This document shows, one piece after another, positions 1-64,000 of a DNA stretch of 64,000 nucleotides. The first letter of the stretch is position 1, and every line of letters starts with the position of its first letter. Source of the DNA: Paragordius varius (Eukaryota > Animalia > Nematomorpha); assembly GCA_964247055.1 (NCBI GenBank), contig OZ176056.1, forward strand, positions 4,774,001-4,838,000. Direction: 5' to 3'. A program made the translations under genes and the position numbers. The notes under the pieces are model-generated. The model was not told the DNA's origin, made no database searches, and saw only the letters and a list, made by a program, of their open reading frames with translations.

Positions 1-13
1 ATGCATTTTCATT

Positions 14-183
14 ATGCATTCTGCTTTGTTATTTCACACTATAGTAGGGCAATTCGCATTATTGGAATGTATGGAAAAAAGAAAAATATTATTGTTTATT
101 TAACATTTGGTTGTTTTTTCCATACACTAATGTCTTGCAAATTCCCTTACTATAGTGTGAAATAAGCAGCCATTTAAATGCAT
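14..183. repeat. Short foldback/MITE-like inverted repeat
   Basis: Arm 21-80 (ctgctttgttatttcacactatagtaggg...gtatggaaaaaa) is the approximate reverse complement of 114-169 (ttttttccatacac...cccttactatagtgtgaaataagcag). A related right-arm fragment is at about 61235-61295. Confidence 0.7.
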
Positions 184-369
184 CCTGGAGTTTCCTTTAA
201 TTATCTTCATACATGGCTAACTTATAATCGAATTCTGTTTTTCAGTAATCGATATCTTTAAATAAAAAACACCCTAATATATAAAAATTTTGGTTGTTTA
301 ATTAAATTTAAATGATACCTATTATATTTAAAACATAATTTTTCTTTTGTCCCCAAAATATCCCTCAAC

Positions 370-2060
370 TAGAATATAAGCCTTTAGAAAAGTAAACCTT
401 TTTAATATCAGCCTTTCCAAAAATCTGAGAGTGCGCCATTATTAACTTGGCTCAGTTAATAACACTAGTCAACAATATCTGCCACTTGAGTTTTTGCAAT
501 CTGATATTTACTATCATTTTAACAGTTGAAATAAAAATACACCCAAGAATTTTAAATAGTTTAATGCTTCTGATTATGCGCCCTCTTTATCAAAATTTAC
601 TAAAAAATATTTTCCTGCGAAAATTTATAACAAATATCCATTTGTAATATATTATTTTAAATATTAATTAAAACATAAAATGCATACTGATATGTATTAC
701 ATAGATGGTTAATATTGGACATAAGAAGCGACAAACGCGCAAAGAGAGAGCGTTTTTCTAATCAATGAATTCTTAAAACTAATGGAATAGCTCAAACCTT
801 TATCTAGATAGCAATGAAAGTCCAAAAAAGACAACATAAGAAATTTTTTTGATTAACAGTTATTTATTGCTTTTATGCCATTTAAGTTTTTTGTTTTTTA
901 AGATTACCATATCATCAATATTAATTTATTTTCTTTAGTAGGTTTCTAGAAACTAAAAACAAATTTAAACTTATTTTTTATTTTTTAACGTATTTAATAA
1001 ATTTACAGTTATAACTATGCATTTTGGTATCCACTGGGTAAAATAACTTAAATAATAATAAATTTAATTGAAAAAGACCAAAAGCTTTTTCGAAGATTTT
1101 TTCTTAATTTATTGCTAATATATTAAAATAATTGTTATGATTATTAAATTAGTTTGTTTGTGAAATTTTATAACTTATTTGAGGGTTGAAAATTTTGACC
1201 ATACAAATCCAAATAACATTTATGTCAAATTGATTTAAATGACCCATCCATTCGTAAGATACAGTTTTTCGCGCTCTTTTGAATGATATAAAATACATGT
1301 CTCTATATCTATAACTTTTAGTTTCGAAAATTTTAATGTTAATCGGGGCCAAAAATTATCGTTAAATTCTAATAAATAAAATATATAATATTAGAACAAT
1401 TTTTTTCAGAAATACTATTTAAATTTTACAAGAATGGCAGTTAAAAAGTCAAATTTTGTAGTCTAGTCAATATTTTGTTTTATAGTATAATATTAAAGAG
1501 ATTAATTATGAATCTTATGATTTATTTAGTGATCATGTATTGGTAAATCAATTAATTAAAAAATTATCACTTTTTACGCTAATATGTACAAAATAAATGG
1601 AAATTTTTTAGAACACTTATTACATTAATGTTTTAGATATTACATGGTATGTTAATATTAAAAAATTTAATAAAAAAATTTTACATGTCGTTTAAAACCA
1701 TTTTTCGAATCTTTATTTTTATTCTGTTTATTGGATTATCATTGAATGTAATTAACAAAAAATATAAAGATAAGGACACAATATTCCTTATGTCATCCGG
1801 GGTAGGTAAGATTTTTTTCATTTTTACCAAAACCAGATATTTCTCGAATATTTATTAAGAAACTAATTGGTAATTAAGACCACTATCTAGATTTTTAAAA
1901 AATAACTTATCGTTTTATTGGATAAATGATGGTTAATTCAAAGGATAAAATATACCATTGAGCCTTAAATCATGAATGTTCAACATAAACATCTTCGTGG
2001 CTGCTTTGATATATTTTGGTTTTCTTGACCTCAATTTTGGATATTATATCGAAATAATCG
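370..2060 (-). pseudogene. Decayed coding segments, probable paralog of the RTK-like pseudogene at 9626-17964
   Basis: Minus-strand protein-like stretches with in-frame stops: SSHEDVYVEHS*FKAQWYILSF (about 2000-1930), NIREISGFGKNEKNLTYPG* (about 1855-1795), ORF 1149-1352 (SYRYRDMYFISFKRARK) and an acceptor-led GKYFLVNFDKEGA*SEALNYLKFLG (about 613-520). The similarity to the downstream pseudogene is weak and judged by eye. Confidence 0.35.
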
Positions 2061-3409
2061 TATATTTTTGATTTAATTACAATTTTTTAGAGCACTTTTG
2101 CGCATCGCAAAAAGCGTGTTGAACATCCCCTAAAATTCATCCTTAAGCATTTCATATTATAAAATATTTCTACCCTTGAACATATTAAATTTACCCTAAT
2201 ATTTGGGCTCAACTAACTCATTATTAATATAATATTTTTGTTAAAACAATAGTTTATCAACCTTTTCTGTATTAATTTTAACCCAGTTGCAGTGGCGTAC
2301 CAAGAAGGGGGGGGCAAGGGGGTGCATCATGCCCCGGGCGCCGTTTTTAGGGGCGCCAAAATAATTTTTCTTAATTAAATTTAATTTATGCAAAAATTAT
2401 AACAACTTTCAAGTAAGATTTTAGCAATTTACGTAATAATCTCTAAAAAATATAAAATTTTTATAAATGAGACTAAGAGACATTATACAAAAAACAAATT
2501 TGATGCAGGTTTTCCCTTCTACATGTACAAACTTATTTCTATTCATCTCTAACAAAGTAGGTAGTATAGCTTTGTATTTGTTATAATTATTTTCATTATT
2601 ATCAGATATTGCCAAAGAGGTTACGCAAATAGGAAACGAAAAATCCAGGAATAGAATAAACAAATAAAATGGGAATGAGTATAAAATCTTATTAACCAAA
2701 ATATCTGACCATAACATTGAAAGTGTATGCGACATAAACGTAACGGTACCCTTTAATATTAATAACTACACCTGTAATCCTAGTTATTAATCCAATAAAT
2801 AGAGATGAGGAAACTACAAATATACCATTTGTGATTCCAAGCGCTATACCTATAGAGTAATTCGCCTTTTTAAAATGTTCTAATAAAAATGTCCCCGTAA
2901 TATCTCAACCAGAAATGATTATTCGTGGATATCAAGGATTTCAAAATAAATGCAATCTCTTTGAAACAAAAAATGATCGTTCAATCCCTCAATCTTGGTT
3001 TTTCCAACGTGTCGGTAAAAAAGAAAGAAAGTTGAGAGGTCATAGATTTGTTATTCACCAAAAAACAAATCTGCGTATGGTTTTCCTTCTTTTTACTCGA
3101 TATTATTCTTTACCATCATATTTTATACTACGCATGGTTTAAATGAATGGAGGAAAAAATATAAATTAATCCATCATGAAAATAGCCTCAATCATCGGAA
3201 TGCATTTAATTGGAAAGAGGCAGCAAGAAGATTGATAAATAAAATAGGGATTCTGCTCTAGAAGCTTACTTACAATCGGAAAAAAATCGATGGCAAAATG
3301 TTTTACATCGAATTTGACCTGCATGAAATTTTTATCACCCAAATTTCTTTTCCAGGACATGTTAAAAGTTTAATGTATCTAGATCAATTCTTAAACTATG
3401 GGTCGCGAG

Positions 3410-4112
3410 TAGGGTTGTGCATTTGACTGCTTTTTCAAAAAAGTCCGGTCAGACCCGGTCAACCATGGTCATGACCACGGTCGAGACCACTTTACCTAAG
3501 TAAATACCATGCGATATTGGAGTGTGAAAATAATGTTCGAACAATACTTGGGTTTCACTAATGTCATGTTTTTTTAAAAGTTAATATAATACATTTTTTT
3601 ATATTTACATTATTTTCAATCAAATTTAATCAAGAATTTATTTTAAATAAATTTGCCAGATTCTTGTGGCCTTCTGAATCTTCAAATTCATAGCTTTTAA
3701 TGGATATTTCAGATAAAATTTTAACTAGTTTGTTACACTTTCTTTCATCATTGAAATATCCAATTATAAATTGTTTTTACAGCTTATTGGTTCATATATA
3801 TAGAATAATCGCATATTTGCAAATGCTTGATTGTTTTCAAAATAACTGGATATGCTAAATGTTAATGTTATAAGGATGCATGTTTAACAATTTTATATTT
3901 TTAAATAAGCATATTTAAATATTTAATTTTTATTTTGTAAAAAGTATATTAAAAAGCAATAAAATCTTACTATCTCTCTTCCAAAAAAAATAGCAGCAAT
4001 TTTTTAAAAAACAGCTGTTTTTTTAAATGACCATGGTCAAAAAATAAATAGTCACTGACCTGGTCATGACTCGGTCAATTGACCAGGTCATGACTTGGTC
4101 AGCACAACCCTA
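3410..4112. mobile_element. hAT MITE, innermost nested element
   Basis: Perfect 11-bp TIRs TAGGGTTGTGC / GCACAACCCTA. 8-bp TSD GTCGCGAG / GTCGCCAG (1 mismatch). Subterminal GGTCA/TGACC arrays at both ends. Confidence 0.9.
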
Positions 4113-4389
4113 GTCGCCAGTGATAATACAATTTAACAAAAAATGTTTTTAACTTGTAAAATTATTGTTATAAAGAAAAATAACATTGTATATAATTATC
4201 ATAAAATCTTCTGGTTCAGAAGGGTTTATATTAGCATTTCTATTCCAATCATTATAATCTATATATTTATAAAAATGGAAAATGCTGCCTTTATGATCTG
4301 TTTCGGGAAAAATAGACCAATTCAAATCCAAAAGTCAAAAAAATATTTCATTAATGAATGCCCCGACAATAGCTTCGCCCTTTTTTTGA

Positions 4390-5507
4390 ATTAAGCTCTC
4401 AGTTCGGGCCACCCCGTATAAAAAACGGGTTTTTTTGAAAACAGAAGTCCAGAAAAATCGTGTCTTGAGACAATTTTCCGGAAAACATGATATACCTATC
4501 GATTTCAAATATGATTATTTTTACTTTTAATTGATTGCGAACCTAGTCTGCTTACTTTTTTAATTTAGGCTCTCTTTTTACCCGTTCCCCCCGTAAAATG
4601 CCATTTTTTTCAAAAAAACCAAATATTTTTTTGCCCAGGGTGTGACCGATAAAATTTACTGAGGATTCGAATTCTCTGTTAAAAGGCAAAAATTTTAGTC
4701 TTGCGTGTTTTAATATTGGCTACTAAGTAAACAGATAGCCGCTTAAGCTGCGCCATATAGAAATTGCGTTGTTTTGGAGCTAATTTACAGAAAATTTATG
4801 AAGCCATATGAGATTAAAAGCTCGAAATATTACCCTTAACTAGGTAAAAATTAAGGTCGGGTCTTTATTTTGGGACCTTTATACTTTAAACGCCATCATA
4901 TAACGATTATTTAGTGTTGAGGTATTTTTTCGAATAACCATGAGATGATGGTATCAAAAATGATTCCAAATATTTGCCTTACAGAGTAAAGAAATTTAAC
5001 TCTGCGCTTTTTCCATATAGGTCCATGGGTAGGGGTCTACCAGCTTAAAACTGAGATGCCATACAAAATAGGCTTAGTTTTGGAGCTAATTTTCTAAAAA
5101 CTTAAAAGCCATACGAGTTCAGTTAAACACTTTTCTAGGGAATTTGTGTATAATATCATTCTTTCCTTTAGGAAGGGATTACAAATGATTTACTTTTTAT
5201 ATCCCTTGATCCCAGCTGTATGAACACAATTTCAAATTAGAACTTTTAACCATGATTTCGAACGAAAATTTTAAAATAAATCCAATGATAGTTGAATATT
5301 AACTTTAATAAGGGACAGATTAAATATGGTCAATTTCGAGTAAACAATATTTCAGCCTATGCAAAAACCTGTAATAAATTAAAGACATTCTTTTTATTAA
5401 ATATGTTTATTATTATTTTTTATCTCCATTAACTCTATTTATTGCAAATTATTAAGAATATTTATCGGTGAGACTAATCCACACCGAAGCGTGACCGGGC
5501 CTGCTAG
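4390..5507 (+). mobile_element. Possible Helitron-like or other non-autonomous insert
   Basis: Ends in a GC-rich CCGAAGCGTGACCGGGCCTG followed by CTAG|T (5504-5508). It has an internal direct duplication (4741-4812 vs 5043-5117). The 5' end is not defined and the hairpin is weak. Confidence 0.3.
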
Positions 5508-6747
5508 TATTTTGCATAAATTTACTATGAATCAGAAAATGTTATAGAAATTTATAAAAAATGTAGGTTAATTTTTGTCAATCTCTCAAAACCGAAATAA
5601 TCCCGATAAATATTATCGACAAAATTTTAAGTGTTATTTCGAAGTAATATTTTTCTTTTATATTTGGGTTAGTTAAGAAACTCGCAATCATAAATGGGGT
5701 CGGGACTACAAAAGTTTAAGAAGCCCTGATCTAGATGACAAAGCACCAAATCCTGGAAACTATTATTTTTACTAAAATTTGTAGCTCATTTTGATTAGAA
5801 TCGATAGGGTTCAACATAGATTGCAAGATCCTAAAATTTTAATGGAGCATTTAAGGACTTTGAAACCATAACTATTAAATTATTAGATATTCGGAATCAC
5901 CTTTGCGAGGAAGCCATAAAAAAGCTAAAATAGTATGTGAAAACTCGGATGTTTCTTTATCTATATCAACCCGTGTTAGAAAGCCAAAAAATTCCTAGGA
6001 GAATCAGATTGAGTGATTCTTTCTGCAGAAAGGGAATTTTATTGTGTTATGAAACAGGTATTGGATAAATTGCAACATAAAATGGAAAAGCAATTCTTTA
6101 GGCTGAAAGGTGTAAATTCTATTTGGATTTTTGTAAGATAAAAATATATTGACACGTAATAACAATAACAATAAAAATAAGGATTTAAAAATAATTGTAA
6201 ATCTATAGGCAATTAATGGAACAGATATTTTTATCGATGTTTGTGATTGTAGGATGTTACTCCTAAGTCGAAAAGGTGTCGAACCTACAACTCCGTTAGA
6301 ACTTTTATATGATTTCAAACGGCAAAGATGTGTTACCCAATTTAAGAGTTTGCTTTTCAAATATTTTGAATATTTCAACGTCTGTCGCTAGTTGTAAAAG
6401 GTCATTCAAAAAATTTAAATCAATTTGACTGTGTTGTCATATCTATGGTGTTTAGGTAGATCGTTTGTATTTTTTTAATAAATTGTTTTATTGGCTTTCA
6501 AAAAGAGAAGGGGGGCGGCGGCTCCATAAGAGTTTTATGCCCCGGCGCCGCAAATGCTCGGTACGCCTCTGCCCAGTTGTAAATAAAAATATATTTAGTT
6601 TTTAAGTTCGAGTGTGAATTTGAAATGTTTGAGGGTCGATTCGGAATGTCCAAGGGTGTATATGACATGTTTAAGGATGAATATGAGCTGATAATATATT
6701 TTCCTGCATCTATGAAGCTGGCCAAATGAATAATTTGATTTTTTTAG

Positions 6748-9138
6748 AAATGTCAAGCTTATTGTCACGCTTGTTATGGCCTTTGGGCTGTTAAACAAAA
6801 TTTGACACGAGATGGTGTTTATGAAAAAACGAAACAATGTTACAATCAGTGTGTGCCCCGTAACAATGAAAATAACATTAATAAAAATATTAATAGCAAT
6901 AATAATTTAAATAATGTCAATAATAATCTTGTTAAGACGCTAAACAATCAACGTAAAAATATTCATATAACAAAAGAAGTATCCTCTTTCTCAAATAAAG
7001 TATTTTTTTGTTCGATTTTTGCATCCAAAAATTATGATCTTATGCTAATTGCTATAATGATTAGAACCAGCTTTGTTTGCGCGAACTAAATGAATCTCTA
7101 TGGGATGCTTGTAATGAGGTGCGTGGAAATTTGCCATGTGGGTAATATATTCAAAATAAAAAATAATTTTAGAAAATTAAAATTTTACATTTTTAATAAT
7201 AATAATGGATATTGTGCAACTTTATTTTAAAGCTCTTATAATTTCGATTTAATGAAATAAACTTTACTGAATCCCCCTTTTTGAATATTTAAGTAAATAA
7301 CATATATTTTCGGGGTGATGAGGCTGATAAAAAGCATGTCTCTTACGCCACAATTGGATTAATCACTGAGGGGGAGGGAATACACCCGCATAGAATTTAA
7401 TTTTCAAATCCTGTTATACTTTATCAATCGTAAGGGAGCTCCTACTAGGATATATACCTGGTGTGGTCATAAGTCTTAACCGTATTTTTGGTAAAAAATG
7501 CGTATTTAAAGAAAGTGATTTATTTCATTCAATCTAATGTCCATCGGTTTCTCATACCACCCCTCTCTCAAAATTTTAAGAATGTTATGTCGGAAAAACT
7601 GATTATCTTTATTCAAATTATTGAAGTACTGCCCTGTGCGTATCCCCAATTAATACACAAAGGTAGTTGCTAATTGGTACAGGTAAGGGAAGTGCGACGG
7701 ATGTGGGACCCTATCGAAGCGATTTTGAGGGGTCGTTTACTGGTTTTACTGTGTGATACGCAACAGTGTCATGTGGCAAAATCACTTTGCCATGTCTGCT
7801 GGCCCATACCAGACGTTTTTTGCATAAAGCATCGTTTAAATTAATCATTTGTTGGCGATAGAGTTGTACGTATATCAACCGTTTCCTAAGAATCAATACT
7901 TAATAGATAATACCGCTCTCCCAGACACAGAGCATGGTCTTCTTGTCCAAGTGATTTGGCCTGGATGCGTGAACGACCGGCTTTGCAAGCCATTCTTTAA
8001 CTTTAGATTTATAATGTAAAGTCACTTTTCATTACATAAATCGATCCAAATATAATTTCTTTTTCATGACATTTTTGCCATTTTCGATTTGACCTTAATT
8101 CAAATTGTGGTGGACCCATTAACTTAGGTTGGCCTTTCCGCTGCCCGCAAACCTTTAAAGTTTTTTTGATACTTTTGTCTATTGCCGTTGAGATTGGGCT
8201 GGGTAATCCAATAACTCTTGTAATTTATCGACTTGTGTAGTCTACCAAAGCTCCTTGTCTCTTCACATTGAAATTATGTTTTCTCAACCTCGCATCATAT
8301 AATCGATGAAACATTACCATATGTTTCAACCAGCAAACGATAATCTTTAACAATATATTCTTTAAATAATAGAGGTGCGTGTCGCAAATGTTTTTAGGAA
8401 CAAAATTAGGAATGATTTACTGAATGATAATAAAAATAAAGCTTTTAGCGGACCCGACTTGTTTGCATTTACCGTTTAATGTCAGATGAACAATGGTGTC
8501 TGTGTAAAATTAATCGACTGCGTACTTTCCCCGACATTTTCTCCTAGTTAACCGGTTATAACTTATGACTGCATCTGGTATATAGGATACAAAATTGTTT
8601 CAATATATATTATAGTTGTGATGAAGTGGTAGATTATATTCCACGCGTAGTTTGTACGGAGAATGCGGCCCAACTATTAGCGGGCATTCCATCCGACGCA
8701 AAGTTTCAAAAAAACGAAATGTTTACCAAACAAAACCACCACGCTTCTCAAAATTACCCGTATAACAATTCTGTTTTGAGTATTAGTAATCGTATACGGG
8801 CTCTAAATTGGTATGGACGAGAAATTCATCATATCCTAATGTCATCCGTTGGAGCGTATGATGTCCCAAGTCCCCAGATCACATTTAATAATACAAAGGG
8901 GAACGTATCACAAGTCGAAAAAATTTTTGAATTTCAAACGTTGTTTCAAGTGTCAGATTTCCTCGTCACTTGTTATGCCGATAGGTAAGATTTCGAAACT
9001 TAAAAATATAAATATATATTTGATAATTAAATATTTTATCAGAGGTGTAGTCTAACACAAGTGGATAGGTCGCATTTAAGGCCTAGCGGAACGACCGTAA
9101 AAAATTTCATTATACAAATCAACAAATTTGTTATTTGA
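6748..9138 (+). CDS. 3' exons of an unidentified cysteine-rich protein gene (5' exons not located)
   Basis: Phase-compatible, stop-free exons 6748-6978 (KCQAYCHACYGLW..., Asn-rich), 7065-7141 and 8616-8984 (CDEVVDYIPRVVC...VTCYADR, donor GTAAGA). The terminal exon is either 9043-9055 (GVV*) or 9051-9138. AATAAA follows at 9153-9158. Confidence 0.7.
7457..8578 (-). mobile_element. Mos1-like mariner, degenerate, in an intron of the Cys-rich gene
   Basis: About 26-bp imperfect TIRs (CCTGGTGTGGTCATAAGTCTTAACCG vs CCAGATGCAGTCATAAGTTATAACCG) flanked by TA. The minus-strand remnant KKTMLCVW...YRQQMINLNDAL...KVILPHDT...HT resembles mariner D,D34D catalytic regions, with stops and frameshifts. Confidence 0.9.
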
Positions 9139-9152
9139 TTAGGTTAAAATTT

Positions 9153-9158
9153 AATAAA
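9153..9158 (+). promoter_or_regulatory. Candidate polyadenylation signal of the Cys-rich gene
   Basis: AATAAA just after both candidate stops. The hexamer is common in this AT-rich DNA. Confidence 0.35.
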
Positions 9159-12039
9159 AGTATCAACATTACCTTCTTTTCTGGTTTATTATTATATAAC
9201 ACTTTTATCCAAAGTTTGAAAAATTAACAGGTGATAATTAAAGTTTTATTCACATAAATTAAAATTTAAACAGAAGCCGCTTTTTGCGGTCGTGTATTGG
9301 ACACCCCTGATTTAAAAGTAAAACCATGTAATAAACTTATGGGATAAGTTATAAAGTATTTTCACAATTTATTAAACCAAAAATATGTGATATTTTGTAA
9401 AAAATTTTCACATTTAAAAAATATTATAATTTAAAGATATAGATATAGAATTAGATATGCTTTAGCAAATGACTTTAAAATAGGAATAGGACAAAAAAAT
9501 ATTTTTTATTGTATAAATTGATTGATGCAAACTTTTTAAACTATATATAAATCAACGCCGCCGCAGAATAAAGTCGAATGCAGATCGATTATATAATTAG
9601 ACATTACTTAATTAAAATAATTTTATATTAATTTATATTATGTTTTATAAAAAATCGTTTTAATCCATTTTTTTAAAAATGCATTTTTGTTGTTATTTAT
9701 ACATTTCATGTATTTAGACTGTGTGAAATTATCAATACTTGGTGATGATAATCTAATACTTTCCAATGTCGATAAATAAATTTTATAAATAAATCGCAAG
9801 TATTACTTAATAAATATTTTACAGAAAGAAAAATGATATTAGACTTACATCATAAATTCTTTATATAATATTTAGCTCATTAATTTGTAACTTATTCGAA
9901 ATTGACCCTATGTTCCGCTAGATGCCATGTAAAAATGGTAATAAAGATACAAAAAATCTTGCCACTTGTTACGTTAAAGAGATATTCAAACAAAGTACTT
10001 TAATAACTCTAGTGTTTGATCCCTCACCCTGTAAAATATTATCCCTTACTTAACTAAACCCAGAAGATATTCTATAAACCAATTTAATTTAATGTAAAAA
10101 ATACATAAGAACGCATAAATTAAATAAGCCCTTTATGGGTGAATATAATATTAGTCTTCATGTAGTGGCACTCTACGATGTAAAATTAATTTTTTAAGAA
10201 AAACGTGTCAATAAAGCACAATTTCCCGGAAAGTGATGTACAGATTTTATAAATTTTTCGTATAAAGGCAAAATATTTAGTTAAATACCTTCATAAACCA
10301 AGTGAGCAATGATCTAACAACAATCACACATAGAAGTGGGTTTGAAGCATAGTTTCGGAAAACGTATAAATTATGTATAATGTAAATAGATTATGGTTTT
10401 AATATGTCTTGTATATAGGCAAATATTTAATAACCAAACGGTTTTTTAATTATCCGCTGGGTAGGGCCCTGTGCAAAGTATTTTTCCAATTTTTATGCAT
10501 GAGCATGTTTAATTTTTTTTAAAAACGTTATATGTTTTATCCAAAAAAATAATTGTAATAATATATTTTGACTCGTAATATTTTGAATGTTTAAAGTCAG
10601 CGAATGTTAAATAAACGGTTTGATAAAAAAATATTTTTACCCCAAAATATACCATTTTGTACATATTATTAACGAATTGCCCATCATATTTATTTGTAAT
10701 CAAATAAAATGTAATCACATTGAATTTTTAGATTAAATATTGATAATGTTTTGTTGGAACGAATCTATCATTGATCATTTCCATGTATCTTCGTCATCCA
10801 ACAAACCTAAATAGTCAAAAATTTTAATATAAACTCTACTTAAATCAATAAACGTTAAAATAATTAATATTAATGAATCACATTATGATACATTTCATAG
10901 ATGTTATTATAATATCATAAATATGCCCTTACTTATTCTGTTCATTCAAGGTCAAGACCAGTTTTTAAAATCAAAATTATTTTTTAAAATTAGCCATCAC
11001 AACCTTCTAAATTCTTTCACGTGAAACTACCTTTTTTTATTTTTTTATTAAAAGATAATATGTGACGAGGAAAAATCATGTCTTACACATTTTAAAAACA
11101 ATAAGCTAAAAGATTTCCAGCAGAAATCTGCTAACTAATGATAAGGACGTAAATCATTAGAGTATTATGAAGGATTTTAAAAAAATTTTGACTGCTAACT
11201 TTTCTGTAAGCCAGTCAAATTATATTTTAGTTTTAGTAGACATAATTATATAAAAAAACATACCTTTTCCTTTATGACCCGAATGCCGTAATCCAGACCC
11301 ATCATCCTGTCCTAAGTTATAGAAGAAAGCAAAATAATCATAGGCATAAACCGCACCATTCTTTCTAATAAAACTTCTTTTAACCAAAAACGCAATCCAA
11401 ACGCAACTTTTGTTTCATTTAAATGCAAAAACCTAACAAAAAATAATACCTTTTCTTTTATAAATTGATTGGAAACCAGGGTCCTTTGTACCAGAGCCAG
11501 AATAAACTAATTGTATATAAATAAATAATACTAATATTAAACAAAAATTTTGGATCTACAATGATTTACATAATTTCATAGTTATTAAATTTTTTCCTAG
11601 TTTTTAGTCAAGCCTTTGCCAAATTGAATGGTTATCTAATTGCTTTAGATGTAATTATATGAATATTTTCGCATTAATTTTCAATAGAGAATTTGGATTT
11701 ATATATTTGGCATATATTTGTCGAAAAAAATATAATATAAAGGTAGTTTTTATATAGTCTATGACATTTTAGGGGAGTTTTATATCTAGCGATTTGAAAT
11801 AAAAACTCAAAAGCGAGCATTCGAGAAGGGTAGTTGAACAGGAATTGAAAATTTTTTATTGATTTACACAAAAATTTTCTTAATAATTTTTATTATTTTT
11901 CAGCACATTCATCATTTATTTCCTTTATCTAAGAATCTTTAGAATAATTACCACTGGTAAACTTTTTAATAATTATTTTGTAAAAGAGCCATATTGAAAA
12001 CCACAGTCCCATTTTTAAAATGCAATACTGTTACATATG

Positions 12040-12260
12040 AATATATATTTTGTTTGTATACTATAATCTTTTGTGAGATTTGCATTGTCTTATTTTTATA
12101 TTTTTTTGTACTATGTAAATATCATATCCTTTGTTACTCGAAATTTTATTGTTATCATGCAAATTATGTTCACTTAAAAATAGTATATATAAACACAAAA
12201 AACCGAATAAATATCTTTTGAAGTTTTACGTTATATCTTAGTTACCTTTTACAAATACCC
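12040..12260 (+). repeat. Fragment of dispersed repeat R1
   Basis: Highly similar to 28840-29010 (gtgagatttgcattgtcttatttttata...aaaaaaccgaataaatatctt). Confidence 0.75.
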
Positions 12261-13599
12261 ATATTATTGGAATTATAAATTACGTATTGGAAAATATTTA
12301 GAATTGGTAAATGTTTTTTATTTATTTAATGAAAAGCCATATTTTTGAATTGTGCTATAAAGCAGAATATTATATAAAAATAACTACATTTTATTACATG
12401 GGTCATTGTAAAGAATATGTTCGAATCGGTGAAACAAGCAGCTCATTGTTAGTATTGATCTATCTTAGGATGTCGGATTTATTTTAATACAATTATAAAA
12501 GATTCGGTAGTCCATACATTTTTTCTAATATCTTTATATATAAAAAAATTGCATGCTTAACACAGTACAGCAGAATTTAAAGTAGGGTGGTTTAAGTTGT
12601 TCTTGTGAAAAATATACATCATGCTATATTATATATTTGTGCTTTCATCATTAGCAGATCTTTATAAAAAATAAAGTTTAATTTTCCATACAAGTACAAT
12701 TTAACAGCAAAATTTTATATTTTTATTAGTTAAAATTCACAAAAATCTTGGCGGAAAAAGCCATTTTTATATTTATTAACAACATAATATGGAGATCGTA
12801 AATATTAGCCTTCCATTAAATGAAAAAAAGGCCACCAAAAAATTTGTGAATTTGAATTATAAATTCCCTATCCTGGCTAATGGATAAGAAGGAGTTAAGA
12901 TAATTAGCTTGATCAAATTGCAATTGGTTGCCCTCTCCAGGCCTTAAGTTCTCTGTTTTCTCTTTCTTTATCACTCGTCTTAAAATCTTAAAATATCACA
13001 GAGTATGCTTGTGTTCATTATGAATGATAAGTCCTTAACAAGGACGATACGCGTCTCACACTATAATTGTTTATTTAAAATATAAAAATTAACACATCTA
13101 TAAATGTTTAAGGAATATATTTATTTGATACTTTTGCCTTGAAATATAATTTAAATGTGGCTCTTTAAGCCATTTGTGTTAGACACCCCTGATTTAAGAT
13201 ATATTCTTTAGCGTTTTGGCGCATTAAACAATATTATTTATAAAACAATTTTCATCTCTAACTTTTCACCGCCATTCTATAATTTTTAATCGCTAATGCA
13301 ACAGGCTAATAATTGCATATTATGGTTAAAAAATGTAAATAATTAACTTTAAAAACATCAGCGAAAACATGATATATATTTTTATATGAGCTGTTGTTTC
13401 AATCGCGATAGAGATGTTTTGCTTTTGGACTTTAGAAGTCACAAATCTGTAAAAAAATATATGCTTTTTTATCTAATACACGAGAACAATGTACAATTTA
13501 TAACTTTCAAAACAGTAGTTTAACTTAGTATCGATCTCTTAGATATACAACTACCCCAATACGAACTAGGGCAAAAAATTAAAACATGAAGTGTTCGGC

Positions 13600-13870
13600 A
13601 ATATAACTTTCAACAATTTTTCTAAAACAATTCAAATTCACCGCAAATATATATTATGTGTTCTAACATAACTTATCACTAATATGAATTATATTTTTAT
13701 CACATAGTTTATTATTATTTCAGCATTATATTAATTTTAAACAGAATTGCACATTTTAAAAATATTAAAAAATATGGTAAGTTTTAATCTTAAAGCACAT
13801 AATTCAATTTAGGGTGAATTGAATTGACGAGGTTGAATTTGAGTTTTTCAAGGGTGAATTTGAACTGTAA
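13600..13870. mobile_element. MITE family A copy in an intron of the RTK-like pseudogene
   Basis: Left arm ttcaaattcaccgcaaatatatattatgtg, right arm gggtgaattgaattgacgaggttgaatttg...gggtgaatttgaactgta. Matches 50021-50255. Confidence 0.65.
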
Positions 13871-16800
13871 ATAATATACTAACATGTGATACATCATCAT
13901 AGGTAGGACTCCGGATTCGTAGTTTTCGTACCACGAAATTCATATTTATAATATTTATACTTGGTAATCTGACGCAATTTTATTACGTAGTGCAAATGCC
14001 CTTGTGTACAACTAATGATTTTACTGATCATTAAAAACTGGCCTTTGCCGTTTGCGCATTTTCATGCCTAAGCCAACACCGTGGGTAGGTGGCAATATTA
14101 ATTTGTTGGCATAACATATGATATAAAACATGTTAAAACATATATTGCACATACCTGTTGGTTTAAGGACATGAGTTTCAATTGGGCCAAAGAAGTCTCC
14201 ATTGTAACCACTAATACATATTTTCCTGGTCGACGCATTTAAAATCATCCAAGGTCCGGATGTAAATAACCAAGTTTCGCAGTTTTCGTCTTCAGATATG
14301 TTAAATGAAATGGCATTGGAGTATACTATTTGAATTATTGGTTTTCGATCCGTAGAAGCAAAGTAACGTGGTTCTCTTAGCTGTATTATTTCGGATAATA
14401 TAGGTGCTATGTTATAAGAATATATGTATATTATGTATAGCAGTGCCATAAGAAATTAAAATTAATTTTTACTCAATAATAATTGTATTAGTATGAACGC
14501 GACCCATTAAAAACAAAAACTTTTGATATTTTGTTAAGAGAAAAATCTGGGGCTATTCATCCGAATCATTTTTAAATTTTAATATAATTGATAGAATTAT
14601 AACTACAATTAATAATAAATAATTAACGATGCATATTTAATGTTATTTTCATTTAAAATTTACTTTTAGGTATAGTATAATTGGCTTCTCCTCGCTCGTT
14701 GTATGCAGTAAAAATTAATTTATTTGATTGAAGCAGCTCATATGTAATGAAATACTTTGGTTTAATATTATTCTTAAACATTTTTCCATTAGGGGTTAGT
14801 GAATACGATACTCCGTAATATTCTGTTCAAGATAGGTTTACACCATTTTTTGCGTCGTAAAATGTATATTGGCTTTCGGCATGACTAAAGGAAAAAAAAG
14901 TAAATGGATATACATTAATTTTAGTTAAATATATTCACCTTCCTTTTATACTGAATAACTAACATGAAAAAGATACTAATGTTAATGATAATAATTTGAA
15001 AATATTGCAATTTTTTAATTTAATCTTTGCATAAAGGAAAAATGAATTAATTTTAAGTAAGTCTAAGTTATTATCAGGATTTTTAGATTTGTCATATTTA
15101 ATTTGCGATCATTTCGTACAAATTTTATACTGTTTTAATATTAAAACAGGTATAATACTAAAATACATTATTTAGGCTCCTTTATCATATCTAATGTTAT
15201 ATTTTATGAAATTGGATTTTAAAGAGAACCATGCGGTAAAAAATTAGGGCAACCATAGTGAAAGTAGACTCCCTATAATAAACTATAAAATCAATATTTT
15301 AATATTGATGCTAATTACCTTGCAATCGTCTGAATTTTAAGTGGAAGTAAGTTAAAATTGCTTAAAGTTGAAAACATCTTCAAACTCACATTGTGATAAA
15401 TTTATGTAATTACCTAACTAAGAGAAGACATGAGCAAAAGTGAGCAGACGATCGATTTGATATAGACCCCATTTTCATTTGATATTAAACTATATAAGCA
15501 TTTCGATTCCGCAAAAAGGTAGCATTTTATTTTATCACTCGGTTATATCAAATTTTCTGACTTCGAAGAACATTTTCGGAAGGCTAAGCATGTTTTGTTT
15601 CATCAAAAAAAAGGTTTTAAAAAAACATTCATTTTAACACTTGCTATACCGAATAAAACACGTAAAAATGGTTTCAAAATCAAAAATTGTATTCAAGAAC
15701 CGTGGTCTTTCTGGTTGACCACATAAGTGCTAAGACGATCAGGTACAATAGTTATTGGATATAAGGACTCAATTCAAAATCAACAGCAATCAATAGCATT
15801 CCATGTTTAGATATTCAGCAGGCGTCTAGTAATGGGATTGACCAAACTTGGTAAAAAAGGTCTTACACAATTTAAATAAGCTTGAAAATTATTAAGTGAC
15901 TTCCGAAATCCTGCTTAAGCGTCATGAGATTTTTTTGCACTAAATGTGACTGATGATGAAAAATAGCTTCATTTGCAAAACGAAAAAAATCGTCTTGCCA
16001 AGAATCCATCCACACCATAACTAAATCGCTCTGGAAAAGCCATTTTCGTTTGGTGAGTTTAGCTAATATTTTTATAATGTTTGGAACTATGGAAACCATT
16101 AATAAGCAACTGATAAATTTAAACGATGCATTACTCAAAAAACCTCCCCAATGAGCCAGAAATTACAAAGTGATCCGCTACGTAACAATGTTCCGTCTCA
16201 CATAGCATTGATTCACGCCTTATTATCTTCGCATCCGCTCTCCTCAACTTATCTGATTATTACATCTTTACATCAATGAAGCTCAACCTAACTTTACTTC
16301 ATTAATTTGGGGGACATTGAAAAATGATTCAACAAATGTATTCCTATTAAAGAAACTATTTTTTTAGTATAGTATTTATATTTGATCTTCAAGGGCGAAA
16401 TGTGAAGCCGTGTACACTATTAAACAATAAATGATTCTCTCATTTATCTATTTTAACCAGAAAACAGTAAAAACTTATGACTACACCTTTATATATATAT
16501 TATATAGATTTAGATAATATGCATAAGTGGAAATGTAGTATAATTAATTTCCAATATATATATTTATTCTGTAAAATCTTATGTAGAAAAAGAATTGACT
16601 TTATTTTTTATATATGGATTGTTATACATAAAACCCAAAGCGAAAATGGTGCCAAAATAATTTTATCACAGCAAAAATATTTATAATATAAAAATATTCG
16701 GGGACTGTTAATATATATATCTTGCTAATATTTTTAAGTCATATATTGGGTACGTTCTTAATATCTAGTAAGTGTATGGTAAAATAAATAGAATTTTATC

Positions 16801-18070
16801 CGCACAATTTTATTCATATTTGAAGCAAATCGTAATGTTTTAGCTAATATTTAGGCCCCCAAGACCCTGCTGAAATACGTCAGATTGAATAACATTTAGC
16901 TTATAATTTATGTTTCCACAACATATTAACGAATAAGTTTTTGTTGTTACTACCTTTGTTTTTTATTTTTTTGCTCTGGTGTAGGATGAAGATGCGATTT
17001 ATTTTAGTCAATTATAAATTACGAAAAACTTTTTCTAGCATTTTAACCGTATTATCGATCATTTTATACGTATCTTAAAGCTTTTAGCTATTGGCGATAT
17101 ATTTTTCATAGCATCAATTATTAAACCCCGTTTTGTTGCCAGTGGTTTTGACCATGGCTTCCCTAGTCATTTAATAAATTTATCTAGCATAATTCCTTTT
17201 GTAATAATATATAAAAGTTAATAAACCTTTTTTCATTTATCTTATATATATTAACATTCAGAATTTGAAATATAGTCATCCGGAATAAATATTAGCGAGA
17301 ATACAGGTCTGACAATTTTACAATTATAGGAGGGATTTAACAATTAATCTTAAACGTAAACTTATGAATTATGATCATATATGCTTAGTGGCCCCTTCCG
17401 TCATAACTCCCGGGAAAAACATGGCTCAATATCGACTTCATAAATGTTCATGGAAAAAAATAAATTAAACCAACCAAATTTTAATCTATACAATTTTAAA
17501 AATATAAATTTTTTATCGAATTTTTGCCTCGCGTGGCTCTAAAACACCCCTAAACTTGTTTGGGGGTAGATATCATTTACTTAGCACGATGGGTTTTAGA
17601 TGAAATTTGAAAAAGTGCATAATAATCCGTATGAACTCATAAGATTATACTAAAAATATTAACCTGAAATATTCATGCCTTCTCAACAATATTTCATTAG
17701 AGAATCGAGTGGTGTGATACAAATAAAATAATATGCCGTAAAATCTGGAGGTATCATATGTATGTAAGGTGTTAGTTGGTTAGCATTTAATAATAAATTA
17801 ATTTCCTCGTCTGCTTTAATAGAAACATTATAAATTTGATTCCGTTCCACAACTGGTGAAAAATCAGTTATAATCCGATTGGGATAGAGTTTGGATACTA
17901 CAGGATCTTTATAAATAAAACATATTATTAATATAAATGGTCGTAATATAACAGTCGCTTTCATTTATTAAGAAATTCCGCTAAATAAGTAACAACTAAA
18001 CGTTGTCATTAAATTGATTAATTTCACGCATTTTTAATAATAATCATAAGCAATTTTTGTATGAGTACTG

Positions 18071-18103
<33 letters not shown>

Positions 18104-19525
18104 TGTTATTCATTTCAAGATTATATACTATATTATCGCATCTTTTGTTGCACCCTGTTTGCAAGCAAAAAGAGTCGATTATTATATGATAGCTTATAAC
18201 CAGCGATGCCGCAAAAATGTAATTTGTTTTTTATTATATTCGTAAAATCAAAATTGGGCAAAATTCGGGAAATTAAATCTATTCAAGGAAAAAATAATCT
18301 AAACTTGAGATATTTAATTATTTATAAATATAAGATATTTACATATTTAATAGCTTAACATCATATAATTAGGGTTTCATTAAAACTCAGATCAAAAATC
18401 CTGTTTAAACCTTTAACATATTTCTTACACAATTAAAATGTTATGAACTTAAAAATTTTTTAACTTTTAATTTATTAACATTTATAATTTATACTAAAAA
18501 CGAATATATTAAATAAAATTAATAAAATATTGTTTTAATTTTCATTTATTGCCACTATGAGCGAGTGTATAATAAAATAACTGTTTTATTTTGGAATTTA
18601 TATGAGCAGGAATCATAATCTATATAAATTAATGCAAAATAGGATTTACAATTAATGTAATTTCAACCAATATCCGTAAATCTCAGTAAAAATATTATAT
18701 GTTCAAAATCTGTATGCAGATTGTTGAATTCCACTTACCGCTCAGGTAGGATTCCAAAATAAAACAGTATTACTCAAAATAAATATAATTTATTAATCTT
18801 ATATGTATTTTATTGTGTTAAATTAAATGATAAGATTTTGATGCTAAGTTTAAATTTTCTCTTATGTCAACCAGGTCATCTATAAATTAATTTTTTTGGC
18901 CAAATGAATTCGCTGGGCTATCTAAGAAAAAATTTTTTACGCAGTGACACAGGGTGTAAAAAACTTAAATTTTTAATTTTTTCCAGAGCCCTAAATATGG
19001 ATAGCTACAGAACACGATTCAAAAGCACAACTGATATCGAAATCAATTACGAAAATTTGGTGTTAAATCGTAATTAGAGCCTTCTAAAGTTAATTGCTTA
19101 CGTTGTTCAACCAACATATTTATTTATTGCATGTTGTACTAGCGATTTAAATAATTAAAAAAATGGCGTCTAAAAAGTATTAAATAAGGATTTTTTACAT
19201 AAAATTTATTTTTTTAAGCGTCTATAAAAGGTAAAAGGAGGAGGGTGTATATTACCCCAAAATGTCAGGAGTATTAAAAGAAAGCAAGCTTCAATAATTC
19301 TAATTATGAGATGTGAGTCCCGAACGTCATATATATTTGACGCCTTCTAAAATAAACTAAATTTTGCGATAAGAATTTTGCATATATGGGATATAACATT
19401 AAATAAAATTATATTAAAAGCCTAGTTTGGTTAAAAGTTATAATTTTATAAAATTTTGATGCGTATTTTAAGATGTTTTGGAGTATGGAGAAACGGTACA
19501 ACAAACCTTTGTATATATACCCCTT

Positions 19526-19528
<3 letters not shown>

Positions 19529-19581
<53 letters not shown>
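19529..19581. repeat. (TA)n microsatellite
   Basis: Uninterrupted TA run. Others are at about 18073-18098, 47162-47191, 53678-53702, 54158-54186, 55227-55260 and 63149-63178. Confidence 0.95.
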
Positions 19582-19583
<2 letters not shown>

Positions 19584-21179
19584 TTGATGTTGAACATTTA
19601 ATTAAACCTCAAAACCTATTCTAACATTTGGCATTCAGATATTTTCAAATTCCTTAAAGTGTTTTTTTCATTGCATCTAAAAATATGTTCAACATATTGC
19701 GAAACAATTATATATTAAAAATGTTGTTATCTCATCCGCATTCCGTTTTTTAAGATAACTAGACCATTTAACGGTTTAAATATTTTGAGACTTGGACCAC
19801 GTTTTTTAAATTAAAATATTAAGATATTGTTCTGCTTTAAAATATAGTTATGTAATACTATAATATTTTTGAAATAAAGCATTTAGCCTAAAGATGCTCA
19901 GCATCACACTGCTTCCTATGGGGGGTAACAAAAAGATACCCTGATATAATATTATTTCGATAAGGATTTATATTTTGGTGCCCCTTTTACTTACGAGCAA
20001 TATAGAACACTTTTTTACTATACTTAATATAGAATTGACAAAATCTGCACACATTTTTTCAGATAATTTTTTTTTGAAAGCTATAAGCTTCATTTAAAAT
20101 ATATAATATATAATAAACTACTAATAAAAAGCCAAACAATTATTTTAAAAGAATTAGTTATAGGATTGGGGCTCCAAAAGTCCCAAACTTTTTCGTTCTT
20201 TTATAATGGGCTGTTCTCTTACAATAAAGGCAAAAATGCCGAGGCGCAATAAATATGATAAATTAAGCTAAATTTTATTAACTAAAATTATTTTTTGCAT
20301 CCTTTTTTTTCAAAAATTCATTTTTAACATTGTTGGAACCTATTTCGTACAATTTTATAATAGAAACCGCATAAAAACACTTTACTTTAATTCTATATAA
20401 TTTGATGATGCTGAACACTACTTACGCAAAATTTCAATTCAAAGCTTTTCCTTTAAAATTTAGATGTAATTTTGTAAAAAAATATTTAAGATAAATTATA
20501 ACGTATATTTAAAGTTTGAGATATTAAAAATGTTTATCATTATTATATGAACAATATTTTTCAATATATATTCTAAGTGTTTTTATCCCGTTATCATACC
20601 AAAAAATAGTATGAATATGAGACAGAATATTAACATAATATAATAGTTAATTTTTAAAAATTTAAAACTGCAGTTTTTAAATAATATTTTAAGTTATAAT
20701 TTAGGATAAAATTAAATTTTTCAGCGCGCTCAGCATCTTTGTGTCATTAAAACACTTTGATTCAATTTGGATATCTAAACACCCAAGACCTAATTAAATT
20801 TAAAATGTAAAAAAAAACTACTGAAGGAAACAGTCCTAATTAAAATTTATGCTTCTATCCCAATAAAAATTATATAAATAAGCTAATATATCTAAATAAT
20901 ATTTAATTTGAAAAAAATTTTCATGTCCAACTACTTGGACGCAATTTTTGTTTTGCAAATTTTTTTCAAAATATCGTGTTCATTTATTTTCAAGGTATAG
21001 TAAAACTAATTTTTTATTTAAATCATATCTAAAATTGATATTAATAAAAAAAGTGGTTTTTTTGTATTAATCAATGATATGCCACGTTGACTAAATTTTT
21101 ACCTTTATTTACCTTTAAATAAGTAATATCAAGTATTTTTTTTTGAAATTTTTTTATATATTTCGGTTTATTAATGTTA

Positions 21180-21655
21180 TATAAGTGCAAAGTTTTGTCA
21201 TGGTTTATATTCCTTCCATAATTCTTAACACTTGGATACAACACATTCATTTTAGTCCTTCGATTCAAATTGGGGTAGTTAAATACCCATGGCCTGTTTA
21301 AAATTAAATTATTTGAAAAATATGGAAGGAATCGAAACCATTGCAAAATTTTGCACTTATATAACATTAATAAACCAAAATATATCAAAAGTTTTATTCA
21401 AAAATACTTGATTTTACTTATTTTAAAAGCGAGAGGTAAATATTTAGTCAACCTAACATCTGTGCAATGATAAAATTGAAAAATATTACAAAATAAACGG
21501 CTTTTTCTATTTTTATCAATGTTATATGTAATTTAAATAAGATATTAGCTTTAAATTTACCCTAAAATTATTAGAAGACGATATTTTGCAAAAAAAATTA
21601 AAATAAAAATGGCGTCGAAGTAGTTTGAGATGGAAGTTTTTTTCAAAAAAATTTT
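21180..21655 (+). repeat. Dispersed repeat R2, copy 1
   Basis: Aligns by eye with 31260-31665 (ttaacacttggatacaacacattcatt...aaattggggtagttaa...tttgcacttatataacattaat...tagtttgagatg). Confidence 0.8.
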
Positions 21656-22399
21656 TGCAATACCTTGAAAACATAATTCAATCTTTTGGTAAATTGGATA
21701 AATAGTTTCAAAAACATATATGCATATAAATCTAGCCTTTTCTCATTTATTAGATAATATTTTCCCACGGCCAATTCGATATAAGAAATTAATTTTTATA
21801 GTGTCGAATCCTCATACAAGTTTGTAAGAAACCGCCCATTTATTTGATAAATTCACGTTTAGTACTCATTAGCAAATACAGATTGAATGTAGTTGATATA
21901 AAACACGTCAATTTTAGCAAAATATGTTTTAGTAACTCAAATTCCTGTTTTATTAAACATATAAAATTTTTGTTAGTATATAAAAAAATATGCATTAAAC
22001 CTAATGTCTTTTTATTATAACATGATGCAATTGTAAAAATAGATTTACGGTTTATACGCGGAATTCAATTATGCTATTAGGGAAAAATGTGGTTATTTTT
22101 ATTTTATATTACATCTTAATGGGAAACGTTTTAGTTCAGGACCTGATACGGGTATATAGATAATATGAAAAATAATTAAACATGAATAAACTTCTGTTTG
22201 TAGTAGAGATGAAGAAATATAAACATAATATTTTACAATGATAAAATATTCATTCTTTAATTGTTTGATAAAACTTAATATTTAGGTTTCGAATTTCATT
22301 ATATTAATTTATGCTTTTGAAACTGATTGCTTATTTTAATTTGATTTAAAGGATCAAATTTTTTAATCATAAATTATAGTTAGAATTAAATATTAGTCA

Positions 22400-22790
22400 T
22401 TTTAATATGCGGATAAAATTTTAAAAGGCGATAGCAGTTTAAAAAATCTTTCACAATTTAAATTTTTTGTGAAAAGGAAAAATATAATTGATGTATTTTT
22501 ATATTATTTTTGCAAATAAGTTATCTTAATTCCTATAATTTTCAAGTAAGATCCAACATGTTCTATATGTGTAAAATAATTATTTTCATTTATAAACATT
22601 TTTTTTCAAAAAATTGAAATACACGTGTTTTAATTTTAATACAATACCACCGGTTATTAAATAAAAAAATTGGTCTGGCATTGAAAACCAAATAAAAGAT
22701 TAAGAAGAGATATATTCAGTTTATATGTTAATTTAATTTATAATACCGTCGATTGATCTGAAAGAAACATCACCGCTAGAAGATACTAGA

Positions 22791-22852
<62 letters not shown>
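22400..22852 (+). repeat. Dispersed repeat R1, copy 1, ending in (TA)n
   Basis: Shares its start (atatgcggataaaattttaaaag) and its near-identical end (taccgtcgattgatctg.aagaaacatcaccgctagaagatactagatc(TA)n) with 28560-29152. Confidence 0.8.
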
Positions 22853-22855
<3 letters not shown>

Positions 22856-23811
22856 ATAATTAAATAAATTTTCTGATAACTGTTTTTCTTTAAATTCTTT
22901 TATTAAGTGAAAGTCCGACGATAACTTATAATTTAAAAACTGTTTTATTTTTACAAGTTATATGACGATAGAAAATTAATAATAGCAAATGAATGCTCTA
23001 AATTTTTATTTTAAATTTTTATAGATTATTTGTCCGCGCAAGGGCTTACATTGGACCGTGCCGACCCCAGCCGCAGAGTATGTTTAAAGGAAACTAAAAT
23101 CATGATTTTATAAGAAAAACTTTCAATTTTTAATCCTAATTTAACCTTTCGTCATAGCGTAGGTTTAAAAAAATTTGATAATTTAAAATTTTATTATAGG
23201 TGATGCCGCTTTTATAGTTGAAAAATTTTATATATAATTTTTAGCTCTGAAAACCGCCTTGACGTAACGGGAATATAAAAATAGTTTATCCTTTAATAAT
23301 AATAAAAGAATTGAATAATAGCCATACCTTTATTTACTGGCAAAATTCCAGATCCGCTCACAGGTTCTTCTGTATAATTAAATAGGCCATTTAATTTTTT
23401 TTGGTACAAAATAATTACATCAGTTTTGCACAAAATAAATTTCTTAGGTTACAAAAATATCCTGTTAAAAGATACATTAAAGGAAAATAGAACAATATTA
23501 TCATGGTGCTTTTGGTTTTAATTGCATGTGATTAAATCGTCAATTTTGTGGTAAAACCTTCATAAAATGGGGGAAATTTGCACACATGATAAATAAAATT
23601 TTTGGCGAAAAAATGCTTCATTCCAAAAATATCAAGATATATTATTACTTATAACAATCCAAACAATATTTTTATAAAAATTAAAATTTTAGTGGTTTGA
23701 AAGTCCTAATTTTTCTCGTTCTAAAATAGGTTAGTTTTTACAATGAATGCAAATTTATAGCAATATGTTTATTTTTTGATACATGATGAAAACATGATGA
23801 AAAGCTTAAGA

Positions 23812-26261
23812 CAGTGATACTCAAACCGCGGCCCGCGGGCCGCATGCGGCCTAAGAGTGCTTTAAAATTGCCCTATGACCATATTGATACTTACATTATT
23901 TTTCTAATCATAAACGAATTTTCGATTATTTTAATTTTAATTTATTTTCTTTTGGTAGTTTTTATTTTTTACCCAATTTGAAATATACAAAAATTTCCCT
24001 ACATTTAAATAATTTCAAAAAATTTGGCACACATTGTTTCTGTATTCTATTTTCTTTTCTATTTTGATATTTTTAATGCATTCCTTTTTTGTATTTAAGC
24101 AAGCCTTTCACCCAAAACATCTTTTCATAGCTATCCTGCCTCATTTGTTATAAATCCCATAAAATAATTTTCAAATAAACATCATTAAATTTTAACTTGT
24201 TTTTTATAGTGTAATTCAAATTATATTTCTATTTTTTGAAAAAATTTACATAATATTTAAACATAAATTCAAAGGATGACATCTAATGCTAAAAAACGTA
24301 AATTATTCGATAAAAATCGCCCTTTAAAAAAGAATGGGAAGAAAAATTCTTTGTCGTTTAAAATAAAAATGTTGTTACCTGCCTTATATGTAGGGACAAC
24401 ATAATTATAAAAAAATACAATATTGAAAAAATTTTACAATCCATTTTTCTCATAAATTACCAGAAAATCATGAGGAAAAACGAAAAATATAAAAAGATTA
24501 AGGAATTATACTAGAAAAAAAATCTATTATGTCCATAGCCTTCTCCCAGGAAAAAGTTGTATAATTAGCTTCGCATGAAATTTGTTATATTTTAGGAAAA
24601 AATATGAAACCGTTTACTGATTCCTAACTAAAAGAATGTCTAATAAATGGTTGCACTTTTTCATTTGATAAATTCCATATAAAGATCAAATCATCAGGCA
24701 AATTAAAAAATTTAACTTTCTGCAACATGTGCTCGACGAAGATATGTCTAAATATATTTTTTAAAATACATTATTGGCTCTGAAAAACTGCAAATTTAAT
24801 AATGCTATTGATTCTAGCATTGATATTGGTACAACACCTCAATGTACGCTCTTCGTAAGATTTTGCAACGACAACATAATCAACGATAAATATTTAAAAT
24901 TTTTACCATTGAATAATACCACGAAATGAAGTTTTTCTCGAAATAATTAACACTTTTTTCGATAATAATGGTATATCTATGAAAAATTGGTTTTGATCTG
25001 CACAGATGTCTGTCCCTCTATGATTGGAATAAACAAAGTATTTATTCCTCTTTTGAAAAACCAATATAATTTGCAAAATATTTTATCCTTTCACTGCTTT
25101 ATTCATCAGCAAAATTTGGTTTCGCGTGTGAAAGATAAACTCAATTTAGTAATTAAAACGGTTGTGGATATAGTTAACCACATCCGTGGCAGATAATTCA
25201 ACCATTATAAATTTAAAATCCTACCGAAAGATATCCGTAGTGAGTTTGATGATATTCTTTTGCGCTGTGAGATGATTAAGCCTTAGCAAAGTATTAAATA
25301 GATACTTTGTCCTAAGACATGAAATTCTATTATTTATAAAAGATAAAAGTAAGTTTGAAGAGCAAATTAATAGTGACAAGAGGTAGGTTTTTATTAGCCT
25401 ACCTAATTTGCGACATTACTTAGAAACTTAGTATTTTAATACAAGTCTTCAAGAGACCAAAATAATAACCCAATTTGCTAATCAAGCTTTTAAAGAAAAA
25501 TTAATTATAATAACAAGATTTTATAAATAAAACACTCCTATATTTTCCAACACTTAAATCGATTTATGAAGAAAATATGGAATTTACCGCGGAGATTATT
25601 TGAATAATAGACAATCATTTAACATCTAATAAGATGAAAATCAGATTTCAAGAGTTGATACTATTAAAAATGGTTATAACTCATTGAAAATCCATAGCAT
25701 ATGGATATTTCCAATATTAAGCAACTTGAGCATTTCGAGTTCGATTAGGCACATATCATTAGAGAATTCGTAGATTTTAAATGATTCCAATTTGGAGACT
25801 ATATTCAAGGAGAATCGTAGAGAAGAAAGATATGTGGTTTTGGCAAGATGTGCAAATAAATATGAAAATATAAAAAAAATGTGCTCAAGTTATCCTAATT
25901 GTTTTTCCCTCAACTACGAGTGAGACGACATATTCAAAAAGGAAGTATGTCAAGAATACATACAGAAATCGCTCAACCGATTATCATTTGTACGACGTAT
26001 TAAGATTGGCCTGTCATGAGGCGAAACCAAATTTGTCAAAAATTACGTTGTTATCAAAATAGTTTAATTTTTTTAAACTAAATGGTGCAAAAGAGTTTTT
26101 AGCTGGATTTACATGCGATACGCAAAAAAATTTATTGTTCTGATTTAGAGTGTAAATATGTGCATATGTGTCAAATCGCTATGGAATATTTGCCATTATA
26201 AAGTTCATTGCCCTCGAAAAAAAAATATATTTTATTTGGCCCGTCAAATTTTTTTGCACTG
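23812..26261 (+). mobile_element. Buster/SPIN-like hAT with GTF2IRD2-type transposase pseudogene
   Basis: Perfect 8-bp TSD GCTTAAGA at 23804-23811 and 26262-26269. Termini CAGTG...CACTG. Frameshifted transposase from ATG 24276 (MTSNAKKRK...KEWEEKFF...CLIC; CTDVCPSMIG...HCFIHQQNL) to about 26060. Confidence 0.9.
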
Positions 26262-26699
26262 GCTTAAGATATTATCAAAACTTTTCTATCTAATTTATAT
26301 TTTTGAAAAAAAATGGTTTTTTAAAAAATATTTTAAGTTTTAAGATTTAGCATATTATCAAAATTTTTATCGCGCAATCTCGGCATTTTTGTGTTTATTA
26401 TAAGAATAGCCCATTTGAGAAAGCGAAAAAATTTGAGTTTGGAGCCCACAAAGAATTAATTTTTTTAAAAAAATTGTTTTGCTTTCTGACATATTTTAGT
26501 ATTTTTTTGGAATAAGACATTTAGCTTTCACCAAAAAAATTTAATTTATATAAATCTAATTGTATATTTTTGATATGAATTAGTTACCAAATTGTAAAAA
26601 ACTTTCTTAAATCACTCGTTAGAACCAAAATTAAAGGTACCATACGATTCTGATATTTTTCCCTATCAGAATATAAATTTTTCATCAGGAATTTCAAAC

Positions 26700-28458
26700 G
26701 GCCCCAAGAAAACGCAATAATAATACGTCAGAGTACAAATCACTTAAAGCATTGTTCCAAAAAAGCGCTTGAGACGACAAAAATGATCACTAAAATCAGC
26801 TGTGCTAAAAATTAGAAAACGCTGCTAAATATAATAACAACTACTTTGCTGAAGTAGATCTCACATTGCACCACGTAGGTCTAAAAGCTACAAAGGCCCA
26901 ATGAGAAAGGAAGGTGGAAATATCATTACTGACAAAAAAACACTGGTAGAACAATGGGAACAATATGTATTAAAACTATACGGCACCAGCCTATCAAACG
27001 CTGATAGACACAGTAATATATATCAACATGACTCGCAAATCATCAAAGAAGAAGTTGAATGGGCGCTCACCATTCCCCAAACAACATTTTGTAGGGCTAC
27101 AACGATATCCCAACCGAACTCATTCTTTTATCCCTATTCATAACCTAACTGACTTATTCAAAAAGATATATGCTCACGCCTCATTCTCCCAAGATTGATG
27201 CAAATCAATCATCCCCATCTTGAAAAAAAGCGATCCTCTATCATTTAACAACTATAGCGCTAATCAACCAAACCTCAAAAGTTTTAAAATAATTCACAGG
27301 CGTATCCAAGGCATAAAGCCGAACTTTCTAACACCCAAGGGGTTATAACCAATCGCGGATGCAGGTACATGATTAGCAATATACGCTGGATATTTTAAAA
27401 CAAATCGAATTTCAGCAATAAGCCTATATCAGCTTCGTTGATTTTTTAAGGGCCGTCGACAGCGTGAAGCACGACACGCTGTGGAAGGCACTATTCAGAT
27501 TGGAGTATCAGATCATATTATAAACATCATCAAATCTCTTTACTCCAATTCATCATTAACCATAAAAACCCCACACAGCATAAGTATTTGGATACGAATG
27601 AACAATGGTTTACGACAAGGATGCGTCCTTTCACCGACTCTTTTTAACGTTTGCATAGAAAGTGTTTTAAGAGATATAGATAAAGCTAATGGCATAAGCA
27701 TCATATCATCACTTTACTATGCTGACCAAACTATACTGCTGTTAAATTCAGTGGACAACTAAAAAAACTCTTAACACTGAATGCCAAAAATTCGGTCTGA
27801 CAATCTACTACAAAAAACTACAATTATGAATATAAACTCTCAGAATCATTACAACAATTTATCCTACAACCAAAAAATTAAAGTAGTCTCCCAATTATAA
27901 ATATGATTAACAACAGCACCCCTGACATAATAAGAAAACTAGGAATCGCTAAATCAAAATCGATAAAATATATTAATCTATGGTCGTCACAAGACATCAA
28001 ACTCAAAACCAAAATCCGACTAGTTAAATCCCTAATATTCCCTAGTATGCTATACGCGTCAGAAAGTTGGACAATAAAAAAGGAAGACGAAATATACATT
28101 AACGCCTTCGAATTGTGGTGCTGGCGGAAGATACTACAAATCACCTGGAATAAAAAAAATAAAGAACACCGTAATCCTTGACAAAATAAATTCCGAGATA
28201 CACCTGATCGGCATGTGCCTCAAAATGAAATTATTATACTTTGGTCACATTACCGGAGCTAATGACTTGGAATTTCAACTAATGACAGGCAAGGTCGAAG
28301 GATCCAGGAAACGGGGACGCTGCAAGATACGTTGGATAAACCTATTCAAAAAAACCAATCCTTCTTTACAACACAGCACTCGCTTACAATCGAATAAACT
28401 GGAGATATACCTTCGAAAAAGCAATAAATCGACAACGATCTTTATAATAATAATAATT
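26700..28458 (+). mobile_element. RTE-like non-LTR retrotransposon, 5'-truncated and degenerate
   Basis: RT motifs FVDF..AVDSV.HDTLW, GLRQGCVLSPTLFN, YADQ and YASESWT..KEDE..INAFELWCWR. (TAA)n tail at about 28445-28458. Confidence 0.9.
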
Positions 28459-28559
28459 AATTATTATTCATATAAATTTTTACTTCGGAAACTGAGTGCT
28501 TTTTTTAATTTGATTTCTGTAAAATCTTTTAAATTGAATTTAGGATTAGATATAAGTCA

Positions 28560-29152
28560 TTTTGTAAAATATGCGGATAAAATTTTAAAAGCGATAATTT
28601 GGAATTTTTTATAAAATCTATCACACTTTAAATTTGTTGTGATAAGGAAAATGATACATTTTTATATTTTTACTAATAGGTTATTTTAAAAGAACTTAAT
28701 TCCTATAAATTTGTGAGAGATATAAACGTTGTTTTGCTAATTGGAATACACGTGTTTTAATTTCAATCCAATACCAGGTTTTTAAATGGAAAAATTGGTC
28801 TGACATAGTTTTACATATGCAAATTTAATTATATATTTTGTATGTATGCTATAGTTTTTTGTGAGATTTGCATTGTCTTATTTTTATATTTTTGTATTAT
28901 ATATTCATTAGGTACTCGAAATTTTATTGTTATCATGCAAATGTTCACTTAAAAATAGTATGTAAGAGTACAAAAAACCGAATAAATATCTTTCAAGTTT
29001 TACGTTTCAAACCTTTGTTACCTATTATTCATAGAAAACTAATTAAAGGGTCAAGAAGAGAATTATTCAGTTTAAATGTTAATTTAATTTTAAATACCGT
29101 CGATTGATCTGGAAGAAACATCACCGCTAGAAGATACTAGATCTATATATAT
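28560..29152 (+). repeat. Dispersed repeat R1, copy 2
   Basis: See 22400-22852 and 12040-12260. Confidence 0.8.
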
Positions 29153-29472
29153 ATTTATATTTATTTAAATAGAACGACTTCTTTTATTTTGATTAACTGT
29201 AGGATATTGTATCAATGATTAAAAAATATATAAATATAATGACAATTTTAAGGGATAAAGTAAGTATATTTTCTTAAATTATATTGTAAAAAAGTGGAAT
29301 GAATAAAAAAGATGATCTCTAATTCATACACAAATACTTATCCATAGTGATGTATTTGTTTTTGTACGCTAATAAAAACTATAATTGGTAATTGGTTTGA
29401 TTAATTTAATGTCAAAATATTGATTTCATTAATTCCATATTATTTTTAATGCTGAATGTGGATGGTTTTTTA

Positions 29473-29842
29473 CAGCCATGATTCTCAATTTTTGGTTCGA
29501 ACCAAAAGTGACCAATCTAAATGGCCTCGAGGACTACATTTTTCTTAAAATCCGGCGGGCCGCATTAAATATAGACGGCATTATATTATATTAGATTTCA
29601 AACAAAAAACTGTAAAAAATTTATATACACATTACTAAAAATTATTTATCATTTTTCGCTAGTTTTTTGCCCAAATTCATAAAATTATGTTCAGATGTTA
29701 TTTAAAAAATATCATTCTTCCTTTTATTTATTTCATAAAAAGCACTATTTTTGCGAATTATTTAAAGTCTTATTTCAAATTTGTGGTTGCACAAAATGTC
29801 TAGAAGGGTCGCATTCGGAGGGCCATGTGTTGGACACTCTTG
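29473..29842. mobile_element. Degenerate Charlie/Buster-type MITE
   Basis: GC-rich ggcgggccgca/gggccatgtgttggacactcttg terminal motifs typical of these MITEs. No clear TSD. Confidence 0.4.
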
Positions 29843-31259
29843 CTTTATTAAACCGTTTTGACTCATGCTTTTATAACATGGTTTATATTATATTGAGTTT
29901 CCTAGCCCATTTTTTTCAAAAAAATATATAGAACCAAAAAGATTAAATTATAATTATTTTGTTGCCTATTAAAGACATTTGAGTTTAGGATTAATTTTAA
30001 ATTTTATATCAAGATTATTTGATAAAAAAAATGACATTTAAGAAGAACTGTTGTCAATATTCCAAAAGATTTCTTATATTTTTAAGAATTTAGACAATTG
30101 GTAATGAGAATCGGAAAATAACACAAAGTTGGCAATCATAAATTAATTACTAACCCATAGTGTTTAACAACTTATTTGAATCTCAAAATCAACAACGACT
30201 AAACAAAGTAAGGTTTATCTAAATAATCTTACGCAAAAAACTAAAATTGTAATATATATTGATAAATCATTTTATCAATATTATGAACGCTATTAAAGAA
30301 TATGTTGTAAAATTTGCAGTAATTCGATTCCAAACAAGTTGTCGAATTTATCTAAATTGTATTAATGGATAAAAATTGGTTTGATTTTTTTTTTCATTTG
30401 CTTGAAATTAGGCCAACTCATCCCGAAAATTTCGCTAACAACCAAATTTAGTATAATGAATAGGCGACAGGGGTAGTCGTAAAAGGGATCATATTTAAAC
30501 TTATGTTAATTTACAACAATTATTTCGATTATTTCCTTCTGAATATATTTTTTAGGAATGTAGCCATTAATCAAATTATTTCAACTTTTTTATTATTATG
30601 ATACAATCATATCCCGTGATGTTTTGGTTAGCATAGTGTTTAGATTTGGGTAAATTTGTTCAAAAAATTAACTTATTAGATAAAATAGCATAGGAAGCAG
30701 TTACCCGATCAAATATATTATAAAAATTTAATTACCTGTAACTGATTGACCATATAGCAATGTAAAATAATATCCAAATATATTTCATAATGCTGGCCAT
30801 ATCAATTGAAATACAAAATTACAAATCACAAGTTATAATTGTTAATAAGGAAGGTATACTAACTGAGAGATAAAATAGGAAATCTAATATATGATGAGGG
30901 CAGTTTAATTATATGTTGATGTTTCTAAAAATTATATCGTAATTATATTTATTCTGCCTTTTTTATGATTGATTTTTTATTACACCTTGGTATATAACAC
31001 TCTGATACCAAGATTACTTAACTTTATTTCCTGTATTTCGTGTTTATTGTGAGTTAAATTACATAACAAATATTTTTAGCTATCTTTTGAGTTAATGTTA
31101 TTTTCAATATATATATTTAGGATATTTTACAAAAAAAAGGCTGGCATTAGACCTCTTACATATAAAATTAGATAACCTATTGATTGCTTGTTTTGTGTAT
31201 ATTGATTTACATATAAATATATAAAAATAATTGTAAGTATTGTTCAATAAACCTGGTAT

Positions 31260-31665
31260 ATTTAACACTTGGATACAACACATTCATTTCAGTCCTTCGC
31301 AAATTGGGGTAGTTAATCCCAGGCCTGAATGAAATTATTAAAAATAGAATGGATTAAAACCATGACAAAAATTTGCACTTATATAACATTAATGAACCAA
31401 AATACATAATAAAGTTCCATCAATAATACTTAATATTTCTTATTTTACGATACACCGCAAGGTAAAAATTTAGTCAACATGAAATGAGTGCATTTGCTAA
31501 TTTAAAAAATACTAAACCACTTTTTATGTTTCTATAAATGTTATATGTGATTTAAATGAAAATTTAGTTTAATCTTGGCTTTAAAATTAAATAAACACGA
31601 TATATTGCAAAGATGTTGCAAAATAAAAATGGGGCCGAACTAGTTTGAGATGAAACTTTTTTTCA
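31260..31665 (+). repeat. Dispersed repeat R2, copy 2
   Basis: Aligns with 21180-21655. Confidence 0.8.
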
Positions 31666-32257
31666 AATTAAATGTTATTTAGAAATTTTGGCTTATTATA
31701 TTATTATTAGGATTGAAGCATTAATTTAAATTGGGACCGTTTCTTTCAGTACTTTTTAAAATCAACTAAATTGTCTGGGGTATTAGATATCCCAGTTTGA
31801 ATCAAAGTGTTAATATGGATTGACGCAAAATAATATACGTGTTGTTGCATTTACATTTTTCCATATTTAAAAAGTATATACGTAATAATCAGATAATATG
31901 ATGGCAGTCTACTTAACATAAGTTATATACTCTTTTCTAAATTATTTAACTTGGCGGATGGCTTTTTGCAATGCCCCAGCGGTACTTAAATTGCATTCGA
32001 AAATAATTAATAGAGACCAATAATATTTAATCCTTATAATTTACCATTTTTACTTGCTCAACTCTTGAAGTCATACGCCTTGAAATACAATTCATGCAGT
32101 CTGTATTTACATTTGTTTTTAAAATACAAAGTCTATCTTTATCATAATAATATTTTCGAGATAGTAGTTTTCTCCGTATACTTTATAATAAATGCTATGT
32201 TGAAATTGCCATAATAAACACGGACCATCTATTAAAACTAAGACGATCTGATTAAAT

Positions 32258-34302
32258 TAGGGGTGTTTAACACGCTCGCCGGCCGATGCGGCTTTCCAAA
32301 GCGGCTTGCGAAATTTAAATACTAGATTTTAGTAAATTAATTTTGTCAAATAGAAATTTTGAATTCTTCCCAAATTTTGGCGTCGAACTACCAAAAATTG
32401 TTAGTACCACATGTCATATGTTTTAAATCTGTTATAATATTTGTTAAAACATTGTGGAGACTCGAGAAACCGTAAAACAAGAATATTTATTGAGATATAA
32501 TACAAAAACTAAACTATATAAGCGATGTTTATATACTTTTTTTGAATATAATACTTACATGTTAAACCAAGGTAAAATAACGTGTGCAGGTTAAATACAA
32601 AATTGATAAAATAGTTTAATTTAAATATAAACGGTCATCAAAAATGAATTCAAAACTAATATATAAATTTATCTAGTCTTAGGTTAGCTAACTGATGTAT
32701 TCAAATCTATCATATCACCTTATCCGAATCCGAGCTGATCGGGTGCTTTTCCCCTAAGAGGATATCTTTTCTCCGGTTCTTTTTCAGTTGTCTTTTCCGT
32801 TTTCATTTCAACTTGGGAGTCTTTCTCGTTTTCTTTTTCTTTGCTTTGTCCCTCCCCCACCTCCCGATCATTGGTTGTAATACATTCATCCGTTTGGTTT
32901 ATCGTTAAATTATTATCCCCCTCTCCGCCGTTCTCGATGCCGGTCGGCCGTAATGGATCAGCATGTTTGCGAAGGGTTCGAATTCCATCTTTACCCGTGT
33001 ACGAGACTACCCCTGTTCTCTCCAAAATTGAACCTTTTCTCCACCCCGAATCGATTTCAGTCTTTATGTACACTTCTTCGTCCGGTGTAAAAACTTGATT
33101 GGGTATTATGTCGTCCTCTAATTGTTATGAGGGTGTTTTTCTAACTCAAGAGGTGGATGGGCTTTTGCCAGTAAGTTTCTTTTATTTCTAAGGTCGTTAA
33201 AACTATATCCTGCCCGATTTTAAACACTAACTGATCAAACGTTGGAATCAAATGATCGACAGGAACCTGACTTGGGTTAACAATAACTCTAAAAATACTA
33301 CATATGCGAATATTATTATCTTCTTAACTAACTTTGCGATACACCAGTTGCTCGCATGCACGTACCCACATTTTTCACACTTATTTTTTATTACCATCAC
33401 CTGCTTATTGTCAGAACCCTATTCAATCAAACAACTATCCGCCTTTTCTGCGCCATTGCCATTTCTACCACCATCTCCAACGTAATAGGTTTCCCATCGA
33501 ACATATCTGGAAATTTCGTGAACAGATCTATTTCCAATCTTTTGAGTTGTAATCCTCCAACAAACCCATCTTGATTCTTAGCATTGTATCTTGCCCAAAG
33601 TTGCACCAGGTAGCACATTTATTTATCCGAATCAAATAATCCATCACTGATTCCGTGGCTTCCCTCCGGATTTGCATAAACTGGAACCTGGCTGCAAACA
33701 CATTGTATGTCGGAGCAAATATTTTTTTTCCAGCTGCTACCAAAGCATCCCACCCCACTTCCTCTAACAATACGGGAAAGAATTTCTTCAACTTTGCAAT
33801 ATGGGATAGACTGATGTAGGCCAATAACAAGTTTTTTCGTCATCTCCTTAATTTAATTTCACAGTTAACATTCTATTTATATAATCGATATAGTCATCAA
33901 AGCTAGTTGCGGGATCATATGCTTAGAATCTCCATGCGCGAATGTAATATAAAACGACCGCGCCAAATGTGGTGACTCGAGAAACTGTAAAACAAGAATA
34001 TTTATTGAGATAAAATACAAAAACTAAACTATATAGCGATGTTTATATACTTTTTGTGATATTATTCACATGTTAAACCGTAAAATAACGTGTGCAGGTT
34101 AAATACAAAATTGATACAATAGTTTATTTCAAAGATAAAAGGTCATCAAAAATGTATTCAAAACTGATATATAAATTTATCTAGTCTAAGGTTAGCTAAC
34201 TGATGTATTCAAATCTATCACACACATATATATTTTGCGAATGCAGCCCGCCGGATTTTTTGATCCAATGTCCCCTAAAGCTATTTCTGTTGGAAACCCC
34301 TG
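32258..34302. mobile_element. Buster-type MITE interrupted by an LTR element
   Basis: Ends TAGGGGTGTTTAAC / GTTGGAAACCCCTG with gcggccg-like subterminal motifs. About 275 bp once the LTR insertion is removed. The TSD is poorly conserved. Confidence 0.55.
32453..34222 (-). mobile_element. Internally deleted Gypsy-like LTR retrotransposon
   Basis: Two similar LTRs at 32453-32714 and 33968-34222 (TG...CA). PBS-like TGGCGCGGTCG adjoins the minus-strand 5' LTR, and the 5-bp TSD is AACAT/CACAT. Gag remnant RFQFMQIRREATESVMDYLIRINKCATWCNFG...GFVGGL and integrase-tail remnant GVVSY...RKHADPLR. No RT or RNase H. Confidence 0.9.
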
Positions 34303-34429
34303 GTTTAAGGTTAAAAAATTAGATATCCATTTTGGAATATGTTTCTCTATTAAAGTCGAAACTCGGAGGCTAATAATTTAAATAGTATTATAGATAAACT
34401 AGCTGGGTAGTTTATTCCTAAATCGAGTT

Positions 34430-36500
34430 AACCTTGGAAATTAAAATGACAAATTATTTCCACTTGTCTCCTTCCCATGCAATATCTTTCAATTCCTTTT
34501 ATACATCTACCAGACTCCTTCTTGACAGTATCATCTTAACATTGGTCTTTATTTTTTTTCTTTACCCTTCAACTTTTCCAAAAATCTAATCCTTCTCAAG
34601 ACATGTACTTTTTAAAATGTGATCAATGTACGTTAACTTTCTTTTTATTATAGCTTCCATTAAGTGACTCCTAATATTTAATTTTTATCTTACTGTTATA
34701 TAATTAGCCTTTTCTGACCATGTAATATTTAATATTTTCCTCACATTTCAAATGCTGCAATCCTTTATTTATCATTCTGTTAACCTTCAACAATAAGATG
34801 CTACCGGAATAACCATGCATTTCATCACTCTTTTTTTGGTTCATAGTGAAATCTATATTTTTCCATAATTTAGTCAAATTGTTTGCAGCTGATTTCCCTA
34901 ATGCTGTGCGGCGTTTAATATCTGGCGTGGAGGAGCCGTTTATATCTACTAAAGAGCTTAATAGAATTTGATTTACTGCATCTCTCGGGTGTCTTCATGG
35001 TTATATTCGGTTTATTTTCTAATAAACTCATAACTTTGGTTTTCTTAAGAATGAGGTTTAATCCATATCTTTTGCTTTCTTCTCTTACTAATCTTATCGT
35101 GTTCTCTAAACTTTCTACATTATCTGCGATCAGCGTAGTGTCATCTGGGAATCTTAGATTGTTAATCATTCTCCCTCCTATCCTCAGGCTTTTAGTAGCT
35201 TCATCTATTTTTCTTATGATCATTTCTCTACAAATATTAAACAAGTATGATGATACGCAACATCCTTGTCTAACACCTTTCTGTATTAAAATTTCGTTGG
35301 TTCTGCTTACCGGGGTTTGTATTAGGGCTTTTTGGCTTTCATACACATTTTTTGAGCAAGGTTTTAAACTTTGCTGTAACTCCCATTCCAAACTTCGCCA
35401 TAAATGGACATGGTTAATCGAGTCAAAAGCTTGGGTATAATCAATACATCATATTAGTAACTTTACTTGAAATTTTTAAAAGTTTCAATTATGCGTTTCA
35501 TGTTAGAGATGCGATCTCTTGTGCTACGCCCCTTCATAAACCTAACATCTGGAATCTCCCTGGCTATCACTTGGTGTAGTCTGTTCTGGATGATCCTTAA
35601 TAAAATTAAATTTTAATTTCATGACTAATGAGAGATATGTTTCTATAGTTCTCGCAATTTGATTTATCTCTCTTTTAAAGACTGGGATAAACAGTAAAGT
35701 TTGCCAGTCTTTTGGCCAACCTGACTCCCATACATCCTGACACAATCTATGTAAAACTGAAATCTGTATATCTCTTTTTAATTCCAAGAAAATATTGTCT
35801 ATTCCCGAGGCTTTCCTTATTGGTATCGTTTAAAGCCTTTATTACCTCTGTTTCAAGTATACATAACTCATCATCCCCATATATATTGTCTATCGTTTGT
35901 ACCTGGGCGTGCAGTATATAGCTGTTTAGTGTAATTTCCCATCTTTAGTTTCTATTTCCGTCGTCAAGATCCTTCCATCATTATCCTTAATTTTAATGTT
36001 TGGAAGTTGGTATTGATTTGTTATTTTTCTGATGGTTTGGAACAGAGGTTTACTTAAGCCTTTTCTGTTTGCTTCCTCAATAGTCATGCATTGTTCGTTC
36101 CAGTACATCGAGGTCCTTCCTTTTCTGTCTTTTGAGTCTTGAATTATTTTTATATCTATTATTCTTCTCTTCGGGCTCTTCTTCTTTCTTCAATTAATTT
36201 TATGCAGTCATCTAATAACCCTTTTTTATATGATGTTTTTTCTTTGGTTAATATTTTTGTGCTGTCTCGTGAATTATTATTTTTATACTATTCCATTGGT
36301 TATCTGAATAATATCTATCTTACCTAGTAATTGATTCTATTGTTTACTTCTATCTTATCTAAAGGAATTCCTTCTACATTGTATTAGTGTTCTTTTTTAT
36401 TCTTCCGGGGTTTTAGCATGTGCCTTTTAATTGTTGTTATTAATATTATCGCTTGAGCAGTCGCAACTTTTCTTGGTTTTAGCATTTATGAAAAATCTTT
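34430..36500 (-). mobile_element. RTE-like non-LTR retrotransposon, degenerate
   Basis: ORF pieces WPKDWQTLLFIPVFK, GVRQGCCVSSYLFN and INNLRFPDDTTLIAD, with frameshifts. Confidence 0.9.
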
Positions 36501-38419
36501 TCCATTTTTGTTGTCCTATGAAATCATCTATTTGGTTTTTAATTTTCTCTCAAGGGGAGGTCCAGATAAATAAACTAACTAAATTAAAAATACATAACTG
36601 TCAAAATTAAAAAATCTAAATTAATTTTATTTCTATGAATCATGACCTAATCATAGAATTTTTGTATAAAATATTGTATCTACTCTAAAATTGCATAATA
36701 TATCGGGCTGTGGTAGAAAAAATTACCTCAAAAAGTATGGTGTATTAAATCAGGATAAAATTCGGTTAATAATATCTGATTCGATTTTTATGATATCTCT
36801 ATTTTTGGGGTAGTTATATAAGCCAGGTTAACATTTAATACGTTTTCATTATGTAGACAAATCACAGTTTCGACAAAAAAATATCCTGATGAAATATATA
36901 TATTCTGATAAGAAAATGTATTAGGATTATCATGGTTAATTTTGTTTCAGTTCTTGCCAGTGATTTAAGAACGTTAACTTTTTTGGTAAAGGCATTATAT
37001 AAGGAAATGGTAAAATTGGGGCTCATTTTGCTAGATAAAAATTTTTGGTTAAAGCTTAATGGTTTATTCTATAAAATATCATTAAAAATATAATAAACTG
37101 GATAAAAGCATAAAAATATTAATATAAAAGATATGCAAGACTGCGCGAAAAATTCAATATGTGCTATTAATATCATAAATTTTCAATTAAATTTTTTCAA
37201 AAATTTAATTTTTAGCGAAATTTTGTCGATGCGTACTTAATACTATTTTGAGGGATGGAAACGGTAACATTCTGAGATAATATAAAACATAATTTATGTT
37301 CGATTTGGATTAAAATATACTTCGTCTTCAAATGTTTAATATAATTATTTTTGTATAAAACAAACCTTTAGGTTTAAAATTTTGAGGTAATTGACATCAT
37401 TGGATTATATATAAAAAGTTTTTCCAAGCATCAAGTTTGCATATTAAATATATATATTTGATAAATTTTGGAATATATTAAAATTTGCTATCTCGCAATC
37501 TCGACACTTTTGCGTTTATTTTAAGAGAAAAGAGCGAAAAGGTTTGAAACTTTAGGAGCCCTTATTTAAAAGTAAATTTTTTACAAATATTTTTTGCTTT
37601 TTATATGTAGTTTATTTGTATTTTAGTGATATTTTTTTGAAATAAAGCATTGAGTTGTAAAATTTGCTCAACAAAATGGGGCCAATTTTACCATTTTTTG
37701 ATATGGAGCAGTTACTACTAAAGTCTTGATGACTTCTAATTACAATATGGCCCAAGAACAAAAGCACCATGAAAACGTTGATACATCGTGCTGTCAGAAT
37801 ATTTATTCATCAGGATTATTTTTATATCCCTCTGATTTTAGATGTGTATGTTTTAGTATAATAATTTAACGTTTTTCCCTATAAATGCGTATCTATCCTC
37901 AAAAACGAAATAACAGCTCCAGAAACAATGGATACTAACAGCTGAATTTAACATCTAAATTAAAATATTTTATGTTAAATTGTTAATTATTTAATTTATT
38001 ATCACTCGTTAGCTTTTTACTTTTTGTCCTACTTTTGGGATAGTTTTGTCCAGAGTTTTTTGTAAATAAACTATAGTTTAAAGGTTATTTTAGTTAAGAT
38101 CATTATTCTCAGGTATTAGCTTAAGAGGCTTATATTACAGTTTTATGACCTTTAGACCTAAAATGGGGATAGCTCCAAACCACGAATAAAATGACTAGCT
38201 GATATCTAAATCAAATAAATCAAATATTTGCGGATAAATGTAGCTTGAAAGGATCTAAAAATTATTTTTTTACAATTTCATTCCATAATGCCTGTTTCAT
38301 TAGCGATTTAGGAAAATAAATATAATCATCCAACGTTTACGATTTTTACTATATTTATTTTAAAAAATATTTCAATATGGGTCGGAAATGATATAGGATG
38401 TTTTTAAATTGGCCTTACA

Positions 38420-39435
38420 CAGTGGCGGAACTATATGTGGGCCCCCCAAGATATAAATATTGCCCCCCCTCCCCCTTCCTCACCAAATTTTCAGTTATCT
38501 TTTGTAGCACATCATTTAGATTCGTAAACAAATATTATATTTAAAAATGATAATAATTACATGACTTGACATCCTGAGTCTAAAAGATTTGCGTTTCTGG
38601 TTTTTTTTTATGATGGTTAGTAACCACCCGCCGCCATTTTTTAAATCCTAACGTTCATTTTCAAAGTTTGAAATAATAACTTATTAAGAGCATGTATTAA
38701 TCAGAAAATCATGTTTTAAAATTTCTCGATTTTGCGTGAGCAAATTTTTTAATTATACCTTTTTATCCATTTGATCCGCCATCTCTGCTTCAATTTCTTG
38801 TAACGATAAAGGCTAAAATTTAATGGATACTGAAAAAAGCATTTTTGCTCTTTCTTCCTTTTACTCAATAATATTAAACAATGAACCCATTTCCTCAAAA
38901 AAATTTAAAATATATAAATTGTCTTTCACACTACTTTAAAAAACAAAATATAATTTTACGCTATATGAATATATTATGCAAATGAGATTTTATTTGCAAA
39001 TATTTTACTTTAACAGAGGCAAAATTACATCTGTCAAAACTATTCTCATAAAATTATAATACTCTAATTTTTAATAACAAAATAATATAGGAAAAATTTA
39101 TAAGAGTCACTTAATTTTTGGTGTCAAGTATCTATACTCATTTATTTATTTTTAACTATTTAAACTTTTTAAGATGTTAACTAGAATAAAGCCGCTTTAA
39201 TATAGTAAAAAAAACATTTTCTACCTTCAAATCAATAATCACTCTCTTTATTCTTTGCCAGTATACTTATTATCAAGCAATCATTACTTACCTATCTGTA
39301 GATAAAAGATAATAAATTTTACCCCCCCCCCCCCGCAAAATAGAAAGGGGCCCCAAATTATAATAAATAAAAAAAGGCTTCTGTTTCTTGTGCCCCCTGC
39401 ACGGTTCCCCCTAGCTCCCTGTAGTTTCACCGCTG
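38420..39435. mobile_element. Non-autonomous hAT/MITE upstream of the LysM gene
   Basis: TIRs CAGTGGCGGAACTA / TAGTTTCACCGCTG (11/14 match). 8-bp TSD GCCTTACA / GCCTTATA. Confidence 0.8.
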
Positions 39436-39869
39436 GCCTTATACCATACTTTTTATAAATAGTCCGAATCTCAGGCGTATAAACTCTAAAATTGATGATG
39501 TTGGATGTAACCAAAAATGTTATATTATTATTATATAATAAAATTAATATGATCTATTATATATTTTTAAACTTTAATACTAATATATTCACCATATTTT
39601 AGTAAGAATAATCAAACTCTCTTAAGTAAAATAAGAAAAAACTTTCTATTTTGAATATCATATTTTTGGTCTTAGTATGATTTAGAGATAGCTGCAAGGT
39701 GTTTTATAAATAGAATATAATAAGAAGTTGTAGCACAAGAATATCTGGTAAAATATTTTTTCATTTATGTTTTTGTGATAAAAAACTATATAAAATTTTA
39801 ATTAGAGACAATGATTCCAACATATAGTTTTTAACGCATTCATTCTGAATCGAATTGGGAAAATATGTG

Positions 39870-42624
39870 ATGGATTTCGAGCGAACGGCATTTACAGCCG
39901 ATAGGCCAAAGCAATCTTATGGTACTATGCGAAAAACCATTGGCAACATTAATAATTTGCAAAATGGATATATAAACTACAAAGTTATACATGGCGATAC
40001 TTTGCAGGGTATAGCTTTGAAACATGACATTACGGTTAAAAAAAATTTTAATACGATAGATGGCTGAATTAAAGCGTATAAATAGAATTTGGACAAACGA
40101 TGCACTTTTCATTGACAGAGTTCTAAAAATACCAACAAAATACAATTCCAAAACATCTAAACACATTCCTTCAGATTTAATTGGGTATGTATCTTGCCTA
40201 TTTTAATGCTAACGCCAAACATTTGAGAAACATTTATTTAGATGGTGAAATTAAACATATTATATAATTAATTTCATTTTACAAAAATAGTTTATATATA
40301 TGGTAAAAATTGTATATTTATTCTATTACGTCGAATTTGTGATGCCTAAATTTCAATTTAAATTTTCCCTGAGGCGATGCGTTAAATTTACATGCCTTAT
40401 AAAATACTTAGTAGATCTTTGTTTGCTGCCTTGCGAGCACCTTTCTCATTGGGTATAAATTTCTTTATTTTTTATGTATTTTTTACTAAAATATCTTATT
40501 TTTGATAGCTTATTGTCATTAAAAGCATCTATAACAGTGCATCTATATTTTTTTCTTTTCATGATCTTTCAATTCTTTTTTCTTAATGATTGCATCCAAT
40601 TGTTTTTGATATAATTCCGGTTCCCACTAATTTCTCTTGTTTCGGTTTCATATATTTCTTATTTAAATCGGTAGTTATATTACTGAAGGTATTTGCCGAA
40701 AAACTTCGAGGTTTTATTGATTTTCTGGTCCATTCGAGTATTTGTTGCATATCAAATTTACAATATAACCAAATGCATAAACATGAGCCACAAAAATATA
40801 CCGAACACCGAATAAATGTAAATCAGGTAAAGAAATATTAATTAATAAAATAAACCATGTTTTAAAATGAGAATGCCTGGAAAAAACATTTTTTGGACCC
40901 GTGCGAGGTATTGATTTTTGTAAAGATGCCGGTGAAAAAATATATTTTAATTATAATCTCATACATATTTTTATTGTCATTAGATGAAATTGATTCATTA
41001 TTGGTTATATTAATAAAACACTTGTCTGAATTGTTTAATAAGTAATAAATTTATTTAGAAAAAAAAAATGGTTTAAATTTACCAAATACCTAAGTAAAGA
41101 AGTTTCGTTGTCAATTAAAAAACATTTAATATTAAGTAAAACGAGTACAGCGAATACATAAAAATTAAAAAAGAATGTTTATATTAAATATAAAACATCA
41201 AATAAATTGGGATAGGCCAAATTCGAGCAAATATCATGTAAAAACTATTATACAATCGGCCTATGTTTCCAAATTTTTTAGTTATATTTAAATTATATCA
41301 TGTTGCTTTAAATAAATATTTATTTTAGCAAAGTTCCATATATTGTATATTTATGAAAAAAATAAGTTTTTATACTTTAATATTGTAAAAAGATAGCTTA
41401 TTATTTTGACTGCACTTAAGGTGTGCATCATCCATGTTAAACTGGCTAAGTTTTTTTCCAACTGCAAAAAATATATCTGGTATTTTTTTAATCTTTTGTC
41501 AAATAATAATCGTTTAAGAGCATATTTATATTATAAATCTATTAAGATTAATTTGATTTCAACATTGAGCTGATAATAGTTTTATATCAACCAAATGGAG
41601 AAAGGTTTTATAAAAATTCATATTCGAAGAAGAATAGAACATTTTCAAAACATACAATTCCTAATACGTATAATAATTGAACTTTATTTCACATTTTTGA
41701 TTTTGGCAAAAATGAGATATATCTACTTTAGAATTAAAGAGATAAGTTATTTAGATTGCCTTTATACCCAATTTCGGTATTACTAAAAAAATTTCGTATT
41801 ATTATAGCAATAGTTTCTATTTATATATTCATAGATCTTCGCCTTCTACTTCCTTTCAGTCTCCTAATGATATGTATGAAAAATCACAAGTTACATTTTC
41901 TGCAGAATCTCAACAAAATCTGTACTCAAGTTTTGGGCCTGAGCTGAATCGTTTTACCAACAATGCTGAAGCGATATCCACATCATATTATTTCCAACAA
42001 CCATATAACAATAATATTGTAGATAACTTTAATGGTTATAAAACTTTTCCACCTAACAATAATAATGATTTTTGTCCTAGCACCGAGTATAAAAAGTATC
42101 AAACTATTGATACGTCATCCATCTCTAATGCCTCTTTCACAACCAATAATACGACAAGCGATTTAACTGACCTTATATATGATGAAATGGGAAAAAACAG
42201 TATTGTCTGTATTACGCAAAATAATCCAACAAGTAATTCATCTGACACGAATTCAGCCAATTCCGAATTCTATGTTTCGTTTGATGGCCCTGGCAATAGC
42301 AGCCATATGAATGCCGATTCAAACATTGATTTTTCTTTTGAATCGAATCAACCCACATTGAAAGCAATTTCACCTGTTCACCCTTCCTATACACATTTAA
42401 ATCATTTGAGTCCCATGGTTAAAGTCCTAACAGGAACAATAAGGAACGGGGGTAATGAGCAACCACATAAATACGGTTCGTCTAATTCACTCTTGGGGAC
42501 TTTTACAAATTTTTTGCAGACGAGTCGATCAGGCTCTAAAACTAGTCTTAACAGCAACAATGTGAAACAGGCCAATTTCAAGGCAAAAACATCTAAAGCA
42601 CCTTCGGAAATGATTGAGTTATGA
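39870..42624 (+). CDS. LysM domain-containing protein, LYSMD1/2-like (about 359 aa)
   Basis: Exons 39870-40034, 40060-40184 and 41835-42624 total 1080 nt, in frame. The LysM motif is YKVIHGDTLQGIALKHDIT|MAELKRINRIWTNDALFIDRVLKIP, preceded by the family-like SYG motif and followed by an N/S/T-rich tail. Confidence 0.88.
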
Positions 42625-42705
42625 ACTTTTTATACGCTTTATATGGGATATTAATGGAAACTATATAATGGATATATTCATACCTCTTTATATTTAATTT
42701 GGTGC

Positions 42706-42711
42706 AATAAA
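42706..42711 (+). promoter_or_regulatory. Candidate polyadenylation signal of the LysM gene
   Basis: AATAAA about 80 nt after the stop, followed by a T-rich tract. Confidence 0.4.
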
Positions 42712-44818
42712 GTTTTTTTTAATTGTTTGAGCACCAATGCTCAATAAACCTTCACACATAAAAAAACAAATTATTTTTATTATTCACACTTGTAAATATT
42801 ATCACAAATTATATATAAATTATCCATTATTTATTGCATGAAATATTTTTTATATTATTAATAAATTTATTATAGTTTTTTATGTTTAATTTGTTTTGCG
42901 TTTCACAACAAATAGCCTCTATCTGTCGAACTATGACTTTGTAGATATCTAATAATTATTCTCGTTTTTTGCACACTTAATTTTCTCACACATTAAATAT
43001 AAAAATATTATGGGGTTTTTTGTTTAAAAGTTTTATGATATAAGAATTTTTTTTACTAAAATATAATTTATTACATTATACGAAAATTATCAAAACAGCT
43101 GATATCAAAATCAAATGCACAACATATTTTTTAGTTACTTTTAGCATTTAACAAATTTAAAATTGTAGAATAAGGTGAAATTAATTTTACAATTTACAAC
43201 AATATAGTTTAAAAAAATGTGGCTAAAAGATTATAATATGCATTTTAAAACTGTCTAAATATTATCGGTACAGTATTATTATTTAAATGATATTGAATGT
43301 TTTTATTGATGATAGTTGTTTTTAAAGCACTTGCTTCGATTCATATATATCGAAATATAAAAATTAAAATTTAAGTACTAACAATGTGTGTTAATAATTG
43401 AGTTCATCAAATATTTAGCGCTGTATTTGGTTCGCATAACTTGCCCATTTTTTAAAGTTACTAGCTATTAGACAGTGTTTAAAAATACTTGATATATTCT
43501 AATAAAAAATTATATCGGGATGATCATGGTGCTTTCGTTTATGTCCCTTAAGAGTTGGTTGTTTTACACTTTTGTTGCAGTCCCCCACATCAGAAAATGG
43601 CAAAATTTGCGCCTATTTTTATATTTTTTGCTGGCTAAATGCTCTATTCCGTAATATATCACTAAAAATATCATAACCATATATATAAAGCAAAATAATG
43701 TTAAAAAATAATTTTAAGATGTAGGCTCCAAAAGTCTCAAATCTTTTTGCTTTTCTAAAATTAGCTAGTTTTGTTTAAATAAACGCAAAAATGCTTACTA
43801 AGTTTGTGATATTGTTTTTAATTGTCTTATAAAATTTTTTAGAGTTGAATCCTATTAAATAAATATTTAGCAAACTGTTGAAGTGTACATACAATTTTGG
43901 GGCATGATGAAAACGTTATTAAACGTTTTAATATATAAGAATATATTTTCTATCAAATAAATGATCCTCAGAACTTGGATTCGTTTGTCCCTATATTTAT
44001 ATTATATTGGTTTTTTTACAAACTTTACAAAAATTTGAAATTAAAAGAACCGTTATTTTAAAAGTAGCTGAAATAATTAGCATAATCGAATTATCAGCAT
44101 GCTTTCTTAGTATCGATAGCGTTGTTATACCGTTTTTCTTAATACACTATGCAATAAACTTCAATAATTTTTGCCTAAAACTATTTATAAATAGTATGAA
44201 TTTTGTAAATATGTTTTTTTGTTAAATATCTATATTTAGCACACATTTGCAAGTTGCAATGTTTTATCTTTTGCTTTTATTCAAGACCATTTACCCTAAA
44301 TTGAAAAAATTTTGGAATTCAGAGCCAATTATTTTGCTTTGTTTTTCACTGTAGTTTCAGATATTTAAATCTATTTAAATGAAGCATTTGGATATCATCA
44401 AAAGATAATCAAGAGAATGTGCGAAAATTATATGGAGAACTTACTACAAATTTGAAAATAACTTTCTTAAATTAATTCCATTGCCCACCAAAATCATGAT
44501 GAACCTGATCCATTTTTATAAAGAATATATATTTCATCGGGATATTAGTGGTCACTGTACTAGTTTCTCCATTTTTTTATATCGAGAAATTTATGACAAA
44601 AATTTAGAAATTTTGACACTTCCAAAACTAAAAGCACAAATCCTTATTCATTTGTTTATTAGATATTTTTTTAATCAAATTTTTGTTGCATTTTTTCTAG
44701 GTGTACTGTCAATATCTTAAAGTGTCTGTTATCAAGCATTCACTTCTACAAATACGTTTGGGTTAGTTAGAATTTAATGTAATTGTATCAGCAGTTAACC
44801 AATTCACGTTTAATCCAA

Positions 44819-47158
44819 ATGGATGCGTTTGAAATCGACCAGGATGATTTAGAGTTTGCTTTAAATCCTCATTCAAGGCGAAGGAAATTAACCAAAGAAC
44901 AGCAATTATATGGTAACATGTTTTTAATTAAAATAAAATAATTTTTTATTTACTTTTCTTTTAATAAATAGGAATTTGGGCCGATGAAGATGAAACAGAA
45001 AATGAGAAACAGTATTTTGGATCCTCTGTTAAAGCTAAACGGAATTTCGCAGCTAAATCTGTAACTGATCCTATAGGCTTTGTTAGCGGAGGGTTAGCGA
45101 AACCGGCAGATGAATTAGACGAGGATAAGGTTATACTTAACAAAAATAAAGGAAGAACTTAAATATATTTTCACTAAAAACCCTAAATAAAAATGATAAA
45201 TACTGAATTTTAATCACTCGACGGTAATTCAAATAATGCCTATTTTCAAAGTTGTAATTATAAAAAAGTATATTTTTTTAAAAAAATTGTTTAGTATATG
45301 CATTTTATGTGTATAAATTATATTTTTGCATAATTTAGGAATCTGAAAATATTCCATTTAGTGATGACGAATATGAAGCCAACGAGCAATTCGAAACGAC
45401 TTTGTCACAAAAAGCTCGGAATGACTTTCAAAGCAACAAACAGCCAAAAAAGTTTGTCAATTTTTATGAACGTGAGGAAACAGAACAAAGGTTTTTTTCT
45501 TTTAATAAATAAGAATGAGTATTGAAAAATTCAAAAGTTTTATAGGTCCCTTTCTAACTTTAAACATTTAACATTGAGTAATTTTATTATGTATTAATCT
45601 GCATTTGGGAATTAATTTATTTTTAAAGGAATTTGCTGTAATTTTTAACAATGATATTTTATATAATTCAAAATATTAATATCATACTAATATATGATAA
45701 AGCTCAAATATTGTAGATATGTCAAATGTGCCAAAATATTGTATTATGCAAAATTAACTTTCAACCAAAAAATAAACTTTATTAAAAATTTATTATAAAT
45801 GATTTATTATATATGCAATTATAATTCAGCTAAAATTATATAAATTTATTATAATATTTCAATTACTACAAGTAATCTTTGTCAAACGTAAATAAATTAT
45901 TTATTTTTTATATATGATGTAATATAGTTAATGAAGGCATTTTTGTTTCCCAAATTTGGAACATGTATATATACATTTATATAGCACAAAAATTGGTGAT
46001 TGGGAAAGACATACCAAAGGTATAGGTCAAAAGCTTTTGTTACAAGTATTATTCTTGATTGCTTATTAATTTTGACGATTAATTTATTTAAACATAAAAA
46101 AAATTTCTTTAAATAATGTAACCTTCGGTATATCTTATAAATCACCTGATTTACATATATCGGTTCATCATTTATTTCTTCATTTATTTATGTGAACAGA
46201 TGGGCTACCAAAGTGGCAAGGGTCTGGGTAAACACGGTCAGGGTCAAACTCAACCCGTGTTAGCGGTTAAAAGGAAGGGAAAAGGTGCCATAGGTGCTTA
46301 TGGACCAGAAATCCCTGCATCAGCTGTTAACGATGAGCAAACGGAGCATGCATTCACTCGCTCAGATGGGAAAACAACAGCTGTCCAAGCAAAAAAAGGC
46401 AGAAATTGGAGAAAAGGACATGATGATGATGCGAAAGAACTTACAATAGATGATGTATATTTTTAACATATTTGATTAAAACACTCTAACTTTTTATAAA
46501 TTTTACTATTTTAATGATTGGATTATATAATAATGTTTTGTGAAGAGAAAGAGAAGTCTCTATCTTGCTTTTTTTGAGGAAAAATTAGTTCTTTTTTGGC
46601 TAACATTAATGTTAAATGGCTTATTATAATTTTTTTTATTAATTTTTACTTTTTTTGGTAATTCATGCATTTAGGCAAATATTTCGAAATTGATATAAAT
46701 TTAATCTGGTCAAAGGTAAAATAGCTTTAAACTTTAATTTTTTAATTCCGTTTAATCTAAAAATTTACATGTTTTAAACTATACATTTTTGAGAGTCAAT
46801 TTGAATTATATTTTATGTTATAATAAATTTTTTACAAAACCAAAACCTTTTTTTTCATAAAGCACCGTATATTTAATCAGGATATTATATATGTTAGAAC
46901 GATAACAGAGTAGCAATGAGTCAAGATGACGAAAATTTACCACTAACAAACCTACTTCCCTTTTGGGCTGCCTCTGGAAGCAAATCAAGCAGCCAGTTAA
47001 AAAATGAACAAATGCATAATGTTAAAGTTATCGATATGACGGGAAAAGAGACTAAAATTTTGACGGGTATCATATTTAATTAGTTTTAAAAAATGTTTTG
47101 CAGTAAAATGAAACAGTTAAAACCTAATTTTGTTAAAAAGTAATATTTTTAAACCTTG

Positions 47159-47195
<37 letters not shown>

Positions 47196-49617
47196 TATAA
47201 CCTCTATAGTGGGTAAATATTTTATATTTTATTATTGTAGTCAAGATATATTAATTAAGTATCAAATAAATATGGCTTTAGCCTTCTAATGTTATGTAGT
47301 TATTAAAAGTTAATTACACATCTTTTTTGAGAAAAACATAGGAGTTCACAAAAAAAGATATATAAATTGTGACTTAATTCGTAAAATCCCAATATTGATA
47401 TTTGATAAAAAAATAAATATATTTATTCTTGAATAAATTAAATATTATTTGTATTATATTGCGTCACAGGGTATGATTCTATTGCTAATCGTATGACACG
47501 ACCCGATGAACAAAACTATGCAGAAAAAAATGCCCTTAACTATGCAGAAGACAAGCCACAACATCGTTTTTTTGATATGCCATCTTTACTACATAATTTA
47601 GATGCCTTGATACGTCAAAGTAACACTGCACTCAGTACTAATCGTAAACGCTTTGCCTATGAAGTTCAACAGAACGAAGCACTACAAGAAAAACGAGAAC
47701 GCTTACAAGAAAGTTTAACTACCGTGCAAAATGAACTTGATCGACTTGAGCAACTTACGAGTTTTATTGACAAGTATGGCTTGATTTATACATTTTGATA
47801 TATATTGTTTTTAAAATAAATGATACTATGTTTTCCAGTTTTATTTTATATTAACTTTTTTTGTTATGGATTTGTATTTTAGCATAGTATATTTGGCAAA
47901 GGATAAGCTTTTGGTTTATTACAATTTTTTGGATAACACGTTTGAGCGATAGCGAAATTTATTTAAATATTTCTTATGCCCTAAAATAAATATTCAAAAG
48001 CTAACAATTTTGCTTGTATTACATTTTAATATAAAATTGCCTAACACTAATTAGTTTAGTGTAATTTTTGGAAATCATTTAAAATTTTGTCAATTTGGCT
48101 ATTGATTATGAATAGTTTATTTTGAAATTATAATTCTTTTAACTAATTAATTAATTTAAAACCATTATTTAAGTATACATTTTATTATTGTTCCTATTAA
48201 ACAAGCTACAACCAATCTTAATTATTTTAAAATAATTGAAAATTAAATTTTTATCTAGATATGTATGATTTTTCATACAAATTTAATTATACAGTAGACC
48301 TCTTTTTCTAATACAGTAGTAACAACGGTTGCAATTAAACATTTTAAAATAAATTTTTTTTATTATTAATCTTTTAAATACCCTACATTATTGTGTAAAA
48401 ATACATGATTAATTATCCGCATTAGACCCCTTTTTTTAAAAAATTCAAATTAATTTTTTAACGAAATTAATTATTGGTTTTCACAGTTTTATTGTTATTG
48501 GCTCTTTATAGTGATTTAAGGATAGAAATATTCATTTTTTGGTGATTTAAGTGCAACATTTTTAAAATTGGAAAAATAGGCAGTTTTTTATTTAAAAAAA
48601 TTTAATTTTTTAATTTAGCTTAGCATCAAACGATTTACAAAAGGGTGTAGACAATGAATATGCATCTGACATGAATAGAAATAATACAAAACATTTCAAA
48701 AACGTTGAAAACTGTAAAGAACTGATTTTGGCCTTTAAAACGCAATTCCAAACCGAGCTTAAATTGTACGATCTGAAACACATAATAACTACAATAGTTT
48801 ATCCTATGGTAATGTCACTAATTGATAAATATGTTTTGCAGTAAAAATTGGTATTATAAGGATAAATCTGTTAATAGAGAAACATATTTTATTAAGACAA
48901 TTATAATTTTTTCAACCAAATTTTGTGGTTAATCTATATTTTTGGATACCAATATAAGAAATAGAGCTGTAAAATGATACCACATAAAAGTATGGGTACC
49001 TCTTTTTTTAACTTTTGTCTTTAGGTACATTTTCTCTTAAAATTTGCCGTTTTGACTTTTAAACTCCGTTTCTTTATAATTGTAATAAAACAAGCGCAAA
49101 TATTGGCCACTAAGAAAGAATGTTTTAAATGGTGAATTTTTCAGTTTTTTTTAAAAGACCTACTTTATATACTCATTAAATTTTAATTCTTTAAAGCACT
49201 TGACATACTCCAAATTTATTTATCCTGAAACACAAAACAAAAGAATAGTATTTTAATTTATTTATATTTATTATATAGTTTACAGAACTTTTAGAGGGTT
49301 GGAATCCGTTGGATGACCCTACTTATGCCTTAGATATCATTGTAGAATGGAAATCTATCCTTCACGATTTCGAACTGGATGTTAAATTGGAAACACAAGC
49401 AAATTTGGATATATATGGTACCTATTACTTTTTTCTTCTTGTATCGAAATCAAAGTTTTTTTTCGATACTAAAAATGAAGGAGATCTCAGTACCAGATAT
49501 TTTAACATATGTTTTTTAATTTTATCGTTTTAGCCTTTATATAAGTTTAATACTACATTGAGCATTAACATATAATTAAAATAAGGTTTTACGATTCCAA
49601 TACTCTAATTTAATGCG

Positions 49618-49655
<38 letters not shown>

Positions 49656-52600
49656 GTGATTATACAACGCAATATGGAATGCGAGATAATGTTTTATTGA
49701 TGAAAGACGACCATTTTGAAGATGTGACATTCCAAAAAATGTTATGGCACATTTGGTTACCTAAATTACGAAAAACTATTCAAAGGTCAGTAATAATAAT
49801 GAATTATTTACCATTCATATTCACCATTTTTTTCCATTCTTTACCAAATACTTATATCCATTTAACGAAAAAAATAAAATACATTTTTGATAAAATAAAC
49901 GATACATGACTTTACGATGAATAATCCTGTTTTTTGAGTTTTACTAAATAGATTTGGTTTGATTCTTGGAATTTAGTTTAGTTCAGTGCGAGTGATATAT
50001 ATAATATATATATATATGTACACCATTACCCTTGAACAATTTAAATTCACCCTCAAATATATATTATATGTGTTTTCGGTTCGGGCTAATATAACTCAAT
50101 AATGAAATATATTTCCATAGTTTATTTTTTTCAGTATTATAATTTTAATATTAAACAAAATACCATTTTTTAAATATATAAAAAAATATATATGTAATTT
50201 TTAATCTCAAAACACTAAGGTGAATTTGAATTGTTCGAGGGGTGAATTTGAGGTGTAAATGGTATATTATATTTTATTCTGTTTACTTTATACAATACTC
50301 AGCAAATTTTTACCCCCTTTTTTGTACATTTTTCCCCCGGAAACGTTAAAATTTACATCCATTAATTTATTTATTTATATAGTGAATGGGTTATAGAAAC
50401 AACTAGTAATACGGACCAAAATAAAAGTAATAATGGCAATAAAAATTTAAGTACGACAGAAGCCCTGATTGAATGCTTGAGTGTTTGGTCTGAATTTTTA
50501 CCAAATTGGTTAAATGTGTACATTAGACAAAATCTTATATTACCCAAACTAATGCATCACCTAGAAAATGTTTGGGATCCTACCAAAGACATTATACCTG
50601 TACATGTTTGGGTACACCCCTGGTTACCATTTTTGGGTAATAATTTATATATGCTAGTTTTTTTAATAGATATAAATTTTAATTTTATTTTGATGTGTGT
50701 ATATGAAAAATATGTATTTTTCCATCCGTTTTTATTCTTCATTTTTCCAATATAATAATTCCTTTTTCCAATAATGAATGCTATTTCGTAATATGTATGA
50801 AAAACTTGTTGCAACGTATATATTTACTCACGACTTTGTTTACCTCTAGACTATATTAACTTTGGTAATGTTAATATTTATGGTAGTTGGGTATATGTTA
50901 TCATTGCATTTGTAACGGTTAAAAAACCTACCGAATATTCCCAAATTATATAAGGGTTCTCAATTATATTATAATATGCCCCTAATTAGATCCTGAACTC
51001 GTTGAATTCCATATTTCACCCACGATTCGAGCTAAACTCGGTTCGGCCCTCACAGCTGGTTGGAGGCCAGCTGATAAATCTGCGCGCGCCATGTTTTTGC
51101 CATGGGTTACGGCTACCACCGGACAATTAGATGTTTCCGGTCACGAGGATAGCGAATCACGTGATTCTTGGGCTATTTTCCCACCCAGGGAAACGGAAAC
51201 GTTCCTTATGCGCTATATTATGCCTAAACTTGCGGATTTAGCACATACAAAACTTAATGTATCATTTATTTCGCGATACACTTTATCAATTTTTTTGTGT
51301 CGACTATTTTGTACATGGCTTTTTTTACCTGCTCTTGTTTTTAATGGTTGATATGAATGTTATTTATTTTCATTAAAATATGAGCCTTTTCATAATGAAA
51401 ACTGCAGTTTTTTTCATAAAAAGGCGTTTTACTCTACTTATCCAAAACTATATTCCCTATGTACCATTAAAGTTAATTCATAAAACTTGTTTATATGGTA
51501 TATAATAAATAATTTTGCCTTACTTATGTATTATTATGTTTTACAAAAATTCTTAATGATCAATTTTTTTATAATACTGTTATATACATTAATAATTTAC
51601 TTTTATCAACAAAAATATTGTAAAGTATAAAAAGTTGTCGCTTTTAATAAACATAAAAAAAGATGTTTTTTGTGATGTTCATAAACCTTACTTATATTTA
51701 TTTGAGTATTACACCAAAACTATTTAACTAATCTCTTTTTTGGTTTTAGAGCCCACCTGGAACCAAATCAAATTTGGTCGAACAATCTTTATTGATGCCA
51801 ACAGACACTATGTTACAACATATAAATGAATGGTCTACCAATGAATGGTTATGGATTCTTGATTGGGCTGATGTTTTTGATTCATATGCTGAACACACTT
51901 CTAAATTCAATGCAACGACAATATCATCAAATTATGACTCAATTGCTAAAAATACCCCTATTTTGGGTATATTTTATGGATTAATTCTCTTAAGATTATA
52001 TTTTTTATTTAAAAATTATTAACATTTAAAAAAATAACATTTTAATCCGTAAATATTTAAGTTTTTTTGTTTTAAAAGAATTTACTTGTTTGATTTAATT
52101 TTATCAGGAATTAAAAATGAATTATTTTTATTTTTAACTATAAAATATTTGCTTATAAACGGAATCGTTTAGTGTAATGATGTTTATTTTAGTTTTATAT
52201 ATTATTTCCTTTACTTGGGACGTAAAAAGATTTATAACATTTTTAATGAGTTTATAGTTTAAATTTAAAAACAACTTCATTTTTGATGGGATGCCATAGA
52301 GCATTATTGTCATAGTATACGATTTAATGCTTTAGAAAAAATTTTTGGTAGGTTATCTTTTTTTTCGGTTATTGATATTCAAATTAAAAACAAAAATAAA
52401 TAGAAAAATAAATAAAAAAAACATATTTTTTGGTTCCATTCTTCTAGCATTGTATTAGTCATGTCTTTGGTGTACCGTAAATATCACCATAAAAACATAA
52501 TTTATTTTGCTTTGGGATAGCGTTTTCTGTACTGGGCGTATCTCCATTTTATTTCAAAGTCTTTCTTTCCTTATACACATTATGAATCGTTTCTCGGCTT

Positions 52601-54154
52601 TCATTAGTGTGTGTCGTTGTTCATGTTTCACTACCATATAAGGTTGCTGGTCAAATTGCGGCCCATATATATATATTTCATTAAACGGCATATTCACGGC
52701 AGCATAACTAACAAAATGCCAGAGTGGAATTAACCGAGAACACGCTGACTTACTAAAATAGAAAATGATAATATAAAACATCTATAATATACCCGACTTG
52801 ATATACATGGATCGGGATCATCAGTACAAAACTCAATAAACCGCGCTACTTTAGTAGCTAAATTAATTTGATTAAATATGATGATGATATTTTTTGAATG
52901 ATTGTTTAAAAATAAATAGATTTATGTTATGCGAAAAGAGTTATATATATATAATTGCTTACATTTTTTACTGCGTAGGTGGTTTATCACATTTGAGTGC
53001 TTTGTTACAAGCTACACTATTTCCACTCATGAGCCGTGTCCTCTCTACTGCCTTAACTCATATTCGATTTAATAGCGACAATGATATAGATTTAATGACC
53101 ATATCTGAATGGTAATAATATTTATTATTGTGTTTTTGTAACACATTGTATAGAGTTAAAATTATGAGACAAATATTTTTTTATGTTGTAGAGGCAACCT
53201 CTATTTACTCGATATAAATAATTTTAATAGTTACAATTATTTAATATTAAAACGTTTTGTTATATTTAAAAAAATTAATGTTTTTAAAATATATGTTACT
53301 TATCAATAATTATTATAGTTTTATCTATTTTCTTAGAATTTTAATTTGCTGCATTTTTAAAAAAAAATGCTTTTTATGTATTAGGTATCAAAAATGGAAA
53401 GATATTTTCCCACAGCGATTGATATCAAGACCAGAAATTAAGGCCCAGTTTGATTCCTTATTGCTACTTATAAATAATCACTTGACCGCTTTGGAAAATA
53501 GTATATGCTACACTTTTTAAATTCAAAATGGTCAAAAAAACATAAAGTTAAAGTTTTTAAGAATTAAAATAAATCTTGTATATGTTTAAATCCAAATTTT
53601 TTTTATACATAATGTGTTTTCAATGGGTAATATAACAGTCATAATATTTATAGAATAACATTGAAAACAATACTATCATATATATATATATATATATATA
53701 TATTAATTTCATCAAATAAAGTTAACAAACATTTATTATACAAAATTAGTTTTCGTCGTTGAAATAAAAAAGTTTTGACCCCAAAAATTTTTAATTATTT
53801 TTTATTTTAGATATTCCTCTAACTGCATCTATACCTACGAATCAATTTTATCATGCAGGCCCTAATATTCAACTAACACCAGCAAATGAATATGGCATTT
53901 CTCAGCGTTATGGGCATCCCCCTTTACATTCTGTTTACCTTCCACAAACCTCACCCATTTTAATAACCAGTGGGCAAACTGTTTTAGGTATACTTTTTTG
54001 AAAAATAGATAAAGCTAATTTTTGTTCATCAAGAAAGTATAAATAAAACATGTTAAATATATATTTTAGAAAGATAATCCTGTTTCATATTATCTTTTGG
54101 GCCCTATTATATTATTTGCACTACGGAAAAATTTAGGCCTATTTTTAACGTTTA

Positions 54155-54192
<38 letters not shown>

Positions 54193-55226
54193 TAAAAAAT
54201 ATGTAATATATAGATAAAACGAGATATAAAATCATGGTGTAGTTTATAAGTTTTCCTTGTCGTAATGATTGATTAAACAGTAAATTTTTTTATCATAATT
54301 TACCTTACTTTACAAAAATTGTTAAGCTTAAGATATTTGATTCAAGTATTATTTTATTCTTATTTTGTACTAGTCAAACGTTAATAAAGACTTTTTATAT
54401 ATACATTTTTTTTGGATCGTTTAGTAATATTGTTTTTTTCTCCCAGGAATTTAATTAAATATCAATTAATTTTTAAAATCATTATCACAGATACCAGGAT
54501 TCCACCGCCTCCACCGTTGGCCCCACCACCACCACCAAGCTTTCAACAACAAAATTTTACATCCCCATTTTTTCCGACACTGAATTTGGGTGGATATTCT
54601 AACATAAATGTTAAGGCTAATACTACCTACCCTAGTTCACTACAAAATCAGACTTTAAATTTAAACACTGTCACTTTGAACAATTTTGATAGCCATGCTT
54701 CTTCATTCAAAGAATTTGTAAGGGAACGTTTAGAAAACTCAGGCATTAGTATGGTACCATTTAATGCCTCAACCATGTATCATTTACAACTCCCGGCTAA
54801 TAAGAGCATTTATAAAGCGTTTTGTACTAATTCAAGGTTTTTTTTCTGCATTCATTTAGGAATTTTGTTATTTAAAAGTCTCTTTTTATGTACGTGGTAT
54901 GTAGTAGGGGTTGGGATGTTTTAAACATAAAATATTTCACATATACTATTAATAATTCAAATTTACCCTTAAGCACTCAAATTTACCCTAAAAATTGTAT
55001 ATTTAGCTAAACTAACCCATTATATAAATAAATATTTTGTTGTGGCTTGGTTTATCTTTTTTCCGTTTTATAGGATTCGATTTCCAAAAAATTAATTTAT
55101 TTTTAGGGTGTGAATTTTTTAATGGATATGTTTATGGGTTTATTTCAAATGTTCAATTGTCAATTTGAAGTGTATGTTTTAACGCTGCATAAAAACTATG
55201 AAGTATTATAAACATTCAAAGCTATA

Positions 55227-55262
<36 letters not shown>

Positions 55263-55627
55263 AAAATTTTTCATATACGCATTTGGCCTTAAATTTTGAT
55301 TAAAATTTATAATACATACACATAAATATTTAATTAGTAATTTAAAGAGTTTTGTTTAATTCTTATTTTATGATTTTATTCTATTTTTTGGACATCCTTT
55401 TCCCATTTATATTTCTCGTTTGAGTCAAAACACTAATATATTATCTAGTTGTTATAAATTGTGTATTTTATTTGGTTGTAATACATTTTTTTATGTTATA
55501 TAGATCATGCCTTATGTATTTTGAACGCGATGTAATATTTGTTTATCAACCCGGACTTACTTACAAAAGTGAAGCAATGGCTTGGAAACCTATCTCACCC
55601 CAAGAATTAATTAAAATGTTGACTTGA
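44819..55627 (+). CDS. TFIP11: Tuftelin-interacting protein 11 / Ntr1-Spp382 G-patch spliceosome disassembly factor (about 1095 aa)
   Basis: 18 phase-consistent exons: 44819-44912, 44972-45129, 45339-45490, 45985-46045, 46200-46454, 46898-47066, 47470-47773, 48619-48808, 49279-49417, 49656-49785, 50383-50636, 50990-51258, 51750-51966, 52979-53111, 53385-53500, 53811-53987, 54491-54836, 55504-55627 (3288 nt). Motifs: YGIWA, [26 protein letters not shown] (G-patch), KVIDMTG, WDPTKDIIPVHVWVHPWLP, SFKEFV and a C-terminal W.P.S. Confidence 0.95.
50021..50255. mobile_element. MITE family A, intact copy in TFIP11 intron 10
   Basis: TA-flanked CACC...GGTG ends with inverted CCCTTGAACAATTTAAATTCACC / GGTGAATTTGAATTGTTCGAGGG arms. 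A partial copy is also at about 54950-55000. Confidence 0.75.
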
Positions 55628-58209
55628 ATGGCAAAAAACGTTTACGATTTGGGGAAAATAATTCTTTATACTTAAACAAACGTTGATTATATATATAATA
55701 AATTAATTTCATATATAAATATATGTAATATTATCTGGCCCTTATGAATTTTAATATTTATGGGGTTTAATTACACATTTGATATAAACTATTTCGTAAA
55801 AATTATATTTAAGTTTTGAAAAAATGATAAAAAATTATCTTCTGATATAATTTTTGGTAGCAAAAATGTAAAATCAATAGCTTGTTTTGCACAATATAAT
55901 GTTTTTATTTTCGAAGGATAACTTTGAATAAAATATTTTAATTTTATAACTTTAATTCTTAAAGGTGAAATAACGAGTTATATTTAAATAAAAATTTCAC
56001 GTGTATGAAGTATAAGTCACTTGAAAAATAATAAATTTCATGCCATCAAACCAGTCCCAGTTATTAATGTCTTTTCTAAAAAAATACATTGAAAGATATT
56101 TTAGACATAAAATCAAAATACTGATTAAAGTATTTTTAAAATGTTCATTATTTGATTAATCCAAAAGCCAAAAACCGAAAAAATTAGTTTATAAATTCCA
56201 TAAGTCTCTGGGCATTAACATTTAATTTTGTTACACGGTGTTCATCAAAAGCTCTATATATAAATCCTATATCATTTGATATCTAAAGGTTTCAGGATAA
56301 TGAATATCGAAACGATATATGAGGTAAAATACTAACAAAAAAGTTATTATAATTTTTCTGTCATTTGCCAAAATTAAAAAATCGCATTCTCGTCGCATAT
56401 TGGGTCGAATACAATTTCAACGAAGAAAAACGCGTCAAAGAAATTTTATTTGATATTATATCAAAGGGATATTTCCAAGCGCACAATATTATAAATAAGA
56501 TTTTAAAAATTCCCAGAGTTTACTTAAAGGATTTACAGGATTTAATGCTAAAAATGCCCTTTGGCGTCAAATTCGAATCCAATAAATTTGTTATTATGCT
56601 GTAAAACGATTTTAAAATTTAGTTTAACCATCATATATTTGTTTACCCAATATATCGCGTTAAAAAATAAAAAACACCAAAGCGGAAGTAGCTTCCTATA
56701 TATTTAGATGGAGAAAAAAATCTACTCGATTTTTTGATTTGAAAAGTTTTTGTGCCTCAAAGTTATGATTGAGCATTTTAGTGCTATTGATCCCGGCTTT
56801 AGGCATCAAAACTACCCAAATCACAAAACTGAGTCTATAGATTTTTTTTCATCTAGGTCTATAGGGAGGGTAATTATAAAATATATAAATTTGACACCAA
56901 AGTGCAATTTTTAGCATTAATTCTGTAAGTTCTTCAAGGAACCTCTGATAATTTAAAAATATTTGTTTAGGAATTTCTTATAGATATTATCAAATAAAAT
57001 TTGGCTGATGCCTTTTTCTTCGTTGCATTTAATTTCATTCCCCTAATGTGCCACAAGAATGCGATTTTTTGATTTTGACTAATAACATTGAATAATTAAA
57101 ATAACTTTTTCCCAGTATTTTAATTGCATATATCATTTTAATATTTATTATACTGAAGCTTTAAGCTATCAAATCATATATGATTTATAAATAGAACATT
57201 TTAGATCAACCATCAACACCCTATTAGACAAAGATAATTTGTATCATTATCAAATAATTTATATATGTGATATAGTATGATATAATGTACATTTTTGGAT
57301 CGCCTCAAGCTATTTAATTTTAATTAGTTATGCTCAACTTTCTCTAAATAATATATTAATAATAACTTCCTATGTGTGAATACAATTAGTATTATGCACT
57401 ATTTATTTATTTATCAAAAAATACATTTTTTTATATTCAATTAATTGTTAATGTTAATTTTATTTATAAAATAAAATGTTACCAAACCCAACGTTTATTT
57501 AGTCTCCCCAAATTGTGCTTTTTTGACAATAATCAATTAATATTTTGCTTTTGTCATTATTTTTGGACAATTCTCCCAAGTGGGAAAACGTAACTTTTTA
57601 ATTGCGTCTACAACAATGAGTTAAATTGATTTTTTTCATATATTTTATTCAAATTTTATGTGTAATTCCTCCAATATTTTTTAAAGGATCAAATTTTGGC
57701 ATATAAATTTTAATTCTTGTATGGATAATAAAGGGTATCTCTTAAATATATAAATATATTTGTGTAAAAATTTAGATTTATCGATCCCTTTTAATTATTA
57801 ATTAAATTCAAAAAATTTAATTTTTTTAACATCACAAAAAAATTCATGTTAATAATTTTTGGCATTTTTAGTGTTTTACTGTGAGGTTTTTTTACTTATA
57901 TACAGAAATATAATGGAAAAAAAACTTTGCTATTTTTGTTTTTTATATATTTATCAAGGTTTTTAAATGATGTTTCACACAACAACTCTGATGATAATGT
58001 GATGACAGGTATTATTTTTTAAATATAAAGTTTAATTTACTTTTTTAATATTTACTCATGAAAATAACGCTCTAAATTACTTGCAATATATTCTTGCTAA
58101 GTGAAATTCGTTTTTAAAAAACAAAAAGCAATCAAATATATTTGCATCATTAGCCATCGAAAGAGATAAAAATGGGAAAAACATCAAAAATGAGTTAAAT
58201 AATTATTCG

Positions 58210-61200
58210 ATGGATCCCAAAAACGTTGAGAATGATAATAAAATTTTGATGGAAAACTTCCATGAAATTCCACTAAGCGAAAACCATGGTTCAAATATTC
58301 AAATTAATCCACTTGCCACACTTGGCAACACTGGGCAACCGTTGTCCAATGATACAAATCCCAAAGAACGAATTAGAATTGATGCGATAGTTCCGTCAGA
58401 ACATAAAAGTGCCCTTGGAAAACTTATCCTTAGTTCACTGTCTACCAGCCTTAACGTGGCCAATAAATGTATGTCCCATTCAATCCAACGCGTCGAAAAA
58501 AATTTGAAGCATCGGGTAAGAGACGCTAAAAGTTATGAACACATTTCACGGCCCAAAAAATGGTGGGAATTCGTCCTTTTATTTTCCATACTCATAGGGG
58601 TCGAATTTATACACGCGGTTGAGGCCATTTTCGTTAACCCCATACTTCTTGCCATAGGTATACCGGCTACGTTTGCAAGTATGATATGGAGTCTTAGCCC
58701 AGTCCTCGGTTTAATAACTGTCCCTATTTTAGGCTCCCTGAGTGACAAATGTAGCAGTAAATGGGGCCGAAGACGGCCTTTCATTTTTTTCTTTACTATG
58801 GGCATGATAATCGGATTAATACTGATTGGATTTGGACCAAATTTTAGCGTTAAACTAGGGGATGCTGAACTTAAGGAAGCCAAAAATTCACATGCTGTCA
58901 TGACATCACCAACAACTAACACATCAAGTGAATATCCCTTCCACGTAGGCATAGACACTGAAGCAAAACGTACTCAGCCCCATCCCTTATCATATAAATA
59001 CTTGTTAATTTTTATTTGCGCTGGGGTAGTTATCATGGATTATTCTGCCGACTCTGGCTCTTCCCCAGCTCTCAGCTACATGTTAGACATTACACTTTCC
59101 GAACAACATACGCTCGGTCTCACAATAGGTACTGCTATGACGGGAACTGGTGGTTTACTGGGTTATCTGGTAGGTGCTTTAGATTGGGAATCCTATTGGC
59201 ACAGTCCAGTGCTTCGAAATCAGTTCCAAATTGTTTTCATGATAGCTTTAGCACTTTTGATCGTGACGGCAACAATAACGCTAACGAGTTTTCGTGAGAT
59301 GCCACTTTACCACGTTAACGTAGATAAAGCTGAATATGCTAGTCGAATGGCACGAAGCAAATCTCTCTTATATGCCAGCGATCGAAGTATAAAACGAAAA
59401 TATAGTGTACGCACTCGTCCTTATGCTCATTCCATAAGCTATCTTCCTTCACCTCCGCTCTTTGGAGATATGAGCGATCTCAAAGGAGCCAAATTACCTA
59501 AAGGATATCGTGCAAGCTTACCCAACATCTCTTCAAAGAAAAAAAGTTTTTTCGACCGAAAAGCACCACGAATATCCATTTTTAGGAAGAAACCCGCCTC
59601 TCAAGTTAATCCAATCCTTCCTAATGGAAATGTATTACCACATGAAACACCATCTAAAGCAGTTCCTTTAACTCCCATCGTTATACGCATTCAAGATGAA
59701 GATGGAAAAAGCTTGGCACCTATCACTGAATTCGGAGAAAATTTGGATCATCCTATAGGAAACCAGTCACAGAATACCTTTCCAAGCAATGAAAGACCAG
59801 GAATACGGAAAAAATCACCTAAAAGTAGTAAAGATTCTTCGAGATCCAACAGTCCCAACCCTCGTCATAGGTATAAAACGTCATTTAGTTCTGTAATTTC
59901 ACACACAAAATTCCAGGATCTCATACTTGATAAGGGGATAAATCATTCCAGATTATCCATAACCGGTGGTACCAATCCATTAAGTGATACAAGTCGCAAA
60001 TCATCATTATCATCCCGTATTTCAGCAGATACCCCCAAGTAAATATATTCAATCACATTAATAAAACAAAAATTATAATCGTAACGATTTGGTTTAGATT
60101 GCAATATTTTTATCAAAATATGATTAGATCAAAGGATGACATGATGATCGGGTCGTCTTTGGACAAAAAGCAAACCCCATACACCAATCCTTTAACACTT
60201 AGTGGAGTAGATAGTGGTGAGTTAGCAATGGGTCCAGTTTTAAAAGAATTATCTAAAACCGATGGACAAAGTATGTTAACTTTAAAATAATCTATACAAT
60301 AAACAATACTTTTTAATTATCTCTGATACAATGTGTCAAAGTTAGTACGACTTGTGAAGAAAGTAATAAGCATCCTAATTAGGCTCAAAAGACATATAAG
60401 AAAATAAATAAATTCTATATACTCTTAATTGAATTTTTTTGCCATTATACCTATCTATTATTAAAAGTATATAAAAATAGACATTTCATGCCTTAAAAGT
60501 AGCCTAATTAGTTATAATCAGCTGTTAGGCATATTTTTGACTACTTCTGTTAATGGCTTTTAAGACACCAAAATTTATTTCGTCTATGGTATTATTCACT
60601 CTCTCTCTTTAAATCTCCCAAAACTCACAAACGAATTCCAAAATACTCTATGGATTTATATATATTATCTATTATACATTAAATAGATTTACAACAAATT
60701 TCTCCCATCCTATTAAACAACGTACCAGCATCAATTGAATCAAGGGAGTCACAACCTAACAGTCCTTCCCTTACAACTACGACTACAGATGAAGAAGATG
60801 ATATGAGCCTCAAGGAATACCTCATATCGATCGTTAAGATGCCTAGAATCTTGGCTTTTTTGTGTGCTACACATCTGTTTTGTTGGATGGCTTTTCTATG
60901 TTTCGCAACTTACTTCTCTGACTTCGTGGGCCAAAGCGTGTTTCGGGGAAGCCCAACTGCAAACCCTGGAACACCTGAGAATCTTTTGTATGAAGCGGGT
61001 GTTCGGTTTTCGTGTGTCGGCATGTTCGTATACGCTACAACATGTATACTATATTCGACACGCATAAAACCGTTTGCCTTGAGAATTGGTATAAAGCTTA
61101 CGATACATATATAATGTGCACATTTATGCCGTTTAATATTGTAGGCCAATTTGAAATACAGTAGCGTATGTTAGATAACAAATTTTGTCCATTAACAACG

Positions 61201-62812
61201 CAATGTAAGCTAAAAATAATTATTTAATTTTAACATTTTCTTGTCTTTTTCCATACACTATTGAGTTGCCAATTATTGACCAACTATAATGTGAATGGGC
61301 TAGCTTAAGTTTAAAAGTTTATTTGAAGGATGCGCACTCAAACATTACATTAGTACTAGAAAAGTTAGCAGACAGTATAGTACAGACATAATTTAACTTA
61401 CTCTTAATTAATATTATTAGTTTGCAATCAGTTTTTTTTCTTTGATGTTATATCTATAAACCTTTTTTATAGTTGTTTTGATGAGTTATAGTTCGCAACA
61501 GTCTTAAAATTTAAATTATTTTTTAGTACATACAATAAAAATGATAATTGACATATAAAATATAAACGGTTTTAAATCGAATAATAAAACATTGGTTATT
61601 GGCATATATATATATATATATGTATAACAGGAACCAAAAAAGTGTACATGTTTGGTATTGCTTTCTATGCTGTTTCAATGGCCATTCTCGCTGCGGCGCC
61701 ATACAAAGCATCTGTCGTTATTTTGTCCTCGGCCACAGGAATTATCCAAGCGACAATATTAAGTGTCCCGTTCATTTTTGTTTCATTGTACCATGAACAA
61801 GATATTGTAAGTTAAATATATGTATATATATAATAAATATTTTTTTGAGCTTTATGGGTTCTTCTCCTAACTAATTAAAATAGGGTAAAGGACGAAATGT
61901 CTTCGTTCCAGTTGTTTCAAAAAAAAACAATTTTAATTATTTGTCGGTTGATTAATACATATAATCAATTAATTTTTGAATATAATGTGAATAGATGGAC
62001 GCCACATAAACAAAAATTTAAGGTTTAATTATTTATATAAAATTAAAATTTTACCTGTATAAAATAATACAATATTAATAATAAGTAATTAAATCAAAAG
62101 AAGGATAAAACTTAAGTATTTTTTGAACCATTTAAGTCTTTCTGGTTCCAACATGGTTTTGAAAAATTGTAGTTCATTCCAAGTATAAATCCCCTTTATA
62201 TATTATAAATAACAAATGATTTCATTTAACATATTAAGAATTTGAACACTGTCATTGATTGCAAAAAATAAGTTTTAGGGTATAACTTTTCTAAATATAT
62301 TATAAATTTATAATGAATTTTTTTCATGCAACACAGTTATAAAATACTTCACTACAAATAAGTCAGGGTTAGTTTATCCACTATTCGAAGATGAATGCAT
62401 GAATTATATGTAAAAATTTAATAAGTTGGCCTTTTAAAATTTTATGTTGATCTCTTGAAAAGATTTTTTTACGATACGTACTTATGAGTGGTAATTAATT
62501 ATCCATACAATTTTTTTAAACCATATTTACATTTTATAGTTTCGGATTGAACACCAAAAAGCTGACAGGAAACGCATACAAAAACTTGAAGACTCTAATG
62601 AACCAAATTCTGCCGCTATAGTTTATAAGAAACGTGGAACAGGTACAGATGTCGCTATCGTGAGTTCTATGGTATTTTGGGCACAATTAACTATTTCACT
62701 CACGATGGGTAAACTCATAGATGTGTTTAATTCCACGTTAGTTATTCCGCTCTATGGGTGTGCACATGCCCTTATTGCATTGGCCATCTCTTTTTTCATA
62801 AAAAATGCTTAG
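58210..62812 (+). CDS. SLC45-family (MFS, sucrose/H+ symporter-like) membrane transporter (about 950 aa)
   Basis: Exons 58210-60038, 60098-60270, 60687-61088, 61631-61806 and 62540-62812 total 2853 nt, in frame. Motifs GVEF..AVE, W..SP.LG, SD.C.SKWGRRRPFI, MP..L..LC..H...W and RGTGTD. The vertebrate subtype cannot be assigned. Confidence 0.93.
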
Positions 62813-63145
62813 ATACCATAAAAGGTTTGGGAGTTTTGAGGTGAGTTATTTTGATATAATATTGTAAAAAAGTGCAATTTTTTAGCCACAAAAATCAAGG
62901 TAACAAGATTCATTATATTTTCCAAATTGTTATTAATTTATTAACTTAATATTACTTTATTGATACAAATATATCTCGATTACTATACAACATGCTAAAT
63001 AATGTGATCTCATGCATAAATATCATTTCTAATCCATCAAAACATTATGTGGTGTACAATTATAATAAAAACTACATTACATTGACTAAATTATTATGTA
63101 TTATTATTAATTATAGACAATTGTAAAATTAATTTTAAACATTAA

Positions 63146-63180
<35 letters not shown>

Positions 63181-64000
63181 TACTATTACTCAGACCTATT
63201 TGGTTTTAACCATTTGTTTAAAAAAAGGACTTCTTGATCAAATAATTCCCGTTTTCCTGTTCCTAAGAAATTTTGGTAAAATTTTTAAATTAGAGATCGC
63301 CCGTTTTTAAATATACTATGTGGATAAAACATAACATAAATTTAAGTATAGAATTTAAAATTTTATATGCTCTCTTTCAGAAAAAAACCATCTCAAATAA
63401 ATTAAAAAATAGGGCTTACCGTCCAAAATTAAAGAAAGAAATATTCTGATGAAATGGGAAAATATATCAGAATTATCATTGTGCTTTTGGTTTTGGCCCT
63501 GAATGATGGAAAATTATTTACACTTTTGTGGTACATGCTCCATATCGGGAAATGGAATTTGCTCGCATTTTGTTAAATATTTTTTTCGGAAGAAATCACA
63601 ATGATTCATTCCAATGATATCAGTAAAATTCCTATACTAAATATAAAGAGCAAAATAACATTATATATTTTTTGATATGGACTTAAAGTCCCTATATCTT
63701 CGCCCTTTTAAAATGGACTAGTTATTTTATAAACGCAAAATTGAGATTTCGCGATAAAATTTTAAAATCTATGCTAAATTTGGATCAAATTTTCTGAAGT
63801 TAAAACTTTGTTCGAAATTCAATTTTAAGCCAATTTTCGTTGAAGCATACTACATACTCTTTTAAGGCATGATGGAAACGGTATAATAACGTTTTAAAAT
63901 ATTATACAAACATTTTATTATAAAATTTAATGATGCTGAACATTACTATCACTTCAGTTTTTTGCTTAAAATATTTTTTATTCTTAAAATTAAAATAAAA

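What the first reader, a model, noticed from the sequence alone, without database searches (positions are those of the whole stretch)
40035..40059. Apparently obligatory 25-nt GT-AG intron splitting a LysM domain
Seen: GTTAAAAAAAATTTTAATACGATAG (25 nt) sits exactly between ...LKHDIT and MAELKRINRIW.... Removing it restores a textbook LysM domain and an in-frame 1080-nt CDS. Retaining it shifts the frame. The alternative upstream donor (40009) would delete conserved residues and hit a stop. Adding or removing A's in the homopolymer cannot rescue read-through, because the intron's terminal TAG falls in frame. Established: animal introns under about 30 nt are rare, apart from a few reduced lineages. 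Other short introns here are about 59-60 nt. Inference: this lineage's spliceosome handles ultra-short introns alongside kb-size ones.
Basis: partly seen in the sequence, partly recalled or inferred. Interest (0 to 1): 0.75.

Follow-up and report, generated by a model that had tools for sequence, protein, structure and literature searches.

The report
25-base intron in hairworm LysM gene
A 25-base GT...AG stretch that splits a conserved LysM domain is very probably a real, obligatory intron, one of many 21-31-base introns in this hairworm-like genome, a size published for only two other animal groups; no RNA data could be reached to show the cut.

Summary
The 25 bases at 40035-40059 begin with GT and end with AG. 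They sit between LysM profile positions 19 and 20 with no residue missing. Reading through them hits a stop, and the terminal TAG is in frame with the next exon, so a homopolymer miscount cannot rescue the frame.

I then tested whether this intron is a one-off. In the same 110.6-Mb genome I found 27 more exact-fit GT...AG introns of 21-31 bases (median 24). They lie in 13 other conserved genes: the second LysM gene, four CCT chaperonin genes and eight small-GTPase genes. The shared signals are:
- G|GTWT at the 5' end
- T-x-TAG at the 3' end
- an A at +16/+17 from the 5' end in 25 of 28

The LysM intron fits these. U1 and U2 snRNAs are canonical. The nearest relative found is the horsehair worm Gordionus (48% identity on a neighbouring gene).

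The best reading is an ordinary U2-type intron of extreme shortness, lying beside a 1,650-base intron in the same gene.

This scan had already noted the class at least nine times elsewhere in this genome, but not this intron. The held literature names only myxobolid myxozoans and Dicyema for animal introns under 30 bases.

The parts
39870..40034 (+). Coding exon 1 of a LYSMD1/2-like gene: start codon, N-terminal region and the first half of the LysM domain (profile positions 1-19)
   Evidence: Translation. Pfam LysM positions 1-19 match residues 37-55, E 4.4e-4.
40035..40059 (+). 25-nt GT...AG intron in phase 0, with an A8 run, TTTTAAT with A at +16/+17, and a TAG 3' end
   Evidence: It fits the class consensus derived.
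40060..40184 (+). Coding exon 2: second half of the LysM domain (profile positions 20-43) plus a linker. It ends in phase 2 before the donor GTATGT.
   Evidence: Translation. Pfam LysM positions 20-43 match from residue 1. It aligns to human 2DJP residues 37-62.
40185..41834 (+). Intron 2, 1,650 nt (GTATGT...CATAG). An alternative in-frame pair, donor at 40189 and acceptor ending at 41859, cannot be excluded without RNA.
   Evidence: Frames worked out. No long ORF lies in between.
41835..42624 (+). Last coding exon: 263 codons, low-complexity and rich in S/T/N, ending in stop TGA at 42622-42624
   Evidence: Open frame. No Pfam family and no relatives by word search. A 263-codon open frame in 27% GC DNA is about 1e-10 by chance (my estimate).

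Best explanation
The 25 bases are a genuine, constitutive U2-type (GT-AG) spliceosomal intron in phase 0. It is the first intron of a LYSMD1/2-like gene of a hairworm-related animal. It must be removed to make the protein: removal joins ...LKHDIT to MAELKRINRIW... and rebuilds one intact LysM domain. It belongs to a genome-wide class of 21-31-nt introns. Members of the class are recognised by a minimal 5' signal (G|GTW), a T-x-TAG 3' end and, by inference, a branch adenosine about 16-17 nt from the 5' splice site (here the AA in TTTTAATA, 8-9 nt before the 3' end). What is shown: the exact fit, the boundaries, the class, the canonical U1 and U2. What is inferred: the actual excision, the branch site, and definition of these introns across the intron.
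For: 1. Exact fit. LysM profile positions 19|20 abut the segment with no residue lost. The human LysM structure 2DJP is continuous across the junction from its residue 37.
2. GT and AG lie exactly at the only boundaries that keep the conserved residues. Read-through stops.
3. The rest of the gene is intact, with a 263-codon last exon, and the locus is single copy in the genome.
4. There are 27 more exact-fit GT...AG introns of 21-31 nt in 13 other conserved genes: the second LysM gene, CCT subunits, and Rab, Rho and Ral GTPases (table). All 28 are GT-AG.
5. Shared signals: exon -1 is G in 21/28, -3 is T in 24/28, and A at +16 and at +17 in 18/28 each (p 0.0026 each, uncorrected). 25/28 have an A at one of the two positions. 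The LysM intron has exon -1 G, A16, A17 and TAG.
6. U1 keeps ACUUACCUG and U2 keeps GUAGUA.
Against: No transcript, junction read or orthologue gene structure could be obtained. Each LysM half alone scores just under the Pfam cut-off (20.6 and 17.4 bits against 20.9). This intron has +4 A (6/28 in the class), is the only one of the 28 with G at -5, and has almost no pyrimidine tract. The A at +16/+17 is significant only before correction for the roughly 20 positions examined. My set of 28 was curated by eye against conserved motifs and is not an unbiased sample.
Confidence: 0.9

Rival explanations
1. The 25 bases are a recent insertion in a dying gene (pseudogene), or an assembly or polishing artefact such as a collapsed longer intron, and nothing removes them.
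For: No RNA evidence was obtained. The segment contains an A8 homopolymer. No relatives were found for the last exon.
Against: A random insert would carry GT and AG exactly at the frame-restoring boundaries about 0.2% of the time. Both LysM halves and a 263-codon downstream frame are intact. 27 other conserved genes-worth of sites, including essential CCT subunits, show the same 21-31-nt GT-AG interruptions with shared signals, and errors or decay would not produce that. Homopolymer errors change 1-2 nt, not 25, and the in-frame TAG rules out rescue.
Confidence: 0.04
2. The segment is removed, or skipped, by a mechanism other than the spliceosome: IRE1/RtcB-type cytoplasmic splicing as for the 23-26-nt XBP1 intron, ribosomal bypassing, or excision at the DNA level.
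For: The size resembles the XBP1 intron (my knowledge). The segment with its flanks folds better than shuffles, z -2.65.
Against: The boundaries are GT/AG, not the paired CNGNNGN loops of IRE1 sites. The predicted fold is one A-run/T-run hairpin, not twin stem-loops. The class as a whole shows no structure signal (mean z 0.13). A bypass from take-off codon ACG to the internal ACG would land out of frame. No terminal direct repeats are present. 28 of 28 class members being GT-AG fits the spliceosome.
Confidence: 0.02
3. It is a true intron, but it is removed inefficiently or conditionally, so that retention (premature stop, likely mRNA decay) regulates the gene rather than being mere noise.
For: The signals are weak: no pyrimidine tract, +4 A, and the 5' splice site and putative branch lie inside a predicted hairpin.
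Against: Nothing specific points to regulation. The same kind of intron sits in housekeeping genes. Structure is not a feature of the class.
Confidence: 0.04

Closest known systems
Ultra-short introns of myxobolid myxozoans (Henneguya, Thelohanellus, Myxobolus) and the dicyemid Dicyema japonicum (PMC13644364)
   Same: These are animal GT-AG introns under 30 nt (medians 22-27 bp). They have a reduced 5' signal (GTa) and A residues whose distance from the 3' AG grows with intron length, which means they are fixed relative to the 5' end. The U2 machinery is canonical and the hosts are parasites.
   Different: In those lineages the whole intron population is shortened in compact genomes. Here tiny introns lie beside introns of 53-70 nt, hundreds of nt and kilobases, in a 110-Mb repeat-bearing genome. 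The 3' end keeps T at -3 and -5 (T-x-TAG) rather than AG alone. The lineage is a different phylum (closest relative found: Gordionus).
Ciliate tiny introns (Paramecium about 25 nt, Stentor 15-16 nt; PMC5014332, and cited in PMC13644364)
   Same: Same size range, AT-rich, GT-AG, removed by a conventional spliceosome.
   Different: Those are unicellular lineages in which essentially all introns are tiny. Paramecium shows a deficit of stop-free 3n introns (my knowledge), whereas 9 of 28 here are 3n and four of those have no in-frame stop.
LYSMD1/LYSMD2, the cytoplasmic single-LysM proteins of animals
   Same: An N-terminal region followed by one LysM domain and a low-complexity tail. Piece B aligns to the human LysM structure 2DJP, labelled SB145.
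   Different: The tail has no detectable relatives. Orthology to LYSMD1 versus LYSMD2 was not resolved. Whether other animals have an intron at this codon was not tested.

Membership tests
U2-type GT-AG spliceosomal intron | GT at the 5' end and AG at the 3' end, at the boundaries that restore the reading frame | tested here: met
   It is the only canonical pair that keeps ...DIT|MAE....
U2-type GT-AG spliceosomal intron | Removal restores a conserved protein with no residue lost or gained | tested here: met
   LysM profile positions 1-19 and 20-43 abut the segment. 2DJP residues 37-62 align from residue 1 of the next exon.
U2-type GT-AG spliceosomal intron | Branch-point adenosine in a yUnAy-like context upstream of the 3' splice site | tested here: inconclusive
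   TTTTAAT has A at +16/+17. A at these positions occurs in 18/28 class members each, p 0.0026 uncorrected. No lariat data.
U2-type GT-AG spliceosomal intron | Polypyrimidine tract before the AG | tested here: not met
   The 3' end reads ACGATAG. The class keeps only T at -3 and -5. Published ultra-short introns also lack a tract.
U2-type GT-AG spliceosomal intron | Excision seen in RNA | not testable with these tools
U2-type GT-AG spliceosomal intron | Canonical U1 and U2 snRNAs present in the genome | tested here: met
   U1 at 124 bits with ACUUACCUG, U2 at 178 bits with GUGUAGUA.
Animal ultra-short intron lineages as defined in PMC13644364 | Introns under 30 bp at conserved sites between conserved exons | tested here: met
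   27 of the 28 curated introns are 21-29 nt and one is 31 nt. They lie in 14 conserved genes.
Animal ultra-short intron lineages as defined in PMC13644364 | Genome-wide shortening (median intron 22-27 bp) | tested here: not met
   The same gene has a 1,650-nt intron. CCT genes have mostly 300-700-nt introns. A second size class lies at 53-70 nt.
LysM domain protein (Pfam PF01476), LYSMD1/2-like | LysM domain above the Pfam gathering score | tested here: inconclusive
   The halves score 20.6 and 17.4 bits against a cut-off of 20.9. The genome scan gives 21.1 bits for the first half. The joined domain was not scored, because the joined step was left out by rule.
IRE1/XBP1-type unconventional intron | Two stem-loops with CNGNNGN loops at the cleavage sites | tested here: not met
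   The junctions read TTACG|GTTAA and GATAG|ATGGC. The predicted fold is a single hairpin.
Programmed translational bypass | Matching take-off and landing codons that restore the frame | tested here: not met
   Take-off codon ACG and the internal ACG at 40053-40055 would resume out of frame and hit TGA (read).

The most novel reading that the evidence does not exclude
Horsehair worms, or a close relative, are a third independent animal lineage with spliceosomal introns under 30 nt. Unlike myxobolids and dicyemids, they keep them as a distinct size class (21-31 nt) beside 50-70-nt and kb-long introns in a genome that is not compact. The branch adenosine would be measured about 16-17 nt from the 5' splice site. 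That would mean extreme intron shortness does not need genome-wide compaction, and that one canonical spliceosome runs two very different geometries in the same transcript.
Probability: 0.8. Interest if true: 0.75.

Novelty: new variant of a known kind. Interest (0 to 1): 0.68.

Why it matters
Introns under about 30 nt were long held to be absent from animals. A September 2026 paper (PMC13644364) accepts them in only two parasitic, genome-compacted lineages. This case adds an ecdysozoan lineage in which tiny and very long introns share single genes, so it separates intron miniaturisation from genome streamlining. It offers a natural system for asking how a canonical spliceosome fits a 21-25-nt intron. 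There is also a practical consequence: standard gene finders set minimum intron lengths above 30 nt, so they would break or mis-frame many genes of this genome. That could contribute to the low BUSCO scores and the apparent gene losses reported for hairworms (71.6% in the Gordionus report).

Tried and rejected
1. Word searches with the last exon and with exon 1 found no relatives. The length filter excludes full-length LYSMD proteins for such short pieces.
The Gordionus locus, the orthologue intron positions and any transcript contigs could therefore not be fetched.
3. A reference-free scan of the window for GT...AG segments joining two open frames of at least 30 codons was far too noisy in 27% GC DNA, giving hundreds of hits. 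I abandoned it.
4. An automatic junction finder between neighbouring Pfam pieces was misled by hits that read through 3n stop-free introns. I curated the junctions by eye from three-frame printouts instead.
5. The third LysM hit, on contig C6, is a false positive inside a P-type ATPase.
6. There is no RNA-structure signal in the class.
7. I did not run the big protein search. The domain family is not in doubt, a 42-55-aa query has little power against 1.8 billion proteins, and its output has no gene structures.
Exons were searched by reference one at a time. In scripts, joins were used only to test frame continuity.
9. Literature searches found no report of introns under 30 nt in Nematomorpha. 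The 2023 hairworm genome paper in Current Biology is not in the held library, so I could not check it.

Full report
**Observation**

The window is AT-rich, about 27% GC. It is G000:C7:4774001-4838000 of a 110.6-Mb assembly in 44 contigs. At 40035-40059 the sequence reads GTTAAAAAAAATTTTAATACGATAG, and this is unique in the window.

- The frame opened by ATG 39870 runs to ...YKVIHGDTLQGIALKHDIT at 40034.
- The frame from 40060 reads MAELKRINRIWTNDALFIDRVLKIP....
- Pfam LysM matches profile positions 1-19 up to the very last residue of the first piece, and positions 20-43 from the very first residue of the second.
- The human LysM structure 2DJP aligns from its residue 37 to residue 1 of the second piece.

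The 25 bases are therefore intercalated exactly, with no residue lost.

- Read-through ends in a stop after 10 extra codons.
- The terminal TAG is in frame with the next exon, so no miscount of the A-run could open the frame.
- The alternative donor at 40009 leads to GAT GGC TGA.
A second in-frame donor/acceptor pair (40189/41859) cannot be excluded without RNA.

All parts of the observation are confirmed.

**What organism**

The long single-exon SLC45-like transporter ORF at 58210-60042 has its best match in "Gordionus sp. m RMFG-2023": 48% identity, E 2.6e-143. The next hits are insects at 34%. The published Gordionus montsenyensis genome has 26.9% GC. A hairworm relative, as earlier notes of this scan proposed, is supported. 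The species is not identified.

**Is it a one-off?**

The genome holds one other real LysM gene, at C2:9685262-9685378 on the minus strand. Its domain is also split:
- by a 24-nt GT...AG segment between ...SYI and VKNNDT...
- by a 60-nt intron after ...FPGQ

I then scanned the genome with the CCT/TCP-1 profile and the Ras profile, and read the DNA where neighbouring exon matches abut.

In CCT genes the tiny introns found lie near the 5' end, and the other gaps between exon matches are mostly 300-700 nt:

| Gene (locus) | Flanking conserved residues | Intron sizes |
|---|---|---|
| CCT (L006) | around ...AVADSIRTSLGPRGMDKM | 25 and 26 nt |
| CCT (L007) | not recorded | 24 nt |
| CCT3-like (L010) | LGPRAMLK\|MLMDP | 28 nt |
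| CCT8-like (L009) | GPNG\|MNK | 29 nt |

In small GTPase genes they occur throughout the gene:

| Gene (locus) | Intron sizes |
|---|---|
| Rab11-like (L012) | 25, 24, 25 nt |
| Rho-like (L013) | 23, 24 nt |
| Rab1-like (L014) | 23, 22, 26 nt |
| Rab8-like (L016) | 27, 29, 28, 23 nt |
| Rab18-like (L017) | 21, 21, 22, 22, 22 nt |
| Ral-like (L024) | 21, 24 nt |
| Two further Rabs (L019, L015) | 23 and 31 nt |

Gene names rest on my reading of very conserved motifs, not on a database call.

Together with the LysM intron this makes 28 introns of 21-31 nt (median 24) in 14 genes, and every one is GT...AG. The next sizes seen are 36 nt, then 53-70 nt, then hundreds of bases to kilobases.

**Signals**

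Aligned at the 5' end, the set gives these counts:

| Position | Count |
|---|---|
| exon -1 G | 21/28 |
| +3 A/T | 18/10 |
| +4 T | 20/28 |
| +5 G | 5/28 |
| -3 T | 24/28 |
| -5 T | 23/28 |

- A occurs at +16 and at +17 in 18/28 each, against an interior A frequency of 0.365. That is p 0.0026 each, uncorrected for about 20 positions. 25/28 have an A at one of the two positions.
- PMC13644364 reports the same geometry for myxobolids and Dicyema: conserved A residues that move away from the AG as the intron lengthens. I take it as a hint of a branch site measured from the 5' splice site.
- The LysM intron has exon -1 G, A16, A17 and TAG. It is atypical at +4 (A) and at -5 (G).
- Nine of the 28 are multiples of three, and four of those have no in-frame stop. 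I see no sign of selection against 3n introns in this small sample.
- There is no RNA-structure signal in the class (mean z 0.13). The hairpin predicted around the LysM intron (z -2.65) looks like a by-product of its A-run and T-run.
- U1 (5' ACUUACCUG) and U2 (GUGUAGUA) are canonical.

**Explanation**

The segment is a constitutive U2-type intron of extreme shortness, and a typical member of a genome-wide class. The protein cannot be made unless it is removed.

- Shown: the exact fit, the boundaries, the integrity of the rest of the gene, single-copy status, the class and its shared signals, and conventional snRNAs.
- Inferred: that splicing occurs, the branch site, and definition across the intron.

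The rivals, each unlikely:
- Pseudogene or assembly artefact. The GT-AG ends would arise by chance about 0.2% of the time, and essential CCT genes carry the same kind of interruption.
- IRE1-type splicing, ribosomal bypass or DNA excision. The defining features were tested and not met.
- Regulated retention. It remains possible as a refinement, but nothing points to it.

**Comparison with what is known**

The held literature accepts animal introns under 30 nt only in Myxobolidae and Dicyema japonicum, both with genome-wide shortening (PMC13644364). Ciliates are the classical case outside animals (PMC5014332). I found no report for Nematomorpha. The 2023 Current Biology hairworm genome paper is not in the library, so I could not check it. 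The difference here is that a discrete tiny class coexists with long introns in the same genes.

**Limits**

- No RNA evidence was obtained.
The orthologue intron position and transcript contigs could not be examined.
- The two exon word searches were blank.
- The spliced CDS was never sent to a search tool.
- The big protein search was not used.
- My set of 28 is hand-curated from three protein families. It is not a genome-wide census.

**Earlier notes of this scan**

The scan had already flagged the same class at least nine times elsewhere in this genome. One note claims RNA support for a neighbouring gene. Another claims longer introns at the same codons in a related hairworm. I could test neither. 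The present intron had not been reported.

Noticed in passing
L002:1450-1641 (minus strand) = G000:C2, about 9685211-9685402: The genome's second LysM gene looks OXR1/NCOA7-like to me, though I did not test that. Its LysM domain is split by a 24-nt GT-AG intron after ...SYI and by a 60-nt intron after ...FPGQ. Both positions differ from that of the LYSMD intron.
   Followed up: partly
L012 (Rab11-like), L013 (Rho-like), L016 (Rab8-like), L024 (Ral-like): Four tiny introns of 24, 24, 27 and 24 nt are multiples of three with no in-frame stop. Retaining them would add 8-9 residues inside the GTPase fold without breaking the frame. Six-frame searches read straight through them.
   Followed up: partly
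G000 contig ends: C8:6857-7044, C6:8570-8760, C4:7260-7460, C1:15223126-15223320, C6:10107039-10107216: U2 snRNA copies lie about 6.6-8.6 kb from at least five contig ends, which suggests a shared subtelomeric unit carrying U2. Large U2 arrays also lie at C3:257-527 kb, and a U1 cluster at C6:565-633 kb.
   Followed up: no
window 58210-60042 (+): A 610-codon single-exon SLC45-like MFS transporter ORF lies in a locally GC-richer stretch (38.5% against about 27%). It is 48% identical to a 1,024-aa Gordionus protein.
   Followed up: partly
window 34915-35391 (-): A reverse-transcriptase fragment (RVT_1, E 1e-13), so a retroelement remnant lies about 4.5 kb upstream of the LysM gene.
   Followed up: no
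window 46200-46466 (+): This exon encodes G-patch profile positions 12-44. The first 11 positions must lie on an upstream exon. It is part of the gene at about 44.9-54.8 kb that another note of this scan discusses.
   Followed up: no
window 39322-39334: A run of 13 C about 540 nt upstream of the start codon, inside a short GC-richer patch. Not explained.
   Followed up: no
window 40010-40085 (+): The 25-nt intron with its exon flanks is predicted to fold into one hairpin that buries the 5' splice site and the putative branch site (-12.4 kcal/mol, z -2.65). The other 27 tiny introns do not share this.
   Followed up: yes
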